From positions 13,161 through 77,160 of IMG/VR virus record IMGVR_UViG_3300025896_001356: a DNA stretch of 64,000 nt. One strand, written 5' to 3'. Positions 1 to 64,000 of this stretch are shown here, piece after piece (the stretch's first letter is position 1; each line of letters starts with the position of its first letter). Under the pieces are notes generated by a model, which was not told the origin of the DNA, made no database searches, and worked only from the letters and a program-made list of their open reading frames with translations. This DNA is from a virus. The position numbers and the translations under genes were made by a program.

Positions 1-603
1 GAAGGGGTAGCCAGTGCATTATCTGTACAACTCAATAGGCCTGTAACAATTTATAATTTTGGCGAAGGCGGTGCCGGAGTACAGAGAATAGCAGATATAT
101 TCCGCCAGGTAACACAGTTTAGGAAATTAGACTATGCATTTTTTTTACTTCCAGATCATCAACGTTACCAGTATCCGGTTATTGTCACAGACCATCAACC
201 AACCACAAGCCCAGTTAAACTTATAAATGTAGTTAATGGATTTAATCCAACTCGCATCAGCAATGAACAACAGTACCAGTTAATAACTCGAAATAAATCC
301 ATGTCCGAACTCGACGATGTCAACCGACTGATCAATGAATTGCAGATCATTGAACTTATTGCCAAGGTAAACAACGTCAAAATATTCTATTCAGCCTGGC
401 GAGCTCCTACTTACGAAATATTGTCAACACACATTGATAATAGTGCAATGTTACCATTTTTTGGTTCTTCGCCAGGCACTAGCAGAGACGGAAACTGGAC
501 AGATTTTGCTGCCGACGGCAGTCATCCTGGGCCAAAATTAAATCAACATTGGGTAAATATAGTACAGCAATATTTCATTGAACACAGAAAAGGATTAGAT
601 TAA
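1..603 (+). CDS. SGNH/GDSL-like hydrolase-fold protein, 5'-truncated by the window edge
   Basis: Frame 1 is open from base 1 (EGVASALSVQLNRPVTIYNFGEGGAG...) into the 301..603 ORF. It has block II-like NFGEGG and block V-like DGSHPG. Confidence 0.6.
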   Translation, partial: EGVASALSVQLNRPVTIYNFGEGGAGVQRIADIFRQVTQFRKLDYAFFLLPDHQRYQYPVIVTDHQPTTSPVKLINVVNGFNPTRISNEQQYQLITRNKSMSELDDVNRLINELQIIELIAKVNNVKIFYSAWRAPTYEILSTHIDNSAMLPFFGSSPGTSRDGNWTDFAADGSHPGPKLNQHWVNIVQQYFIEHRKGLD

Positions 604-1808
604 TGAGCCAGATGTACGGTAAAGTAACCCGGTTACACATAGAATTATCAAGCAGGTGCAATGCCAGCTGCCCGTGTTGCAGCAGAAATTTTTGCGGCGG
701 CCCAGTTGTGCCTGACCTAGATCTCACTGAGCTATCGCTTGCTGATATAAAACAAATGATTCCAAATGAGTTAGCGGCACAATTACATGCTATTAATTTT
801 TGTGGCAACATAGGCGACCCGGGTATGGCAACAGATTTAATAGAAATATTAGAGCATTTTCGAGACCAGTCGCCAAACATTATACTGCAAGTTAGAACCA
901 ATGGCGGCATGCGTTCAGCAGAATTTTGGACCAAATTGGGTAACTTTTTTAAAAATCACCAAGCCAACAATATGGATCCAATTCAGGCCGATGGCGGCCA
1001 TTTGTTTGGTAGATCAAACGTCGTTTTCAGTGTCGACGGACTTGAAGAAACTAATCATATATACCGCCGCGGGGTAATTTGGGAAAAATTAATCAGAAAC
1101 ATGCAAGCATATAGCGATACTGGTGCAACTGCAACTTGGGAATGGTTATTGTTTGATCATAATAAACACCAAATTGACGAAGCACATGCATTGGCCAAGA
1201 AATTAAATTTTGATCTTTTATTCAAGAATCCAATGGGGTTCACTGAACATGATGGTATTTTCAAACCAATACCAGTGTATAGCAAAGCTGGCAAGTACGA
1301 GTATAGTATTTGGCCAAATGGCTACTCCGGTGAAAAAATAGTCGGCGCAGATAGTTCGTTTGATTTTGTCAATCATTACATTACTCAAAAACAAAATAAA
1401 AACATACCCGTTATTAACGAATTTAGTAAAAGTTTAGAAAACAATACAATAACATGTCGGTCAACTGCTAAATTGGATCAGGGTGAAGTGTACATTTCTG
1501 CAGGTGGCTATATGTTACCTTGCTGCTATCTAGGAAGTGTGTTTGGTCAGAATCAATCATCATATTCACGCTACCAGTTCAATTCACTGATGCAAGACTA
1601 TGGATTAGAGAAATTCAATCTGAGAACCCGGCCAATGACGGATATTTTAAAAGGGCCAGAATTTTCCAAATTTTTCTTAGATGGTTGGTCAGCAGATACA
1701 ATCAAAAACGGTAAATTATTATATTGTATAGAAACATGCGGACAATCAGAATTAAATTCTATTGATAAACTATATCCTAATAAAATTATCAGTAAAGATT
1801 TAACATGA
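603..1808 (+). CDS. Radical SAM protein with C-terminal SPASM/twitch-like Cys cluster
   Basis: CNASCPCC (CxxxCxxC), CGNIGDP, RTNGG, FSVDG; C-terminal C...PCC...C..TC. Confidence 0.85.
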   Translation: MSQMYGKVTRLHIELSSRCNASCPCCSRNFCGGPVVPDLDLTELSLADIKQMIPNELAAQLHAINFCGNIGDPGMATDLIEILEHFRDQSPNIILQVRTNGGMRSAEFWTKLGNFFKNHQANNMDPIQADGGHLFGRSNVVFSVDGLEETNHIYRRGVIWEKLIRNMQAYSDTGATATWEWLLFDHNKHQIDEAHALAKKLNFDLLFKNPMGFTEHDGIFKPIPVYSKAGKYEYSIWPNGYSGEKIVGADSSFDFVNHYITQKQNKNIPVINEFSKSLENNTITCRSTAKLDQGEVYISAGGYMLPCCYLGSVFGQNQSSYSRYQFNSLMQDYGLEKFNLRTRPMTDILKGPEFSKFFLDGWSADTIKNGKLLYCIETCGQSELNSIDKLYPNKIISKDLT

Positions 1809-1854
1809 AAATATTTGGCAATACACAGCTATATCAACTTACCAGGAGCATTAC

Positions 1855-1956
1855 ATGTTTAAATGGATAAAAAATTTATATTACAAGATCAAAACAGAAT
1901 TGCGCTATCGGAAGCGCATCAAAGAAATGAAAAAACGTGATCCGTTCATCTACTAA
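1855..1956 (+). CDS. 33-aa basic peptide MFKWIKNLYYKIKTELRYRKRIKEMKKRDPFIY (not in ORF track)
   Basis: AGGAG upstream. The PFIY end resembles small peptides encoded beside carbamoyltransferase genes. Confidence 0.65.
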   Translation: MFKWIKNLYYKIKTELRYRKRIKEMKKRDPFIY

Positions 1957-1963
1957 GTAGAAC

Positions 1964-2668
1964 ATGAAAATTGGAATATTTGGTGATAGCTTTGCAGTAT
2001 ACTACCCAGAAAAGGCGCCCAGAACGGCCTGGGCTACTGTCTTAGAAGATAAATTTAAATGGGATGTTACTAACTACGCCTGGGGGGCAACAAGTTTATT
2101 TTGGACTTATACGCAATTATTAAATAATATAAACGACGTTGATATTGTCATAATGAGTATTACTCAGCAAGGTAGATTATACAGTCATGATCCAAAAGCG
2201 TGTACTGGTCTGTCTAATTATGGATCAGTTAATGCTCGGCTTGCTGGATTGAGTAGTAGTCATGCAGATTATGAAATTCTCAATGCCGCACTGCAATATT
2301 TTGTGCATTTGTCCAATGATGATTTTAATAGGTATGTACATGTCAAAATCATTGACGACATAAAGAAACTCTGCAACTTGCAGGGTAAACGATTGATTTT
2401 AATTCCCGGATTTGATGAAGATATAAACTCTCAAGATATATTTCAGTCTGCACTAATAAATGTGTCGGTCACTGAGTGCTGGGCGCATTTTAAGCAGCCG
2501 TACGTCATTGAAGCGCCTACACGTAATTGTCATATGACAGATGCAAACAATAGTATACTAGCTCAACTGTTGGATCAAATATTACGTGGCAATCGAACAG
2601 AGGTCAAACTCACTGATTTTAATTTTGAAAAAATATCAGATTTATCTTCCCAATGGATTTTACCATAA
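1964..2668 (+). CDS. SGNH-like hydrolase/acyltransferase-fold protein
   Basis: N-terminal IFGDSF, NYAWGATS, C-terminal NCHMT. Confidence 0.65.
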   Translation: MKIGIFGDSFAVYYPEKAPRTAWATVLEDKFKWDVTNYAWGATSLFWTYTQLLNNINDVDIVIMSITQQGRLYSHDPKACTGLSNYGSVNARLAGLSSSHADYEILNAALQYFVHLSNDDFNRYVHVKIIDDIKKLCNLQGKRLILIPGFDEDINSQDIFQSALINVSVTECWAHFKQPYVIEAPTRNCHMTDANNSILAQLLDQILRGNRTEVKLTDFNFEKISDLSSQWILP

Positions 2669-4125
2669 TGATATTAGGTATTACAGCACAAAATCATGAC
2701 GCCAGTTTAGCACTAATAGATGGTGATCGTATTGTATGGGCAGCACACGCAGAACGCTACAGCAGAGTTAAAAACGATCCGCTATTAAATGCAGCCATGC
2801 TGGCAGATATGCGATGCTACGGCGAGCCAACTGAATTAGTATGGTTTGAAAAGCCCGTACAAAAGGATTTACGACGATTGATTTCCGGACAACGTCCTTG
2901 GCATGTTAGTCCTAAAGATCAATTACGTGCAGTGGGATTAGATCACTTGCCTATCGACTATGTTGGCCATCATCAAAGCCATGCTGCCGCAGGATACTAT
3001 ACAAGTGGGTTCAAAGACGCTGCAATCTTAGTAGTAGATGCAATCGGCGAATGGGACACAGTTAGTATTTGGCATGCTGAAGGTGCCGATATGAAGCGCA
3101 AGTGGTCAAAGAAGTATCCTAACAGCGTAGGATTGTTTTACACAGCAATGACACAGTGGTTAGGATTAAAGCCCAATGAAGAAGAATACATCCTAATGGG
3201 CATGGCTGCTTATGGAAAGCCTCGACACGCAGAAGAACTATTAGAAACGTTCTTTACCAAGTGGGCGCCACCCGACTTTAAGCTAAAGCACAATCTACAT
3301 CGTGGTTGCGCTTGGTGGACTCCTAAAGACTCTACTGCAACCAAGTTTGATATTGCTGCCAGTGTACAGTACATAATTGAAATGTATTTGACAGAGACAA
3401 TTGATTGGATGTCTGGAGAAATTGATTCAGATAATTTAGTCTTTATGGGCGGCGTTGCATTAAATTGTGTGGCAAATGCATTAATTGCACGAGAAAACTA
3501 TTTTAATAATTTCTGGATTATGCCTAATCCCGGTGACAGCGGCAGTGCAATTGGTGCAGTTGCAGCCCATACTCGACGGCATTTAAAATGGGAAACCATT
3601 TACCTAGGCACTGATATCAAACAAGATGTTGATGTCAAGTCAATTGTTAAAGAACTCAAAAAGGGCAATGTGGTAGCAGTAGCAAATGGTCGTGCTGAGT
3701 TTGGCCCACGTTCATTAGGTAATCGTAGTTTACTGTGCGATCCACGTGGTGCAGATGCCAAGCCCCGCATGAATACTATTAAAAAGCGTGAACAATTTCG
3801 TCCATTTGCGCCGGCTGTGTTAGCAGAACACGCAGACACATATTTTGACATGCCTGTTGCAGAAAGCCCTTATATGCAGTTTGTTGCAGAATGTAGAACG
3901 CCAGACACATTGCCGGGTATTTGTCACGTAGATAACTCTAGTAGAGTGCAAACAGTTACCGAGCAAGATAATCCTGTGTTTCGTAGTATATTAGAAGCAT
4001 GGGAAACTGCAACAGGTTGCCCTATATTAATGAATACCAGTTTAAACATTCGTGGCGAACCGCTAGTAAATACCTGGGCAGACGCACTGCGCTTTCAAAC
4101 TTTACACAAGGTAAATGTATATTAA
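2668..4125 (+). CDS. O-carbamoyltransferase (NodU/CmcH/TobZ family)
   Basis: HDAS, ERYSRVK, HHQSHAA, DAIGE, GGVALNC, PGDSG, EFGPRSLGNRS, RPFAP, NTSLN. The start is probably ATG 2668 (TAATG overlap). Confidence 0.95.
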   Translation: MILGITAQNHDASLALIDGDRIVWAAHAERYSRVKNDPLLNAAMLADMRCYGEPTELVWFEKPVQKDLRRLISGQRPWHVSPKDQLRAVGLDHLPIDYVGHHQSHAAAGYYTSGFKDAAILVVDAIGEWDTVSIWHAEGADMKRKWSKKYPNSVGLFYTAMTQWLGLKPNEEEYILMGMAAYGKPRHAEELLETFFTKWAPPDFKLKHNLHRGCAWWTPKDSTATKFDIAASVQYIIEMYLTETIDWMSGEIDSDNLVFMGGVALNCVANALIARENYFNNFWIMPNPGDSGSAIGAVAAHTRRHLKWETIYLGTDIKQDVDVKSIVKELKKGNVVAVANGRAEFGPRSLGNRSLLCDPRGADAKPRMNTIKKREQFRPFAPAVLAEHADTYFDMPVAESPYMQFVAECRTPDTLPGICHVDNSSRVQTVTEQDNPVFRSILEAWETATGCPILMNTSLNIRGEPLVNTWADALRFQTLHKVNVY

Positions 4126-4887
4126 ATGGTTAAACGATTAGTAATTGTAGGGGATAGTTTTTGTGCTGACCGCAAAATAGCCACCGACTGGCCGGTTAAA
4201 CTTGCAAATATGCTCGGACGCCAACTGCGCGGTGAAGGGCGTGGTGGACGGGCGTGGTGGACGACACGAAGCTGGATTTATAAAAATATTGGTCAAATTG
4301 ACCAAGACACAATTTTAATAGTGTGTCATACTTCTCCGTCTAGATTACCAAATCAGAATCACTATCCAATCAGTACTGGTATTTTACATAGCGAAGTTTC
4401 TGCGCCATCAAATGATTTACGGCTAGTTGATCCCAATGGTGAACTATTTAATTTGGCCAAAAATTTCTATCTATCAGACTTATATGTGCATGAGTTTTAC
4501 GAATGGGCAGGAAGGTGCTGGTTGCATGAAGTAAACAACCTGGCACAACGAGTACATAAACTTATTCATTTGCCTGGTCCAGACGCTATTCATCATTCGT
4601 TTGATACCCAATATAGTAATTCTATTAGAATAGAACCATCATTGGAATGCAAAGCACTAGTTGACTTGTCAATGAAAGAATTAAAACAAAATGGTAGAAA
4701 GTTTTTTGGACCCGACGCACGACATAACCATCTAACTGAACACAACAATATCAAATTGGCCGAAGCCTTGTATACTATAATTAAATCAGAATCTGCTCCG
4801 ACTAATCCAATGCATTTTGATAATCTCAATGAGTGGTCCTTTACAAATGACGATTTTAAAGTCAGAATGGATTTTGAAAACTACTAA
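4126..4887 (+). CDS. SGNH-like hydrolase-fold protein
   Basis: IVGDSF at the N-terminus and RHNHLT near the C-terminus; paralogous in style to 1964..2668. Confidence 0.6.
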   Translation: MVKRLVIVGDSFCADRKIATDWPVKLANMLGRQLRGEGRGGRAWWTTRSWIYKNIGQIDQDTILIVCHTSPSRLPNQNHYPISTGILHSEVSAPSNDLRLVDPNGELFNLAKNFYLSDLYVHEFYEWAGRCWLHEVNNLAQRVHKLIHLPGPDAIHHSFDTQYSNSIRIEPSLECKALVDLSMKELKQNGRKFFGPDARHNHLTEHNNIKLAEALYTIIKSESAPTNPMHFDNLNEWSFTNDDFKVRMDFENY

Positions 4888-4895
4888 ATAAAATT

Positions 4896-5687
4896 ATGAA
4901 AAAACTATTGTTAATCCTTTTGGCAACATTTACAATGTCTGCCTTTGCCTGGACTCAAACTCCTGCTAAACCACTTGAAGCATGTGCTGCACAAATGCCG
5001 TATGGTATTCCTGAAGTTGCTCGTAAAGTAACTGGCCTATGTCACTTGGCATACGCCACAGCAAATGACGAAGCTGCAAAACTACCAGTCTGGACCAGTT
5101 ATGTACTAACTCCAGAACATGCTCTTGGTTGTGTTGCCCGTACTAACGCATTCACCCCAGACATCAGCATCAAAGGCGGTGCACGACCAGACGACTATGC
5201 TGGCACTGGTTACGATAAAGGTCACGTGGCACCAGATGGGGATATGAGTTGGGACCAGCAAGTTGAATATGAATCATTTTTAATGACCAATATGATGCCG
5301 CAATTGGGCGGCTTGAATAGAGGTATCTGGAAGCAGCTTGAAACAATAATTCGTGGCTGGACAGTTCAGCAAGCTCACAGCTATACAATTTATGCAGGCC
5401 CCATTTATAACATGGCAAACAACAAGATTGGCAAAGGAGTTGTTATACCAAGTGCGTTCTACAAGATTGCGATCAATAATGAGACGCATGCTATTGCTGG
5501 TTGGGTATTCCCGCATCGCACTGACTTAAAGGATTTAGAAGAACTCCGCATGCCTGTTAAGCACATCATGGAAGCTGCTGGAGTGCAATTTGGATTTCCA
5601 GATGCCGGCAAAGAAATTCGTCCAGGTAACGAACCTGACGTTGATTTTGGTGCATTAACCAAAGCTAAACAAGCAATTTGCAAGTAA
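4896..5687 (+). CDS. Secreted DNA/RNA non-specific endonuclease (NucA/Serratia type)
   Basis: Signal peptide; YDKGHVAP, FLMTNMMPQ, LNRGIWKQLE. Confidence 0.9.
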   Translation: MKKLLLILLATFTMSAFAWTQTPAKPLEACAAQMPYGIPEVARKVTGLCHLAYATANDEAAKLPVWTSYVLTPEHALGCVARTNAFTPDISIKGGARPDDYAGTGYDKGHVAPDGDMSWDQQVEYESFLMTNMMPQLGGLNRGIWKQLETIIRGWTVQQAHSYTIYAGPIYNMANNKIGKGVVIPSAFYKIAINNETHAIAGWVFPHRTDLKDLEELRMPVKHIMEAAGVQFGFPDAGKEIRPGNEPDVDFGALTKAKQAICK

Positions 5688-5750
5688 TACACCTACTTAA
5701 CGCTTGCATTAACACGATACATAAATAGAATCGCTGTATACGGCACCGCT

Positions 5751-5779
5751 AAACAGGGCACATTGGTTGCCCTGTTTTC
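5751..5779 (+). terminator. Rho-independent terminator
   Basis: AAACAGGGCA-cattggt-TGCCCTGTTT followed by T residues. Confidence 0.75.
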
Positions 5780-5808
5780 TTGACAACGTATAAGTATTTT
5801 GCTATAAT
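5780..5808 (+). promoter_or_regulatory. sigma70 consensus promoter; leaderless start at 5815
   Basis: TTGACA-17 nt-TATAAT, with the ATG 6 nt after the -10 box. Confidence 0.85.
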
Positions 5809-5814
5809 AGTAAG

Positions 5815-6333
5815 ATGAAAGTTATTAATGTTATTGCCGGCCCAGGTGTAGGTAAAAGCACTCTAGCGTCAGGTCTCTATCATGAGGCAAAACGCAGAGG
5901 GTGGAATGTAGAATTGGTTACGGAAGTGGCCAAGGACCTAGTTTGGGAAGGGCGGCAATGTGCGTTAAGCAATCAGGCTTATGTATTTGGACGGCAAGTT
6001 CAACGTATACATAGGTTAGAAGGGCAAGTTGATTATGTTATCACTGACAGCCCCTTCTTGTTAAGTGCCATCTATGCGCCGGATGATTATCCAAGTGCAT
6101 GGGAGGAAGTAGTAGTAGAACTTTGGAAACGTTACGATAACAGCGTGGCATTTCTAGAGCGCGGCCCTTGGTTTTCCGAAACGGGTCGTGTGCATAATCT
6201 TCAAGCGAGTTTGGAGATCGATCAACGGATTGCGGTGCTCTTGGCAAAGCATAACATAACCCACACTCAGGTTAGTTATGGATACCAGAGCCCAGGTGAA
6301 GTCTTAGATGCTATTTTAGCGTCAAGGGCCTGA
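5815..6333 (+). CDS. P-loop NMP-kinase-like/NadR-type (AAA_28) ATPase
   Basis: GPGVGKST Walker A, ITDSP. Confidence 0.8.
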   Translation: MKVINVIAGPGVGKSTLASGLYHEAKRRGWNVELVTEVAKDLVWEGRQCALSNQAYVFGRQVQRIHRLEGQVDYVITDSPFLLSAIYAPDDYPSAWEEVVVELWKRYDNSVAFLERGPWFSETGRVHNLQASLEIDQRIAVLLAKHNITHTQVSYGYQSPGEVLDAILASRA

Positions 6334-6365
6334 CTGGAGGTAATCCCAATGAAAGGAGATGTAAT

Positions 6366-7055
6366 ATGCATGTAACCTTGAATAGCAACTTGGGCATGAT
6401 AAAACAAACGGTTGAGCGTTTGTTTATAAAGGCAATTTTAATTGCTTTAATTTTTATAGTTGTTTCTACAGCAGTATTTGATAGTCGACGTTTTGTTATG
6501 TCATTTGAGTTTGAAGATACTGAGATGGAAACAGTTAGTGAATGGGTAATTAAACAATTTAATCCAGGTAAAAAGGAAACATTAGAAGAACGCTTGCAGC
6601 GACTAATGCATTCCAATTTAGAATCAACTGGAGGCGTAAAGGCTGCATTAGCCGATAAGTCAGTTAAGTGTTTAGCAGAGAATGTTTATTACGAAAGCCG
6701 TGGCGAATCGCTACAAGGGCAAGTAGCAGTGGCCAATGTAACTCTGACAAGATTACACGAAGGATATGCCCGTTCAATATGTGGTGTAGTAAAGCAACGT
6801 AATCCCAATGGGTGCCAGTTTGAATGGGTCTGTAGACCTAGTTTAACAGTGCCAACTGGAGTAGCATGGACCCAAGCAGTGGGAATTGCGCTAGTAGTAT
6901 TAAATGAGGGCAAACGAGTTGAAGATCCAACTAACGGTGCAAGTCATTTTCATGCTACACATATTGATTGGCAACCAACCTGGCATCGGGTAAATAACTC
7001 AGTACGCCAAATTGGCAACCATATCTTTTATAGAGTAAAACCACAGGGACAATAA
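6366..7055 (+). CDS. Cell wall hydrolase (SleB/Hydrolase_2)
   Basis: CLAENVYYESRGE, QFEW, IGNHIFY; N-terminal TM segment. Confidence 0.9.
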   Translation: MHVTLNSNLGMIKQTVERLFIKAILIALIFIVVSTAVFDSRRFVMSFEFEDTEMETVSEWVIKQFNPGKKETLEERLQRLMHSNLESTGGVKAALADKSVKCLAENVYYESRGESLQGQVAVANVTLTRLHEGYARSICGVVKQRNPNGCQFEWVCRPSLTVPTGVAWTQAVGIALVVLNEGKRVEDPTNGASHFHATHIDWQPTWHRVNNSVRQIGNHIFYRVKPQGQ

Positions 7056-7399
7056 TGAGAAAATTATACACAGCAAGATTGTTAGAAGTACGTAACACGG
7101 ACACGTTAGACGTAGAACTAGATCTTGGCTTCAACGTATACACCCGCCAAAAAATTAAACTATTTGGCGTGTCAAGCGCAGGCAAAGATTCAGATGTAAA
7201 GCTGGTACTGACCGAGCTTTGTAAGAATGGCTTTATAGTAGAACCTATTATAACCAAACGTGCAAAGCTAGGCCGTGTACTAGGATGGGCATACATTGCT
7301 GACGCCACTGGTGAACCTGGACTTAATCTTAATCAAGCATTGGTTGAGCAAGGGCTTGCTACATCCTTCCAAGCTCCAGAAGAGGACGAGGAAGAATAA
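7055..7399 (+). CDS. Thermonuclease (SNase)-like protein, possibly degenerate
   Basis: DTLDVELDLGF, GRVLG, LNQALVEQGLA. Confidence 0.7.
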   Translation: MRKLYTARLLEVRNTDTLDVELDLGFNVYTRQKIKLFGVSSAGKDSDVKLVLTELCKNGFIVEPIITKRAKLGRVLGWAYIADATGEPGLNLNQALVEQGLATSFQAPEEDEEE

Positions 7400-8142
7400 T
7401 GTACGAAGAAGGACTAACAGCAAGAAAGATAGCAGAGTTTGACTCTGCTATTTTCAATGAGTACCGTGCCTGGGAAGCTGCATTTGATTGGAATCCAGCA
7501 GCTGAACCAAAAAGATATTTACGCAGTGATGGCACCCATTTAATTTACTTGCCAATAAATGCAATGCGTAATAATGATAAGGCTGGATTTAAATCTTTGA
7601 CCAGGACTTATACCCCGGACATTCAACTGCTATGGGATAATATATTAAAACGCCAATGCGAATATCTAGCAGAATTAACTGGCATTGCAGATCCTATTAT
7701 TGTTCAAGCAGATATTGCACGTATGAAACCTGTCACAGGCGACACTGTGATGCATACAGACACTCGCTATAATCAACGCTACGCAAGACGTTACAACATC
7801 GCTATAAGCACTAATACTGATTGCTGGCTTTATCATCGCAATTATGATTTAAATAATGGTGGTATGCGCGATCATATCAACGAAGGCGAAATGTGGGAGT
7901 TGAATAATAAAATTATACATACGGCTGTAAACTATGGTGATACATGGCGAACACATTTGATCATTGACGTGATGCCACGAAACTATTACGATGCTATGTG
8001 TAAACTTTATAATCCTTATGCCAAAGTACCAAATATACAGAACAAAAATACAACCTACGATTATGATATCGACGGTAATTTAATACACGAGCCTTTATTT
8101 AAAGACTTACCACATTGCTTTCCAGCAAGGACACACTTATAA
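7399..8142 (+). CDS. 2OG-Fe(II) oxygenase (Asp/Asn beta-hydroxylase-like)
   Basis: HTD...HTAVNYGDTWRTHLIID. Confidence 0.8.
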   Translation: MYEEGLTARKIAEFDSAIFNEYRAWEAAFDWNPAAEPKRYLRSDGTHLIYLPINAMRNNDKAGFKSLTRTYTPDIQLLWDNILKRQCEYLAELTGIADPIIVQADIARMKPVTGDTVMHTDTRYNQRYARRYNIAISTNTDCWLYHRNYDLNNGGMRDHINEGEMWELNNKIIHTAVNYGDTWRTHLIIDVMPRNYYDAMCKLYNPYAKVPNIQNKNTTYDYDIDGNLIHEPLFKDLPHCFPARTHL

Positions 8143-9392
8143 TGAAAATTACACGCACAGATATAATTGTTGCTTACTTGGCGCTTATAAGCGGTCTAAG
8201 CATTAGCGCAGTTGCAGTATATTACAGCGTAGCAGGATTGGTTAGTATCTTCTCTGCTGCGGTGATTCCAATTATCGTTATGGGTGTTGCACTTGAAGTC
8301 AGTAAACTAATTGCCACAATGTGGTTAAAGTTAAACTGGACTCGTGCCCCATTCTTTATTAAAACTTATATGACCGCTGCGGTAGCAGTACTAATGATTA
8401 TTACCTCAATGGGTATCTTTGGCTTTCTAAGCAAAGCACACAGTGATCAAAGTTTGGTAAGTGGAGATGTACAAAGTAAGATTGCAGTGTACGATGAAAA
8501 AATTAAAGTAGCCAGGGATAATATTGATGCAAACCGCAAAGCACTCAAACAAATGGATGAGGCTGTGGACCAAATTATGGGTCGAAGTTCGTCAGAAACG
8601 GGTGCGGACAAAGCAGTTGCGGTCCGTAAAGGGCAGGCCAAAGAACGCTCTAGATTACTTTCTGACATCACTGCCGAACAGAAAGCAATTACTAAACTTA
8701 GTGAAGAACGGGCACCCATCGCCGCAGAAGTGCGCAAGGTGGAAGCAGAAGTTGGTCCGATAAAATACATTGCAGCATTTATCTATGGTGATAACCCAGA
8801 TGCCAATGTGCTAGAAAAAGCAGTGACATGGGTGATTATTATCATTGTGTCTGTATTTGACCCTCTTGCAGTTATCTTGTTGTTGGCCAGTCAGTATAGC
8901 TTCCAATGGTTTAGAAAACCAGATGAGGATGAAATTGTTGTAGTCAATTCCCCAATTGTGGCTACTGTGCAGCCAGTTGACAACTACGTTGCAGATATAC
9001 CGCCTGTGTATCCTGTTACAGAAGATGACCTTGAAGAAATTGCAACTGCATTTAACGAAGCAAAAAAGAAAGTTCACGATGAGCCTGTTGTAGAACAAAT
9101 CGTTTCTCACCAATATGATGTGCCGCAGGAACCCGAAGTGACACTAATTACTCCTGCACCAACGTTTAATGAGTTAAGCGAAGAGGATATTACTCGCTTA
9201 GAAGCCAGCCGGGATTTAGATTTTGCGCCACCGGGAACACCAGGAGAGGCTTGGACTGCACCAGTGCAAAACGAGCAGCAAGCCACTGATAATATTGATA
9301 AAATATATAAAGCAAGTTCAGAAGACTTGGCTAAACAAATGCGTGGTCGTGGTTGGTTTCAAGCCACGTTCCCTAAAAAAGATAACACATAA
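8142..9392 (+). CDS. Multi-TM coiled-coil membrane protein
   Basis: Three to four N-terminal TMs, a coiled coil, the FDPLAV TM and an acidic tail. Start probably 8142. Confidence 0.7.
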   Translation: MKITRTDIIVAYLALISGLSISAVAVYYSVAGLVSIFSAAVIPIIVMGVALEVSKLIATMWLKLNWTRAPFFIKTYMTAAVAVLMIITSMGIFGFLSKAHSDQSLVSGDVQSKIAVYDEKIKVARDNIDANRKALKQMDEAVDQIMGRSSSETGADKAVAVRKGQAKERSRLLSDITAEQKAITKLSEERAPIAAEVRKVEAEVGPIKYIAAFIYGDNPDANVLEKAVTWVIIIIVSVFDPLAVILLLASQYSFQWFRKPDEDEIVVVNSPIVATVQPVDNYVADIPPVYPVTEDDLEEIATAFNEAKKKVHDEPVVEQIVSHQYDVPQEPEVTLITPAPTFNELSEEDITRLEASRDLDFAPPGTPGEAWTAPVQNEQQATDNIDKIYKASSEDLAKQMRGRGWFQATFPKKDNT

Positions 9393-9403
9393 GAAAGACT
9401 ATT

Positions 9404-9826
9404 TTGAGTGATTCAAACGTATACATTGTAAGCCCTCCAACTTTATACATGCCAGCAGGCGGGTTGGCATTTTGCTTAATAAGTAATGATCCTACATGGC
9501 AAGATTCAATTATCAACTATTTAGAAGCAAACATTCAGAATCAATTAACATTCTATGCAACTGAAACAAGCACCAAGGATCCTAAAGCATGGGTATGGTA
9601 TTGGCATATAGTTGACAACTGCGGCATGATCTTTGTTGATCTTTCGAGCAGTACAGAGCATGAAGTTAGAATGGCGATGGCAATGGCCAAATTGGATATG
9701 CCAGTTATCTTTCATGTTAGGCCTGGCAACGACGAGTTTGTGGCATTGCTTAATGCAGTAGATATTCCACACTTCGAAGATATGGAACATTTGGCAACGT
9801 TATTGGAGAACGGCCTTGGTGGATAA
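9404..9826 (+). CDS. Hypothetical protein
   Basis: ORF packed in the operon upstream of clpX. Confidence 0.6.
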
Positions 9827-11039
9827 AGTACAGTCGCTAAGTTGCAGTTTTTGCAACAAGCATAGAGACACTGTCCAGGCGCTTATCGCTGGAGAGAGTG
9901 CATACATTTGCAATGAGTGTATTCATTTATGTCTCGAAGCGTTATCTGAAACTCCTGCGCCAACATCGTTTGGGGAAAGCTCTACTCCATCACAAATTAA
10001 AGCGTACCTTGATAGATTTATCATTGGGCAAGATCTTGCCAAACGCAGTCTAAGCGTAGCAGTACGCAATCACTATAAACGTCTTGGCCAAGGCGAAACT
10101 GATCTTATTAAGAAGTCAAATGTATTGTTGATTGGACCAACTGGTTCAGGCAAAACATTGCTTGCAAAGAAACTTGCAGAAATGCTGAACGTACCGTTTG
10201 CAATGGCTGATGCAACTACACTAACCGAAGCTGGTTATGTAGGTGATGACGTTGAAAGTGTCATCCATCGACTGTTACAAAGTGCAGGCGGAGACATTAA
10301 AAAAGCTGAGCAAGGTATTGTGTACATTGACGAGATAGACAAGAAAGGTCGTAAGAGCGAAAGCTCAAGCATTACCCGTGACGTATCAGGTGAAGGTGTG
10401 CAGCAAGCATTGCTAAAGCTGATTGAAGGTACTGAATGTCGTGTTCCCCAAGGTGGCGGCCGTAAGCATCCAGGCACTGAAACTAATGTAGTAAACACAA
10501 AGAATATTTTGTTTATATTAGGTGGTGCGTTTGTAGGCCTTGACGAGCAAGTTAAAAAGCGTATGAGTGGCGGAGTACGTATTGGATTCGGTGCTGAAAT
10601 TGGCCTAGCTGACGTTAAGACTGATCATTGGCTTGCAGAAGTCGAGCCAGAAGACTTTGTTAAGTTTGGTATGATTCCCGAGTTCATGGGACGTATCCCT
10701 GTCATTGCTGCACTTGATACATTAACCCCTGCTGACCTTGTCCGCATCATGTGCGAGCCAGATGACAGCATTGAAAAAGAATATAAAGCAATCTTTGCAC
10801 TAGATAAAGTAGAGATTGAATTTACAGCAGATGCATGTATCAGCATCGCTAACCTAAGCATAACTAAAAAGACTGGCGCACGTGGTATTCGCAACATAAT
10901 TGAGCAAATTCTATTAGATATCCAGTTTAATCTGCCTGAATTAGCAGCAGAAGGGTTAAGTAAAGTTATAATTACAGAACAGACTGTGGTGGACCACAAT
11001 CCTGTTTTAATTTATAAAACAATAAAGAACGTTGCATAA
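9816..11039 (+). CDS. clpX: ATP-dependent Clp protease ATP-binding subunit ClpX
   Basis: N-terminal CSFC...CNEC zinc domain, [31 protein letters not shown] loop, IGF loop. Confidence 0.95.
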
Positions 11040-11040
11040 T

Positions 11041-11310
11041 ATGAGCATGGATAAGAGACGCCCAATAAAGGGTACTACAGTAATCGTCAGAGATGATCAA
11101 GTTGAAAAGGCATTGCGTAAGTTTAAAAAGAAGATTCAAGATAGCGGCAAGCTAGAAGAAATTAAAGAACGTGAGTCTTATGAAAAGCCAACTACATCAA
11201 GACGCCTTGCTAAAAACAAAGCAGTTCGTCGTCAACAAAAACAAGTTGAGACTGATGAACGCGATGGCAAACGCGCACCTCGCGATGGTAAATTAAAGCG
11301 GATGTATTGA
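11041..11310 (+). CDS. rpsU: Ribosomal protein bS21
   Basis: VIVRDDQVEKALRKFKKK...ERESYEKPT. Confidence 0.9.
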   Translation: MSMDKRRPIKGTTVIVRDDQVEKALRKFKKKIQDSGKLEEIKERESYEKPTTSRRLAKNKAVRRQQKQVETDERDGKRAPRDGKLKRMY

Positions 11311-11312
11311 AC

Positions 11313-11341
11313 TTGACAATTTGTTAGAACATAACTATAAT
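11313..11341 (+). promoter_or_regulatory. sigma70 consensus promoter for hsp20
   Basis: TTGACA-17-TATAAT. Confidence 0.85.
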
Positions 11342-11346
11342 AGTAC

Positions 11347-11431
11347 ATGTTAGTGCCAACAGGACTAACAACGTATATGCAAGGCTTGCGATGAGCTTGC
11401 TATTAAACTCGCTTATTAAGGAGACTTTATG
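11347..11431 (+). promoter_or_regulatory. ROSE-like RNA thermometer in the hsp20 5'UTR
   Basis: Two upstream hairpins, then CTCGCT-TATT-AAGGAG, where the U(U/C)GCU motif faces the SD. Confidence 0.65.
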
Positions 11432-11875
11432 ACTAATATGACAATGGGCCACGCAGCCTTTCACCCCTACCATAAGATTGGTGTTGGCTTTGATCGAATG
11501 TTCCATGAACTAGATCGACTAATGCAAGTTGGCACCAACACCGCCAATGGTGGGTATCCCCCTTTTAATCTTGAAAAAACTGGTGATGCACAGTATCGTA
11601 TTACCATGGCAGTTGCTGGCTTTACTGACGATGAGATTGAGCTTTTACAAAAAGAAAACATTCTGACTGTGATAGGAGCCAAGATTACAACTGTTGACGA
11701 ATCTACTTTCTTACACCGCGGTATTGCCAATCGTAGCTTTAAGCGTGAGTTCGTACTTGCTGATCAAATTGAAGTTATCACAGCAGTGCTCAAGGACGGT
11801 ATGCTGGTGATTGAACTAAAACAACTTGTTGTTGAAGAACATAAGCCAAAGAAAATCCCATTGGCAAAGGGTTAA
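11429..11875 (+). CDS. Small heat-shock protein Hsp20 (IbpA-like)
   Basis: GFDRMF, YPPFNL, MAVAGF, LHRGIANRSF, DGMLVI, KPKKIP. Confidence 0.95.
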   Translation: MTNMTMGHAAFHPYHKIGVGFDRMFHELDRLMQVGTNTANGGYPPFNLEKTGDAQYRITMAVAGFTDDEIELLQKENILTVIGAKITTVDESTFLHRGIANRSFKREFVLADQIEVITAVLKDGMLVIELKQLVVEEHKPKKIPLAKG

Positions 11876-11935
11876 CTTAACAAGCCAGGATAACCTGTCC
11901 TGGCTAAATATCTTACATAACACGGATAGATTAAC

Positions 11936-12241
11936 ATGTCAGAAACTGCAATTCAAACAATCAACAAAACAGACCTTAATGTCAAAGAACCTGAACGATA
12001 CAAAGTTGTTATTTTAAATGACAACTCAACCCCAATGGAATTTGTAATCGAATTGCTCAAACTTATTTTCCACCTGAATCAGGAAGCAGCAGTTGCAGTT
12101 ATGCTTCAAGTTCACCAACTTGGCAAGGGTACCGCAGGAATTTATACATATGAAGTTGCTGAACAAAAAGCAATGGAGTCCACGCAAATTGCACGTACAA
12201 ATGGACACCCCTTAGGAGTGTCTGTTGAACTTGCCGGATGA
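11936..12241 (+). CDS. clpS: ClpS N-degron adaptor
   Basis: YKVVILNDNSTPMEFV, MLQVH..GKG, EVAEQK, HPL. Confidence 0.93.
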   Translation: MSETAIQTINKTDLNVKEPERYKVVILNDNSTPMEFVIELLKLIFHLNQEAAVAVMLQVHQLGKGTAGIYTYEVAEQKAMESTQIARTNGHPLGVSVELAG

Positions 12242-12848
12242 TCCAGAGTTAGAAAACTTATTAATCATCGATATCGATGATGTATGTTTAGATACACTTA
12301 CTGGATTTGTTAAGTGGTTGTCTAAGCATAATAGATTACATAACATAGCAGGCAATGCCATAACTTCCCGCGAAGTTCTTGGCACTTGGTTAAACGTCCC
12401 CGACGAACTTGCAAATCATTGGATGAAAGATTTCAGTGAACGTTCATGGGAATGGGGTGCATTATATCCCATGATGGATTCTAGACCTGTAATTAATGAG
12501 TTATATAAAGAAGGTTGGAATCTAATTGCAGTATGCCGTGGCTCTACTGATTTGAGTCGTGCTACATTACGCAGAGCAAATTTGGAACTAGTATTCCCTG
12601 GACTGTTTGATGATGTGTATGTGTTAGGTTTACATGCAAACCTGCACTCAATGTTAAAAAATTACCAAAATGCAATATGTGTCACATCAACTGAATTAGT
12701 TGCAGCGGCCAGCGCACAAGCCGGTCATATCACATATCTATTAGATCAACCTTGGAATAGAACATTTAATAATATGTCAGCTCGACGATTTAATGATTGG
12801 GCAGGAATTAAAGAAGCACTGGATAAAATACGTCAAGATTTCACATAA
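12225..12848 (+). CDS. HAD-like 5'(3')-deoxyribonucleotidase-like protein
   Basis: DIDDV motif I, QPWN near the C-terminus. Confidence 0.65.
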   Translation: MNLPDDPELENLLIIDIDDVCLDTLTGFVKWLSKHNRLHNIAGNAITSREVLGTWLNVPDELANHWMKDFSERSWEWGALYPMMDSRPVINELYKEGWNLIAVCRGSTDLSRATLRRANLELVFPGLFDDVYVLGLHANLHSMLKNYQNAICVTSTELVAAASAQAGHITYLLDQPWNRTFNNMSARRFNDWAGIKEALDKIRQDFT

Positions 12849-12855
12849 GTATTTG

Positions 12856-13839
12856 ATGCAAAAACTAAATCAAAAACGTGTTTTATGGGCCGAGGTAGAT
12901 AAAGAAACACTTCGGTTGACTGGAAAAACACAATCGCTTCACATAGCACAGCCAATCTTAACAAGTGATTGGGTACAGTTAAACCAATCAAACGCTGTTA
13001 TGCTAATGAACGGTACAAAGCCGTGGCAACACTTTGCCTGTGTTAACGGTCATGTGGTTGAAGTGGGTCCGGATATTGACCTTAACTTCTTAACACACAT
13101 TAGCCCAACTGCTTGGCCTGAAATCACAACAATTGATCATACATGGACTAACATCCCTTGGGTACCACTAGACATTCCGCGCATTGAACCTGATGACTGG
13201 GATTTATTTTGGAAGCTCTGGAATGAAAAGAATGCTAACATTACCAGGGCAGATACTACAGAAACGCAATACTGGAAGGGCTTATGCTGCTGGTTAAATC
13301 CTGTCATTGACTCGTCTAAGTTTAACTATAGCAATACAGTGGTTGAAGATTGGAGTATGCATTTTCCCAAGATGTTTGAACAAATACGTGCATGTTTGCC
13401 GTTTATGTTTGTAGAGAAGATTGTGCTATGGTCAAACATTAATCAAGTAAATCCGCACTTTGATCCAGATGTTGTTATCTACCCGTTTCCAGATAGCCTA
13501 CGTATTATGCTATGGGATACAAATGACAAGCCAACGTTCTATATGAACAAATGGCCAAAGCGTACAGAGGATTTTAATCCTGCTCCGGTGACTGTGCGCA
13601 CCAATGGAACTGGTTATGGTATTAAACCAGAACGTGTACCACACGAAGATAGAATGTATGTAGACTTGCCACAAGATACAAATACGTTTGTATTCAATAA
13701 TGGTGCATTCTTACATGGTGCTGATCTTGCCAAGCCAAAGATTATTATGGCTGTTAAAGGTCGCCCGAACATTTATAAATGGCTCAAAGCATTAGAAGCC
13801 AGTTACAACAAATACAAGGATATCATTCCAAAATGCTAA
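12856..13839 (+). CDS. Putative 2OG-Fe(II) oxygenase-fold protein
   Basis: PHFD...FLHGAD. Start taken at ATG 12856, just after TAAGTA. Confidence 0.6.
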   Translation: MQKLNQKRVLWAEVDKETLRLTGKTQSLHIAQPILTSDWVQLNQSNAVMLMNGTKPWQHFACVNGHVVEVGPDIDLNFLTHISPTAWPEITTIDHTWTNIPWVPLDIPRIEPDDWDLFWKLWNEKNANITRADTTETQYWKGLCCWLNPVIDSSKFNYSNTVVEDWSMHFPKMFEQIRACLPFMFVEKIVLWSNINQVNPHFDPDVVIYPFPDSLRIMLWDTNDKPTFYMNKWPKRTEDFNPAPVTVRTNGTGYGIKPERVPHEDRMYVDLPQDTNTFVFNNGAFLHGADLAKPKIIMAVKGRPNIYKWLKALEASYNKYKDIIPKC

Positions 13840-14738
13840 CATTTAACAGACATACTTTACCAGGTGACTCACCTGTGTCCGGCGCCTTGCAGCAACGTGC
13901 TCCTTTTAAGGACAGCCGTGTTAGTGCAGTTAACACTGCGCCCTTATTGAAATTAGAAATGCGAGAGGTTGATTTATCACGCTTGTTACATGATACTCAG
14001 CAATCAATGGAAATACACGGCCAATGGAATTATAGACTTGGAAAAGATAACAATGAGCAAGCCAGGGTAGATTTAGGTTATGGTGGATTGGGGTTGACAT
14101 ATAATCCTACCCACCACGAACTGATTGACTCCGACATCCATCAACAAGTTCAAGGCAATGCAAATCCGGCAAAGGGTCTTGCAAATCCATTTAGTGTGCT
14201 AAGTGGAGATACTAGACGCACCTATGCAACACGCAATTCTCATTATGATACGTATGGCCTAAGCTACCGTACTCCAGCAAGTAAACATGGATACCTTGGA
14301 GAATTCTTAGACACATGTAAACGAACCATGGTTCGTTCTGCTGTTAGAATTATATACGCAGACCAAGAAGGACCAGTTGGTGAAGGGAAGTATGCGGGGG
14401 TAACTTGGCACAGAGATGAAAGTATGTTTGAAAACTTACGTGTCAATATTCCGTTGATAACAGACCCAATTTTTCTATTAGAACAAGAGGGTTACCCACC
14501 AGAACACTTGCCAGTGGGTTATGCATATAGCTGGGACACTCATGTGTTGCATCGTGCGTATGCAACAGAAAAGGCCAACAAGCATAGAATACATTTAATG
14601 CTTGGGTTCAGCTGCTGGTGGGACTTTGACGAAGTCACAGGCAATTGGAGCCAGAATGAGTTCTTTGGTAAAAAGCATCCAAAAGATATGTTAGTAGACG
14701 GCGATGTTATTCCTGGACTAAAACTTCAATTAACATAG
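13833..14738 (+). CDS. 2OG-Fe(II) oxygenase-fold protein
   Basis: WHRD, LRVNIPL, HRAY...RIHLM. Confidence 0.7.
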   Translation: MLTFNRHTLPGDSPVSGALQQRAPFKDSRVSAVNTAPLLKLEMREVDLSRLLHDTQQSMEIHGQWNYRLGKDNNEQARVDLGYGGLGLTYNPTHHELIDSDIHQQVQGNANPAKGLANPFSVLSGDTRRTYATRNSHYDTYGLSYRTPASKHGYLGEFLDTCKRTMVRSAVRIIYADQEGPVGEGKYAGVTWHRDESMFENLRVNIPLITDPIFLLEQEGYPPEHLPVGYAYSWDTHVLHRAYATEKANKHRIHLMLGFSCWWDFDEVTGNWSQNEFFGKKHPKDMLVDGDVIPGLKLQLT

Positions 14739-14828
14739 CACAGAATGCGTAGCAGGTAGGTAGTTTAAGTTTTACAACTACTTACTAAGTATTAATACTC
14801 GTTAACGGGTTACACAGAGGTTTCCAAA

Positions 14829-15245
14829 GTGTCAAAAATACAACTGCACCGCCTAGTTGAAACAGCAGCCCAGCAAAGCCGGAATACACCGCTGGTTGTT
14901 ACCAAAGAAATGGTAGAAACTATATACACTGCGGTAAACAACGCAGTGTTCAATGGCATTCTTGTAAGACCAAAACTCATAGTACGTGATTACAGCCATC
15001 GACATATCTGGGGAGAGTGCGAAGGTTGGCAACGTGGCAGTCGGTGGGGCGAACATTATACTGTTGTTATTCGTATACAAAAATATTTCCCAAATCTAAA
15101 AAAATTAATTGCAGTTGTTGCACATGAAATGGTGCACCAATGGGAATGGGACAAATGCGGAGTAATGACGCACGGTAAGCAAACATTCTTTGTATGGGAA
15201 GATAGGCTTCGCAGTAAAGGGATTCGACTCGCAGCAGTGGGGTAA
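14829..15245 (+). CDS. SprT-like zinc metalloprotease
   Basis: AHEMVHQW...HG..F. Confidence 0.8.
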   Translation: MSKIQLHRLVETAAQQSRNTPLVVTKEMVETIYTAVNNAVFNGILVRPKLIVRDYSHRHIWGECEGWQRGSRWGEHYTVVIRIQKYFPNLKKLIAVVAHEMVHQWEWDKCGVMTHGKQTFFVWEDRLRSKGIRLAAVG

Positions 15246-15262
15246 TGTAGATAACTATCTAC

Positions 15263-16009
15263 ATGAGCACATTCAATCAACATAATCCCAATGCAGTTGT
15301 AGGCGCTGGTGTCAGTGGCAGTCGCCAAGGGTTAGGCGGTATGACCCCAATGTTATTAGCAGCAGAAATGGCACTTAGTCAAATTGGAAACTTTGAACCA
15401 CTTGATTATAAACTAGATACCCATGGTATCGAGAATGTTATTGCTGAAAAATATAGCAACGATTGGGTGGACTATTTGCCGCGAACCGATCGCCCTAATA
15501 ATCGTAAGTCAATGACACTTACAACAATTCCAGGTTGGGATCATCGTAAGGCACCAAGTATTCCTGAAGCAGCAAATGCACTAGGATACACACCTAAAGA
15601 AACAGAATTCTGTGTGCCAACTACATTATACACTGATTGCAATCGCACCAGTCCTGGATTAACTAGTCTTAAAGATTTTCTAGATGAATGGCAACCACTT
15701 GGACGTTCATTCATCATTAATAGTGGCATTGGTGGATATTTTGTCCCTCATAGAGATCACCCAGGAATGCCGCGCCCGTGCTTTAGACTTGTGGCATTCT
15801 TAAAGAACTGTGGCCCGTACGAGTATGATTGGCTAATGGATAATCACAATAAAGCAAATATAGAAATAGGACGAGTATATTACGTTAATACACGTTTGAC
15901 TCATCGCACAATTAGCTGGACACCTGACAGTTGGCACTTAGTTTTGAATGTGCCGTTTACAACAGAGAATGTAGACAAGGTATTAAAGCACTTACAACAT
16001 AGGCATTAA
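15263..16009 (+). CDS. 2OG-Fe(II) oxygenase-fold protein
   Basis: GGYFVPHRD, YYVNTRLTHRT, HLVLNV. Confidence 0.7.
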   Translation: MSTFNQHNPNAVVGAGVSGSRQGLGGMTPMLLAAEMALSQIGNFEPLDYKLDTHGIENVIAEKYSNDWVDYLPRTDRPNNRKSMTLTTIPGWDHRKAPSIPEAANALGYTPKETEFCVPTTLYTDCNRTSPGLTSLKDFLDEWQPLGRSFIINSGIGGYFVPHRDHPGMPRPCFRLVAFLKNCGPYEYDWLMDNHNKANIEIGRVYYVNTRLTHRTISWTPDSWHLVLNVPFTTENVDKVLKHLQHRH

Positions 16010-16648
16010 ATGATAGCATACACAGGTCCCGAGAACGATAAGCGTAAGATTGAAATTAAGTTCCCAGACGGAAAGAAACGTATCGGAGTGATGCTAAGTG
16101 GTGGTGCAGATTCTGCTATCTTACTTTATTTGCTGGCGTTGGAACGTAAGATGGAATGCAGTGATCAAGAACTAATTCTGTTTACTGTGGCGCGGGCTGA
16201 TGGCGCCTGGAATTACGTCAAACCAATTGTAGATAAAATCAATACTATGCTAGGCATTATCCTGCCAGATCCAATACAAGTTGGCGATCCAACGCTACAC
16301 CATAGCAAGCAAGGTCGCAGTGGAGAGATTGAGGCGCGAGCACAGCATGGCATCGAACATTTTTTCTATGGTAGTCAGCAGCACCCACCAAAGGAGATGA
16401 TTGAGTTGCCTGGCATCTATCCTAATCGACCCGACTCTGTTGAATTACCCGGCACTACTATTCCATTTGCATTAGTCGATAAGCGGCATACACTTGGGTT
16501 ATATGAAGTCTTTCAAGTATGGTCTTTGATCGAGCTTACTCATTCATGTACAGCACAAACCGTAGGCCGTTGTATGGAATGTTATAACTGTAAGGAACGT
16601 GAATGGGCGTTAGACGAATTAGGTATCAGTGACCCCGGGGCGATGTAA
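16010..16648 (+). CDS. QueC-like PP-loop ATP pyrophosphatase
   Basis: LSGGADSAIL PP-loop and THSC-x6-CMECYNCKER zinc site. Confidence 0.7.
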   Translation: MIAYTGPENDKRKIEIKFPDGKKRIGVMLSGGADSAILLYLLALERKMECSDQELILFTVARADGAWNYVKPIVDKINTMLGIILPDPIQVGDPTLHHSKQGRSGEIEARAQHGIEHFFYGSQQHPPKEMIELPGIYPNRPDSVELPGTTIPFALVDKRHTLGLYEVFQVWSLIELTHSCTAQTVGRCMECYNCKEREWALDELGISDPGAM

Positions 16649-17297
16649 AAATACTGAGACCAAGTTTACGCTTGACGCCATTGCGCGGAAACGCAGAACT
16701 AACATGCAGCCGGTCTCGAGGGAATGTCATTGGAACGCCCGGAGTCCATTGCCAATGTTTATCTACTGTTAGACCGGCAAAATTACTACTATTTAAATGC
16801 GGACAGTAGTCAAGTAATAATCCATCTATGGTACCATCTTCTAACATACCAACATCCTTGTAGTCTGTTATAACTTGATTATACTCATTGGGTTCAACTG
16901 TTTCACCGTGTAAGAAGAACGCTGCATCGCCTGCCCAGGTTTGGTTAAGCACTAAAAATCTATTACGTTCCAATCGCACTGGAATATCTGTACGCAAGTC
17001 ATATCGCAACGGAAACACAAATGTTTGCAGTACACGATCTGGTCCGTCTTTACCAGTATCAGCATGTACTCGATAACCAGTTTCAGTCTCAAAAAAGTTG
17101 CCGCCGGTTACTTCCCATGTGCCTATACCCAATACACTATCTATAATAGGCTTTACAATTTCCAACGCTGGACCAAGATCCAATGCAAACTTACGCTGAG
17201 GTAATATTTGCAATTGTTTATTATTTTCAAAGCATAATATTAGTGCATCCAGCTGTTCAGCAGTGAGTGCAGGCAATAATTGTGGTAATATGTTCAT
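16626..17297 (-). CDS. 2OG-Fe(II) oxygenase-fold protein
   Basis: YRVHAD...RLHVS...KLGLSIF. Confidence 0.6.
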   Translation of the reverse strand: MNILPQLLPALTAEQLDALILCFENNKQLQILPQRKFALDLGPALEIVKPIIDSVLGIGTWEVTGGNFFETETGYRVHADTGKDGPDRVLQTFVFPLRYDLRTDIPVRLERNRFLVLNQTWAGDAAFFLHGETVEPNEYNQVITDYKDVGMLEDGTIDGLLLDYCPHLNSSNFAGLTVDKHWQWTPGVPMTFPRDRLHVSSAFPRNGVKRKLGLSIFTSPRGH

Positions 17298-17317
17298 TGT
17301 AATTACTTATGCGTATA

Positions 17318-17385
17318 ATGTTGCTAAAATACAACACAAAATAGTCTGAAAAACGGTTGACAGCAGGGCCAAAGTACGCTATAAT
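17318..17385 (+). promoter_or_regulatory. Early promoter cassette copy 1 (TGTTG-N8-CAACA plus sigma70 promoter)
   Basis: Inverted repeat 17319-17336, TTGACA 17357, TATAAT 17380. 50 bp identical to 25608-25657. Confidence 0.85.
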
Positions 17386-17501
17386 TAACACATAGACAGC
17401 AAGGAGCACATGATGATACCAGAAGCAATCCCCGTAATTTTTGTTCTTGTAGTAGCACCCTTGCTCTGCGTTTTGGCAATCGTCATTGGAGGCAAACAGA
17501 A

Positions 17502-17687
17502 ATGAAAGTCAGCAAGAAAGAGATCGTAAAGTTCCAGAAGAAGGAGCAGGCTCGCATCGCAGGGCAAGAAGTCAATCGTGTGCAGGATCGCAAGACTGGC
17601 GAGTACTACAATCCACAAGAAGCTTTTGATGCAATGATGAACAAGCCTGAAATCCTGGCAGTGTTCAAGCGTTTGGCCGTTCGTTGA
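17502..17687 (+). CDS. Hypothetical early protein
   Basis: GGAGG upstream; operon packing. Confidence 0.6.
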   Translation: MKVSKKEIVKFQKKEQARIAGQEVNRVQDRKTGEYYNPQEAFDAMMNKPEILAVFKRLAVR

Positions 17688-17688
17688 T

Positions 17689-17841
17689 ATGAAAGAACAA
17701 CTGTTAGCCCTGGCCTATGAACAGCAGGATGAAGTGTATGCTTGCAGCGAACATGAGGACTTTGCAGCTCTCATCTATTTGATTGAGGATGGCACCATCG
17801 ACACCTTTGAAGAACTTGCCAAGTACGGAGTTGAAAAATGA
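17689..17841 (+). CDS. Hypothetical acidic 50-aa protein (not in ORF track)
   Basis: MKEQLLALAYEQ...AKYGVEK fills the gap between its neighbours. Confidence 0.55.
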   Translation: MKEQLLALAYEQQDEVYACSEHEDFAALIYLIEDGTIDTFEELAKYGVEK

Positions 17842-18089
17842 AAATCATTAAGTGCTGGGATATTCAAACTTGGGATGGTGGTGATCGCCACAACCACAAG
17901 TATTATGTAGCAACTAAAGAAGCTGCTCAGGCATGGCTAGCAAATAACAAGTACGATACTGTCTATGAACGAGAATTTGTTATCCTTGATAGTTTAGATG
18001 AATTGACAGAATACGAAAACGGTGAACTCCGCAAACGTGCCCTGGCTAAACTATCAGAAGCAGAAAAGAAAGTATTGGGATTAAAATGA
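17838..18089 (+). CDS. Hypothetical phage protein
   Basis: ATGA overlaps; ends ALAKLSEAEKKVLGL. Confidence 0.65.
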   Translation: MKIIKCWDIQTWDGGDRHNHKYYVATKEAAQAWLANNKYDTVYEREFVILDSLDELTEYENGELRKRALAKLSEAEKKVLGLK

Positions 18090-18337
18090 TCAAGTACACA
18101 GCACATCCAGAAGTTATCCGTAAGTACGACAGCATCCGTAAGAATGCCAAGCGTCCGTGGGATGATCACTTCCTGTTCGCTGTCAGCATCTGTGGCAGCA
18201 ATCGTGCCTACTTTGCCTGCGGCGACTTCTGGAAGCACTACCAGGGCCTAGAGTTCTTCAGTGCCGAGAAGCGTACAGAAGTCCCGGTCAACGGTGTGCT
18301 GATTCCAGTTGAGTATTTTACTGAAACAGTGCAATAG
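18086..18337 (+). CDS. Hypothetical protein
   Basis: ATGA overlap. Confidence 0.55.
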   Translation: MIKYTAHPEVIRKYDSIRKNAKRPWDDHFLFAVSICGSNRAYFACGDFWKHYQGLEFFSAEKRTEVPVNGVLIPVEYFTETVQ

Positions 18338-18363
18338 GTAAATGATTATAGTTTGGAAATAAT

Positions 18364-19116
18364 ATGAGTCAAATTACAGTTTGGAAATGTGATCAGACGG
18401 GTAAGCTGTTTGAGGATCAAACAAAATACACAAGCCACCTGCGTCGGCTTGCTCGTGAACGTGCTACCAAGCGCCGTCTCACAGTGATTGAAGCAGTTGC
18501 AAACCAAAAGTGGAACGAACTTTACGAGTGCGAACAGACTATTGAACAGTGGAAGCTGATGGTACTTGGTAATCAAGACATGTTCTGGGCCGAAGCTGCC
18601 AAGCATGATCCAAATGATTGGGAACGTGTTGGCAAGGGACGGGGCCGTAAAAAAGACAACGTTGTTTGCCCTGTTCCTCGACTACTAGAGTTTGAACGCT
18701 TTGATGTTCGTTGGAATCCTGAAGTCAGCAATAGTCATAGTTGCCCGCATAACGGTGTACAATGCTGGAGCAGCCAGGATTCCAAAGATGGCCGACCTCG
18801 AAGCTACCCAGGTTGGAGCGGTCGTATTGATTGGATTGTTGCTTGGCCTAAAGAATGGGATGGTGTGTACCTAGGCGGCGACTTGTTCCGCGGATTGCAC
18901 GGATTCCGATCTGGTCGTCAACGTGCCCACACTGGCACAGGCGGTGGAGGAGGTATGCGCTACAGCGAAAAGCACAAGTGCCATGTCCAGAGTTTTGGCT
19001 ACGACTTCCGTATGTACGCCGCAGACTGGCCAGGTATGGCTCGTGTAGAAGGTATGAAGCAGTTTGCTGAAGTGTTAAGTGGCAACCGTCAACAAGTTGA
19101 TTATGTTGCTGCATAA
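18364..19116 (+). CDS. Hypothetical phage protein
   Basis: Long ORF; SNSHSCP, GWSGRI, HTGTGGG motifs. Confidence 0.7.
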   Translation: MSQITVWKCDQTGKLFEDQTKYTSHLRRLARERATKRRLTVIEAVANQKWNELYECEQTIEQWKLMVLGNQDMFWAEAAKHDPNDWERVGKGRGRKKDNVVCPVPRLLEFERFDVRWNPEVSNSHSCPHNGVQCWSSQDSKDGRPRSYPGWSGRIDWIVAWPKEWDGVYLGGDLFRGLHGFRSGRQRAHTGTGGGGGMRYSEKHKCHVQSFGYDFRMYAADWPGMARVEGMKQFAEVLSGNRQQVDYVAA

Positions 19117-19129
19117 GAAAATGAGGTAA

Positions 19130-19417
19130 GTGATGAAAGTTACAAGTAAAGTAATCAAGCTGAATAACAGATACAAACTGTACAAAGAACATAGAATGGA
19201 ACATGCCATTAGGTTCAGCTGCTGGGATTCAAAGGTTGGGAAGGTAGAATCGTTTATGCGTGAACAATTTGGTCCCGAATATGTTCGTGGACACAATGCT
19301 CAAACACAGTGGCAAACACATTGGGGCACATCAAGCCGTAATCAACCCCGTCCGTACTTCATTGGCGTTCGCAGTGAAGATATGATCTTTGTGGCCCGGT
19401 TGGCAGGTGTGATCTAA
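19130..19417 (+). CDS. Hypothetical protein
   Basis: GAGG upstream. Confidence 0.6.
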   Translation: MMKVTSKVIKLNNRYKLYKEHRMEHAIRFSCWDSKVGKVESFMREQFGPEYVRGHNAQTQWQTHWGTSSRNQPRPYFIGVRSEDMIFVARLAGVI

Positions 19418-19486
19418 ATACAGATTGCCCTGCCAGCAATATTATGTTATACTACAGCATGAAAATTGTAATCGCAATGCAGTAGG

Positions 19487-20206
19487 TTGAAATATGCACA
19501 AGGAATTGAAATGACTCCCGAAGAACGTAAAGCTATTCTCAAAGACAAGAAGCTGCCTATTCGTATTGCATGGGCGTTGGTAGCATTTGCTGATCGTATT
19601 AATAAAGGAGCTTATGTTAAGTTTCCCGAATGCGATGCTGAAACTGGCAACGTTACGCTTCGACCCAATCGTGAACTTATTGCTGATCAGATCACGTTGG
19701 GTCTATGTAGTCTAACGGAAGTTGACTACAGCCAAGGCGATAAATTTGCAGAACACTTTCAAGGACTTGTATTTGATGCCCTGAGCGGAAAGTCAACTGA
19801 GTTTGATCAGAAGATTATCAATCTAATATCCGAAGCCAATGTTGACTACAAGGCAATGGCGTTCTTGGCATGTATGGGTGCAAGATACCATCGGGACACT
19901 ATTAAAGATTACAAGAACGAGATGCTGTTTAAACTCGGATCGTCAAGTCGGCATCAAGGAAACGTAGGAGATTCCCTGCGCTTAAATGTGACCATACTAT
20001 CAAAGTATGAAGGCAAAGCGTTTCCTGGTTCAGTTGTACGTGCAACAGATGGCACCAACTTGTATTTTTGGTCGTCAAGTAAAATGATTGACATGTGGCC
20101 AGACTCTCCTGAGCAGTTTCCTATTGTTGGGGTAGTCAAAGCACACGGCATTGATCGAGATAGTTACACAGAAACTCGACTAACTCGTGTCAAGATTGTA
20201 ATGTAA
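19487..20206 (+). CDS. Hypothetical protein with C-terminal OB-fold-like domain
   Basis: HQGNVGDSLRLNVTI...ETRLTRVK. True start may be 19511. Confidence 0.6.
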   Translation: MKYAQGIEMTPEERKAILKDKKLPIRIAWALVAFADRINKGAYVKFPECDAETGNVTLRPNRELIADQITLGLCSLTEVDYSQGDKFAEHFQGLVFDALSGKSTEFDQKIINLISEANVDYKAMAFLACMGARYHRDTIKDYKNEMLFKLGSSSRHQGNVGDSLRLNVTILSKYEGKAFPGSVVRATDGTNLYFWSSSKMIDMWPDSPEQFPIVGVVKAHGIDRDSYTETRLTRVKIVM

Positions 20207-20267
20207 GTCCTTGTTAATCCGCAATATGGTCAAAACGGAATTTTTGATTAAACAGTTATACTAGATA

Positions 20268-20840
20268 ATGATAATTAAATGTATGTTAACATATCTTACT
20301 TTGGCCACTTCAAATCTTATCCGCCACCATATTCCAGTATATCCAGATTGGCCAAAAACTGGAGTCAAATATCTTAACACAGTCGAGCTTTGCCAAAACC
20401 CAAGTGCATTTGATCTAAGTGTGCAATGGTTTAAAGCAGTCGCCGAAACATGTAATGCACAAGATATTTTTGCTGCAGATGCTCGTGGGTTCATTTGGGG
20501 TGCACCAACTGCAAACCATTGTAAACTACCGTTGCATGTAGTAAGAAAACCAGGAAAACTTCCGGGAAATGTGTGGAGCCAGACTTACGAACTCGAGTAT
20601 GGTACAGATACATTGGAGTTGCTGTCATCTACTCCAGTAGGCAATCGTCAGATACTAATTGTAGATGATGTACTAGCAACTGGAGGCACAGCAGATGCAA
20701 TTTGCAAATTGTTGCATAACAATTTAAATATTCCGTACACGTCAATGAGCGTGGCTGTATTAGTCAATCTAACATTTTTATCTGGTCAACAAATGTTAGA
20801 AGAAAAAGGTATTCAAGTATTTGGATTATTAAATGAGTGA
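20268..20840 (+). CDS. apt: Adenine phosphoribosyltransferase
   Basis: PDWPKTGV, DARGF, RKPGKLPG, LEYG, IVDDVLATGGT. Confidence 0.92.
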   Translation: MIIKCMLTYLTLATSNLIRHHIPVYPDWPKTGVKYLNTVELCQNPSAFDLSVQWFKAVAETCNAQDIFAADARGFIWGAPTANHCKLPLHVVRKPGKLPGNVWSQTYELEYGTDTLELLSSTPVGNRQILIVDDVLATGGTADAICKLLHNNLNIPYTSMSVAVLVNLTFLSGQQMLEEKGIQVFGLLNE

Positions 20841-21384
20841 TATAATTGTATTTGCACTAGAAGCTGAAGCTCCTAACCTGTTTAAAGAATATGCAAATGT
20901 TTACTGCATTGGTGTAGGTAAAGTAAATTCTGCAATCCAAACTGTACGGCTATGTAATACCTATCAACCTGATCGTATTATTAATTTAGGCACAGCAGGC
21001 GGCATTAGATTAGGCACAGGCATACATCGTATCAACACAGTCTGGCAACACGATATAAACTTAATGGCACTTGGCATGCGCCCAGGTATACATTTTAATG
21101 ATCCCGAAAGCATGATAATTATGCCTGGTCCAGGAAAGACATGTGCGTCTGGTGATATCTTTATTATAGAACCCGAGAAGCTTCGCGTAGAATGTGACGT
21201 GGTTGACATGGAAGCATACAGTGTGGCCAAGGTAGCAAACCGCCTGGGCCTTGGTATTGAAATATGGAAATACATCAGTGACCCTGCAGATGCCAGCGCA
21301 GGCAAAACTTGGCAAGAACAAGTAGCAGCAGGTGAACCGTTTTATAGAAAAGTGTTGGAACAACTTGGAGCAAAATTAAAATGA
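20833..21384 (+). CDS. MTA/SAH nucleosidase-like (PNP_UDP fold)
   Basis: GVGKVNSA, INLGTAG, SGD.F, VDMEAY, KYISD. Confidence 0.85.
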   Translation: MSDIIVFALEAEAPNLFKEYANVYCIGVGKVNSAIQTVRLCNTYQPDRIINLGTAGGIRLGTGIHRINTVWQHDINLMALGMRPGIHFNDPESMIIMPGPGKTCASGDIFIIEPEKLRVECDVVDMEAYSVAKVANRLGLGIEIWKYISDPADASAGKTWQEQVAAGEPFYRKVLEQLGAKLK

Positions 21385-21983
21385 GTGCAGCAACGGGCTT
21401 TGCAGAAATGTTTGAATGGGCAGACGGAAACCCAACAAATGAAGACCGTGGTGGCAAAACAGTTGTCCTCATTGGTGATAAAATTGTAGAATTTAATCGC
21501 AGTTCGACTACTACAAAAGACACAGATATTATCGGAGTAGTTGGTGGTGATAATACTGCTGTTGCTGCAATTAGTAATGCAAGCCCAATGGAATGGCACG
21601 GAAAGCATTTACGCGATCCGCTTAACCGTTTACTATGGGAATCACAAAGCATGGTTGAATGGATAGTAGATGGCTACAGACATTGGTACGAAGCAGATCG
21701 TATTCCTGCTGGCATTGTGGTACCGTTGAATGCAACTTACTATCACGATACTTGGAACGGACATAAGTTGCATCGAGAAATTCTAAGCGAAGAATTTAAA
21801 AATCCTAGCAAAGTTGTTGGTCAGTATCATCCACGATGGGAACGACCAAATTGGGGAATCGTAATATTATTAGGCCGTGCACCAATTAGAGATAGTAGCG
21901 TATGCAATCCAAATTGGAAACGGTTACATGATATAACAGGAACAGTTGACGGCGAAAGTATTTCAGAGTGGTTGGTTCGCTAA
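21381..21983 (+). CDS. Stand-alone peptidase G2 / intramolecular-chaperone-like domain
   Basis: FAEMFEWADGN...IIGVV...YHPRWERPNWGIVILLG. Confidence 0.7.
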   Translation: MSAATGFAEMFEWADGNPTNEDRGGKTVVLIGDKIVEFNRSSTTTKDTDIIGVVGGDNTAVAAISNASPMEWHGKHLRDPLNRLLWESQSMVEWIVDGYRHWYEADRIPAGIVVPLNATYYHDTWNGHKLHREILSEEFKNPSKVVGQYHPRWERPNWGIVILLGRAPIRDSSVCNPNWKRLHDITGTVDGESISEWLVR

Positions 21984-22029
21984 TACTCAAAATTATCAAC
22001 ATAAATTATTAACTCACTAAGGAACTAAA

Positions 22030-22203
22030 ATGGCAGGCAAAGCAAAATCAATCTATCTCACAGTACTTCCAAAAGGTAGTCATAAAAGCATCTTTAAAAA
22101 AATGTTCTTTGAAGCGAAAACATATAATGAATATGTAAAGAGTGAAGAGTTTAAGACACAATATCCAGTGACTGAATTCGATATTGTCAAGGAGACATAT
22201 TGA
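22030..22203 (+). CDS. Hypothetical 57-aa protein (not in ORF track)
   Basis: AAGGA RBS; MAGKAKSIYLTV...IVKETY. Confidence 0.65.
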   Translation: MAGKAKSIYLTVLPKGSHKSIFKKMFFEAKTYNEYVKSEEFKTQYPVTEFDIVKETY

Positions 22204-22215
22204 GTTAAATACACA

Positions 22216-23061
22216 ATGCAAGTAAAAAACATATACGAGAAGTGGGGTACAGAGTTCACTGACATAAGTGACTTATTTGAGCAAGATCCGCACGAATTAC
22301 GAAGATTACTTTACGATCGTAAGATGCTGGTATTCCATGCTCCTAATTGGGATAAGCTAACATATTGGAAATTCCTTGCACTTTGGGGTAAACCATGGGG
22401 TCGTGATGCATACATTTCAAGCCGTGAACGCTGGGAATATGTACCTAGCGGAGACGGGCAACATCGCTTTATGACTTCGATGAGCAATAAATTATCTAAG
22501 CGATTACAAGATTTTAAAATGCCTTGGCATTCAGACATTGCCAATCGAGTAGACGGTGGCATTCAGTTCCCGCATCGTTGCATTTACATGAAGACAGTAC
22601 CTAATCCTCTTGCAGGATTTACTTACTGGATGGATATGGAGATTGCATATCCAGAAGTGCATCCAACCTTACGCAAGCGTTGGGAAGCACGTACAATTAT
22701 TCAACAAAATTGGCATGCGCCAGGCAACAATATTATTGAATGGCCAAGCATGAAACAACATCCAATTACCAAACGCTGGAGTCCACGTTGCAACTATCAT
22801 GGCATTGCAGATAGCTGGATTCTAGATACCAAAGACGCCAGCGGTAACAGCATGGGTACTGGTATTGTTGAAGAACTAATGGAAGCAATGGCAGAAATCC
22901 CAGAGTGTGTGTACGAACAGAAATGGGCGCCAAATGACATTGTCCTTTATGACAATTGGCCGTTTGTACATAGACGAACCGCTCCAGACCTAAAAGAAGG
23001 TGAAGAGCGGTTGATGTGGCGTGCTAACATCGATCACGACATTAGCTTAGTACAAGATTAA
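22216..23061 (+). CDS. TauD/TfdA-family 2OG dioxygenase
   Basis: WHSD, T.W.DM, WAPNDIVLYDNWPFVHRR, RLMWR. Confidence 0.85.
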   Translation: MQVKNIYEKWGTEFTDISDLFEQDPHELRRLLYDRKMLVFHAPNWDKLTYWKFLALWGKPWGRDAYISSRERWEYVPSGDGQHRFMTSMSNKLSKRLQDFKMPWHSDIANRVDGGIQFPHRCIYMKTVPNPLAGFTYWMDMEIAYPEVHPTLRKRWEARTIIQQNWHAPGNNIIEWPSMKQHPITKRWSPRCNYHGIADSWILDTKDASGNSMGTGIVEELMEAMAEIPECVYEQKWAPNDIVLYDNWPFVHRRTAPDLKEGEERLMWRANIDHDISLVQD

Positions 23062-23621
23062 GATTCTAGTTCAGCATCCCAATACAAGTAATCCCTCCAA
23101 GTTTCATGCAAATCTGTATGCTTGCGAGGGATTTTCTTTCCACTTGCATAAAGGTCCCATGCACTTGGTGCAACTGGTTTCTTCAAAAGATTCATGCGAG
23201 CCTCGTGAACCAGCTTTGAACCCTTGCGATGATTACATGGGCCACAGGCAGCAACAACGTTGGTCCATGAACTAACACCTCCGGCTGCACGTGGGATAAC
23301 GTGGTCAAAGGTCAGTTGCTTGGTTTCAAATTCTTTTGCACAATATTGGCAGGTAAACTGGTCCCGCAGGTAAACGTTGTAGCGACTAAACGTTGGTCGC
23401 TGGTCACGCTTAACGTAGTCCTTTAGGGCCACCACACTAGGAAGGCGCCAGATTTCTGTAGCACTATGGATATCAACTTCATACTCTGCTACCACGCTGA
23501 CACGCCCGGAAATAACTGCTTTAATAGCATCTTGCCAAGTGATTGTGCTCAACGGGTGCATCTGCACTGGTTGAAAATCTGCGTTAAGCAGAAGAGCTGG
23601 GTATTGTCCGTCGATGATCAT
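23058..23621 (-). CDS. HNH endonuclease (McrA-like)
   Basis: LLLNAD, RDQFTCQYC, TFDHVIPR, WTNVVAACGPCN. Confidence 0.92.
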   Translation of the reverse strand: MIIDGQYPALLLNADFQPVQMHPLSTITWQDAIKAVISGRVSVVAEYEVDIHSATEIWRLPSVVALKDYVKRDQRPTFSRYNVYLRDQFTCQYCAKEFETKQLTFDHVIPRAAGGVSSWTNVVAACGPCNHRKGSKLVHEARMNLLKKPVAPSAWDLYASGKKIPRKHTDLHETWRDYLYWDAELES

Positions 23622-23705
23622 GATTGTTTAACTTGTTAGTTTACTTATCTACGTATTGTACACGGATTTATGTACTTGAGCAACATATATTAGAATATTT
23701 TCTAG

Positions 23706-23734
23706 TTGACAACTGACTCAAACTACGTTATAAT
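23706..23734 (+). promoter_or_regulatory. sigma70 consensus promoter
   Basis: TTGACA-17-TATAAT. Confidence 0.8.
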
Positions 23735-23762
23735 ACGCACATGACAACAATCTTAGGATATC

Positions 23763-24038
23763 ATGCTTAAAACTTTTGCGTTGCAGAATAGACCGTTTGC
23801 AATCTTTGATGCAGCGAACCTCGAACATCGAAAAGCATTTCAGAAATTTCGAACTACCATGTCCTGGGCACAATGCCCTGTGCAATGGATCTTAGATGAT
23901 GATTCCTCAGATATTGTGTATAACATTTCTAAGAAACTTGTAGCACATTATATGTCCCTTGAGTTTGTTGTAAAAAAACCACGGATTGTACGTAAAAACA
24001 AGCCAAAAACTGTCACAAAACTTAAAAAAATGGCGTAA
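23763..24038 (+). CDS. Hypothetical protein
   Basis: AGGA RBS after a promoter. Confidence 0.6.
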   Translation: MLKTFALQNRPFAIFDAANLEHRKAFQKFRTTMSWAQCPVQWILDDDSSDIVYNISKKLVAHYMSLEFVVKKPRIVRKNKPKTVTKLKKMA

Positions 24039-24043
24039 AACGG

Positions 24044-24072
24044 TTGACAATAGGCTCAACTTGCGCTATAAT
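24044..24072 (+). promoter_or_regulatory. sigma70 consensus promoter (cassette family)
   Basis: AAAACGGTTGACA-17-TATAAT, then the ACATAGACAGCAA leader also seen near 17390. Confidence 0.85.
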
Positions 24073-24104
24073 ATACACATAGACAGCAACAAACAGGACT
24101 TAAA

Positions 24105-24446
24105 ATGAAAGTTTGCATCACTACACAGTACATGGAAAATTATGGTGCGCATGATTGGGACGGTACAGGTGAGTGCCCGCAGTACTGGAAAATGAAGGGC
24201 GGCGAGGAGTACTTTTTGCCCTTGGACGGTTTTAATCCTGCCCATGAGTTTGCAGAGAAGAATCTGCAGATGATTGTGGACAGTGTTCGTGATCAGGTTG
24301 AGTGGAACGAGGCTTGGAGCCGTCAGTACATTGTGGGTTATGTGATTGTGGAAGATGACTACATGACCGAGTTTGAATGCAGCCAGTTGGAATACGATGG
24401 TGAGATTCGTTTCCCTGCAAAAGTGCTAGAAGAAGGTGTTGTTTAA
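24105..24446 (+). CDS. Conserved-style hypothetical phage protein
   Basis: TQYMENYGAHDWDG.GECPQYWK.KGG. Confidence 0.7.
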   Translation: MKVCITTQYMENYGAHDWDGTGECPQYWKMKGGEEYFLPLDGFNPAHEFAEKNLQMIVDSVRDQVEWNEAWSRQYIVGYVIVEDDYMTEFECSQLEYDGEIRFPAKVLEEGVV

Positions 24447-24498
24447 AAACAACACAATAACCCATCAGGTTGACAGGTTATCGATTCGGTGTTATAAT
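24436..24498 (+). promoter_or_regulatory. Early promoter cassette copy (GTGTTG-N8-CAACAC plus sigma70 promoter)
   Basis: Inverted repeat 24436-24455, TTGACA 24470, TATAAT 24493. Confidence 0.85.
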
Positions 24499-24526
24499 TA
24501 ATACTTAAACAGCAAACGGAGCTATT

Positions 24527-24811
24527 ATGAATATCCAGGAAATCAACAAAGCAATCATGTTTGGCACTTTCACCAATACCGAGCTGACCAGCATTGGTGA
24601 TGCTATCCGTTGGAATCGTGCGCAACTTGGCAAGCAGACCAAACGTTCTATTACCATTGGTTGCACTGTAAAATTTACTGATCCCAGAAGCGGTGTTGTT
24701 TATCAAGGCACTGTTAACAAAATCAAAATCAAGAACATCTTGGTCAACTGCTCTGCATACGGACGCGGTGGACTTGTAAATGTGCCAGCTAACATGCTCG
24801 AGGTGGCATAA
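24527..24811 (+). CDS. Hypothetical SH3-like small protein
   Basis: GGAG RBS; beta-rich C-terminus. Confidence 0.65.
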   Translation: MNIQEINKAIMFGTFTNTELTSIGDAIRWNRAQLGKQTKRSITIGCTVKFTDPRSGVVYQGTVNKIKIKNILVNCSAYGRGGLVNVPANMLEVA

Positions 24812-25023
24812 TGGAAAAACTTATCCTTGCGCTGGCCGCAATTGTTATTGGTATCGCTGGTGTAATGTTTCTCAGCTTCTTGCTGAGTTGGCCCGTGTTC
24901 ATGCTGTGGAACGGTTGCTTGGTTGGCGCAGTCGCAGGTGTTGCTGAAGTAACTTGGTTGCAGGCCTGGGGCCTGACTATACTATGTGGCTTCTTATTCA
25001 AGACTTCAGTGAGCAAATCATAA
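24811..25023 (+). CDS. Small membrane protein
   Basis: Two hydrophobic segments; TWLQAWGL. Confidence 0.65.
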   Translation: MEKLILALAAIVIGIAGVMFLSFLLSWPVFMLWNGCLVGAVAGVAEVTWLQAWGLTILCGFLFKTSVSKS

Positions 25024-25177
25024 TGCAAAATGTTAACATGATGCAACTTATGCAACGGTGCATGGCACGTCTAGAAGTAGATATCTCTTCTGAGGAACGC
25101 ATTAAGGTTCTCAAAGTGTTGGCAAGTACTGCTACCATGCTGGTGGAAAATTTAGAAACTATTGTTGAGGTGGCGTA

Positions 25178-25366
25178 ATGGATCCGAAACCAACTCCTGA
25201 CTATTCACAGAAATACCAGATGACGTACCGTGTTATCCGGGCTGATCAAATTAACGATTTTCTAAATGAACTTGCTGACATGCAACAGGTTTATTTTGAG
25301 GAAGCAATTGAAGCATCACAATACAAAGATGCAAAAGAAGTTATCAATCACATCCGTTCACTATAA
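25178..25366 (+). CDS. Hypothetical protein
   Basis: TAATG overlap and GAGG RBS. Confidence 0.55.
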   Translation: MDPKPTPDYSQKYQMTYRVIRADQINDFLNELADMQQVYFEEAIEASQYKDAKEVINHIRSL

Positions 25367-25607
25367 AGAAAACCTTATGACCACCGCCCGCGAAAAAAAT
25401 ACTGCCCATGATCAACGCCAAGTAACTCGACCCAAAGCGGTCCATTACGACTTTACTGCACTTACTCAGGTGATGAAGGCGTGGTATAATCAGGAAATTT
25501 ATTCCCCGTATTCTGCATAATCATGGCTGGATTATTTGGATTCTTTGCACTGCTTTGCACTGGTCATCCTATACTGGCACTGGTCTTTTTGATACTTTGC
25601 TTATAAG

Positions 25608-25675
25608 ATGTTGCTAAAATACAACACAAAATAGTCTGAAAAACGGTTGACAGCAGGCTCAAGCCGTGTTATAAT
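25608..25675 (+). promoter_or_regulatory. Early promoter cassette copy 2
   Basis: 50-bp exact repeat of 17318-17367; TTGACA 25647, TATAAT 25670. Confidence 0.85.
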
Positions 25676-25704
25676 TATTACTTAAACAGCAAAAAGGAAT
25701 TAAT

Positions 25705-26847
25705 ATGTTGCCAGTGTATCAAGATGTAGTTCGTAAGCCAAATATTCTTAAAAATCGCAATCCTTTAAAGAACACAATTGCAACAGTTATTAGTCTAGGT
25801 AACCGCCTTACTGATCTGAACACTTCCAAGGAATGGAAAGCTCTTATTAAAGAGTATAAGGCAAATGCAATTGTGCTTGATCCAACACTGCGACCAAAGG
25901 TAATGATGGTCAAGCTAGGTAAGCTGACCATCGACGAAGATATCCAACGTGCGCTCGACGTCAAACATTGTGCAAAGAAAATTGCCGCAACTGGTACATT
26001 TGATCCACGCTTGTTGCAAGTAGTATATTGTGTTAAGACCCCGGGCAAAGATGAATTTTGCGCTGTAGATGGTCAGCACACTGCGGCAACTATTGCCGGG
26101 CTTGTTGATGCAGGATTGTTTGTAGGCGAAACCGATTGGCGCGAAGTTGAAGTTGCAGTTCTGTATGTCGAAACAACCAGCAAAGCGTTTGCTCGTAAAG
26201 CGTTTGCACTGATTAATGGCAAAGGCAAAAAGAAAGTTAGCCCTTGGTATGAGCACCGTACCAAAGTAATGAGCGTTCGTATTGATGGCTCAACTGATGA
26301 AGATGATGTGTCTGCAGAACAAAAGCAACAAATTTGCGAAAAGTACGACTGCTATCCAGTTGATCTCGATAGTCAGTTTGTTGGCAAGCCTGGCACATTT
26401 ACACACATGGGCGCTCTTAACTTAGATGCAGAGACACTAGAATTGTGCTGTAAGTTTCATGACAAGTATTTTCATTATGATGCCATTGACGGCTCGTTGT
26501 GGTTTATGATGGCAGACATTGCTAAAGCATTCAAGGCAGCTAAAATTAAAATCACTGATAAGTTTCTCGGAGAACTTGCTGGAATTTTGCAAGGTTACTT
26601 TGCAGGCTTGTACGAGTTTCATGCTTCTGTGCATAAGGCACATAAGCTGTGGGGCGAACATACATACGGTTACGAAGTATCATGGGACGACGATTCTATT
26701 GCAGCCGTGCTAGTAATGCTGTATCGTAACTTGGGTGGTACTCAGCGTATTCCACAACCAATGTTGGATCGCTTTGCACAGATCCTAGATTTTGTTGATG
26801 ACGATATTAAAGAATTGTACAACAACACTACCTTATTGGCTGCATAA
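25705..26847 (+). CDS. ParB/DndB-like DGQH-motif protein
   Basis: IDEDIQR...VDGQHT. Confidence 0.65.
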   Translation: MLPVYQDVVRKPNILKNRNPLKNTIATVISLGNRLTDLNTSKEWKALIKEYKANAIVLDPTLRPKVMMVKLGKLTIDEDIQRALDVKHCAKKIAATGTFDPRLLQVVYCVKTPGKDEFCAVDGQHTAATIAGLVDAGLFVGETDWREVEVAVLYVETTSKAFARKAFALINGKGKKKVSPWYEHRTKVMSVRIDGSTDEDDVSAEQKQQICEKYDCYPVDLDSQFVGKPGTFTHMGALNLDAETLELCCKFHDKYFHYDAIDGSLWFMMADIAKAFKAAKIKITDKFLGELAGILQGYFAGLYEFHASVHKAHKLWGEHTYGYEVSWDDDSIAAVLVMLYRNLGGTQRIPQPMLDRFAQILDFVDDDIKELYNNTTLLAA

Positions 26848-27155
26848 TGTTTTTCTATATACTCCCTGGGCCGTTCCGTTTAGGATTTGGTATCACTGGT
26901 AATCACGAGCGGCGTGCAAAAGACTATACAGGCTCGTGGGGTGGTGAAGCTAAGTTTGCATATCTGTTTGAAGGACCAACACCGCATATTAAGAGGCTAG
27001 AGAACATTATCAAAACAATGCATACTGATATGCTATGGAAACTTGATGACTGGGAAACTGAATGGTTGGATAATAATTGGACTGCTGATCAGTTGCTTAA
27101 TTTTGTAAAAGATGTTATACTAGAACGACATTTAGCAATTAAACAAATACGATGA
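26847..27155 (+). CDS. Small GIY-YIG-like protein
   Basis: FFYI..GFGIT....RR..DY, later LE and TEW. Confidence 0.5.
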   Translation: MFFYILPGPFRLGFGITGNHERRAKDYTGSWGGEAKFAYLFEGPTPHIKRLENIIKTMHTDMLWKLDDWETEWLDNNWTADQLLNFVKDVILERHLAIKQIR

Positions 27156-27475
27156 TTAAAACTATATCCAGTCCTGATAGCATAATAAGCGTTGGCCTGT
27201 CGGGGCAAGGCGGACCTTACCATAGTGGCGCAGTTTATTGGGACGGTAACGCACAAAAGATGTTAGTGATCAATGGGGATGGTGTTAGACATGACATGCA
27301 CGGACAAGAAGCACATATTGTAGCAGGTCCAATGTTATCACATGTCATGTCTTGGGTGTATAAGAAAATGTCAGAAGAAGCAGAGTTGGACAAGTTATGC
27401 AAAGCATATCCAAACTTGGATGAGGCCCGCAAGGAGTTTGCAGTGTTGCATCGTTTGGTAAAGGACAATAAATGA
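27152..27475 (+). CDS. Hypothetical protein
   Basis: ATGA overlap. Confidence 0.6.
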   Translation: MIKTISSPDSIISVGLSGQGGPYHSGAVYWDGNAQKMLVINGDGVRHDMHGQEAHIVAGPMLSHVMSWVYKKMSEEAELDKLCKAYPNLDEARKEFAVLHRLVKDNK

Positions 27476-27702
27476 ACAGCGATAAATGTACAGTGAAGGC
27501 AGTTGCATCTGGTCGAGAGATGGATGCAGAAGTAATTGCATTTCACGAAAAACGAAACTTGACAGTTGCAATTAACAAGAGTGTTAAACTGTTAATGACC
27601 TGGAACGGTCGAATGTTTGAAGGCAAGGCAGCAGGTATGGACTTTGAAAGCAATGGTCCAAAAGTAGTCACTGAATATAAATCAATAAGGGGAAATCGAT
27701 GA
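27472..27702 (+). CDS. Hypothetical protein
   Basis: ATGA overlap. Confidence 0.6.
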   Translation: MNSDKCTVKAVASGREMDAEVIAFHEKRNLTVAINKSVKLLMTWNGRMFEGKAAGMDFESNGPKVVTEYKSIRGNR

Positions 27703-27995
27703 TTAACAAATTTGAAGGCACAGTTGAAGAACGCCGTGTTGTATTGGAAGCATTCTTCAAAGACAATGCAAACGTGGAAGTTACCTTTAAGAAGGTAGAT
27801 GGCGAAATTCGCACCATGCCTTGTACGCTGAACGAAGCACTGCTTCCTGTAGTAGTGCAAATTACACCAACTGAAGATACTCCGCGGCCACGTGCTAAAA
27901 AGTTTAACCCAACTGTAATGAGTGTGTTCTGCACTAACAAGCAAGAGTGGAGAAGCTTTCGAATTGAAAATTTGATTTCACTAAAGGCGATGTAA
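27699..27995 (+). CDS. WYL-like SH3 beta-barrel protein
   Basis: VTFKKVDGEIRTMPCTL...WRSFRIEN. Confidence 0.75.
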   Translation: MINKFEGTVEERRVVLEAFFKDNANVEVTFKKVDGEIRTMPCTLNEALLPVVVQITPTEDTPRPRAKKFNPTVMSVFCTNKQEWRSFRIENLISLKAM

Positions 27996-27996
27996 T

Positions 27997-28320
27997 ATGG
28001 ATGTAATCGACTTCTTGGTATTCCTGTGTGCAGGATTAGCAGCTCTGGCGATTGCATCATCTGTACTAAAGGCGTGGGTAAAGCGCCTGGAAAATAAACT
28101 TGAAGATACATTAGTTCATGCCGCTGTAAAAGAAGCATTAACAAGGATAATCTTTATTCGAGTTGAAGAACATGGTAATATGCAGTTTGCGTACAATGCA
28201 TTAACCTCAGAGTTTTTAGTGCAGGGTAAAGATGCTGCCGAACTTAATGTAAACTTTGGCAAGAACTTTCCAAAGTTCCAAGGTGTAATTGTTGAACCAG
28301 AGGAAACGCCAAATGTTTAA
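27997..28320 (+). CDS. Hypothetical protein with N-terminal TM
   Basis: Hydrophobic N-terminus; FLVQG. Confidence 0.6.
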   Translation: MDVIDFLVFLCAGLAALAIASSVLKAWVKRLENKLEDTLVHAAVKEALTRIIFIRVEEHGNMQFAYNALTSEFLVQGKDAAELNVNFGKNFPKFQGVIVEPEETPNV

Positions 28321-28497
28321 TGTTATTATACTTGCAAGTGTTGACAGCCGGCAATTGCTATTAATCCTTGGAGTTGATAATATTCCAATGTTGTCAGTGT
28401 ATGACGATCATGACGGACATACTCTTGTTCGCCCTTGCATATCAAATGTAGATAATCTCGCCTACGCATTGGGCGTACTTGAAAACGGAGAAATCTA

Positions 28498-28836
28498 ATG
28501 AGTACACAATGGATCGTTCTATTTGATAACGAAGGTCTCGACACCCTAGTTCCATATAGTGACATGGTAGAAGAACAAGTAATGTCTAGACTTTCTGGCG
28601 GCGAAATGAGTAGAGATGCACAACATACTATTTCACGAATCATGCTACGAGCACGTTTTAACGAACATCGGCATCCAGAAGTATGGGGCTATTCAACTGC
28701 TGATCATATGGAATACCAGGACATGCGAGACCTATGGGAAGCTAGTCCACAGTATATGGCTGACCTAATACGCAAAAGCGGTCAGCAATTGCACGGAACT
28801 AAACCGGGCCAGCAACGTGCCCCTGTTATTGTTTAG
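28498..28836 (+). CDS. Hypothetical protein
   Basis: GGAG RBS, TAATG overlap. Confidence 0.6.
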   Translation: MSTQWIVLFDNEGLDTLVPYSDMVEEQVMSRLSGGEMSRDAQHTISRIMLRARFNEHRHPEVWGYSTADHMEYQDMRDLWEASPQYMADLIRKSGQQLHGTKPGQQRAPVIV

Positions 28837-29383
28837 AACTTATAATTTCTAATAGCTCGGGACTTTGGAGAACTTCATTGTGTCCGTAGTCCAACACAAT
28901 TTCTGTGTGCGGTCCATACAGTTCGCGCTGACTTTCAACTGTAACAACACCGTCATTCTTTCCTACTGCAAATAGATCAAAGCCATGAGTAGTAACCACG
29001 TTGGTCCACGGCACTGGAGTTTCGAGCAATCTGGTTTGTGCAGTCCAAGGTTCGTGTCGTGTTAACATTTGCAACCATGGCACATTGATGTTAAACATTT
29101 TCCAAAAGCCTGCTTGGATAGATCCACCAAACGGTGTACCAATGCTCATACCACCAACCACCAACTCTGGATTCCGATTAGCAAGGTGCCACGCATAAAG
29201 TCCGCCCATTGAATGGCCAACAACAAAGCAAGGCTCGTCGAGTTCCTTTTCCATTGCTTCTAAATTCTTTTCTGGACTTGACATCATGCCCCACTCAAAT
29301 CTATCGTGGTTCTTAATAGATGAACCAATCCAATTCCAAGATATTTTGGATGCATTGGCCCCGTGGATTAAAATAATTTTCAT
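28826..29383 (-). CDS. Alpha/beta hydrolase (lipase/esterase)
   Basis: LIHGA, GHSMGG nucleophile elbow, NDGVV, GHNE. Start probably 29383. Confidence 0.88.
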   Translation of the reverse strand: MKIILIHGANASKISWNWIGSSIKNHDRFEWGMMSSPEKNLEAMEKELDEPCFVVGHSMGGLYAWHLANRNPELVVGGMSIGTPFGGSIQAGFWKMFNINVPWLQMLTRHEPWTAQTRLLETPVPWTNVVTTHGFDLFAVGKNDGVVTVESQRELYGPHTEIVLDYGHNEVLQSPELLEIISSKQ

Positions 29384-29413
29384 TGACTTTTCCTTAAACA
29401 AGTGTTATACTTA
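29383..29413. promoter_or_regulatory. Overlapping divergent promoters
   Basis: + strand TTGACT-17-TATACT (leaderless ATG 29418). - strand TAAGTA at 29408-29413. Confidence 0.65.
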
Positions 29414-29417
29414 TCGT

Positions 29418-29930
29418 ATGAAACCTAAAATTATTAAAGCCCACATGCAAGTTGCAGAGACGTATGCTAAACTAAGCACTGCTCGTAGACTTCAAGTTGG
29501 TTCTATTATTGTTAAAGAGGACCGTATCATCAGCATTGGTTACAATGGTATGCCATCTGGCTGGGATAACACTTGTGAGGATCGAGTATATGATCCGGGC
29601 GCAGGCGGTTGGCTTAGCCCAGAAGAGTTTGAAGAACAATATCCCTACGAAGGCTGGCACGAAGAAGCAGGCCGCACAGTGCGATATGGACTAAAAACTA
29701 AACCAGAGGTGTTGCATGCAGAGGCAAACGCAATTGCAAAGGTTGCACGTAGCCCGGAATCTGCCGAAGGCGCTGTATTATTTGTAACGCACAGCCCTTG
29801 CATTGAATGTGCAAAGCTGATATTCCAAAGTGGTATTAAGCAAGTGTTTTATCGCGATAACTATCGTAGTGACGCTGGGATTGCTTTTTTAAAGCAAGCT
29901 GGTGTAATTGTTAATCAACTTGAGAACTAA
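29418..29930 (+). CDS. dCMP deaminase
   Basis: GYNG, HAEANAI, SPCIEC. Confidence 0.93.
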   Translation: MKPKIIKAHMQVAETYAKLSTARRLQVGSIIVKEDRIISIGYNGMPSGWDNTCEDRVYDPGAGGWLSPEEFEEQYPYEGWHEEAGRTVRYGLKTKPEVLHAEANAIAKVARSPESAEGAVLFVTHSPCIECAKLIFQSGIKQVFYRDNYRSDAGIAFLKQAGVIVNQLEN

Positions 29931-29931
29931 A

Positions 29932-30144
29932 ATGGCAACAGCTAAAACAGTAACAAAACTCAGCGACAAGCTGACAAAAGTAAATGAGAACTTTTCAATC
30001 AACATGTACGACAATGGCTTCATGGTTGAGGTTGGTGGCCGCAACAAAAAGGGCGACTATGTGAACGCCAAGCTATTGTGCAGTACATTAGAAGAAGTTC
30101 AAGCACTGGTAGCAGAAGCCTGTACAATGGAACGAGACGTTTAA
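29932..30144 (+). CDS. Hypothetical protein
   Basis: YDNGFMVEVGG; operon packing. Confidence 0.65.
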   Translation: MATAKTVTKLSDKLTKVNENFSINMYDNGFMVEVGGRNKKGDYVNAKLLCSTLEEVQALVAEACTMERDV

Positions 30145-30153
30145 GGAATAATT

Positions 30154-30564
30154 ATGACCTGGTGGAATGTAGCAACCGCAGATAAAAAGAGTGTTGAAGA
30201 ACACGAGTTTTGGCAAAAAGATGACATGGTCATTCGACGTGTCAACGGATATCGATGGGGTGTTTGGGCTGTTGAAACAGACGGAGACGAGCCACCAGAA
30301 TTTGAGCGAGTTGCAATGCCAACTGGCAGCAGTGACGAAGATAGTATCGAAATGAACAGCATCGAATACGAAGGCGAACTAGAATCGCTCGACGATGGTT
30401 GGTACAATGAAATTATTTGGCCCGACGATATGGAAGAAGCAGAACGTGACAGATTGCAAGCACTGGTAGATGACGATGCGTATGCTTGGGAAGCTGATGG
30501 CTGGTCAAACTATGAAACTGAAGTTTGGTTCTGGGGACCACTTGAAATTACAAAGGACGAATGA
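30154..30564 (+). CDS. Acidic hypothetical protein
   Basis: AAGGA RBS. Confidence 0.65.
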   Translation: MTWWNVATADKKSVEEHEFWQKDDMVIRRVNGYRWGVWAVETDGDEPPEFERVAMPTGSSDEDSIEMNSIEYEGELESLDDGWYNEIIWPDDMEEAERDRLQALVDDDAYAWEADGWSNYETEVWFWGPLEITKDE

Positions 30565-30764
30565 TGTTAAAAGATAGACGACTTTTGATGGAGCAAGAAA
30601 TTGCTAAACTAACTGCAACATGTGGTTATACCTATCTTGCTGCTATGCGAGTGCCAATGACTGACAATGAAAAAGTAGTATACACTGCCGCAGTTGAGAA
30701 GTTGAGTACAATGACAACTGAATTGGCAATTATCGTTGAGATGATTAATAAAGGACACGAGTAA
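30561..30764 (+). CDS. Hypothetical protein
   Basis: Overlapping start/stop. Confidence 0.55.
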   Translation: MMLKDRRLLMEQEIAKLTATCGYTYLAAMRVPMTDNEKVVYTAAVEKLSTMTTELAIIVEMINKGHE

Positions 30765-31606
30765 TGGCACAACACTCAAACTACTGGAGTTGCAGTTCCT
30801 TTGCAGATTGGCTTCGCGGCACTAAAAAACTCGGTGCAGGCACAAGCGAAGAATGGGATGAGTGGACTACTGCTGCCCAAATGAAACATAACTTCCGCTA
30901 CTGGATGGCTGAAGAAGCACTTGGACATATCCAAGACTTTGTCACCTGGCCAATTAGAAAGATTTACGATGTCAAGTACTATATTAATAACCGTTGGGTT
31001 ACTGGCACTCATAGTCTCACTGCTCACCCTCGCGACATTAAACCCGGCCAATGGCAGGATGTTGGTAACAGGTTTCTTCCATGCCTCTTCAACGAACTCG
31101 TTGACTTTGTCGAAGTAGAAACAGCATGGAGTCATATTGCTTGGGGCGACAAAGAAGCTCGCGCCAAATACAATCCTCCGTTCTATGCAAGTGGTTGGTG
31201 GCGCTGGAGAACTTGGCGTAGTCCGCAAGCAGGCTTAGATCACCTTGACTGGGCAATGACCTTGACCAATGAAGAATGGTTAGAAGAAGGTAAAAAAGGT
31301 GAAGCTGTACCAACAAGCCAGGCCACTTCGGCAAAAGAAATTAAAGAGCTTTACACTTGGTGGACTGTTACCTATCGTGCTCGTCCAGACCCGCATGATG
31401 CCAGTGGTTGGAGTGCTCACTGCGATGCGATGCGTGTCAAGTATCCGGGTAGCTTTTTCTCTAGCCTAAACAGCAAGGATCCAGTAGATCGTAAGGCTAG
31501 CGACAAGGCTCATAAGCTTCTGCAAAAGATTGAAGCTGCATACGAAAAAGAAGATGAGGCTATGATGATACGCCTTATTAAGATTAGAGAAAGTCTATGG
31601 ACTTAA
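30764..31606 (+). CDS. Trp-rich hypothetical phage protein
   Basis: Long ORF ending RLIKIRESLWT. Confidence 0.7.
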   Translation: MAQHSNYWSCSSFADWLRGTKKLGAGTSEEWDEWTTAAQMKHNFRYWMAEEALGHIQDFVTWPIRKIYDVKYYINNRWVTGTHSLTAHPRDIKPGQWQDVGNRFLPCLFNELVDFVEVETAWSHIAWGDKEARAKYNPPFYASGWWRWRTWRSPQAGLDHLDWAMTLTNEEWLEEGKKGEAVPTSQATSAKEIKELYTWWTVTYRARPDPHDASGWSAHCDAMRVKYPGSFFSSLNSKDPVDRKASDKAHKLLQKIEAAYEKEDEAMMIRLIKIRESLWT

Positions 31607-31773
31607 CTTCTACTGTATGTTGCCAAGTACCAAAAAAGTACTCGGAAGAGTACGATTGTTACTATTGTGAATCTTGTAACATTTGGGCAGAAGATAAATG
31701 CAATGATCCTACGTGCGAGTTTTGCACTACAAGGCCAATGACACCAATGGAGACTAATAATGACAATGCCTGA
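31597..31773 (+). CDS. Cys-rich 58-aa zinc-finger-like protein (not in ORF track)
   Basis: CC...CYYCESC...C.DPTCEFC. Confidence 0.55.
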   Translation: MDLTSTVCCQVPKKYSEEYDCYYCESCNIWAEDKCNDPTCEFCTTRPMTPMETNNDNA

Positions 31774-31981
31774 TGAACGCTATCGAGCAATGGTAGAAGG
31801 ACTAAAGCTAATTGAAGACTTGCTTATACCGCAAGTGACTCCAAGAGTGCCCGGGGAAATTCGAGAACGTGCTCGCTGGATAATGCGGCACTATCCAAGT
31901 GCATACGAGCTCGAACGTCTTGCAGCAAATGTTCCATCTATGCTGTCGACAAAGAATTTTAACGGAGAGAAGATCAAATGA
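31760..31981 (+). CDS. Hypothetical phage protein
   Basis: MTMPDERYRA...RHYP. Confidence 0.7.
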   Translation: MTMPDERYRAMVEGLKLIEDLLIPQVTPRVPGEIRERARWIMRHYPSAYELERLAANVPSMLSTKNFNGEKIK

Positions 31982-32151
31982 CATCTTGGACTATAACACT
32001 TGAGGATGCAGAAGATGGTAGTGGCGATCTTGTACTGCCACTACCGCAGGATCTATTAGATAATGCCGGATGGAAAGAAGGCGACACTCTTGAATGGATT
32101 GATAACAACAACGGCACATGGTCGATGAAGAAAGTAGAAGCTCCAGCCTGA
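31978..32151 (+). CDS. AbrB/MazE/SpoVT-like small DNA-binding protein (not in ORF track)
   Basis: GDLVLPLPQDLLDNAGWKEGDTLEW. Confidence 0.7.
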   Translation: MTSWTITLEDAEDGSGDLVLPLPQDLLDNAGWKEGDTLEWIDNNNGTWSMKKVEAPA

Positions 32152-32152
32152 A

Positions 32153-32758
32153 CTAACTGCTTGCTAATTTAGCAGCTTTATTTTTGGCTCTTGTTAGCTT
32201 ATATTTTTCAATAGTTTCCGGCGATCGTTTATGTGAATCATTGGCCTTCATTGTTGCCAGTCGTTTAGCAATTGATTCTGGACTATTTGGATTCGTAGTT
32301 CCATTTGCCTCTTTAGTGACACGGCATTTGGCAAGTGATTCTGACGTAATAGTATTCAAAGTACCATATTTTGCCAGTTTAGTTTCAACGCCTTTGGCAA
32401 CTGATTCCGGGCTAGTGAGATTCAAAGTACCATATTTTGCCAGTTTAGTTACTAAACCTTTTGCAATTGATTCTGAAGTTTGTTTTACGCCCTCACCAGA
32501 TTCTGCAATTAAGTTTGCCCAGTCGTCGCTGTCAACCACATTCCATAACTCACTATAATATAGACCAAGTTCTTTGACTTCTTCATTTGAAGTGCATTCT
32601 TTGAGGATTGTAGTGGTATAATCGTACCCGTGTACTTTTAGATGACTGGTCCATCTGGTTCCAGAATCTGGATATTTGTGTGGATCTTTTCTTATTGTTT
32701 TGCCAAGATATTTTAGGCCAGTGACATTATGTGTCTTGACGTATAGATAAATAATCAT
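32153..32758 (-). mobile_element. Free-standing GIY-YIG-like homing endonuclease with repeated C-terminal modules
   Basis: IYLYVK.H..TGLKYLGKT; ~22-aa repeats ES(I/V/L)AK...KYGTLN; antisense to its neighbours. Confidence 0.75.
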
Positions 32759-32835
32759 GCTGATGTTCCTCCAGAACGTTAGAGCCGGTAGATATGTCGA
32801 GTATCGTGATCGGCACTTTTATTTATCATCTTAGG

Positions 32836-32864
32836 TTGACAGTGCGGCTGGCTTGCAGTATAAT
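32836..32864 (+). promoter_or_regulatory. sigma70 consensus promoter
   Basis: TTGACA-17-TATAAT. Confidence 0.85.
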
Positions 32865-32883
32865 ATCAACATAGGAGAAAATA

Positions 32884-33468
32884 ATGGCAAATGAAATGAA
32901 CTACAACAAGCCTGGCAATCATATTATGGTTGACTTAGAAACACTTGGCACTAAACCAAATAGTTTAATGCTTACTATTGGCGCTATTCGTTTTAACCCT
33001 TGGGCAGAGGATACTAACAATCCAATGGAGAAGATGGATACGTTTTATCGACGTGTTAGTTTTGAAAGTTTTGAAGGATTAGATCATGTCATTGATGACG
33101 ACACCCTTGCTTGGTGGGGAAAGCAATCTGAAGAAGTTAGAGAGGAAGCATTTAATGAAGAAGGCCGTGTTGATATACGTGATGTTTTGCGCGATTTCCA
33201 TCGCTGGTGCGGTGGTGTTGACGCTATCTGGGCAAATGGTACCGGGTTCGACTTAAACATCCTTGAACACTTTAGTCGTGAACTGAAGCGCGGGGTTGCA
33301 TGGAAGTATTGGCAGGCTCGTGATGCCCGCACATTATATGCACTTGTTCCTGGTCTTGAACGACCACAAGGTGCTGCTCACCATGCACTATGGGATTGCT
33401 GGAGCCAACTGGTTGGTGTGCAACGTTCCTTCAAAGCTCTTGGTATCAATGAGTTAACTTCTCGTTAA
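32884..33468 (+). CDS. DEDDh 3'-5' exonuclease (exonuclease VIII/RNase AS-like)
   Basis: MVDLETLG, WANG..FD, RDART, HHALWD. Confidence 0.88.
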   Translation: MANEMNYNKPGNHIMVDLETLGTKPNSLMLTIGAIRFNPWAEDTNNPMEKMDTFYRRVSFESFEGLDHVIDDDTLAWWGKQSEEVREEAFNEEGRVDIRDVLRDFHRWCGGVDAIWANGTGFDLNILEHFSRELKRGVAWKYWQARDARTLYALVPGLERPQGAAHHALWDCWSQLVGVQRSFKALGINELTSR

Positions 33469-33486
33469 TACTGTACTAAGTAATAC

Positions 33487-33550
33487 ACCGGTCTTCGGAC
33501 ATCATCCCGGTATACAAACTCTGCTGCCTATGCTATAATCAACATAGGAG
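33487..33550 (+). ncRNA. Candidate preQ1-I-like riboswitch / structured queD leader
   Basis: ACCGG/CCGGT stem, 15-nt loop ending CAUC, A-rich tail AUACAAACUCUG, then a CCUAUG/CAUAGG hairpin over the SD. Confidence 0.5.
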
Positions 33551-33556
33551 AAAACA

Positions 33557-34066
33557 ATGGCAACAACACTAACCCCAGTCGCATACAAATATACTTCAAC
33601 TAAAGAGTATCATGATGCATTTCCGTGCGCTTATCGTCAATGGCGATCCGACTCACACTGCAATCTAATTCACGGCTATTCATTTAGCATGAAGTTCTAC
33701 TTTGGAACTAACGAGCTAGATGCACGTAATTGGGCTGCTGACTACGGCGGACTTAAAGAACTAAAGAAGACCTTAGAGAGTCAATTCGACCATACACTTA
33801 TTGTAGCACAGGATGATCCGGATATGGAAACATTCAAGTTGCTGCAAGAGCGGAACATGGCTAAGATCGTAGTGCTACCTAAACTAGGATGCGAAGGCCT
33901 AAGCGACATGCTTTACAAGTATGTCAATGGCGTTTACATCCCAGAGATGTGGGGTGAGGGCGAATCAAAGCGTCTTTGGTGTTACAAAGTAGAAGTACGT
34001 GAAACACAAAGTAATATGGCGTTCCGTGAAGGACACCGTGAGTGGAATGAGGACCTGTTCGCTTAA
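33557..34066 (+). CDS. queD: 6-carboxy-5,6,7,8-tetrahydropterin synthase (QueD/PTPS family)
   Basis: HCNLIHGY, DYGGLK, FDHT, GCE, VRET. Confidence 0.85.
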   Translation: MATTLTPVAYKYTSTKEYHDAFPCAYRQWRSDSHCNLIHGYSFSMKFYFGTNELDARNWAADYGGLKELKKTLESQFDHTLIVAQDDPDMETFKLLQERNMAKIVVLPKLGCEGLSDMLYKYVNGVYIPEMWGEGESKRLWCYKVEVRETQSNMAFREGHREWNEDLFA

Positions 34067-34317
34067 TGCGATTACTTCAACTTAAAGAACTTCAGCAAAG
34101 CTATAGCTTAACTCAAGCTGTCAGGCCTGCTGAGGTTTGGGGATTACCAATCCAACCCGAAGCTGAAGGAATCTCGCTGACTATTATCGAGTCCATAGCC
34201 GACGTAGCAGAAGGATGGACTGGCTGGGGTTTTGGACAACAGAATACCTGGTTGCTATTTGAAAAACAAGAAGATGCTATTATAGCAAACGTTACGCTTG
34301 GAGAGTCGTATGTCTAA
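34066..34317 (+). CDS. Hypothetical protein
   Basis: TAATG overlap. Confidence 0.55.
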   Translation: MRLLQLKELQQSYSLTQAVRPAEVWGLPIQPEAEGISLTIIESIADVAEGWTGWGFGQQNTWLLFEKQEDAIIANVTLGESYV

Positions 34318-34519
34318 CATTAAATCATTTCTAGGCAAGCAAATTGATCAAGACGCTGCAATCATTGATAAAGAAATTGTAGTGCAATCAAAGCACAATC
34401 TGGATACATTGAGTGCTATGACGAAGAAAGAGGTCATAGCTTATGCTCATAAGTATGCTATACTAATTAACTCCCGCAAGAAAAAGGAAGAGTTAATAGA
34501 TACCATTCTAAGGAACTAA
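34298..34519 (+). CDS. Small protein with Rho-N/HeH-like C-terminus
   Basis: [13 protein letters not shown]...[11 protein letters not shown]. Confidence 0.55.
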
Positions 34520-34520
34520 T

Positions 34521-34859
34521 ATGGATAATCAAGTAAACATTACAGATGCAGCATACGCCAAGGTTAAGGAGATTATCTCCGAAGATGCCAAATTGGAAGG
34601 TGTAGCATTGCGTATTTTTGTGCAAGGTGGCGGATGTTCGGGCATGGAATATGGCTTTACATTTGATGCAGATGTGAACGACGACGACTTTAATTTTGAG
34701 CAAAATGGTATCAAGGTCTCAATTGATTCGATGAGCATGACATATCTAACAAATGCAGTCATTGACTACAAAGAAGATTTAAACGGTTCAAGATTTTCAA
34801 TTGAAAATCCAAATGCACAAACTACATGCGGTTGCGGTAGTTCTTTTAGTCCGAGCTAA
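34521..34859 (+). CDS. erpA: Fe-S cluster insertion protein ErpA/IscA
   Basis: [26 protein letters not shown]. Confidence 0.92.
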
Positions 34860-34861
34860 TT

Positions 34862-35086
34862 ATGGAAATTGATTACCTCTCAATGACGTTTGACCAACTT
34901 ATGGAGCGGCAACGTATGATCACTAAAAAATACAACGCTGCATATTCTGGCGGTGCAAGTCAAGAAGTTAAAAATCAAATTTTAAATCATATGGATGCTA
35001 TTCGGCAAGCCATGTATGAAATTGGCTACAAGCAAAGTTTTGCAGCAAGTGATAGTGATGATCCATTCAAAGACAGCATTATCTAA
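34862..35086 (+). CDS. Hypothetical protein
   Basis: Operon packing. Confidence 0.55.
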   Translation: MEIDYLSMTFDQLMERQRMITKKYNAAYSGGASQEVKNQILNHMDAIRQAMYEIGYKQSFAASDSDDPFKDSII

Positions 35087-35087
35087 C

Positions 35088-35564
35088 ATGCCAACTACAA
35101 CATTAGTGGAGAATGATTTGGTAGAATTATTGTACCAAGGTAAAATGGGATTGCTTACAGCGGATCGTAGTCTACTAACAACTTATGATGCTGGTTGTTC
35201 TGCATTGGGGCAGAATAAAGTGTTTAGTGTTGTCGAGCTACCAGAATCAGTTGAAGAAGCAGTTAAGCAATGGAATATTCCTGCACATATCGAAGAACTT
35301 GATTTAGACGTTTACTTTGCAACCAAGGTAGAAACGTTGGAAGAAGCCTTGCGAGTAGTAGAAGAATTGAGATTGTATAGAGAAAAGAAAATGATACCAA
35401 TGCTTAGATTTATGATCTATTTGGTAGAGGTAATGAAGGGCAATGATATTGTCTGGGGAGTTGGTAGAGGTAGTTCAGTTAGTTCCTTTCTATTGTATTT
35501 GGCAGGACTACATAGTATCAACTCGGTTAAGTATAATTTAGATATCAAGGAGTTTATTAGATGA
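35088..35564 (+). CDS. DNA polymerase III alpha (DnaE)-like fragment
   Basis: IVWGVGRGSSVSSFLLYLAGLHSINSVKYNL matches the DnaE GRGS region; only ~158 aa. Confidence 0.8.
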   Translation: MPTTTLVENDLVELLYQGKMGLLTADRSLLTTYDAGCSALGQNKVFSVVELPESVEEAVKQWNIPAHIEELDLDVYFATKVETLEEALRVVEELRLYREKKMIPMLRFMIYLVEVMKGNDIVWGVGRGSSVSSFLLYLAGLHSINSVKYNLDIKEFIR

Positions 35565-35950
35565 GCAATTCACGGTACAAAACGCACACTGGACGAGAGT
35601 TCAACATGAGTGCGTTCGCTGAAAAAAATGGTGATACAAGGGCCGTTGGTAATGTATCAATGAACGCCCGCGGAGATATTGTAGATGCAAAGGGCAATGT
35701 AAAAATTCCCACACAAACAATATCACGTGCATTAGCAGATATTAAAAATAATGAGAGCAAAACTGTTAGCCTAAAAGCTGATGAAAGCATTACTCCAGTT
35801 CAGAATAATCCAGTACGTGCTGACAATATTCCTACTATAGTAGCTTCGCGCGAAGTTAATACCATTGATGGCCCTGCGACAGAAGTTGAATATTCCGATG
35901 GCAGCATGCAGGTTATTCCAAAAGTACAATCAACCCCAACGAGCCTATAA
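35561..35950 (+). CDS. Hypothetical phage protein
   Basis: AVGNVSMNARGD motif. Confidence 0.65.
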   Translation: MSNSRYKTHTGREFNMSAFAEKNGDTRAVGNVSMNARGDIVDAKGNVKIPTQTISRALADIKNNESKTVSLKADESITPVQNNPVRADNIPTIVASREVNTIDGPATEVEYSDGSMQVIPKVQSTPTSL

Positions 35951-36324
35951 TGCAAACAATTAGACCTTTACAAAATCGCGTCCTTGCTGAACTAATGGGG
36001 CTTGATGACCGTGTTACTGCCAGCGGCATTATTATCAAATCCGAAGATGGCAAGGATCGCGGAGTACGACCGCGCTGGGCCAAAGTACGCTTAGTAGGCG
36101 AAGGCATTGATTGGGTACAGCCCGGACAGTATGTATTAGTATCACATGGTCGATGGAGCAGACAATTTGAAACTGAGCATCTGGGTGAGAAACTCAAGCT
36201 AGTCTACCTTGACAACAAAGAAGTATTGGCTGTATCGGATTCTGATCCAATGGACGACTTTGTAGGTGTTGGTATTGATACTGCCCCAACCATTCACCGC
36301 GCAGAAGATTTCGGCGCAAATTAA
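35950..36324 (+). CDS. GroES-like co-chaperonin
   Basis: IRPLQNRVL, TASGIII, VRLVGEG, VQPGQYV. Confidence 0.85.
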   Translation: MQTIRPLQNRVLAELMGLDDRVTASGIIIKSEDGKDRGVRPRWAKVRLVGEGIDWVQPGQYVLVSHGRWSRQFETEHLGEKLKLVYLDNKEVLAVSDSDPMDDFVGVGIDTAPTIHRAEDFGAN

Positions 36325-36362
36325 ACTTGACACATGTTGCGGGTATATGCTATACTTGCAAC

Positions 36363-36539
36363 ATGAAAACAGATAAATGTAGTACCTGCAATAAAGCATA
36401 TTCAGTAAGCTGCGACTACAATCAGGGCCGCTGCCCGATGCATCCTCCATATTTTCCTGACTTCCCAGAGTACCATCTACGGTATCTCAATCTGGGCCAA
36501 TCTATTAAAAATCTTTGGAACAAGTTATGGAAGAAATGA
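36363..36539 (+). CDS. Small Cys-rich hypothetical protein, leaderless
   Basis: TTGACA-18-TATACT 6 nt upstream; CSTC..CDYNQGRCP. Confidence 0.55.
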   Translation: MKTDKCSTCNKAYSVSCDYNQGRCPMHPPYFPDFPEYHLRYLNLGQSIKNLWNKLWKK

Positions 36540-36766
36540 GAGTTGCAAAACTTTGCTGAAGATGTTATAATAGCTAAACTAAAAGGAAACTGAAACATGA
36601 CAATTGAAATCCAACCCAAAGACACTAGTAGAAATCATTTCTATGTAAGTTTAGCTAAGAGCTTGATTCGTATTATTGCAGGTGGTGCGCTGCTTGCTGG
36701 TCACATTGCAGAAGCAGGTGGCCTGCTTATTTTAGCAGAAGTGCTTGGCATTGCAGAGGAAATTGT

Positions 36767-36958
36767 ATGAATAGTGTTACACTAAATCGAAAGCAGATTG
36801 CGCAGTTGATCGAGATTGCCACTAAGTTTACAGAAACAGAAAATTTTACCATTGAATCAGAAAGTCTAAGTGGCATTGGGCCAAATATAGCAATCAGATT
36901 TGATTTGTTTGAAACATCTGATACAAAAATTGATATTACAGATGTGAGTACTTGGTAA
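36767..36958 (+). CDS. Hypothetical protein
   Basis: SGIG and DITDVSTW motifs. Confidence 0.6.
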   Translation: MNSVTLNRKQIAQLIEIATKFTETENFTIESESLSGIGPNIAIRFDLFETSDTKIDITDVSTW

Positions 36959-37275
36959 TGTTTAATTGGTTTAAACGTGAGCCAGTAGAACAGACTACTG
37001 CAACTGATGACATGATGCTTGGCGACTATCCAGGACATGTACCGCCAAGACCCATTCCAACACCGTCTAAGCCGCTCATGCCGCCCGTGACCCAAGAAGC
37101 AGTATATACCATTGGGGTTAACTCCGAAGGTGCAACCCAATTTCGAATAAAAATGGATTATGGTTCGGCTACACTAACAATGACTACTGCAGGTGTCATT
37201 GATTTAATTGAAGATTTAGCACATTCGATTCGCAAGGATTATAATGTAGTAATTGTTCCAGAGGATGAAGCATGA
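36952..37275 (+). CDS. Hypothetical protein
   Basis: Operon packing. Confidence 0.55.
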   Translation: MVMFNWFKREPVEQTTATDDMMLGDYPGHVPPRPIPTPSKPLMPPVTQEAVYTIGVNSEGATQFRIKMDYGSATLTMTTAGVIDLIEDLAHSIRKDYNVVIVPEDEA

Positions 37276-37475
37276 ATGCAACAGACGTAATTGGCCGTAT
37301 TATGCAACTAACAGAATTTACGGTTACAACCAAGTGTATTGGTACATTGCAATTCAACGGAGTTGTGCCGTTTGATTTGACAATCAAAGACAATGTAGTA
37401 ACTGCAAAGGTATTGGCAGTTACATTTGATGAAGCAGTTGCAACACTGCATAACTTCCTGTATCCAAATGGCTAG
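37272..37475 (+). CDS. Hypothetical protein
   Basis: ATGA overlap. Confidence 0.55.
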   Translation: MNATDVIGRIMQLTEFTVTTKCIGTLQFNGVVPFDLTIKDNVVTAKVLAVTFDEAVATLHNFLYPNG

Positions 37476-37725
37476 TCTAGCTGAGTACTTTGCCGCCAAC
37501 CGTTATAACGGCAAGTGGCAAATTGGTGACAGAGTGTTTGGTTATTACAACAAGATTCCCTTTGTTGGCTCTGTAGGCAATGACACATTGATCAATGAAC
37601 TAATTGGTCCACAAGTATCTATACATTTGGATTTACCAATCAAGTTGACAGATAAGCTGCAAAATGTTATAATACTAACAGGTAAAGATATTAAAACGTT
37701 GAAAAAACTAATCGAGTACAAATAA
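37468..37725 (+). CDS. Hypothetical protein
   Basis: IGDRVFG...IPFVGSVG. Confidence 0.6.
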   Translation: MASLAEYFAANRYNGKWQIGDRVFGYYNKIPFVGSVGNDTLINELIGPQVSIHLDLPIKLTDKLQNVIILTGKDIKTLKKLIEYK

Positions 37726-37888
37726 TTATGGAAAATAAAAACCTAACAGATGCACTGATTCAGCTGCATGGCATTGCACGTTTAATCGAAGGCGAGATTG
37801 GAACTGGAGCACTCAGCGAAGATATTCGTAAGTGTGCAGATAGACTTAGTGCATTGCTAAAACCGTATGTACAAGAAAAGGAAGCAGC

Positions 37889-38812
37889 ATGAAAGAGCTA
37901 TGGGTTGAAAAGTATCGACCAAAAACTACAAGCGACTATGTATGGATTGACAATGATCAAAAGCACATGGTTGCAACTTGGATTAAAGACAAGTATATTC
38001 CGCATTTGTTGTTGGCAGGTAAAGCAGGCGCTGGTAAGACTACACTGGCCAAAGTGCTTGTAAATGAACTTGGAGTTGATCCAAGCGAGTTTATGCATAT
38101 CAACGCAAGTAGAGATAATGGAGTTGATTTCTTGCGTACTAAAATTAATAATTTCTGTAGCACTATGTCCAATGGACCGTTTAAGGTTGTGCTATTAGAT
38201 GAAGCTGACTACATTACCCCTCCAGCACAAGGTATTTTGCGCGGTATGTTAGAGCAGTATCACGAAGGTGTACGATTTGTATTAACTTGTAACTATCCAC
38301 AAAAGATTATTCCAGCATTACACAGTCGTTTACAAACTATCAGTTTCAAGACACTTGATCAAGAGCAATTTGCTGCCCGGTTAGCTTGGATTTTGTACAC
38401 TGAAAATGTTGACTTTGATAAAGACACGTTAGACACGTATGTCAAGGCATGCTATCCAGATCTGCGTAAAGCAATCAATACTGCACAAATGCGCAGTACC
38501 TCAGGTAAATTAGAAGCACCAAAGGAAGAAGAAGGCGAAAGCGATTACAAATTGGCAATGGTTGATTTGTTTAGGCAAGGCCGTATTCGCGAAGCTCGCA
38601 ATCTAATTATTAAGCAAATTAATTTAGACGAATACGAAGACATGTATCGCTTCATGTATCGCAATCTTGATTTATGGGGCAATGACGTAGATAAGCAAGA
38701 TAGTGCGTTGTTGCTGATTCGTAAGGGACTGGTTAATCATAGTATGGCTGCTGATGCAGAGATTAACTTGTCAGCTACATTTGTTGAACTGGAGCGTTTA
38801 TATCGTGGATAA
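37889..38812 (+). CDS. Clamp loader AAA+ subunit (RFC small subunit / T4 gp44-like)
   Basis: WVEKYRP, GKAGAGKTT, INAS, LDEAD, TCNY, SR, DLRKAIN. Confidence 0.93.
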   Translation: MKELWVEKYRPKTTSDYVWIDNDQKHMVATWIKDKYIPHLLLAGKAGAGKTTLAKVLVNELGVDPSEFMHINASRDNGVDFLRTKINNFCSTMSNGPFKVVLLDEADYITPPAQGILRGMLEQYHEGVRFVLTCNYPQKIIPALHSRLQTISFKTLDQEQFAARLAWILYTENVDFDKDTLDTYVKACYPDLRKAINTAQMRSTSGKLEAPKEEEGESDYKLAMVDLFRQGRIREARNLIIKQINLDEYEDMYRFMYRNLDLWGNDVDKQDSALLLIRKGLVNHSMAADAEINLSATFVELERLYRG

Positions 38813-39380
38813 GATCATTCTAACTGATTGTGATGGTGTCTTACTTGATTGGGAAACTGCATTCAGAGTATATGCAGAGCGGCAAGGTTATGTGTTTGAC
38901 AAAAGTCATGCATCATCATACAGCATTGGCGATCAGTATAGGCTAACACACGAACAAAGTTTAGATTTAATTTCACGGTTTAACCATAGTAGCGACTTTG
39001 AATCGCTGCCTCCTTGGCGTGATGCACAAGAAGTAGTTAAACAACTTGTAAGTGAAGGATGGCAGCTTGTTGTAATTACCACGGCCGGAACACATCCATG
39101 GACATATGGTTTGCGTATGACTAATCTTGAGAATGTATTTGGCAAAGATGCGATCCGTTCGTTACATGTATTGCCTTTGCATGGCGATAAGGGTGTAGAA
39201 CTTATCAAGTACAAAGATACTGGATTGTATTGGATTGAAGACAAGTTAAGCAATGCCGAGTTGGGTCCATGGTTTGGACTTAAATCAATATTAATGACTG
39301 CTGAATATAATAAGAATTACACGGGCCCTATTCCACGAGTAAATAACTGGAAAGACATTTATAGGATTATCAATTCATGA
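38805..39380 (+). CDS. HAD-superfamily nucleotidase-like protein
   Basis: TDCDGVLLDW, WIEDK. Confidence 0.8.
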   Translation: MDKIILTDCDGVLLDWETAFRVYAERQGYVFDKSHASSYSIGDQYRLTHEQSLDLISRFNHSSDFESLPPWRDAQEVVKQLVSEGWQLVVITTAGTHPWTYGLRMTNLENVFGKDAIRSLHVLPLHGDKGVELIKYKDTGLYWIEDKLSNAELGPWFGLKSILMTAEYNKNYTGPIPRVNNWKDIYRIINS

Positions 39381-40186
39381 CATTCAGAGACCCGGCACTA
39401 CTTAGAACATTCCCCAAAGAACTCGAGCCTTATAAGAGTTTAATTTTCTGCCCGCTAGATTTGCCACCACCACCAGAGTTTGACGAGAGCAGATTATTTG
39501 CATATATTGCAATGCGAGATGAGCGTGATAGAGGTACACTTGCTGGATCAGTTTCAGGTGCAACAGGTCCCATATCATTACAAAGCCCATGGCTACGTTA
39601 TACTGCATCGTGGTCAAAGGAAAAGAATACTTACCCGTGGAGATTGTTACACTTGATGCGAAGTGATTTTGCAGAAGATGGCTGGGAATTTTATGATGAG
39701 TTTAAGCAGTGGTGTCCCGACCTTGCAGCTTACTTTGAGAGTTTGCCAGTTAGTGAATTTTACACAATGTCGTTGCTTAATCAAAAGGCAGGTACCGATG
39801 TTGGTATTCACACCGATCCGGATGTTTGGTTTGGTCTCCGCTTCTATGCTGTTAATCGCAGCGATGCTAAAATCTTTTTTCAAAAGGCAAAGCATCCTCA
39901 AGATAAACGCTTATTAAATATAATCCACGATGACGAAGGGAAAATCAAGCAGTTACCGTGGAGCGACCTGGTAGAGGATGAGAGGATTTACGCAAAGTAT
40001 CCGCAGCCTTGTTTCCCGTTCCACTTAACTACTACTCATGCAGCACATGGAGTCGAAGCAGTACCAGAAGGGGTCGAAGATGCAAGAGTCACTGGATTTG
40101 TTATTTGCAAAGTGGACCCGGTTAAGTATGCCGAACTACTTGCCCGCAGTGTAGAAAAATACAAAGACTACGCAATTTGGTGGTAA
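39377..40186 (+). CDS. Putative 2OG-Fe(II) oxygenase-fold protein
   Basis: IHTD...AAHGV...RVT. Confidence 0.6.
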   Translation: MTFRDPALLRTFPKELEPYKSLIFCPLDLPPPPEFDESRLFAYIAMRDERDRGTLAGSVSGATGPISLQSPWLRYTASWSKEKNTYPWRLLHLMRSDFAEDGWEFYDEFKQWCPDLAAYFESLPVSEFYTMSLLNQKAGTDVGIHTDPDVWFGLRFYAVNRSDAKIFFQKAKHPQDKRLLNIIHDDEGKIKQLPWSDLVEDERIYAKYPQPCFPFHLTTTHAAHGVEAVPEGVEDARVTGFVICKVDPVKYAELLARSVEKYKDYAIWW

Positions 40187-40187
40187 T

Positions 40188-40215
40188 GATAAAAGGAGCC
40201 TGGGCTCCTTTTATC
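40188..40215. terminator. Bidirectional terminator between convergent genes
   Basis: GATAAAAGGAGCC-TG-GGCTCCTTTTATC perfect inverted repeat. Confidence 0.9.
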
Positions 40216-40238
40216 TTAGGTGCTAAGGTTATTAGCGA

Positions 40239-41018
40239 TTATTCGTCATCACCATATATGCGAAGTACTTCGGATACAGCAGGATGACGTTCGACGTGTT
40301 GACGTTCGAACTTTACTAATGCCATTCTTGAACTTGGGTCGGAAGTTAATCTGTCGATAAAGTCCGCTAAACCATTTTGTTCAAATCCGCGATCATGTTG
40401 ATTCAAGTCGCCGGTAATGACCATCTTAGATCCTTCGCCAATACGAGTCAATAACATTTTCATTTGGCTAACAGTTGAGTTTTGCAACTCGTCACCAATG
40501 ATAATACTATTCTTAAAAGTGCGTCCACGCATGTATGCAAGTGGTGCAATTTCAATTGTGCCTTCGATTAGCATGCCTTCAATTTGTTTGACATTCCAAT
40601 AGTCACGTAGCACATCCATAATAGGACGAGTCCAAGGTGCCATTTTCTGTTCAAGTGTTCCTGGTAAGAAACCATGCTGCTCGTCAACGCTGACTGCTGG
40701 TCGTGTCACGACAATGCGATCTACTTCTCCAGACTTTAGCTGTTTAACGGCCCATAATGTAGCGATGAGTGTCTTGCCTGTGCCTGCTGGCCCTAATGCA
40801 AATACCATGTCCTTTTTGTGATTTTCGAGATGCGCAAGGTAATCCTCTTGTCGTAAATTACGTGGCGTAATTTCAACTCGTTTATATTTGGAGGGTTTAG
40901 CTTCTTCTTTTTCTCTAAAGTTATTTAGATCAATAACGGCATTGCCGTCAAATCTACGGTCGCCGTTGCGGTCACTGTTACGATCACTCGCTGGAGTGCG
41001 TTTTTGCTGTTTTCTCAT
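40239..41018 (-). CDS. phoH: PhoH-family ATPase
   Basis: GPAGTGKT, TRPAV, GFLPG, YMRGRT, DE.QN, LTRIG, GDLNQHD, RHP. Confidence 0.95.
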   Translation of the reverse strand: MRKQQKRTPASDRNSDRNGDRRFDGNAVIDLNNFREKEEAKPSKYKRVEITPRNLRQEDYLAHLENHKKDMVFALGPAGTGKTLIATLWAVKQLKSGEVDRIVVTRPAVSVDEQHGFLPGTLEQKMAPWTRPIMDVLRDYWNVKQIEGMLIEGTIEIAPLAYMRGRTFKNSIIIGDELQNSTVSQMKMLLTRIGEGSKMVITGDLNQHDRGFEQNGLADFIDRLTSDPSSRMALVKFERQHVERHPAVSEVLRIYGDDE

Positions 41019-41182
41019 CTTGCTCCTTTACAATAACTGGATTGTTGGGCTGATAGCATAAATGTTAGATTTGTTATGTTCAACCCAACCAAGTTAGGTT
41101 GATTCATCGCTGAACCAAAAGTATTTAACCTCGGGGTGCAAACTGGGCAAGGTTATAGCAATAATATGCTAAATATCTTACT

Positions 41183-41743
41183 ATGCCAACACAAGACACC
41201 ATTTATAAGAATCTGGATAATATCCACCGAAGCCCTAACGTAATCGACACATTGTCTGAGATTGACCGCGTTCTAGATCGCATGGACATCTATGCTTACG
41301 AAAACTGGATCAAAGGCGAAATCGTTGACGGCCCGTTTGTTGAGCGTCATTGGGTAGAGCTAACACTTATGTACCCGTTAAAAATGATGCCAAATCCAGA
41401 TGCTGCGATGCGACTAATTAATAACGGTTGCAAAGTACAATTTGGTAAAGATGTACTAACTGTATATAAAAAAGTAAAAGGTCCAGAAGACTTAGAAGAA
41501 GATACAGATGGTAGTCGTAGACCAAAGTTAGTTAAAAAACAAGTATGGTTAGTAAATTTACGCATTCCAATTGCATTATTAGATGTAAGTGAAGATATCA
41601 TTGATACTGATGACATTGATTACGATAGCGTAGAAAATGCCTATGATGAAGAACTTGACGGCGAGCAAGGCTTACAAGATGAAACAAATACCCCAACTCA
41701 AGAACAACCAAATGACAATCAAACAGAAGAAGTACCTACTTAA
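41183..41743 (+). CDS. Hypothetical phage protein with acidic tail
   Basis: TAAATA 7 nt upstream; MPNPDAAMRL. Confidence 0.7.
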   Translation: MPTQDTIYKNLDNIHRSPNVIDTLSEIDRVLDRMDIYAYENWIKGEIVDGPFVERHWVELTLMYPLKMMPNPDAAMRLINNGCKVQFGKDVLTVYKKVKGPEDLEEDTDGSRRPKLVKKQVWLVNLRIPIALLDVSEDIIDTDDIDYDSVENAYDEELDGEQGLQDETNTPTQEQPNDNQTEEVPT

Positions 41744-42203
41744 AGAAAGCCTCAGAGCCGGCGACTTACGCGACACTATTGCTGCGTTGGTTGAGATCGA
41801 CCGCTATAAACCAAAACTTGGTACAGAGTCAGACACTGTTGTACTTTGTTTTAAAGCAGATACAATCGAAGCTGCTACTGATCTCGGAGCCTTCTTAGAA
41901 TGGTCCGCTGCTGGAATCGAAGATGTTGAAGTCAGTGATGCCGGGGACAAAGAAGGAAAGTTTCACGTTTATTGTGAGATCCAACGTTTACCGGGTATTA
42001 ATCAAAAGATCCTTAACATTGTTAAAGATGCCGAACATACAACTGGCCCACAAGATTGGAAGTTTGTGGCAATGGATGGCCGTCGTGCAGACTTGACATT
42101 AGGCGAATTAAATGCTACAATTATACAAGATCCAAAACTATATGACTTACCACCAGAAAGTCGAGAGTTTTATCTACGTATGAAAAATTTAAGTAATTAC
42201 TAA
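41712..42203 (+). CDS. Hypothetical phage protein
   Basis: [17 protein letters not shown]. Confidence 0.7.
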
Positions 42204-42219
42204 CCATAAAGTTATTATA

Positions 42220-42441
42220 GTGGCAAAAGAGACCGGTTTCGTTATTAAGGGAAGTGTAGTTGAAACTCTTCCAAATGCAATCTTTAAAGTTCAACTGGAA
42301 AGTGGACCTATTATACTAGGACACTTGTCGGGTAAGATGCGCACCAATAGAATTACCATAATTCTAGGCGATGCAGTAGACATTGAGATGAGTCCGTATG
42401 ATCTTACCAAAGGTCGTATTGTATACCGACATAAGTCATAA
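42220..42441 (+). CDS. infA: Translation initiation factor IF-1
   Basis: [29 protein letters not shown]. Confidence 0.95.
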
Positions 42442-42452
42442 CTAATAGATAT

Positions 42453-42890
42453 ATGTGGATACTAAACTGGTTACCTGATTTTGTATTTCACCTGATTCTA
42501 ATTGCAGGTGTCTTTGCTCTATTGGCCAGTTGGGTGCTGAAGTTTATTCCTTTCATTACAACGTATCGTTTACCAATACAAGTTGCAGGCATATTACTAA
42601 CAGTGCTTGGTGTATGGTATGAAGGTGGTATTGCAAAGGACAATGAGTGGAAAGTTCGCGTTGCAGAACTCGAAGTTAAAGTTGCACAAGCAGAAGCAAA
42701 ATCTGCAACTGAAAATGTTAAAATTGTCACTAAAGTTGTTAAGCAATTAGAACTTGTTCGTACACGCGGCAACGATGTTATTCAATATGTCGATCGTGAA
42801 ATTGTAAAATACGACAACGTTTGCCCAATTCCAAAAGAAGTTGTCAAAGCACATAACATGGCTGCTGAACGAGTAGGAGAAGCAAAATGA
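42453..42890 (+). CDS. Putative i-spanin (Rz-like)
   Basis: N-terminal TMs and a coiled coil; overlaps a lipoprotein gene. Confidence 0.65.
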   Translation: MWILNWLPDFVFHLILIAGVFALLASWVLKFIPFITTYRLPIQVAGILLTVLGVWYEGGIAKDNEWKVRVAELEVKVAQAEAKSATENVKIVTKVVKQLELVRTRGNDVIQYVDREIVKYDNVCPIPKEVVKAHNMAAERVGEAK

Positions 42891-43153
42891 AATATATAAT
42901 CGTTGCACTTGCTATTTTATTGTCTGGTTGTAGCACTGTTGTACCAATTGCGGCAAAGTTTCCAGAGGCACCATCAATTATTATGGAACGTTGCCCTGAT
43001 CTTAAAAAGATAGAAACCGATACAACTGTTATGAGTATACTAACCAAAACTGTAACTGAAAACTATACTACGTATTACGAATGTGCAGTTAAAGTAGATG
43101 CGTTCCGAAAATGGTACGAAACACAAAAAGCCATCTTTGAGAACCTCAACTAA
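42887..43153 (+). CDS. Putative o-spanin lipoprotein (Rz1-like)
   Basis: LLSGC lipobox, Pro-rich, two further Cys. Confidence 0.7.
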   Translation: MKYIIVALAILLSGCSTVVPIAAKFPEAPSIIMERCPDLKKIETDTTVMSILTKTVTENYTTYYECAVKVDAFRKWYETQKAIFENLN

Positions 43154-43207
43154 TCATCCTTATCAATCAACAATTTTAATCGGTACTAGCAGTACCTTGG
43201 ACAAGTT

Positions 43208-44008
43208 ATGAACTACCATAAAGTTCTTGGTTTAGATACATCTGCTACAGTAGATGAAGTCAAACAAGCATACCGCAAATTAGCAATGAAACATCACCCC
43301 GATCGTGGCGGCGATGAAAACGAATTTAAAAAAATCAAAGAAGCATACGAAAAATTGACAGCACCAGGTGGTGGACCAGATACAGGTGATTTTGATGACT
43401 TACATGAATTTTTTAAACAGGGTCAACGTGCTGGCCGACACAATTGGTCATTTAGTAACGGATGGGATTCGGAGCCCGAGCAGGTAAAAAATCCTGATGT
43501 TAATATTGCAATACCATGTTCGCTTGAAGAAGCGCATACTGGCTTTACTAAGCAAGTTGAATTTACTTTGCCAGATGCCAATGTAAAAAATATGACTGTG
43601 ACCTTCCCCGCAGGATGCACAGGTGATATTAAAATAAAATATGCAGGTGAAGGTGGAAGACTAATAACCTCTAGGCCACCAGGTGACTTATATGTTAAAT
43701 TAAACATTGCATCCCATCCAATTTGGCGTATCCAGGGCCAGGATCTGTTTGCAACACTTCAAATAAATGTATGGCAAGCCATGTTTGGTGCAACTGTAAA
43801 GTTAACTGACATAAGCGGAACTGAAATAGAAATAACAATTCCAGCAGGCACACAATCAAGATCGCAACTTAGACTCAAAGGTAAAGGATTCAATGTTAGA
43901 GGTTCAATAGCTCGGTATAACGCATTTTTAGAAATTGTAGTGATCATCCCGGCGTTAACCGAAGATGATCTTATTAAGACAATCGTTGACTTAAAAGAGA
44001 AATTATAG
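43208..44008 (+). CDS. DnaJ/CbpA-type J-domain protein (no zinc finger)
   Basis: KHHPDRGG; C-terminal GDLYV, IPAGTQ, LKGKG. Confidence 0.92.
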   Translation: MNYHKVLGLDTSATVDEVKQAYRKLAMKHHPDRGGDENEFKKIKEAYEKLTAPGGGPDTGDFDDLHEFFKQGQRAGRHNWSFSNGWDSEPEQVKNPDVNIAIPCSLEEAHTGFTKQVEFTLPDANVKNMTVTFPAGCTGDIKIKYAGEGGRLITSRPPGDLYVKLNIASHPIWRIQGQDLFATLQINVWQAMFGATVKLTDISGTEIEITIPAGTQSRSQLRLKGKGFNVRGSIARYNAFLEIVVIIPALTEDDLIKTIVDLKEKL

Positions 44009-44014
44009 TATAAT
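43986..44014 (+). promoter_or_regulatory. sigma70 promoter; leaderless def
   Basis: TTGACT-17-TATAAT with the ATG 6 nt downstream. Confidence 0.75.
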
Positions 44015-44020
44015 AATCAT

Positions 44021-44515
44021 ATGTTAGAAATTATCCCTGAAACCCACCCTATCCTATCAATTGAAATTCCGCCTGTTGATCCTGAAACCAATGTAGAACA
44101 TCTAAGCAAAGAGATGTTTATGATTATGTGGCTCAATGGAGGCATTGGCCTAGCTGCCCCTCAAGTTGGAATGGCTGTACGTATGTTTGTTATGGGTCCA
44201 CAAGAAGGCCCAAACTACGTATGCATCAATCCTGAAATTGTTGCAACAAGTGAGGATCAAACTATCGCCTTAGAAGGGTGTTTATCGTACCCTGCCTTGT
44301 GGTTAAATATCAAGAGGCCAAGTTGGGTGCAAGCAAGATACACTACACTCGACGGGCAAGTGGTAGAGAAGAAGTTTGAAGGATTGTTGGCAAGATGCTA
44401 CATTCATGAGTTAGAACATCTTAATGGTGTATTATTTACAAAGCGTAGTTCTGCATTGGGACTACGACTTGCAAGAGCACGTCAGCAAAAGAAATTGCGT
44501 AAAATTAAAGGTTAA
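44021..44515 (+). CDS. def: Peptide deformylase
   Basis: GIGLAAPQVG, EGCLS, HELEHLNG. Confidence 0.95.
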   Translation: MLEIIPETHPILSIEIPPVDPETNVEHLSKEMFMIMWLNGGIGLAAPQVGMAVRMFVMGPQEGPNYVCINPEIVATSEDQTIALEGCLSYPALWLNIKRPSWVQARYTTLDGQVVEKKFEGLLARCYIHELEHLNGVLFTKRSSALGLRLARARQQKKLRKIKG

Positions 44516-44516
44516 T

Positions 44517-46730
44517 ATGAGTCAAGAAGAAAACAACGGTAAGATTAATGAAGTGATTGCTCGTGCTTTTCAAGAGGCACTCAATCGTGAACATGAATAT
44601 GTTACACTAGAGCACATCTTGCGTGTCATGCTCGATGAAGATGAGATTAAAGAAGTACTTGCTGAACTTCAGGTTGATGTATCAACCTTGCGCGATGAAA
44701 TTGACAACTGGCTGCGGGCGCAAGAAGACATGCGAGTTGAAGGTGTTACCAAACCGCGCAAGACTGCAACACTTGAACGATGTTTCAATCGTGCATATAC
44801 TCAAGCAATCTTTACTGGCCGTGGCCATATGGAGCCGCTTGATTTGCTTATTAGTATTGCAGCAGAAAAGAATAGCTATGCAAACTACTTCCTGGCAAAA
44901 AATGGCATTACAAAAGATGCAATTATCGCTTACGTATCAAAGTTAAAAGACGGTAAGAGCAAAGAAAGTAAAGGTGCAAAGAAACGTGATAGCGAAAAGA
45001 TTCTTTCTAAGTACACTACTAACTTGAACAAAGAAGCAGAGAAGCAACAGATTGATCCGCTAATTGGGCGCGAAAAAGAAGTGTTCCGTCTAGCACAGAC
45101 ACTAACACGTAAAAAGAAGAATAACGTAATTATGGTAGGCGAGCCTGGCGTAGGTAAGACTGCTATTGTTGAAGGACTTGCTGTTGCTATTGTGCGTAAT
45201 GAAGTGCCCGAAGTTCTTAAAGGTAAAACAATTTATAGTTTGGAGATTGGTAAGCTACTTGCTGGTACCAAGTACCGCGGTGACTTTGAAGAACGTATGC
45301 AGAATGTGCTTGATGCACTTGAAGAACGTGATGACATTATTTTGTTCATCGACGAGATTCATATGATTATGGGTGCTGGTAGCAGCGGCCAAGGTAGTAT
45401 GGACGTTGCTAACTTGCTTAAACCAGCACTGGAAAAAGGCAAGCTACGTTGCGTTGGTAGTACAACATACGAAGAGTTTCGTTCACACTTTGAGAAAGAT
45501 CGTGCATTGCTGCGCCGCTTTACAAAAGTTGACGTTAACGAACCAAGCGTAGAAGAAGCACGATTGATGCTTCGACGAGTTGCTCCATTATATGCAAAGT
45601 TCCATGACTTAACTATTAATGATGAAGCAGTTGATCTTGCAATTGATTTGTCTATGAAGTACATGCTTGATCGTAAGTTGCCAGACAAAGCTATTGATAT
45701 CATTGATGCGTCAATGGCACGTATGCGAGTATCAAATGCCGTTAAAGGCGCTGAAGTTACCAAAGATAATATCCGTCAAGAGATCAGCGACTTGACTCGT
45801 GTTCCAATTGAACAACTTGGTGAACAAAAAGGTGTTGCAGTTACTGAACTTGAAAGCCGTATGCGTACAAACGTATTTGGTCAAGATGATGCAATTGAAC
45901 GCTTGATGAACATGGTGTACATTGCCAAGTCTGGATTGAAAGAAGTAAATCGTCCAATGGCTAACTTCTTGTTTGTTGGTCCAACTGGTACTGGTAAAAC
46001 AGAACTTGCAAATCAACTTGCTGAAGGCTTGGGCATGGAAGTTGTGCGCTTTGATATGAGTGAATACAAAGAGTCGCATAAGATTGCTTCATTGATTGGT
46101 AGCCCTCCTGGTTACGTGGGTTACGGTGAAGGCAAAGCTGGTTCCGGTAAGTTGATCAATGAACTTGAGCGTGTTCCTAATTGTGTATTGCTGTTTGACG
46201 AGATTGAAAAAGCTCACCCCGATGTTATCCAAGTATTACTTGGCTTAATGGATAATGGTATTGTTACTGGTTCTGATAACAAACAAGCCAGTGCTCGCAA
46301 TGCCTTTGTTATCTTAACAAGTAACTTGGGTGCAGTTGATAGCGAGAAACAAGTAATTGGATTTGGATCTGGCTTAAATGAATCTGCAAGTGACGATGCT
46401 GTTAAACGCTTCTTCTCCCCAGAGTTCCGCAATCGTTTAGATGCAACAGTTAAATTCAATCGTTTGCCAAAAGATGTTATTCGACGAGTTGCTGATAAGT
46501 TTATGAATCAAATTCGTGAACAGTTGATTGCACAAAATCAATCTATTACAATTGATGATTCTGCACTTGACTATCTGGCTGCTAACGGTTACAGTGAAAC
46601 AATGGGCGCTCGACCAATGAAGCGATTGATTAACGAAGAGATTCGATTGCCAGTTGCTAAACGCATTATCAAGGACGGGATGCATACTCACCACGTTAGT
46701 AGTGATGGTGAGAAACTTGTAATCTCATAA
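44517..46730 (+). CDS. clpA: ClpA ATP-dependent chaperone/protease subunit
   Basis: Clp N domain (HEYVTLEH), two AAA modules (GEPGVGKT; GPTGTGKT), [10 protein letters not shown] loop, no ClpB middle domain. Confidence 0.92.
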
Positions 46731-47353
46731 TGAAAGAGCATTTAACTCAGCGGCTGTTTTGGAAGAAATGGCCGTTTAAAGCAATTATACAAATTCAGAC
46801 TAATCGTGGCTCATATGATTGGAGACTTACTAAGCTGCAAGCCCAGGCGAGGCGGTCTGAGTTTGTAGTTTTAAAGGAGTGGACTGCTTCGCATTTTCCC
46901 AATTCGGGAACTCGATGTGAAACAAATTTCAGTGTATTTTTACACACTGAAGAAGAACTAAACGAACTGCTTGACTACTACGGACACAAGGTAATTGATG
47001 TTTGGAAGCCTGAATCACAATCTACAATGGATACATTATTAGAGCATACTTTTGATGTTGTCCGTGCTAAGCCATGGTACGGACAATATCCCATTCGTGC
47101 CCGTATTCCGTTTACCACTGAGTTTAGAACCGAAGGCTTTAAAACTTTACAAACATCACTCGAGTCTATTGCTAAAGATGCGTGGCACTGCAATGGAATG
47201 TTAAAAGATATGATGATCCGAGTGAATCCTCCGCGGCTTTATAGCTGGGGGCAACCGTTGCATTTATATCTAAGTTCCAATGATGATGCTGCAATGCTGC
47301 GATTATTGTGCGGCCACCTTATTGAACGATTCGAGAGAATTAGAGCACCATAA
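46730..47353 (+). CDS. Hypothetical protein
   Basis: TAATG overlap. Confidence 0.6.
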   Translation: MKEHLTQRLFWKKWPFKAIIQIQTNRGSYDWRLTKLQAQARRSEFVVLKEWTASHFPNSGTRCETNFSVFLHTEEELNELLDYYGHKVIDVWKPESQSTMDTLLEHTFDVVRAKPWYGQYPIRARIPFTTEFRTEGFKTLQTSLESIAKDAWHCNGMLKDMMIRVNPPRLYSWGQPLHLYLSSNDDAAMLRLLCGHLIERFERIRAP

Positions 47354-47375
47354 TAGACTATCCATCCTAAACAAC

Positions 47376-47406
47376 GCCTCCAGCTAAATATAGTTGGAGG
47401 CTTTTT
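47376..47406 (+). promoter_or_regulatory. Hairpin combining terminator, late promoter (TAAATA at the loop) and sequestered SD
   Basis: GCCTCCAGCTA-AATA-TAGTTGGAGGC-TTTTT, ATG at 47408. Confidence 0.75.
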
Positions 47407-47407
47407 A

Positions 47408-47572
47408 ATGGCAAAAATACACGAAGAACTGATCATAATCAAGATTAGTAAACTATATAAAGACGGATTGAGTGGTGGTACACTCATCAATGAAGACACT
47501 ACATCCAGCTTAGAAGCAGTTGTACAACAGTTAGTTGGCGACGATGTTGTTGTAGAAATCATCAAGGAATAA
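47408..47572 (+). CDS. 54-aa hypothetical late protein (not in ORF track)
   Basis: GGAGG SD; MAKIHEELIIIKISKL...VVVEIIKE. Confidence 0.7.
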   Translation: MAKIHEELIIIKISKLYKDGLSGGTLINEDTTSSLEAVVQQLVGDDVVVEIIKE

Positions 47573-47576
47573 TACT

Positions 47577-47942
47577 ATGAGTATGCGTAGTCAAAATATG
47601 TTAATCGCCAATGGTGAGTTAGATCAAGTTGGTCTAGCTGCTCGCGGCGATGGCTACTATGGATATGCAGGCGGCTTGCATACTATAGGGTTTTATTTAA
47701 AGAATTTTATCGGACGTATCTACGTAGATGCATCCTTAAGCGACAATCCCGGGGACAATGATTGGTTTCCGATCGCCCTAGGCGACTTAGAATTTGCCGA
47801 CTTTGATTCAGCAATGACCGGAATTGAAACATTTAACATTGTAGGAAACTTTGTTTATCTGCGAGCAAAGATCAAGCGAAGTCACTTAAATCAACCAGTT
47901 AGTGCATTAGGTACTTGTGAAAAGGTTGTACTAAGTCTTTAA
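47577..47942 (+). CDS. Putative virion structural protein
   Basis: GDGYYG..GLHT, GNFVYLRA; lies near the start of the structural block. Confidence 0.55.
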   Translation: MSMRSQNMLIANGELDQVGLAARGDGYYGYAGGLHTIGFYLKNFIGRIYVDASLSDNPGDNDWFPIALGDLEFADFDSAMTGIETFNIVGNFVYLRAKIKRSHLNQPVSALGTCEKVVLSL

Positions 47943-47957
47943 GACAAAGGAAATAAT

Positions 47958-49919
47958 ATGGGAATTAGAGCAAGCTCAGGTGGTCAGTTAGGTTTCGGAG
48001 GTACTTCTGGCGGCACCAGTACAGGCCTAACTATCGAACAAGTGCAAGATATTCTGTCAGAAGCAATTACTACAACTGATACAGTACAAGGCATTACACT
48101 AACATCAACATATGATGATATAACTGGTAAACTTAGAATAAGTTTAGGTACTCCAATAGATGCACCAATTGCAGGGATTGTCCCTGCAAGTATCGAAGTT
48201 GCAAAAACTGGTGTCACAATTGGTGCTGCAAAGGGATTTAACTTTGCTGGGCCAGGAGTTGGTGTCATTAGTATTGTTGATGATGTTGCAACGATTAACA
48301 TTACTGGCGGTGGCGGTGGTGGTGCTGGCATTGGTATTGCTAATGTTGTCATTGATAGCAACGGACATTTAAAAGTATCATTGGATGATGGTAACATCAT
48401 TGATGCTGGTGTTGCTCGTGGCACACAGGGTATCAAAGGTGATACTGGTTTACAAGGGCCGCAGGGTTTAGTTGGCCCTCAGGGCGTACCTGGTATCAAG
48501 GGTGATACTGGTTTACAAGGCGTACCTGGTATCAAAGGTGATACTGGTTTACAAGGTGCCCAGGGAAATACAGGGCGCGGTGTAGCTGCTACTGTAATTG
48601 ACAGTGATGGCAATTTACAAATTTCATTAACTGATGGCAGTATTGTTACTGCTGGTCATGTTGTTGGTCCACAAGGTATACAGGGCGCCCAGGGTGTTCC
48701 TGGCATTGCTGGTTTAAAAGGCGACACTGGTCTACAAGGATTGCCAGGTGCTGCAGGTAGTCCAGGAGTGCAGGGTGTGCCAGGTGCCGATGGTGCGCAG
48801 GGTAGTACAGGTGCAACTGGCGCAAGTGTTAGTGCAGGGGCAGTAGTAAATGGTCATTTGATTATTACTAAGACCGATGGCGCAACAATCGACGCTGGTA
48901 GCGTAGTTGGGCCGCAGGGTGTTCAGGGTGTACAAGGTGTCAAGGGCGACACTGGCACGCAAGGTGCAGCAGGTGTTAGCTATACTCTTAATAATAAAAG
49001 CGGCCAAGTGCAAGTATTTGGGTTATCAACTACTACACAGCCCGGCTACGATTTAGAAGTTGATCTTGCTAACAAAGCAAACAAACTTACAACATCACGT
49101 AATATTGCATTGTCTGGTAAAGTAACTGGTCTAACTACATTTGACGGTAGTGGTAACGTTACTATGCTTACATCATTAAATGGTGTAACTACCAATGATG
49201 TTGCTGAAGGTACAAACCAATATTTTACAAATGCAAGAGCACGGGCTGCATTAAGCGCAAGTACTGGCCTAAGTTATAATAGTGCAACTGGCGTAATGTC
49301 ATTGAACGCTAATAGCGATCAGCTTAACGAAGGTACAAACAATTTATACTTTACCAATAATAGATTTGATAACAGATTAGGACAAAGTACGTTATCACAG
49401 TTTTCAGACGTTGCTAACGTTACGCCTACTACTGGCCAAGCATTGGTATGGAATGGTAATACTTGGACTCCTGGTACTGTTGCCAGCGGCGCTGGTACAA
49501 CTGCTGGATCAAGTTCTGGTTTATTTAAAGCAACTGTTCAAGTTGAATATGATGCAAGCGGTAACCTAAGCAATGTGAGTATTTTAAACGGTGGCATTAG
49601 TGCAGTTATTACAACTGCAACTTCTACATCGGCTACAGTAACTTTTACATTCACTGGCAGTACTTGTTCCCCAATGGGTATTCAAGTGTATGGATATCAA
49701 CGCACAAACAATGTATATGTAACTCGTGCATTAGCAAGTGATTTTCCAACAAGAACTGTAGCAGCAGGTGGAGTATCAGGTGCGCCAACTACGTTCAGTG
49801 CGTTTGATGCGACTGCTAACACAATGACTCTTGGATTGACCAAGGCTGTTACAGGTGCAAGTGCTGGCATTGGCCAGACTACCCATTGTGTATTGCAATT
49901 CTTACTAAGTTCAATCTAA
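47958..49919 (+). CDS. Collagen-like tail fibre/virion protein
   Basis: Several Gly-X-Y runs, EGTN.YFT repeats, FDGSGNV. Confidence 0.8.
   Translation: MGIRASSGGQLGFGGTSGGTSTGLTIEQVQDILSEAITTTDTVQGITLTSTYDDITGKLRISLGTPIDAPIAGIVPASIEVAKTGVTIGAAKGFNFAGPGVGVISIVDDVATINITGGGGGGAGIGIANVVIDSNGHLKVSLDDGNIIDAGVARGTQGIKGDTGLQGPQGLVGPQGVPGIKGDTGLQGVPGIKGDTGLQGAQGNTGRGVAATVIDSDGNLQISLTDGSIVTAGHVVGPQGIQGAQGVPGIAGLKGDTGLQGLPGAAGSPGVQGVPGADGAQGSTGATGASVSAGAVVNGHLIITKTDGATIDAGSVVGPQGVQGVQGVKGDTGTQGAAGVSYTLNNKSGQVQVFGLSTTTQPGYDLEVDLANKANKLTTSRNIALSGKVTGLTTFDGSGNVTMLTSLNGVTTNDVAEGTNQYFTNARARAALSASTGLSYNSATGVMSLNANSDQLNEGTNNLYFTNNRFDNRLGQSTLSQFSDVANVTPTTGQALVWNGNTWTPGTVASGAGTTAGSSSGLFKATVQVEYDASGNLSNVSILNGGISAVITTATSTSATVTFTFTGSTCSPMGIQVYGYQRTNNVYVTRALASDFPTRTVAAGGVSGAPTTFSAFDATANTMTLGLTKAVTGASAGIGQTTHCVLQFLLSSI
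48430..48560 (+). repeat. Tandem collagen-coding repeats
   Basis: ggtatcaa(a/g)ggtgatactggtttacaagg occurs three times. Confidence 0.8.
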
Positions 49920-49927
49920 GGAATAAC

Positions 49928-51913
49928 ATGACAATTAATGCATGGAAAACAAACTTCATTGGATTAAACAAACCAGCAAAAGTGCTTTCAGGCAGTGCTG
50001 ACTCGTTTGTTAGTTTAGACTTGTGGCCATATGCAAATGGTATTGATGATCCATATTGGAGCGGTGGCACAAATCCACAATTTTATCGTTGGCAAGTCAA
50101 GTTCACTGTCAATGAACGTCAACACGGATCACACTTGACTCGTACCCCGTTTAGATTTAATGCACAAGATATTGAAGTTGGTGACTTTGTTGCTGGCGCA
50201 CAAGATGGCAAAGTTTGTCAGATCATGAGTATCATATCTAAAACTGACAGCGAAATTGTTGCTATTGTAGAAGATAGATTGCGATATAATACATTTCGTG
50301 ATACAGCAGGTTTTGGGCTGTTCTCAACTCCGGGCACTGTTATATTTTTTCAAATCAATGAACTCGGCTATCCAATGTTGGATCCAGTTCCTGGTGAAGC
50401 AGCAGCTGATTTTGCAAGTAATGTAATGAGTCGCTTTCAATATTTGAATCCATTAATTAACTATCTATTAGAAAAGACAGATAACGGATTTGAACAAGGT
50501 GACGCTATCTGTATCGAAGCTGAACAATTTGTATTAAGTAATTCAGACAACGTAAGTAAGTTCATTGGAACTGTAGTACATCCGGGGCCAGGGCCTCATC
50601 AATTCATCCTGCGGCCCGCAAACGGAGTCATTGACTTTGTTGCAAACTTGCCTGGCGCAGTAGGTGATTACATTTATCCAAGCATAGATGGTACTGGTGA
50701 TCTGACAACAAGTGATGTTAGTCGTCGACCAATTTACATGAAAGTTGCAAAAGCATTAACCAGTGCAACCACAGGTGTTGGGGTTAACCCACACGGAGTA
50801 GCTGGGGATATTATCGAATTCAATCGAATCCAAATGCCTCTTTTTGGTAACGGTGAAACATATAACTTAGATGATGCAGTTGCTATTATCAATGCTGCAA
50901 TTGGCCAACATTTTATTACAGCAACCAAAGTTGGTGCTGCAACAATTGCAGTGTCAGATACTGCTACTGTAGGCAGTGCATACGGAATTGTAGCAGGTTA
51001 TAGTCCGTTTAGCGCAACTATTAATGGGCAACTTGTTACTTTTACTACAACCACGAGCGGTAGTGCTGCATATGGTGACTCTGCTGTAGCAGATGTCAAT
51101 GATATGGCGTTTGATATTAATTTAGCAAACATAACTGACATTGTTGCCAGTGTGAGTGATGGCAGCAATTTGAGATTGACAAACACTGCTGGTCAGAATA
51201 TTGAAATTATTAACGTAGCAGTAGATGCAAACGGAAATAACTTTGCGGGTCCAGCATCTGTATCATCACTGCCGTTGGCAACTATTGCAAACGGGACTAC
51301 CCATGCACTAAGGTTAGAACGTCTTGATGGCGGTCCAATTACAATCAGGGATATCCAAGGATCGTTCTTGTCCGATGCAGGGGTAATGAGCGGTCAGAAT
51401 GGCCGATATGCATTAGCACTAAACATTGAGCAAGGTTTGAGAGCAAGCGCAACCACAGTAGTAGGAACTATGGGCGCACGTGAAGCACTACATGCATTAA
51501 TTGGTGACCAGTGTCACGTTTTAAATGATGGCAACAATGAATGGGCGTTGTTTGTGTACGATGGATCAAATTGGGTAAAAGTTAGCGGTCAACGTAGTGT
51601 TGTAGTCGATGCACGTACAATTAAAGAAGTAATTGATTTGCCAGGAACTACTACTATAATTGGCACAGTAAGCGAAGAACGCAGAATCTTAAATATTAGT
51701 GTTGCAGTGTTGCAAACATTAGTTAATGCTCCGGCAGTTACAGTAAGCATAGGCAATAACATTGTATGGGACTTTACAAAACACGGTGCAAGTGAAATTG
51801 GTTCGTACAGTGTTGACAGCAACTTAGTAACTGATACTCGCAATGATGTTGTTGTTAACATTCCGGCAAATGCTGCAAGCGGCCAATTGCAAATCGAGGT
51901 TACATACGTATAA
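49928..51913 (+). CDS. Large virion structural protein (tail/baseplate-associated)
   Basis: Beta-rich, Thr/Gly/Ala-rich, within the structural operon. Confidence 0.6.
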   Translation: MTINAWKTNFIGLNKPAKVLSGSADSFVSLDLWPYANGIDDPYWSGGTNPQFYRWQVKFTVNERQHGSHLTRTPFRFNAQDIEVGDFVAGAQDGKVCQIMSIISKTDSEIVAIVEDRLRYNTFRDTAGFGLFSTPGTVIFFQINELGYPMLDPVPGEAAADFASNVMSRFQYLNPLINYLLEKTDNGFEQGDAICIEAEQFVLSNSDNVSKFIGTVVHPGPGPHQFILRPANGVIDFVANLPGAVGDYIYPSIDGTGDLTTSDVSRRPIYMKVAKALTSATTGVGVNPHGVAGDIIEFNRIQMPLFGNGETYNLDDAVAIINAAIGQHFITATKVGAATIAVSDTATVGSAYGIVAGYSPFSATINGQLVTFTTTTSGSAAYGDSAVADVNDMAFDINLANITDIVASVSDGSNLRLTNTAGQNIEIINVAVDANGNNFAGPASVSSLPLATIANGTTHALRLERLDGGPITIRDIQGSFLSDAGVMSGQNGRYALALNIEQGLRASATTVVGTMGAREALHALIGDQCHVLNDGNNEWALFVYDGSNWVKVSGQRSVVVDARTIKEVIDLPGTTTIIGTVSEERRILNISVAVLQTLVNAPAVTVSIGNNIVWDFTKHGASEIGSYSVDSNLVTDTRNDVVVNIPANAASGQLQIEVTYV

Positions 51914-52290
51914 TGAAAACATTTAATAACACATCTGGAACTACCTCAAGTGACTTTGCATTGGGGCAAGGGACTGGTAGCGAAGTAAGACAAATTGTAT
52001 TAAATGCGACAGGCACTGGCCAGGCATTTGATCGCGAAGGTCACGAAATTATAATTAGTTCCGTAGAATTTTATGATATCAAAATGCTTGCACGAAATGC
52101 AAGTGGTGGTATTGTTTCCAAACAACTTCGTGGCACGATACACGGAGTTGTAGTAACACGAATCGAAGACGTGTTCCAAGAAGATTTTGCTGCTGATGTT
52201 ACATTAACATCAACTGGCACAATATTAAGCGTACATTGTATAGGTACAGCAAACTTCACAATCTACACAACATTGACAAGGGTAGCATAA
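51913..52290 (+). CDS. Putative structural protein
   Basis: Operon context. Confidence 0.55.
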   Translation: MKTFNNTSGTTSSDFALGQGTGSEVRQIVLNATGTGQAFDREGHEIIISSVEFYDIKMLARNASGGIVSKQLRGTIHGVVVTRIEDVFQEDFAADVTLTSTGTILSVHCIGTANFTIYTTLTRVA

Positions 52291-53042
52291 TGGCAAATAT
52301 TAGTATATCAGAGCTGTTTCCAACAGTAAACTTTGGACCAACAGACGAGTTTGTTATTGTCCAAGACAATAGAACTGTTCGCATTAATGGCATAGATGTT
52401 ATACATGGCATCTCAACCATGACTAATTTAGCAACCAAATCATATGTTGATGCTATTGTAAACGGGGCGCCAGGCACGTTAGATACACTTGCAGAAATTG
52501 CTGCCGCACTAAATGATGATGCTAATTTTGCAGGCACAATTACTACACTTATTAATTCAAAACTTGCAGCAGATGATTTTGAACCACGTTTCTGGCAGTT
52601 GATTAATTCTTCAGTTAAGACTGCAAACATTCCCGAACTGAATAATTTATACTTTACTACCCAACGTGTATTAGACGTTGTCCGACCATTGATCCCAACA
52701 TCATTTGTAACATCTTACAATGACTTGACAAATAAGCCTAGTATTCCAACTGATATAAATCAACTTAGTGATGCAAGCGGTCTACTTGGCCAAGGCAGTG
52801 GCGGAAGTTATCCAACTGCTCCAACATTTACTACTGTAACAACAACTAACTTAAATGTTAAAAATGTTGCATTTACTGGCACCGGCGCTGTTACAATCAG
52901 TAGCGGAAATGATCTAAACTTTGTTGCAGCCGGCAATATTACATTCAATGGAGCGACTGCTATTACTAAATTGCAACTAAAGGCAGTTGTTGCGGCATCA
53001 ACTGATTTCGCAGATTTTAAAGCTCGTATTGCAGCAATTTAA
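52290..53042 (+). CDS. Tail fibre-like protein
   Basis: GAPGTLDTLAEIAAALNDDANFA, SYNDLTNKPSIP, STDFADFKARIAA. Confidence 0.8.
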   Translation: MANISISELFPTVNFGPTDEFVIVQDNRTVRINGIDVIHGISTMTNLATKSYVDAIVNGAPGTLDTLAEIAAALNDDANFAGTITTLINSKLAADDFEPRFWQLINSSVKTANIPELNNLYFTTQRVLDVVRPLIPTSFVTSYNDLTNKPSIPTDINQLSDASGLLGQGSGGSYPTAPTFTTVTTTNLNVKNVAFTGTGAVTISSGNDLNFVAAGNITFNGATAITKLQLKAVVAASTDFADFKARIAAI

Positions 53043-53052
53043 GGAATAACAA

Positions 53053-54573
53053 ATGGAATATATTGTAACAGTTGCGGACCCACAAGTGTGGGACACGCTA
53101 TGGGATGAATTGACATCAAACGGATTAGGCGATAACTTTATTCCCGATCATGCAGTCACAGTGATTAATGAACGTCCGTTCAATGACTTTTCTGCACACT
53201 TTGACTTAACCAATGAAGAAGCACAAAATCTAAGATTAGACCCACGTATACAATCAGTTGAGTTACAAGCAGATCAACAACCTGGTATTATTAAACGTTT
53301 CAATGGACAACGGTTAGGAAATTATGATCGTAACCCATATTCAACTACATCAACTATGAAGAACTGGGGCTTGCTACGTTGTAGTAACCAAGCCGATCCA
53401 TTTGGAACTGCATCAACTCTACAGACTAATTTTAACTACAACTTAGATGGCAGTGGAGTCGATATTATTTTAATTGATACTGGAGTTGAAGCAGGCCATC
53501 CCGAGTTTGCAGTCAATGCAGACGGTACTGGCGCAAGTCGTGTAGTAGACTTTGATTGGTATAGTCTCGGTGTTCCAGGTGTTCCATCTGGACCAACTAT
53601 CGGCGGATACATTGGAGATTCAGATGGGCATGGTAGCAACTGCGCAAGCATTGCAGCCGGTAATACATGCGGTTGGGCGCCTGGCGCTGCAATTTATAGT
53701 ATTCGTATTTTTGGTGGCACCAGCATTAAAACAGGTGCGACTCTTGGTGTAATTAACTCTGATTTTGCATTTGACTTAGTTCGTGCATTCCATTTGAAGA
53801 AGATTGCCGAAGGTAATACACGACCAACAGTCTGTTCAAATAGCTGGGGCTACTATGCGTACTATAGCGGTATGCAAACTACAAATTTTCGCGGTACCGT
53901 ATATACAACATCAAGTCGAAATGCCAACTATGGCCAAGTTGCATCAATACACGGAGCTCGTACTATCTATGTTGACACTGCTGTAGAGAATTGTGCAAAT
54001 GCTGGAGTTATCTTAATTGGTGCAGCGGGCAACTACTCGCATAAGATTGACGTACCAGGTGGAATAGATTACAATAATTATTGGTCAAATGGTTGGGGCA
54101 ATACATATTACCATAGAGGTTCAAGTCCAACTGCTACCCCAAGTATGATTAATGTAGGTGCAACAGATTCTGTATTATCAAATCCTGCTGTTGAGCGTAA
54201 AGCATACTTTAGCGAAACTGGCCCTCGAGTTGATGTGTATGCTCCAGGTACTATGATTATGGGTGCTTACGCAAATAAATCATATCAAACTTATGCAGTT
54301 GCAGATCTTCGTAAATCTGGCTACTATCTTAATAAGATTTCTGGGACAAGCCAGGCTACTCCTCAAGTGGCAGGCTATGTTGCATGCCTGTTACAACTGC
54401 GACCAACTTCTAATGTAGGTGATATTAAAAACTTTATTTCAACGCACAGCAATAAAAATAAGTTAGCAGAAGGAGTAGAATCATGGACCAATCAATATAC
54501 ACTGCACGGTGGCGCAAACAGCTATTTGTATACTCCATTTACTAATCCAAGTCGCGGCAGTATTACCAGTTAA
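53053..54573 (+). CDS. Subtilisin-like serine protease (S8)
   Basis: IDTG, HGSNCA, AAGN, SGTSQATP catalytic motifs. Confidence 0.9.
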   Translation: MEYIVTVADPQVWDTLWDELTSNGLGDNFIPDHAVTVINERPFNDFSAHFDLTNEEAQNLRLDPRIQSVELQADQQPGIIKRFNGQRLGNYDRNPYSTTSTMKNWGLLRCSNQADPFGTASTLQTNFNYNLDGSGVDIILIDTGVEAGHPEFAVNADGTGASRVVDFDWYSLGVPGVPSGPTIGGYIGDSDGHGSNCASIAAGNTCGWAPGAAIYSIRIFGGTSIKTGATLGVINSDFAFDLVRAFHLKKIAEGNTRPTVCSNSWGYYAYYSGMQTTNFRGTVYTTSSRNANYGQVASIHGARTIYVDTAVENCANAGVILIGAAGNYSHKIDVPGGIDYNNYWSNGWGNTYYHRGSSPTATPSMINVGATDSVLSNPAVERKAYFSETGPRVDVYAPGTMIMGAYANKSYQTYAVADLRKSGYYLNKISGTSQATPQVAGYVACLLQLRPTSNVGDIKNFISTHSNKNKLAEGVESWTNQYTLHGGANSYLYTPFTNPSRGSITS

Positions 54574-54596
54574 CCGTTAATTTGATAAGTATTGGT

Positions 54597-55430
54597 ATGA
54601 CACCATATCAAAGACGATACGGCACTTTAGTGCCAAACCCTATTACTCCACCAAATGATGTTGTAACTACGTTACTACGCAGGGTATCTAATAGAAAGTT
54701 TAACGGTAAGCCGTTGGCACCAGGGTTGCTGGAACTTCTTATCGCTGCTGCTCAAAGTGCTCCTACCAGCGGGATGCTTCAAACTTGGAGTGTCATTGCA
54801 CTAACTACCCCTGAAGAAAAAGCAAAGTTATTTAACGGGCCCGGACATATGAATGTTATCGGTGGCGTAGATAGCCAAAATACTATTGCAATTAATACAT
54901 CGGCTGTTGTATTAATTTGGCTCGCTGATTTGTCAAGGTTGGAACTTATTTTAAAAACTGTGGATACAGATGACTTAATAAAAGCCCAAGTTACAAAAGC
55001 AGAATACCATCTAAAGGCTATCATTGATGCAACTATTGCGGCCCAAACATTCTTTATGGCTGCAGAGTCCATGGGTATCACAGGTACATACTGTGGGGCA
55101 ATAAGACAATTGCCAATTTCAGCCCTTGAGACTGAGTTTAACTTGCCTAAGCATACTTTCCCAATTTTTGGTACGATTCATGGATACAATGATGATGCTG
55201 TGCTTGCTCATGTTAGGCCCAGAATGCCAAGTAATTTGGTTTTGCACCACGGTTCGTATACAAAAATGCAAGATACAAACGAACTAAAGGACTATAATAT
55301 AGCACACAGGCGGAACGGCAGTCCGCATTGTTCAAATTTTGAAGATCGAGTAATTGAAAGATTGGCGCCAAGTCTTAGTAAAGAAGCAGTTGGCGATGCA
55401 TTACGATATATGGGATTTGACTTTAAATAA
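54597..55430 (+). CDS. Nitroreductase (NfsA/Frp-like)
   Basis: RVSNRKF, AQSAPTS..LQ, AESMG..G.Y.GAIR, RPRMP. Confidence 0.88.
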   Translation: MTPYQRRYGTLVPNPITPPNDVVTTLLRRVSNRKFNGKPLAPGLLELLIAAAQSAPTSGMLQTWSVIALTTPEEKAKLFNGPGHMNVIGGVDSQNTIAINTSAVVLIWLADLSRLELILKTVDTDDLIKAQVTKAEYHLKAIIDATIAAQTFFMAAESMGITGTYCGAIRQLPISALETEFNLPKHTFPIFGTIHGYNDDAVLAHVRPRMPSNLVLHHGSYTKMQDTNELKDYNIAHRRNGSPHCSNFEDRVIERLAPSLSKEAVGDALRYMGFDFK

Positions 55431-55438
55431 GGAATTAT

Positions 55439-55819
55439 ATGGAAATACTTGAACCAAAACACTTTCTAAGAATTTGTGTATCACGTGAGCTCACTGATGT
55501 AGAATTTGAGGACATGACAGATATTGTTGATGATGAAATTGGTGACATTGTTGCAAGCGACGATGTCATCGAACACGATAATGCAGCAGGTATGATTTGC
55601 TATATGTTCCAACTTACCACTGATATCGAACATAGTGAGCAAGGCGCAATGTCCGGAGATATTGTTAGCTATGAAATAGATCGAATGCTACCACGTGGAC
55701 TCGAATGGGAAATGGAAGCCAGCACCGACGACATTACATTGAATATTGCAGATGATGCAACTCAAGAACAAGTAGAAGAAGCAGCTATCAACTACTTTCG
55801 TAATATCTTGAATGGCTGA
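55439..55819 (+). CDS. Acidic hypothetical protein
   Basis: AAGGA RBS. Confidence 0.6.
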   Translation: MEILEPKHFLRICVSRELTDVEFEDMTDIVDDEIGDIVASDDVIEHDNAAGMICYMFQLTTDIEHSEQGAMSGDIVSYEIDRMLPRGLEWEMEASTDDITLNIADDATQEQVEEAAINYFRNILNG

Positions 55820-56277
55820 TGAAATATTCGCCGGGTTCATTACATCTACTAGGCTACACTAAACGCAGTCCCATCTGGGATGATTTTGTTACTAAAACCA
55901 TGGCAACATGGTACAAATTCAGCCCTGATCATAGCGTAAGTCACTTCGCCTGGGTTAATAATTCCAACCATCGCAATAGCCAAGGCACTACACACGGTGG
56001 CGCATTAATGACATATATGGACTATTGTATGGCTGCTGCTGTTTGGGATTTGTCGGGTGGCAAAGCTGCATTTACTATAGAACTTAACAACCAATTTATT
56101 AGGCCAGCACGTATCACACGTTGGCTCTTTGCTGAAATTAGGCCCACTCGTATCACTGATGTAATTGAGCTCGAAGGTGTAGTCAGGGCCAATGATCCAA
56201 CTGGTATGATTGTGATGAAAAGTTATGGTAAATTTACTTTGCCAAAAGAGTTAAAAATGCTTGACAATGACGAGTAA
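55819..56277 (+). CDS. PaaI/hotdog thioesterase
   Basis: HRNSQGTTHGGALMTYMD, FIRPA. Confidence 0.85.
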   Translation: MKYSPGSLHLLGYTKRSPIWDDFVTKTMATWYKFSPDHSVSHFAWVNNSNHRNSQGTTHGGALMTYMDYCMAAAVWDLSGGKAAFTIELNNQFIRPARITRWLFAEIRPTRITDVIELEGVVRANDPTGMIVMKSYGKFTLPKELKMLDNDE

Positions 56278-56289
56278 GTTTGCTATAAT
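56261..56289 (+). promoter_or_regulatory. sigma70 consensus promoter
   Basis: TTGACA-17-TATAAT. Confidence 0.85.
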
Positions 56290-56324
56290 AGTCACATACG
56301 CTAACAACAGCAACTAAGGAACAT

Positions 56325-56900
56325 ATGAAAATCAATTTACGCAAGGCCAGTGTGGTCCAGCAAACAATCCAAGATGAGATCAAGCGTCTTGGTACAGAGA
56401 GCTACACTCTCAAAGTAAGTCTGTTTGAAACAGACATTGAAGCTCGCCTTAACGAGCAATTGGCAAAAGTGCGTGAGAACCATGCACACGCAGGTCGTTT
56501 GATGAGTGCAAACCGATTCCTGCGGGCTGTGGTAGCTCGAAAGAATGCCGAAGTTGGCATCACTGACTACTTGGCTGAAGAAGCTATGTTAGGTGCTGCA
56601 GAAACACGATTGAAGTCATTTAGCGAAGCTAGTGTTCGCCAAGCATTAGATAGCTTGGTTGCAGAAATTGAAAGCCGCCGTACTCCTGGTAGCGATCGCT
56701 CCAGCATTTACGGTCGTGAATACACCGTTGACGTAAACGTGGTTCCTGCAGAAGCAGTGGCCGAAGCTAAAAAAGAATTGGAAACAATCCGACGACGTCG
56801 ACGCAAGATCAAGGACGAGATGGTATCCATCAATGTCCGTACAGAGTTTGAAGTACCTGAACAGGTAGCACTTGTGCTAACTGAGCTCGGGCTAGACTAA
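56325..56900 (+). CDS. Coiled-coil protein, DIP1984/DUF6847-like
   Basis: Helical; MKINLRKA... N-terminus and ELETIRRRRRKIKDEMVSINVRTEF C-terminus. Family resemblance judged by eye. Confidence 0.55.
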   Translation: MKINLRKASVVQQTIQDEIKRLGTESYTLKVSLFETDIEARLNEQLAKVRENHAHAGRLMSANRFLRAVVARKNAEVGITDYLAEEAMLGAAETRLKSFSEASVRQALDSLVAEIESRRTPGSDRSSIYGREYTVDVNVVPAEAVAEAKKELETIRRRRRKIKDEMVSINVRTEFEVPEQVALVLTELGLD

Positions 56901-57119
56901 GACTGCCACACTTAGTCCAGGGTAGGGAATGAAAATATTTCATCGATTACTCGATGAAACTATTGGCTTAGTCTGAACAACTAAACTAAAATTGTCTTGC
57001 TTAGGCATTAAAAATTATATTGATGTTTGATGTAATGCCTAAGCAAAAGACCCATGTTTGACGTTTGCTGTTTGATATTTGCTATTTGACTATTTTCATT
57101 TCGTCCCTGCTTCGTGGCA
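56895..57119 (+). ncRNA. Large structured RNA with 7-nt tandem repeats, 3' of the coiled-coil gene
   Basis: Perfect 9-bp and 14-bp hairpins inside a long closing helix, five YRTTTGM heptads, and a possible TGCCAC/GTGGCA pseudoknot. Confidence 0.7.
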
Positions 57120-57123
57120 CTAT

Positions 57124-57282
57124 ATGAAGAAAATATGGAGATTATGGGCAAAGGCCCTAGGTGAAAAAGCAGGCAATACTGATCAAGAATCAGATCATAT
57201 TGCTTGCTTTCGTACGATAATTGTGTTAACATACATTATTACAAACTGTTTTATTGTGGCTGGTGTTATCCGGCATTGGTAG
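57124..57282 (+). CDS. Small membrane protein
   Basis: WRLWAKALGEKAG...IVAGVIRHW. Confidence 0.7.
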   Translation: MKKIWRLWAKALGEKAGNTDQESDHIACFRTIIVLTYIITNCFIVAGVIRHW

Positions 57283-57291
57283 GAGCCAATT

Positions 57292-58305
57292 ATGAGTCGT
57301 GTAGGTTTTTGTTGCAAGTGGATCAATGATCCCTCAGAAGTAGCAGGCTTAAAGCCCTCGTCAGTAGATCGTGATCTAAATGGTCGCAGTACTACCATGC
57401 GTTGGTTGCGCGAACACAAGGTCGAAGCTGAACAACGTCAGTGGGACATTATGAATCATAATGCTCGTGCTGCCTTGCTCTTAGTAGAACGTGTGGCCAG
57501 TTTGCCTGCTAATCGTCGCATGGTACGATTAGGTTCAGAAATGCTACAAGGCTATACGCACGATGAATGGATTCCATTCTGGCAGCAGGCTGATGTGCAG
57601 GATCACTGTGCTCGAATCTTTGCTCCTGTAGGTGAAGCTGCTCGACGATTAGATGTGCGTCTTAGTTTCCACCCTGGACAATTCTGTGTGTTGGCTTCTG
57701 AGAATCCTGGCATTGTAGATCGCAGTATCTTAGAATTCGAGTATCACGCAGATCTGGCACGTTGGATGGGTTACGGTCGCACATTTCAGGACTTTAAAAT
57801 TAATGTACATATTTCCGGTAAGCAGGGTCCAGCGGGTATCATTGCTGCACTACAACGACTTAGCCCAGAAGCCAGAAACTGCATCACCATTGAAAACGAC
57901 GAAAACTGCTGGGGCATTGATAGCAGCCTTGAACTGGCCGAACATTGTGCCCTGGTACTTGACGTACACCATCACTGGATCCGTACTGGAGAGTACATTC
58001 AGCCCACCGACGATAGAGTTCTACGTGTGATTGATAGCTGGCGTGGTGTGCGGCCAGCTATGCACTACTCAGTCAGCAGAAAAGATGTGTTGGTTGGTCA
58101 TGCCACAGATGTGTTGCCGGACATGGCTGCACTGTTGGCACAGGGCTACAAAAAGCAAAAGATGCGGGCACATTCGGACTTTTACTGGAATTCAGCAGTG
58201 AATGATTGGGCAGCTACTTTCAGCAATCAATTTGATATTCAGTGCGAAAGCAAAGGCAAGAACTTGGCCAGTGGTGAATTTGCAAAATTAGTGAATGGTC
58301 ACTAA
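57292..58305 (+). CDS. uvsE: UV damage endonuclease UvsE
   Basis: RLSFHPGQFCVLAS, TIENDE, VLDVHHHW, HYS, AHSD, CESK.KN. Confidence 0.92.
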   Translation: MSRVGFCCKWINDPSEVAGLKPSSVDRDLNGRSTTMRWLREHKVEAEQRQWDIMNHNARAALLLVERVASLPANRRMVRLGSEMLQGYTHDEWIPFWQQADVQDHCARIFAPVGEAARRLDVRLSFHPGQFCVLASENPGIVDRSILEFEYHADLARWMGYGRTFQDFKINVHISGKQGPAGIIAALQRLSPEARNCITIENDENCWGIDSSLELAEHCALVLDVHHHWIRTGEYIQPTDDRVLRVIDSWRGVRPAMHYSVSRKDVLVGHATDVLPDMAALLAQGYKKQKMRAHSDFYWNSAVNDWAATFSNQFDIQCESKGKNLASGEFAKLVNGH

Positions 58306-58338
58306 TTCCCCCTAAAACTATTAAAACGGACTACATTG

Positions 58339-58355
58339 ATGTTGCACCGCAGCAT
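58339..58355. promoter_or_regulatory. PhaR-box-like palindrome
   Basis: ATGTTGC-ACC-GCAGCAT upstream of the phasin-like gene. Confidence 0.5.
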
Positions 58356-58443
58356 ATATATGTTAGTACAAACCACTAATGGTTTATACTGAGATGGTGC
58401 TCATTAGAGGCCTCTTACAATTCGCTTTATTAAGGAAAACATC

Positions 58444-58668
58444 ATGTTCGCAGAAATCACAAAAACTTTCGAATCAAATCAACAATTAGCCAAAGACTTG
58501 GCCACTAAGCTAACAGCAGCTTCAATTGAATTTACAAAAACACTAACAGACGTTAATACACGTTTCGCTGACACATTCAAAGCACAAGCCACAGAAGCTT
58601 ACAAAAACTTAGAGTCATTTAAGTTTCCAGGCTTTGACGCTTACTCTGCAAAGACAAGTAAGAAGTAA
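58444..58668 (+). CDS. Phasin-like amphipathic helical protein
   Basis: Ala/Thr/Lys/Phe-rich helix; PhaR-like box and ROSE-like UUCGCU..AAGGA leader upstream. Confidence 0.5.
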   Translation: MFAEITKTFESNQQLAKDLATKLTAASIEFTKTLTDVNTRFADTFKAQATEAYKNLESFKFPGFDAYSAKTSKK

Positions 58669-58672
58669 TATC

Positions 58673-58834
58673 ATGTGGGTCAGAATTAAAAAATTCTTTG
58701 CCCGTATGTCTAACCAGTCTTCAATGGACTGGTGGGATGAACAATATCTAAACGCATCACAAAATGTTGCAGATTTAGAATATCGTCAAAGACAGCTCCT
58801 ACAAGGTTTTGCAAGAACAAGGGGATATAAATGA
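58673..58834 (+). CDS. DUF3563-like small protein
   Basis: EQYLNASQNVADLEYRQRQL. Confidence 0.6.
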   Translation: MWVRIKKFFARMSNQSSMDWWDEQYLNASQNVADLEYRQRQLLQGFARTRGYK

Positions 58835-58967
58835 GACTACTTTTATCTAAATTGTCTAAGTTTTTAACTGGCCTGCATCAAATACGTACAGCAACAAGCC
58901 TGGCAAGAATGGGCAAATATACTCAGTCCAAGGAAGTAATCTTAGCCAAGTAATTTGCTAATAAAGT

Positions 58968-58990
58968 AAAGCCCCGCAAGGGGCTTTCTT
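58968..58990 (+). terminator. Rho-independent terminator
   Basis: AAAGCCCC-GCAA-GGGGCTTT-CTT. Confidence 0.9.
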
Positions 58991-59012
58991 ATGACTGCAC
59001 TAAATAACATTG

Positions 59013-59609
59013 ATGAAAATAAAAGATATACTCGAAGCAAGTGGATACATTCCTCGTAATGCCAAAGAAGCAAAGGATCCGCGCTGGAGTAGTAGCTTGA
59101 CAGTTGACGTACACACAGATACAATGCGTAAGCAACTTGCTGCATTTTTTCCTACAACTGCACCCATTGATGGGCAAGTACAAATAGAAGAAACAAATAC
59201 AATCATGACAGATAAGCAATTAAACGAAGGCCAAGGCAGCATAAATGTTGAAACACAATATGATATCAGCCGTATTCAAAAGTTGGCCGGATTGGCCAAT
59301 AGCTCTACTGTTGCTGGTACACCAGTAGCAGAAGCAATTAACGACGATATTGACGGTGATAAAGCACGTGAAGTAGCAGCTGAACTAGAACAACAAGTTG
59401 AGCAGTTGACTCGAGTACTTGATGAAATTGAACAAACTATCAAATTTAACTTGCCAAGAGAATATGCAGGCATGAAGGATTACACAATTGCACATATCAA
59501 AGCTGCAATTGGTGGATATGGTTATGCAGAAAATCGCATGTCAAAGTCTTTTGCCAGCTTGATTGAATACTTGAATGAGTACGGCGACGAGGGTGAAGAC
59601 ACATTGTGA
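59013..59609 (+). CDS. Putative late/head-associated protein
   Basis: TAAATA 6 nt upstream; KDILE, DPRW, RIQKLAGL. Confidence 0.55.
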   Translation: MKIKDILEASGYIPRNAKEAKDPRWSSSLTVDVHTDTMRKQLAAFFPTTAPIDGQVQIEETNTIMTDKQLNEGQGSINVETQYDISRIQKLAGLANSSTVAGTPVAEAINDDIDGDKAREVAAELEQQVEQLTRVLDEIEQTIKFNLPREYAGMKDYTIAHIKAAIGGYGYAENRMSKSFASLIEYLNEYGDEGEDTL

Positions 59610-59848
59610 ACAACTATCGCATAACTGCCGCATCATTTAATCCACCGGGTAATAATCCCGGCGTACCTGATGCGTATGTTGATCCAGCAACACTAAAACA
59701 GCACGGTGTGTTTACTACTGCTGAGCCAGCATGTACCGTTGCAGTACTCCCAGCATTGCCTAATTTGGGCAAGTATCAAAAAGATAACAACATTAAACCT
59801 GGCACAGAAGCGTGGTTCAAATTATGGGGACAAGGGATTGCAAGATGA
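59606..59848 (+). CDS. Hypothetical phage protein
   Basis: NIKPGTEAWFKLW. Confidence 0.65.
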   Translation: MNNYRITAASFNPPGNNPGVPDAYVDPATLKQHGVFTTAEPACTVAVLPALPNLGKYQKDNNIKPGTEAWFKLWGQGIAR

Positions 59849-59973
59849 GCGATACTACAGAAACAATCAAAGAAGAACCGTTACAAGAGCCAATTCCAAA
59901 TCCAAATGTATATTTGGTGTATCCCGAAGATGATGGCTCAGATCGTCCTTGCAACCCATATAGCCAAGTTTAA

Positions 59974-60702
59974 TTATAGCTTGGTATAAACAAAGTACAA
60001 TCTATCATTGGCATCTTTCTTAAAGGTATCTAACGAGAGATTGTACTTTTCAGCAAACTCATTTACAACTTCAAAACTCCACGGGAATATATCTACATAA
60101 GGACCAGTCTTATGTGGGATTCCTGGATTAGCACGTAGATAAAACTTACCGCCTGGCTTCAATAAATCAACACAGTGACTAAAACGTGCTTCAATTTCGT
60201 CTTTGCTATTAAAGTTAATTGATCCCAGAGCCATAACTACATCGTGGCTAGCAAACTTAACTTTATACTCTAAAATATCAACTTCGTAGTCAGCACAATT
60301 GTTATATGGATCAATGCCAATGATGTTTTGTATACGTCCTTTGAATGGGTGGTATCCGCATCCAACGTCTAGAACTTTTTCCGGATTAAGTTTATTAACT
60401 TCATCAGCTAATTCCCAACCTGTGTGTTCATAATCGCCAGTGCGTGGTTTCCAAATTTCTCCAAAGAAACGATTGATATAACGTTCGCTTAGATCTGCTG
60501 TAATTTCTTTAAGAGTACCAATGTAATCACAAGGTAAACTCAACTCTGCATCTACTGCATCTTTAAATTTACGATACTGGGCAGGAGTCCAAGGTAGATC
60601 TTGTACAATAGTGTTTTCGTCCAAAGAAATTTTTGTGTACTTGGGTAAATTAAACGCAAGTTGTAAATTTTTCTGAAGAAGGTTAAAAATTTTGGTGTTC
60701 AT
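59974..60702 (-). CDS. Class I SAM-dependent methyltransferase with helical N-terminal extension
   Basis: VLDVGCG, GIDP, LKPGG. Start probably 60702. Confidence 0.85.
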   Translation of the reverse strand: MNTKIFNLLQKNLQLAFNLPKYTKISLDENTIVQDLPWTPAQYRKFKDAVDAELSLPCDYIGTLKEITADLSERYINRFFGEIWKPRTGDYEHTGWELADEVNKLNPEKVLDVGCGYHPFKGRIQNIIGIDPYNNCADYEVDILEYKVKFASHDVVMALGSINFNSKDEIEARFSHCVDLLKPGGKFYLRANPGIPHKTGPYVDIFPWSFEVVNEFAEKYNLSLDTFKKDANDRLYFVYTKL

Positions 60703-60796
60703 AGCAATTTTTTGTCTGATTAGGTAAATAATATTTGAAACGTACAAATATATACTAATATATATCGTTTTATATTACCCCAAGGATATCCATATT

Positions 60797-61756
60797 ATGA
60801 AAAAATTATTTGCCATACTAGTGGCATTATTTACAGTGTCAGCTTATGCATGGGAGCCAACTAAACCAATTACAGTTATATTTCCAAATGGTCCTGGCGC
60901 TGGCAATGAGATATCATTCTTCTTTGCTGCAGACATTGTGGAAAAGAAAACAGGTGTTAAATTTGTAAGAGAGCATCGGGCCGGAGCAGACGGCAACATA
61001 GCGATGAATCACTTCAACACAGTACCTGCAGATGGTCATACTGTAGCAGTTCCTGCATGTAACAGTCAATGGATTACTGCTGAAGTTTGGTATCCACAAA
61101 TGTTAAAATACAACATATATGACTTTGAGCCAGTTGCTAATATTGCACGTAGTCCTTTAGCATTCTGGGCTAATCCTAATAGTAAAGTCAATACGCCAGA
61201 AGACTTGATTAGAGAGATACGTGAAAAGAAACGTCCTATTAACTTTGCTATCGGTGGCGGCGGCCACAAATTAGCAGTTGAATATCTGACTACAAAGTTA
61301 AATGTACCCGGTGGAGATAAGGTAGAAACAGTTATGTATAAAGGGCCAGCGCAAGCACTATTAGACGTAATGGGTGGTCATGCTGAGTTTGCAGTGACTC
61401 CAGTTGGTGTAGGGTATCCATATGTTAAATCAGGTAAACTTAAACTTATTGGTTTAGCAAGTGAAGTACCAATCAAAGGATTAGAATCTGCACCACTAAT
61501 GAACAAATATGCACCTGGCCTAAACTTATACGGTTGCTGGAACTTGGTATTGCCCAAGAACACTCCGCAAGATATTCAAGATTGGTATCATAAAAACTTT
61601 ATTCCTGCTATTCGTAGTAAAGAAGCAAAAGAAAAATTTGACGAGAACTTGATGTTTATAACTACCAATGAACATTCGCCGCAGGGCGTACATGCAAGCA
61701 TGGCGCAACTACGTAGAGAATGGATTTATATTGCAAAGAAGATTAAACCAGAATGA
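60797..61756 (+). CDS. Bug/TctC tripartite tricarboxylate transporter receptor
   Basis: Signal peptide, P.KPITVI.P..PG, GADG.IA, PADGHT, YKG....DVMGGH, P.TP. Confidence 0.88.
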   Translation: MKKLFAILVALFTVSAYAWEPTKPITVIFPNGPGAGNEISFFFAADIVEKKTGVKFVREHRAGADGNIAMNHFNTVPADGHTVAVPACNSQWITAEVWYPQMLKYNIYDFEPVANIARSPLAFWANPNSKVNTPEDLIREIREKKRPINFAIGGGGHKLAVEYLTTKLNVPGGDKVETVMYKGPAQALLDVMGGHAEFAVTPVGVGYPYVKSGKLKLIGLASEVPIKGLESAPLMNKYAPGLNLYGCWNLVLPKNTPQDIQDWYHKNFIPAIRSKEAKEKFDENLMFITTNEHSPQGVHASMAQLRREWIYIAKKIKPE

Positions 61757-62370
61757 AGTATATATTTGTAGCAGGTGCGCCTGGAAGTAAATGGAGCAGT
61801 GTTGTAAAAAACATTTACTACAGCAATAATATTGATCGTACAGACTATTCAGATGAACGTACATATTATCATGACGCTTCTGGAGAACGTCAACTTATGC
61901 ACTTAGGTGCATATTTTGATCCAGGTATGGAGTTTGGCAAGCATTTACATAGAATGCCTATGTATACCAAAGAGCAATTAGAAAAGGACTTTGATGAAGC
62001 ATTTACAGGTGAAGGTATTCGCATTATTAAATCACATGTGTTTGCCAATCATATTGATTTTATCAAAGAAACATGGCCTGATTGCCCTATTGTGTTAGTA
62101 CATCGTCCAGATGATGCGTGTTTAGGATGGTGGGTAAAATGCGGACATTTTAATATTACATATCCGTTATACCACGATTATTATCAAAATTTAGAAACTA
62201 TGGCTGTTCAAATTAAGAAGCAAAATGCAGGTATTTTAGATGCCTGGTGGAAATATGACGGTAAGTATGTTATAGATAACAAACAATTAGCCGACGCATT
62301 AAAGATTGAAGTTCCTGAAAAAGACTATCAAGATTATGTTAAATCTGACGTAAGGATAAAAGTAATATGA
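61753..62370 (+). CDS. P-loop/sulfotransferase-like protein
   Basis: FVAGAPGSKWS, IIKSH, LVHR. Confidence 0.55.
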   Translation: MKYIFVAGAPGSKWSSVVKNIYYSNNIDRTDYSDERTYYHDASGERQLMHLGAYFDPGMEFGKHLHRMPMYTKEQLEKDFDEAFTGEGIRIIKSHVFANHIDFIKETWPDCPIVLVHRPDDACLGWWVKCGHFNITYPLYHDYYQNLETMAVQIKKQNAGILDAWWKYDGKYVIDNKQLADALKIEVPEKDYQDYVKSDVRIKVI

Positions 62371-63020
62371 AAAGCAGTTGGGACTCGACTGTAGGTCGAA
62401 CACAGTATCACTTTGATACAAAAATAAATGATCCACGGTTTGATACTGTTATTAAATTAGGCCATATTGTACCAAATTGGCAACATCAACTTGAAAAAAT
62501 TATCAATGATTCTAATCCAGCAAGTTGGCGCACACGCGGAGATCCAACAAAGCCAAGTCGTCCAGAAGAAGAATTATCATCTGAAGAATACGATTTAGAA
62601 CGTGCTGGCTACGATAAGGATGCCAAGGTAACCAACTTAAACTGGGCTATTCCTGATAATTTACAAGCCATTGCTGATGCATTTGGGTTGGATGACAGTA
62701 TGACTCGTATCCACGTGCAACACCCGGGACAAGTGTGGAACTTACACTTAGACAAATTAGAAAAGTGGAATAGAGAAGATCCGACTACTGTGGCTAGATT
62801 CATGATCCAATTGACAGACTGGCAACCAGGACACTTTTGGAGTTATGGTAATTACTTGTTTACTGGATGGAGTGCTGGTGATGTAACTACATTTGATTGG
62901 CAAAATGTTCCGCATAGTACTGCCAATGCCGGGCATACTCCCAGAGTAACGTTACAAGTAACCGGAATACTTACCAAGAATACCCAAGCATACTTAGACA
63001 AGCTAAATAAACTTATATAA
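62367..63020 (+). CDS. 2OG-Fe(II) oxygenase-fold protein
   Basis: PGQVWNLHLD...PHSTANAG..PRVTLQVTG. Confidence 0.75.
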   Translation: MKSSWDSTVGRTQYHFDTKINDPRFDTVIKLGHIVPNWQHQLEKIINDSNPASWRTRGDPTKPSRPEEELSSEEYDLERAGYDKDAKVTNLNWAIPDNLQAIADAFGLDDSMTRIHVQHPGQVWNLHLDKLEKWNREDPTTVARFMIQLTDWQPGHFWSYGNYLFTGWSAGDVTTFDWQNVPHSTANAGHTPRVTLQVTGILTKNTQAYLDKLNKLI

Positions 63021-63155
63021 AGAACACCTACCTTAGGTTCCGTTGTCGTTAACGGTCAGCCCCCGGGCAAGCGTCCGATTAGTCACCGTAAGTGACCGGC
63101 GTAATTACACTGCTGGGCCATAATAAACTCAGCGCCGGATTAAGTAACCGGCAAC
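63015..63155 (+). ncRNA. Stand-alone GC-rich structured RNA after a late promoter
   Basis: TAAATA 63004-63009, at least five hairpins, no ORF. Confidence 0.6.
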
Positions 63156-63168
63156 CTCACTCTTCTGG

Positions 63169-63197
63169 TTGACAACTTGCCTGTAATGCAGTATAAT
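63169..63197 (+). promoter_or_regulatory. sigma70 consensus promoter
   Basis: TTGACA-17-TATAAT. Confidence 0.85.
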
Positions 63198-63222
63198 AAG
63201 CGTATCAACAGAAGGATCAATC

Positions 63223-63612
63223 TTGTCAATGCACCTCCATCACCCCGGCCTTAGTACCACTGGCAAACGTAAGGGTAAACAAAAGTTTGCAAGCGCGGCC
63301 CATGCACAAGCGGCTCGCGATTTAGATGCGTCATGGAAAGAATTATGCAAGCGACAGGGCGTCGAAGAAGAAGAGCGCAAACGTAAACGAGCAATGAAAG
63401 CTGAACCACTTGTTTACTCGCTAGCGGTCCCTGCAGATCGCAGTAACTCTCACATTAAAAGTTTGAATAGTGGTGCTGGAGTTGCAGTACTCAAACCGGT
63501 GCAGGTCTACACTGGCGACAAAATGATTGGTATTGGCCAGCTTCATAAATCTAATGCTGTACCAGTATTCAGAGATGAGGATATTAAAGATATTGCAAGG
63601 ATGCGAAGATGA
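63223..63612 (+). CDS. Basic hypothetical phage protein
   Basis: YTGDKMIGIGQLHKSNAVPVF...IARMRR. Confidence 0.75.
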   Translation: MSMHLHHPGLSTTGKRKGKQKFASAAHAQAARDLDASWKELCKRQGVEEEERKRKRAMKAEPLVYSLAVPADRSNSHIKSLNSGAGVAVLKPVQVYTGDKMIGIGQLHKSNAVPVFRDEDIKDIARMRR

Positions 63613-64000
63613 GCTTAGAATCCAAAGAACTCTCAGATAAGATTACAGAGTACCTATTCGTTGGCGGCTTGTTCAATCCAGAACTTATGGATCATGCGGC
63701 TGTAAGAGATTTATTAATTGAGATTCGAGACTACCTAAGAGTGATAACATGAAAACAATGCTTGCAATATTCGGGGGTTTTGTAATTGTGCTGAGTATAT
63801 TGGGTACCGTTGGCATTGGCAACTTTGTTCTAATCTATGGTCCAGACAAAATTACCTGTACCAAGGATGCAACATGAACGAACGAATTAAAGAACTAATT
63901 AATCTAAGCGGTATTGAAATTCGAGAATACTATGATGAAAATGGGTCTACCACTGCTGAATTGCAGAAGTTCGCTGAGTTGATTGTATTTGAATGCGTTA

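Follow-up and report, generated by a model that had tools for sequence, protein, structure and literature searches.

The question raised by this locus is what occupies the short gap in front of a phage gene of the QueD family, whether it controls that gene, and to which class of regulatory element it belongs. The window, i.e., the whole stretch of DNA analysed here, comprises 64,000 nucleotides of a virus record in IMG/VR; the source fragment is a 77-kb piece of an uncultured freshwater giant phage with a CheckV completeness of 23%, and a related record of 383 kb is rated complete by CheckV. The first-pass annotation had placed a preQ1-I-like riboswitch candidate here, and direct reading of the sequence finds all of the features that it claimed at their positions. 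The basic parts of the locus are as follows.

32884-33468: Rv2179c-like 3'-5' exonuclease gene, upstream of the gap
33469-33556: intergenic gap of 88 nt between the exonuclease gene and the QueD-like gene
33477-33482: TAAGTA, by direct reading
Within the ACCGG/CCGGT stem: loop of 15 nt, UCUUCGGACAUCAUC, with C as its last base, by direct reading
3' of the same stem: A-rich tail AUACAAACUCUG, by direct reading
33557-34066, + strand: QueD-like gene of the 6-pyruvoyl-tetrahydropterin synthase family, 169 aa (Pfam, PHROG)

When the leader of the window is folded as a single sequence, it performs no better than chance (MFE -14.6 versus -14.0 +/- 2.6 for shuffled sequences, z -0.24). Nevertheless, we regard it as more than a chance fold because it is kept across relatives. 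More than 599 close relatives of the QueD-like protein are found in IMG/VR contigs, with 86-95% identity among the best 80. The alignment on which the following analysis is based contains all 77 loci with the motif (56 distinct rows); since these loci were collected via the protein, the set was not selected on pairing. The alignment defines an H-type pseudoknot with two helices (P1 and P2) and three loops (L1 to L3), which has the following parts in the window.

33487-33491, + strand: P1 5' strand ACCGG, paired with 33507-33511
33492-33496, + strand: L1 UCUUC; base 1 variable, base 2 (C) and base 3 (U) invariant
33497-33504, + strand: P2 5' strand GGACA, U (conserved mismatch), CA, paired with 33522-33528
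33505-33506, + strand: L2 UC, with an invariant C at 33506 immediately preceding the P1 3' strand
33507-33511, + strand: P1 3' strand CCGGU, paired with 33487-33491
33512-33521, + strand: L3 AUACAAACUC, A-rich, 10 nt, containing invariant adenines and ending in an invariant UC next to P2
33522-33528, + strand: P2 3' strand UG, C (conserved mismatch), UGCC, paired with 33497-33504

Over the 56 distinct sequences, P1 is 99.6% paired and covaries in three of its five pairs, the exchanges being AU/UA, GC/CG and CG/AU/UA. Double changes are seen in six of the seven pairs of P2, and in a rigid register 77% of its cells are paired, versus 33-49% in slid controls; the values observed for P1 and P2 were reached in none of 500 shuffles. 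In a separate permutation test, the loop-tail duplex has an energy of -6.08 kcal/mol versus -4.76 +/- 0.20 kcal/mol after permutation, and none of 2000 permutations gave a value as low. The alignment of leaders from related phages, which the first-pass annotation had named as a check on its proposal, thus contains compensating changes in both helices, and the H-type pseudoknot that it had proposed in the leader of a QueD-family gene is conserved, with both P1 and P2 covarying. The register that it had given for P2 (CGGA/UCUG) has to be replaced: it is 59% paired across relatives and shows no double change, and the covarying helix is located a few bases over.

Among the relatives, the 5' strand of P2 has the consensus GGCAU-U-CA and is located in the loop, and the 3' strand, which follows the tail, has the consensus UG-C-AUGCC. 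The window has a bulged or mismatched A at 33499 and a P2 duplex energy of only -2.7 kcal/mol. The CA of a conserved UCAUC pairs with the UG of a conserved UCUGC, and this CA/UG combination is jointly changed to CG/CG in five distinct sequences (alignment columns 25 and 45: AU 47, GC 5); the same change occurs in L335, a locus that was found via another gene. Note that G-U pairs appear on the + strand only (e.g., columns 18 and 52, GU 13), which assigns the structure to the sense RNA rather than to the DNA.

The unpaired positions are also constrained. In L1, column 8 is variable (C in 19 rows, T in 20 and A in 17), and columns 9 and 10 are C and T, respectively, in 56 of 56. Column 28, in L2, is C in 56/56. 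Within L3, column 36 is A in 55 of the 56 rows, and columns 39 and 41 (A) and 43-44 (UC) are without exception in all 56. The U-C mismatch within P2 is likewise kept across relatives. Invariant unpaired bases at the junctions combined with a conserved mismatch in P2 are a pattern typical of ligand pockets. A tetraloop fold, GUC-UUCG-GAC, was rejected as a general structure: it is seen, by eye, only in close relatives of the window, and 17 of the 56 sequences have A as the first base of L1.

To describe the distribution of the motif, a covariance model was built from 45 non-redundant leaders with only P1 annotated. It matched 77 of the 81 sources at 37-69 bits, and the four misses are sources without upstream DNA; that is, wherever a related locus includes upstream DNA (77 of 77) the motif is there, and always on the sense strand. 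Loss of the leader from other phage QueD genes had been named as an observation that would speak against the original proposal, and the leader is in fact kept in all of these 77 loci. The window's record and five larger related records each contain exactly one strong copy. Second copies in G000 and G003 scored 14-16 bits, matched only the tail and part of P1, and in one case lay in apparent coding sequence; they were judged to be chance matches. A pattern scan of IMG/VR gave at least 120 matches, of which 114 have a perfect P1; among the 120 matches listed, three more are off at one P1 position, one of them only by a G-U pair. The same kind of scan over 185,579 prokaryote genomes gave one true motif among the 120 matches listed (L194, 45 bits), and the remaining ones listed are without P1 and attributable to chance. 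No motif was found in the cultured phages that have homologous QueD-like genes (ACP17, R5C, X1 and Phosso), three of which are without any leader. Judged by these scans, the motif is kept by hundreds of uncultured phages before the same enzyme gene. We found no public description of it in Rfam 15 or in the literature.

As to gene linkage, the motif lies directly before the QueD-like gene in 179 of 189 instances. In two instances it precedes a canonical QueD gene (CxxxHGH), which is itself followed by the QueD-like gene, and in a few instances another small gene is inserted between the motif and the enzyme gene. One such inserted ORF, in L038, resembles T4 DenV by eye, and an NCBIfam search gave no match for it. 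When loci were collected via the canonical CxxxHGH QueD instead, about 10 of 80 carried diverged copies of the motif (35-58 bits) before that gene, and in three of these a QueD-like gene, 40-42% identical, comes next. The canonical QueD that carries the motif and the QueD-like protein share only 29% identity. The gene upstream of the motif varies, the exonuclease being present in 1 of 67 loci. A recoding signal (frameshift or readthrough) acting on the upstream ORF was therefore excluded; promoters also lie in between.

The product of the regulated gene matches Pfam PF01242 (1.9e-15) and PHROG 2389, 'QueD-like' (2.7e-35), and scores under the NCBIfam cut-off for QueD. Compared with the canonical QueD of L074, the Cys-x3-HG motif is kept, and two canonical His positions, which we take to be zinc-binding in canonical QueD, are Tyr. 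Homologues in cultured phages (41-52% identity) adjoin genes for GTP cyclohydrolase I or QueC, and for this reason it is plausible that the enzyme feeds 7-deazaguanine synthesis, a pathway by which certain phages modify their DNA as a protection from host restriction; a contribution to pterin synthesis is possible as well. By Pfam, FolE is encoded in four of the five larger related records, including the complete-rated 383-kb one. Searches with Pfam at E<=0.001, a level at which divergent phage forms may escape, found no TGT/DpdA in the five larger related records and no QueC in the 383-kb relative; two partial records gave weak QueC-family matches only, at 22-24 bits, just over the cut-off.

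How the pseudoknot could affect this gene can be considered from the region between P2 and the start codon, which contains two further features.

33527-33548, + strand: SD-sequestering hairpin, CCUAUG (33527-33532) with CAUAGG (33543-33548), present in both the MFE and the centroid folds
33546-33562, + strand: translation initiation region, with the SD AGGAG at 33546-33550 and the ATG at 33557-33559

The 3' arm of the hairpin covers the AGG of the AGGAG SD, and the CC of its 5' arm also belongs to the P2 3' strand; in addition, UGCUG (33522-33526) can pair with UGGCA (33558-33562) at the start codon. There are three leader types, in which the sequestering helices differ and each overlaps the P2 3' strand. 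In the two types other than that of the window, the P2 3' strand and its neighbours form an anti-start helix of 7-8 bp with the start codon (for example, UGCCAUUG/CAAUGGCA and UGUCGUC/GAUGGCA), and the base upstream of the AUG and its pairing partner change together. Formation of the knot excludes the sequestering helix, and vice versa, in each of the three types. Because the P2 3' strand overlaps the helix that hides the SD or the start codon, we infer that knot formation probably frees them, i.e., that the element works as an ON switch.

This direction was also modelled by masking the knot strands in nearest-neighbour folding, the folding model itself being unable to treat pseudoknots: for the SD of the window, the predicted unpaired probability was 0.30 before masking and 0.87 after it, the average values being 0.32 and 0.70, respectively. 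In the leader type of the window, the accessibility of the start codon falls in this calculation, from 0.59 to 0.05, with other pairings replacing the lost one. Across all sequences, the permutation test for complementarity of the P2 3' strand to the start region gives only a marginal result (83 of 2000 permutations). ON control is less common than OFF control among biosynthetic genes, and OFF logic had been implied by the original assignment to class I preQ1; the wiring found here, in which the P2 3' strand competes with the helix over the SD or start codon, points the other way. Feed-forward sensing of the QueD substrate, or of a related pterin or purine, would be in keeping with an ON switch.

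The leader also contains promoter-like sequences at two positions, one before P1 and one within the element itself.

33474-33482, + strand: possible upstream promoter box TACTAAGTA, which holds the TAAGTA; weak in the window
33511-33539, + strand: internal sigma-70-type promoter, TATACA-17-TATAAT with TG, 10/12 matches plus the TG

The upstream box in the window starts only 10 nt before P1, and there is no good sigma-70 match there. Among the 53 distinct leaders considered for promoters, 26 have a T4-late-like box (TAAATA/TAAGTA) whose start is 12-20 nt before P1, and a strong sigma-70 promoter (TTGACA-16/17-TATAAT, often the perfect TTGACA-16-TATAAT) ends 7-9 nt before P1 in 13. In leaders with such a promoter or box just before P1, the RNA would therefore begin at the motif. 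No terminator-like site was found between the exonuclease gene and the leader, so that read-through from the exonuclease gene is possible. A contig of 1165 nt from a metatranscriptome library spans 33359-34523; it gives a weak hint of transcription, in which DNA carry-over is possible and no transcript starts are visible.

The internal promoter consists of TG-n-TATAAT at 33531-33539 and a TATACA -35 box 17 nt upstream; the -35 box overlaps the P1 3' strand and L3, and the -10 box lies within the hairpin loop. It is present in 29 of the 53 distinct leaders and absent from 24, which keep the whole knot. Its presence follows position 4 of L3, where a C makes the -35 box: that position is C in 29/29 leaders with the promoter, and none of the 23 leaders with T or A there has it. 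The upstream promoter of the window is poor; expression there may be dominated by the internal one.

We consider it reasonably likely, from all of the above, that the leader at 33487-33528 is a cis-acting translational control pseudoknot of the QueD gene, most probably the aptamer of an uncatalogued, phage-restricted riboswitch class. The proposed mechanism is as follows. The leader RNA (33487-33528) folds into a compact H-type pseudoknot, with P1 formed by ACCGG/CCGGU and P2 by GGACA-U-CA with UG-C-UGCC. Without the knot, the P2 3' strand would join the competing helix, made of the SD hairpin CCUAUG/CAUAGG together with UGCUG/UGGCA. A metabolite, presumably guanine-like, a pterin or a 7-deazapurine, would be read by the invariant C and stabilise the knot; the stabilised knot would release the SD and start codon and turn translation ON. 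In the window's leader type, the switch could be bypassed, as the first-pass annotation had suggested on account of the extended -10, by a short transcript from the internal sigma-70 promoter that would be without both the aptamer and the 5' arm of the hairpin. A more specific version of this reading, which we put forward tentatively, is that the new phage-restricted class uses a preQ1-I-like scaffold to sense a different, or differently read, guanine-like metabolite of the route from GTP to pterin and 7-deazaguanine (e.g., dihydroneopterin triphosphate, CPH4 or preQ0), thereby activating translation of the phage QueD.

Several other explanations have to be weighed against a metabolite-sensing aptamer. 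The knot might be a protein-binding translational operator, recognised by a phage or host protein that sets translation of the QueD operon. Autoregulatory leader pseudoknots are known in phages, and the QueD-like gene is retained in the operon almost throughout, which is compatible with autoregulation; however, the regulated proteins are small-molecule T-fold enzymes that are not known to bind RNA, the element measures only about 42 nt and has its invariant bases at junctions and not on an exposed surface, and the motif also stands before a canonical QueD as distant as that described above. On balance, we find such an operator unlikely. A ligand-independent element is, in our view, quite improbable. 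It would fold during transcription and either keep the ribosome site open on transcripts from the proximal promoter or set mRNA stability, with the competing helix silencing just a subset of the transcript forms, following the logic of the T4 genes e, soc and 49. Two promoter positions, one upstream of the hairpin and one inside it, would suit this arrangement, and a P2 of 7-9 pairs, as in some leader types, may be stable without ligand, but the invariance of the unpaired junction bases and of the U-C mismatch in P2 is hard to explain by folding alone, and the 24 leaders that are without the internal promoter retain the complete knot.

The proposal that this is a true class I preQ1 riboswitch, binding preQ1 or preQ0 and repressing queD, is now very improbable in spite of the shared H-type architecture, the 5-bp P1, the invariant C, the A-rich L3 and the queuosine-pathway gene family. 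The Rfam search for preQ1 that had been recommended gave no match at the locus: cmscan of Rfam at E<=10 found no PreQ1 on 33300-33700 of the window, nor on L020, an AGAGG-type variant that is closest to the B. subtilis preQ1 sequence, and Rfam 15 at gathering thresholds (39 bits for RF00522) had no match in the whole 64-kb window. RF00522 searched alone against five genomes at E<=10 found nothing at the five motif sites, and gave 9.5-15.5 bits at unrelated sites. SAM-II, SAM-V, preQ1-II, fluoride, guanidine-III and other Rfam 15 families were also without a match at E<=10 at the motif. A match to PsrR1 at the motif is antisense and was ascribed to chance. Besides the silent family models, the base of L1 that adjoins P1 varies, P2 is longer and interrupted by a conserved mismatch, the SD lies outside P2, and the wiring is opposite. 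That the locus represents only a DNA-level feature, i.e., a promoter with an operator palindrome, or else a chance fold, is scarcely credible. A good sigma-70 promoter does overlap the element in the window and the single-sequence fold is no better than shuffles, but compensatory changes keep two interleaved helices, the G-U pairs are strand-specific, and the motif persists in the 24 of 53 leaders that have no internal promoter; at the level of the aligned sequences, covariation contradicts this reading. Overall, the element is a real conserved RNA pseudoknot and a candidate for an uncatalogued riboswitch, the logic of which is probably ON.

To our knowledge, the phage riboswitches found so far are copies of bacterial classes. 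If the preferred reading, that of a phage-restricted metabolite-sensing aptamer, is true, a class confined to phages and common in lake viromes would stand before QueD, which would mean that phages evolve metabolite sensors of their own, and a giant phage would adapt an auxiliary pathway to the metabolite pool of its host. An ON switch before QueD would in particular suggest that an intermediate of the pathway exerts feed-forward control. With a length of about 42 nt, the aptamer would rank among the smallest natural ones, and the candidate offers a natural comparison for the re-tuning of the preQ1-I scaffold. If the element is instead operated by a protein, it would still be a widespread and uncharacterised translational operator.

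Several known systems share part of this design. The add adenine riboswitch of Vibrio vulnificus is a translational ON switch with an established ligand and a three-way-junction aptamer. As in the candidate, a strand of its aptamer is shared with the helix that hides the SD or start codon, and folding frees the ribosome site; the difference is that the element described here is a pseudoknot. A promoter located within a hairpin that blocks the ribosome site is known from the T4 genes e, soc and 49. The -10 box of the window is similarly located in the loop of the SD hairpin, and a transcript without the 5' arm would be translated freely, whereas the internal promoter of T4 is a late promoter and no aptamer stands before the T4 hairpin.

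Leader pseudoknots operated by proteins provide a second kind of comparison. The T4 gene 32 leader pseudoknot is bound by the gene's own nucleic-acid-binding protein. The rpsO/S15 leader pseudoknot of E. coli is likewise operated by a protein (PMC3985624). Both resemble the present element in being small H-type pseudoknots of a 5' leader that control translation in competition with an alternative fold, but there the gene itself encodes a nucleic-acid-binding protein, and here it encodes a T-fold enzyme of the PTPS/QueD family.

The preQ1-I riboswitch is an H-type pseudoknot with a P1 of 5-6 bp and an A-rich L3 that occupies the minor groove of P1; a conserved cytidine in L2 confers specificity, conserved L1 uridines and L3 adenines read the ligand edge, and control is OFF, via SD sequestration (PMC10622847). 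The element described here differs from this family (RF00522; types I-III, e.g., B. subtilis queC, T. tengcongensis and E. coli) in that its first L1 base is C, U or A (19, 20 and 17 sequences) and not a conserved U, with the invariant CU offset behind it; in its longer P2 of 7-9 positions, with a conserved U-C mismatch and conserved CA/UG pairs; in an L2 of only 2 nt; and in an L3 that ends in an invariant UC and not in A. Moreover, its SD lies outside P2, 18 nt 3' of it, the platform implies ON and not OFF, and the motif is found almost only in uncultured phage contigs. We do not file the element as preQ1-I because it fails the family model, is without the conserved L1 uridine, has a longer, mismatched P2 and a 2-nt L2, and is wired in the opposite way. 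The architecture noted in the first-pass annotation, with a 5-bp P1, an invariant C ending L2 and an A-rich L3, holds nonetheless. In both cases an H-type pseudoknot of about 35-45 nt contains a P1 of 5 bp; in both, L2 ends with a conserved cytidine directly before the P1 3' strand (33506 here, an equivalence that is positional only); both have an A-rich L3 with conserved adenines, which here too could lie in the P1 minor groove; and both are situated in the leader of a gene of the queuosine/7-deazaguanine pathway. Judged by sequence features, the scaffold closest to this phage element is that of preQ1-I.

The internal sigma-70 promoter (window 33511-33539) is restricted to leaders with C at position 4 of L3, the A-rich loop, being present in all 29 of these leaders and in none of the 23 with T or A there. 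Because the promoter occurs only together with this C, a single RNA position seems to serve both the aptamer function and the -35 box. Farther upstream, a perfect sigma-70 consensus (TTGACA-17-TATAAT, 12/12) is located at window 32836-32864, just 5' of the exonuclease gene that directly precedes the leader, and read-through from this promoter would transcribe the pseudoknot too.

In some phages, the motif stands at the head of a two-gene operon (L074:2551-3492, and also loci L334, L341 and L356), in which canonical QueD (CxxxHGH, 141 aa) is directly followed by the QueD-like paralogue with the His-to-Tyr changes. The two proteins may act jointly or sequentially.

At locus L038, whose copy is the most diverged (37 bits), a 133-aa ORF (L038:2529-3002) lies between the motif and the QueD-like gene. 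This ORF has no NCBIfam match and, by eye, is similar to T4 endonuclease V (DenV); the leader may have acquired it recently by insertion. There are also rare cases, namely L274, L281 and L286, in which the first ORF 3' of the motif (113, 240 and 234 aa, respectively) does not belong to the PTPS family. Among the 120 pattern matches listed from prokaryote genome assemblies, the only true copy is L194:2507-2555 on the minus strand (45 bits), which probably comes from a prophage or from a contig of phage origin that was binned with a MAG.

Further genes in the window
~16460-16621 (G000:29620-29781 in the full record): 212-aa open frame, C-terminal QueC-family match, weak at 15.6 bits and under the cut-off
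34521-34859: ErpA/IscA-type iron-sulfur cluster insertion protein (NCBIfam NF010147, 9e-45)
34995-35564: 189-aa ORF, PF07733 (DNA polymerase III alpha NTPase domain), positions 24-94 of 260
35950-36324: 124-aa ORF, weak Cpn10/GroES match (PF00166, 1.4e-4)

About 450 nt separate the ErpA/IscA-type gene from the QueD-like gene upstream of it, and 11 related loci carry homologues of the ErpA/IscA-type gene 1-3.4 kb 3' of the motif; its presence fits the many radical-SAM genes elsewhere in this genome. The 212-aa frame may encode a PP-loop enzyme, divergent in sequence, that belongs to the QueD pathway. The match of the 189-aa ORF is confined to the start of the PF07733 domain, and this ORF may represent a split or fragmented polymerase gene. 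The 124-aa ORF possibly encodes a phage co-chaperonin similar to T4 gp31.

What the first reader, a model, noticed from the sequence alone, without database searches (positions are those of the whole stretch)
56261..57119. Candidate new protein-RNA module: coiled-coil gene followed by a ~225-nt structured RNA with five 7-nt tandem repeats
Seen: a perfect sigma70 promoter drives a 191-aa helical protein with an RRRRRK patch, and a non-coding block with nested helices begins at its stop codon. GACTAAG/CTTAGTC (56895-56917) spans the stop, and its loop TGCCAC can pair with the final GTGGCA (57114-57119) as a long-range pseudoknot. A closing helix CAGGG..GAATGAAAATA / TATTTTCATTT..CCCTG encloses a perfect 9-bp hairpin (56938-56959) and a perfect 14-bp hairpin (56997-57010 with 57033-57046). 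It also encloses an array TGTTTGA CGTTTGC TGTTTGA TATTTGC TATTTGA (57055-57089) with no obvious pairing partner; a further TGTTTGA lies in the 14-bp hairpin loop. Inference: evenly spaced single-stranded repeats on a scaffold suggest binding by an oligomeric protein, as with TRAP or type III toxin-antitoxin RNAs. The adjacent DIP1984/DUF6847-like protein is the obvious partner. I know of no described system with this layout.
Basis: partly seen in the sequence, partly recalled or inferred. Interest (0 to 1): 0.88.

Follow-up and report, generated by a model that had tools for sequence, protein, structure and literature searches.

The report
Phage UUG-heptad RNA with partner protein
Directly behind a small helical-protein gene, this uncultured freshwater phage encodes a real, conserved, folded RNA of about 225 bases with a UUG every seventh base; RNA and gene stay together in hundreds of phages, usually among tRNA genes, so they probably form an undescribed protein-RNA particle whose job is untested.

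Summary
A 12/12 sigma70 promoter (56261-56289) precedes a 191-aa helical protein gene (56325-56900). A 225-nt non-coding element (56895-57119) starts at the stop codon.

The element is a genuine structured RNA. In 20 distinct relatives, 92% of pair cells are paired, against 34-42% when partners are slid. 38 of 55 pairs show compensatory changes, and the long-range pseudoknot also covaries. Rfam 15 has no match. The protein has no Pfam, NCBIfam or PHROG match, but its model resembles PDB 3KDQ, and a homodimer is predicted.

The RNA family reaches far beyond this clade:
- It includes cultured Caulobacter, Brevundimonas and Yersinia jumbo phages.
- Gene order varies: gene then RNA, RNA then gene, RNA then omega-like gene then gene, or gene then tRNA then RNA.
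- In 73 of 80 diverse loci the pair lies among same-strand tRNA genes.
- A search starting from the RNA alone found 67 real RNAs, all next to the gene.

The conserved unit is UUG plus four variable bases.

Best reading: a new phage protein-RNA particle. Binding and function are untested. It is not a type III toxin-antitoxin, TRAP, HutP or VIPR system, although it may work like the last three.

This scan has already noted the same family on other DNA.

The parts
56261..56289 (+). Consensus sigma70-type early promoter (TTGACA, 17 nt, TATAAT, TG-extended -10)
   Evidence: 12 of 12 matches. No metatranscriptome contig starts before 56307.
56325..56900 (+). Gene for a 191-aa all-helical protein of an uncharacterised ~190-aa phage family. 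It has a DIP1984-like fold, a predicted homodimer and a basic RRRRRK patch at residues 156-161.
   Evidence: No Pfam, PHROG or NCBIfam hit.
56895..57119 (+). Whole structured non-coding RNA (UUG-heptad RNA), 225 nt
   Evidence: Covariance model R1 scores 251.5 bits over 56893-57122. Covariation. Fold z = -5.2. Covered by metatranscriptome contigs.
56895..56917 (+). P1: 7-bp hairpin spanning the TAA stop codon. Its loop supplies the 5' strand of the pseudoknot.
   Evidence: helix 1: 100% paired, 2 pairs compensatory (GAUUGAG/CUCAAUC in L026, GACUGAG/CUCAGUC in L022).
57114..57119 (+). 3' strand of the long-range pseudoknot (GUGGCA) that pairs with the P1 loop UGCCAC at 56904-56909. It marks the 3' boundary of the element.
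   Evidence: helix 3: 92% paired, 3 of 6 pairs compensatory (L022 has GGCCGC/GCGGCC). An X8 RNA contig ends at 57117 followed by adapter.
56918..56937 (+). 5' strands of the closing helices P2a (56918-56922) and P2b (56926-56937). Partners lie at 57105-57109 and 57091-57102.
   Evidence: helices 2 and 3: 100% and 94% paired, 11 of 17 pairs compensatory.
56938..56959 (+). P3: 9-bp hairpin
   Evidence: helix 4: all 9 pairs show compensatory changes.
56968..56984 (+). P4: 5-bp stem with a 7-nt loop (CUGAACA here, CUUGAAA in most relatives). It resembles a tRNA anticodon arm.
   Evidence: helix 5. GGUCUUGAAAACC is invariant in alignment A5.
56994..57051 (+). P5: 4 + 13-bp hairpin whose 22-nt loop carries the conserved UUGAUGUUUGAUG
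   Evidence: helices 6 and 7: 13 of 17 pairs compensatory. The loop motif is nearly invariant.
57055..57089 (+). Single-stranded array of five heptads. UUG lies at 57058, 57065, 57072, 57079 and 57086, each followed by 4 variable bases.
   Evidence: period 7. Unpaired in the alifold consensus. UUG is near-invariant and the spacers are variable.
57091..57109 (+). 3' strands of the closing helices P2b and P2a
   Evidence: (I1).

Best explanation
The promoter at 56261 drives one early transcription unit. It encodes a 191-aa helical, dimer-forming protein and, from its stop codon onwards, a 225-nt pseudoknotted non-coding RNA.

The RNA belongs to a large, uncatalogued phage RNA family. Its features are a closing helix, three to four internal hairpins (one like an anticodon arm), and 5-7 single-stranded UUG-N4 units at a strict 7-nt period. 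The family is inherited together with this protein family.

Most likely the two form a ribonucleoprotein. Several protein dimers would dock on the evenly spaced UUG triplets, which the folded scaffold holds single-stranded.

Shown here: the RNA structure, its conservation, the strand, the genetic linkage in four gene orders, and presence in RNA libraries.
Inferred: physical binding, the stoichiometry, and any function. The residence in tRNA islands, with omega and IF-1 homologues nearby, points to translation or transcription. That is only a pointer.
For: 1. Structure.
- Alignment A8 (20 distinct sequences): 92.2% of cells paired, against 34-42% when partners are slid. 38 of 55 pairs are compensatory, and 0 of 500 shuffles reach this.
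- The pseudoknot covaries.
- Two more distant clades covary independently: 21 of 53 pairs in A5 and 35 of 43 in A6.

2. Strand. G.U cells far outnumber A.C cells: 134 to 11 in A6 and 67 to 8 in A5.

3. Linkage, starting from the gene.
- All 28 close loci keep the RNA while the gene downstream of it changes.
- Homologues at about 30% identity are each followed by an unannotated, strongly folding gap of 285-313 nt. These are in Caulobacter phages CcrPW and CcrColossus, Brevundimonas phages and Yersinia phage fHe-Yen9-04.

4. Linkage, starting from the RNA. A 16-mer from the RNA's 3' strand found 81 sites in IMG/VR.
- 66 have the gene just downstream, and one has it upstream.
- 9 are chance hits in coding DNA with no RNA features, and 5 are not assessable.
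- So all 67 real RNAs lie next to the gene.

5. Gene order flips: gene then RNA, RNA then gene, RNA then omega gene then gene, or gene then tRNA then RNA. This argues against a purely positional cis role.

6. Repeats. The UUG columns are about invariant and the four spacer columns are variable.

7. Protein.
- Homodimer prediction: score 0.73 against a best control of 0.00. This mark was reached by 20 of 30 proteins solved as pairs of one chain and by 1 of 23 solved as single chains.
- The runs agree in at least 95% of contacts, and partner pLDDT is at least 87. My own alignment was used, so those counts hold only roughly.
- The interface spans residues 19-144 and leaves the basic patch 156-161 free.

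8. Expression. Contigs from four freshwater metatranscriptome studies cover the gene and the RNA. One contig bridges both, at 56535-57023.
Against: - No direct evidence of binding. The tools cannot dock RNA, and only a dimer was tested.
- The metatranscriptome evidence is contigs only. It gives no RNA ends, no abundance and no proof that DNA carry-over is absent.
- In the window clade alone the G.U to A.C asymmetry is weak: 47 to 29.
- The RNA has its own promoter in some clades, or starts directly after a tRNA CCA end. It could therefore act without the protein.
- GOLLD and ROOL, the other structured RNAs of phage tRNA islands, work as RNA-only assemblies (bioRxiv 10.1101/2024.12.08.627333).
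- Variable spacers may simply be unconstrained.
Confidence: 0.6

Rival explanations
1. The RNA is a stand-alone stable RNA of the tRNA island. It would act without the neighbouring protein, for example as an RNA-only assembly like GOLLD or ROOL. Alternatively it could be a decoy or sponge for a host factor, such as an enzyme or nuclease that reads tRNA anticodon arms, or a U/G-binding protein. On this reading the protein is only co-inherited or helps indirectly.
For: - It has its own near-consensus promoter, or starts right after a tRNA CCA end, in several clades.
- 73 of 80 diverse loci hold tRNAs, and all 679 tRNAs are on the same strand.
- P4 copies the 5-bp stem and CUUGAAA loop of a tRNA-Ser(UGA) anticodon arm.
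- GOLLD and ROOL set the precedent.
Against: - All 67 real RNAs are adjacent to the gene across four gene orders. That is hard to explain without a functional tie.
- The P4 loop is not conserved in the window clade, which has CUGAACA, CUGAAAA and CUAAACA.
Confidence: 0.2
2. The element is a cis-acting untranslated region of the protein's own mRNA. It would serve autoregulation, stability or translational control, with the protein binding its own transcript.
For: - The RNA always lies in the same transcription unit. It starts at the stop codon here, and ends about 35-45 nt before the start codon in another clade.
- One RNA-library contig bridges gene and RNA.
- Intrinsic terminators follow the RNA in L021, L025, L058 and L087.
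Against: - It works from either end of the gene, and also when separated from it by an omega gene or a tRNA.
- At 225-300 nt, with 5-7 helices, it is far more elaborate and better conserved than known autoregulatory sites.
Confidence: 0.1
3. A VIPR-like programmable guide. Protein protomers would polymerise along the array, bury each UUG and present the variable N4 bases for gapped base-pairing with a DNA or RNA target.
For: - The pattern of a conserved triplet plus a variable spacer matches the GGY/NN logic of vrRNAs (bioRxiv 10.64898/2026.04.26.720920 and .720927).
- The system is phage-encoded.
- A structured, pseudoknotted part flanks the array.
Against: - The protein is all-helical, not a RAMP/RRM fold.
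- There are only 5-7 repeats at a 7-nt period.
- There is one RNA per locus rather than an array of guides.
- Spacers differ between close relatives only about as much as the rest of the RNA does, judged by eye.
- No target search was done.
Confidence: 0.07
4. A type III toxin-antitoxin pair or a DNA-level element. The DNA options are iterons of a replication origin, an array of operators, or a recombination hotspot.
For: - A short tandem repeat sits next to a small gene.
- The gene content downstream changes exactly at the element's 3' end.
Against: - There are no 30-40-nt repeat units, and the protein is helical, not ToxN-like.
- Long-range compensatory pairs, a pseudoknot and strand-specific G.U pairs indicate an RNA.
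- The repeats are conserved on one strand only.
Confidence: 0.03

Closest known systems
HutP with the hut terminator RNA of Bacillus subtilis (PMC2425495)
   Same: Triplets separated by 4-nt spacers, giving a 7-nt period, are read by an oligomeric protein. The RNA wraps around the protein surfaces.
   Different: - The motif is NAG, not UUG.
- HutP is a hexameric alpha/beta protein that regulates a terminator in cis.
- Here the array sits inside a large closed scaffold, the protein is helical and unrelated, and no terminator switch is evident.
VIPR systems: Vipr protein plus vrRNA (bioRxiv 10.64898/2026.04.26.720920 and 10.64898/2026.04.26.720927)
   Same: - Phage-encoded two-part module.
- RNA with a conserved triplet alternating with variable bases.
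- A structured, pseudoknotted flank.
- In VIPR the protein forms a filament along the repeats.
   Different: - The Vipr protein is a RAMP/RRM fold, whereas this protein is all-helical.
- vrRNAs have 9-16 YNNGG repeats (5-nt period) in RNAs of about 100 nt, often in arrays.
- Here there are 5-7 UUG-N4 units in one 225-300-nt RNA.
- No target is known.
TRAP with the trp leader (Bacillus; established knowledge)
   Same: Evenly spaced triplets on single-stranded RNA are bound by a symmetric oligomer.
   Different: TRAP reads 11 (G/U)AG triplets with 2-3-nt spacers, using an 11-mer beta-sandwich ring, in an attenuation switch in cis.
GOLLD and ROOL RNAs (bioRxiv 10.1101/2024.12.08.627333)
   Same: Ornate, pseudoknotted RNAs of unknown function, encoded by phages and often in tRNA islands.
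   Different: - They are 580 to over 800 nt long, have no dedicated protein gene and form RNA-only nanocages.
- The Rfam models do not match here.
Stable RNAs of unknown function in the tRNA clusters of T4 (rnaC, rnaD) and T5 (RNAI, RNAIII, RNAX and others)
   Same: Non-tRNA stable RNAs embedded among phage tRNA genes, as annotated in the GenBank records.
   Different: - T4 rnaC and rnaD show no heptad array and no CUUGAAA hairpin.
- T4 e.5 and e.6 are not homologous to the protein.
- The protein profile finds nothing in T5.
DIP1984 of Corynebacterium diphtheriae (PDB 3KDQ) and Pfam DUF6847
   Same: Best structural match of the protein model: VIA-align Z 10.7, rmsd 2.9 A over 139 residues; Foldseek probability 0.99. 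A neighbouring ESM Atlas cluster carries DUF6847 in 19% of its members.
   Different: There is no sequence-level match: Pfam at E up to 0.1 and the PDB profile search both found none. 3KDQ itself has no known function.

Membership tests
Type III toxin-antitoxin (ToxIN-like) | Antitoxin RNA made of tandem repeats of about 34-36 nt, processed into units | tested here: not met
   TRF and the repeat search find only a 7-nt (or 14-nt) period over 35-41 nt.
Type III toxin-antitoxin (ToxIN-like) | Toxin is a ToxN/AbiQ-type endoribonuclease with a beta-sheet core | tested here: not met
   The AF2 model (pLDDT 84.7) is helices plus two 3-residue strands. No Pfam hit.
HutP / hut RNA | NAG triplets with 4-nt spacers in two sites | tested here: not met
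   The 7-nt period is shared, but the conserved triplet is UUG.
HutP / hut RNA | HutP-family protein | tested here: not met
   No Pfam family at E up to 0.1.
TRAP / trp leader | About 11 (G/U)AG triplets with 2-3-nt spacers | tested here: not met
   Five to seven UUG triplets with 4-nt spacers.
VIPR | Vipr protein with RAMP/RRM core, G-loop and thumb | tested here: not met
   All-helical model. The best fold match is the helical 3KDQ.
VIPR | vrRNA of 9-16 YNNGG repeats followed by a conserved tail | tested here: not met
   The period is 7, the motif is UUG, and there are 5-7 units enclosed by a closing helix.
VIPR | Conserved motif alternating with variable bases | tested here: met
   UUG columns are at least 0.9 conserved, while spacer columns reach about 1.8 bits of entropy.
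Any Rfam 15 family (including GOLLD, ROOL, Y RNA-like, 6S, RNase P, tmRNA, ribozymes) | Covariance-model match | tested here: not met
   cmscan at E up to 10 over 54000-60000, and at E up to 5 over five related loci, gave only chance hits to miRNA and lncRNA models.
tRNA / tmRNA | Cloverleaf or tmRNA recognised by ARAGORN | tested here: not met
   None in the window or in the 77-kb contig. P4 mimics only an anticodon arm.
DIP1984 / DUF6847 (PF20935) | Pfam HMM match above threshold | tested here: not met
   No hit for the window protein or for 10 distant members.
DIP1984 / DUF6847 (PF20935) | Shared fold with PDB 3KDQ | tested here: met
   Z 10.7, 139 of 152 residues aligned, rmsd 2.9 A, rank 1 of 48,161 chains. 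For helical proteins a Z under about 13 may reflect only a common arrangement.
UUG-heptad RNA family (defined here) | A closing helix enclosing P3, P4 and P5 plus a single-stranded UUG-N4 array, next to a gene of the ~190-aa family | tested here: met

The most novel reading that the evidence does not exclude
The UUG-N4 array is a second, independently evolved 'noncontiguous code'. A filament of the helical protein would bury each UUG and display the variable spacer bases. The particle would then recognise a gapped DNA or RNA target, such as a rival phage, a host gene or a tRNA, in a programmable way. This is analogous to VIPR but uses an unrelated protein fold.
Probability: 0.08. Interest if true: 0.95.

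Novelty: categorically new. Interest (0 to 1): 0.85.

Why it matters
- **Scale.** If the pair is a particle, it is a widespread phage ribonucleoprotein that no database describes. The protein family has at least 814 clusters at 50% identity, and IMG/VR holds at least 368 loci.
- **Context.** It sits at the heart of phage tRNA islands, whose non-tRNA contents (GOLLD, ROOL, the T4 and T5 stable RNAs) have been unexplained for decades.
- **Design.** The RNA combines a closed scaffold, an anticodon-arm mimic and a strictly periodic triplet array. Such a design is so far known only from HutP, TRAP and the newly found VIPR guides.
- **Testability.** Members exist in cultured phages of Caulobacter crescentus, Brevundimonas and Yersinia, so the question can be tested directly.
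- **Caveat.** I could not check whether the RNA is among the 10,006 unnamed candidate viral RNAs of PMC10690425, because its supplements are not held.

Tried and rejected
- **Rfam.** E-value scans of the window and five loci gave only chance hits.
- **Protein libraries.** Pfam, PHROGs and NCBIfam on the protein, and Pfam and NCBIfam on 10 distant members, gave nothing. PDB sequence profiles gave only weak coiled-coil hits, including HP1242/DUF465 at E 0.06-0.1.
- **Model R1.** It is specific to the window clade. It misses the Caulobacter versions and only grazes distant clades at E 0.003-0.9. Distant members were therefore aligned clade by clade, as A5 and A6.
- **Simple detectors.** UUG-chain and hairpin regex detectors were too crude to count the RNA in all 80 diverse loci. 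No family-wide covariance model was built.
- **T4 and T5.** T4 rnaC and rnaD, and T4 e.5 and e.6, are not related.
- **Cultured phages.** tblastn with two other family members found none.
- **Closed or missing resources.** The supplements of PMC10690425 are not held.
- **DNA-element reading.** Rejected on strand-specific G.U pairs and long-range covariation.
- **Parts of the window without RNA contigs** (56200-56306 and gaps inside the gene): no conclusion drawn.
- **Not done.** No search was made for targets of the spacer bases.
Full report
**1. Observation**

- TTGACA-17-TATAAT lies at 56261-56289 with 12 of 12 matches and a TG-extended -10 box.
- The ORF 56325-56900 encodes 191 aa with RRRRRK at residues 156-161.
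- The inverted repeats and the 7-nt tandem repeat at 57054-57089 are confirmed.
- The 236-nt stretch folds at -69.1 kcal/mol, z = -5.2, and no shuffle folds as well.

**2. It is a structured RNA**

The search for related loci returned 28 IMG/VR loci whose protein is 58-96% identical. All keep a roughly 225-nt element directly after the stop codon, and it ends at GUGGCAC. The gene that follows differs between loci: a phrog_1679-like small ORF, other ORFs, a new promoter or a terminator.

I counted my hand-drawn structure (P1, pseudoknot, P2a, P2b, P3, P4, P5) on a MAFFT alignment of 20 distinct sequences.
- 88.9% of cells were paired, against 34-41% with slid partners.
- 37 of 61 pairs were compensatory.
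- This includes 3 of 6 pseudoknot pairs; L022 has GGCCGC/GCGGCC in place of UGCCAC/GUGGCA.

After realignment to covariance model R1 the figures rose to 92.2% paired and 38 of 55 pairs compensatory. All nine P3 pairs covary, and 0 of 500 shuffles reach the observed values. That alignment is fitted to the model, so it leans towards the structure; the MAFFT result stands on its own. The RNAalifold consensus leaves the heptad array unpaired.

**3. Not a known family**

- Rfam 15 gives nothing at permissive E-values, in the window or in related loci.
- ARAGORN finds no tRNA or tmRNA.

**4. The protein**

- It has no Pfam, PHROG or NCBIfam match.
- A profile search of 1.84 billion representatives finds 814 clusters at E up to 1e-3. 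Almost all of the 150 best hits listed are 185-200 aa. Ten distant members also lack any family assignment.
- The AF2 model (pLDDT 84.7) is helical.
- Its best match among 48,161 PDB chains is 3KDQ, an uncharacterised Corynebacterium diphtheriae protein: Z 10.7, 139 residues, rmsd 2.9 A. Foldseek gives probability 0.99 but E 0.12.
- The ESM Atlas gives a DUF6847 lead.

A homodimer is supported in silico. The score is 0.73 against a best control of 0.00. This mark was reached by 20 of 30 proteins solved as pairs of one chain and by 1 of 23 solved as single chains. The runs agree in at least 95% of contacts, and partner pLDDT is at least 87. My own alignment was used, so those counts hold only roughly. 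The interface uses residues 19-144 and leaves the basic patch free. This is a model's confidence, not a measurement.

**5. The family is wide and the linkage is tight**

*Cultured phages.* Homologues at about 30% identity are each followed by an unannotated 285-313-nt gap. They occur in Caulobacter phages CcrPW and CcrColossus, Brevundimonas phages and Yersinia phage fHe-Yen9-04. The Caulobacter (CcrPW) and Yersinia gaps were folded: they give z of -5.8 and -5.9 and show a closing helix, internal hairpins and a UUG/UUGY array.

*Diverse loci.* A profile-based scan gave 80 diverse IMG/VR loci out of 368 relatives, many on contigs of 250-360 kb.

*Two further clades.* I aligned them separately.
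- A5: 10 sequences, RNA downstream of the gene, 21 of 53 pairs compensatory.
- A6: 21 sequences, RNA mostly upstream, 35 of 43 pairs compensatory.

*Shared core.*
- A 5' GUUUUG and a first hairpin.
- Closing helices (GAUAGAC/GUCUAUU).
- P3.
- P4 with a 5-bp stem and a CUUGAAA loop, the same as a tRNA-Ser(UGA) anticodon arm.
- P5 with a UUG-rich loop.
- 5-7 UUG at a 7-nt period, sometimes split by an inserted hairpin.

*Strand.* G.U cells outnumber A.C cells 134 to 11 in A6 and 67 to 8 in A5, so the functional strand is the gene's strand. In the window clade the ratio is only 47 to 29.

*Gene orders.*
- Gene then RNA.
- RNA then gene, 35-45 nt apart.
- RNA, then a 75-82-aa RNA polymerase omega homologue (PF01192, E 1.6e-13), then the gene.
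- Gene, then a tRNA, then the RNA.

*Search from the RNA side.* The 16-mer GGTCTATTACTTGACC from the RNA's 3' strand hit 81 sites.
- 66 have the gene immediately downstream on the same strand, and one has it upstream.
- 5 are too close to a contig end to assess.
- 9 are chance matches inside coding DNA with no RNA features.
- So all 67 real RNAs lie next to the gene.

*tRNA islands.* 73 of 80 diverse loci hold tRNA genes, and all 679 are on the gene's strand. None of the 28 window-clade loci holds one, nor does the 77-kb contig.

*Start of the RNA.* In some loci a near-consensus sigma70 promoter sits directly before GUUUUG. In others the RNA starts right after a tRNA's CCA end.

*Neighbours.* Recurrent neighbouring genes include omega (68 loci) and IF-1 (PF01176, 24 loci).

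**6. Expression**

Contigs from four freshwater metatranscriptome studies cover 56307-57172.
- One contig bridges gene and RNA (56535-57023).
- One ends at 57117 followed by adapter.
- None starts before 56307.

Contigs cannot give RNA ends or levels, and DNA carry-over is possible. This is supportive only.

**7. The repeat unit**

Column statistics show UUG near-invariant and the following four bases variable in all three clades.

**8. Mechanism**

The best-supported reading is a ribonucleoprotein in which protein dimers dock on the periodic UUG triplets displayed by the scaffold.

Precedents:
- HutP reads NAG-N4, the same 7-nt period (PMC2425495).
- TRAP (established knowledge).
- VIPR, a phage system in which RAMP protomers polymerise along YNNGG repeats, bury GGY and present NN as a gapped guide (bioRxiv 10.64898/2026.04.26.720920 and .720927).

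This module fails the membership tests of all three: a different fold, a different motif and a different period. It may still work like them.

Rivals are a stand-alone RNA (a decoy, or an assembly like GOLLD or ROOL), a cis-acting UTR, a VIPR-like guide, and a toxin-antitoxin pair or DNA element. The function of the particle is unknown. The tRNA-island setting and the omega and IF-1 neighbours point to translation or transcription, but that is inference.

**9. Novelty**

No component matches a described family, and I found no paper on it. I could not check whether it is among the 10,006 unnamed candidates of PMC10690425. This scan has already noted the same family on other DNA several times. 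Those are unchecked AI notes, and I did not use them as evidence.

Noticed in passing
window 57124-57282: A 52-aa ORF with a hydrophobic C-terminal half starts 5 nt after the RNA's last pseudoknot base and has no obvious Shine-Dalgarno. It matches phrog_1679 (E 2e-26). It is about 70-78% identical at DNA level to unannotated or hypothetical ORFs of marine cyanomyoviruses (P-TIM68, S-CREM1, S-SCSM1). In L004 and L005 the same ORF carries an early in-frame TGA.
   Followed up: partly
window 57166-57210: A 13-nt inverted repeat (92% complementary, 19-nt loop) lies inside the small ORF. It recurs in relatives (AAAGCAGGCAATA / TATTGCTTGCTTT).
   Followed up: no
L063:2274-2504, L092:2274-2504, L106:2277-2504: Phage-encoded homologues of the RNA polymerase omega subunit (PF01192, 75-76 aa) lie between the RNA and the helical-protein gene. 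They occur in 68 of 160 related loci, and their stop overlaps the next start codon.
   Followed up: partly
L124:2687-2983 and 23 other loci: A translation initiation factor IF-1 homologue (PF01176, E 8e-19) recurs in the same tRNA-island neighbourhoods. So do a metallophosphoesterase and a dual-specificity-phosphatase-like ORF.
   Followed up: partly
L163 (6.9-kb contig), L059 about 1.66 kb after the gene's stop, L051 and L053 about 2.28 kb after it: Some contigs carry two copies of the RNA. In L163 both copies are followed by their own copy of the gene.
   Followed up: no
L084, L091, L104 (3' end of the RNA): The conserved 3' strand ACUUGACC, a 17-nt spacer and then TATAAT form a sigma70-like promoter for the downstream gene. 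The RNA's closing helix and a promoter therefore appear to share the same DNA.
   Followed up: no
L233 (phage T5, 24000-44000): The T5 tRNA region is annotated with eight stable RNAs of unknown function, including a 719-nt RNAX next to tRNA-Arg. The protein family studied here is absent from T5.
   Followed up: partly
window 32327-32476 and 48481-48940: A 66-nt tandem repeat (2.3 copies, 81% match) lies at the first site. At the second there are 9/18/36-nt repeats, probably a collagen-like Gly-X-Y coding region.
   Followed up: no
window 53053-58305: The neighbouring genes are a subtilase (PF00082), a nitroreductase, a 4HBT thioesterase and a UvdE UV endonuclease (PF03851). This is an unusual set of auxiliary genes for a phage.
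   Followed up: no
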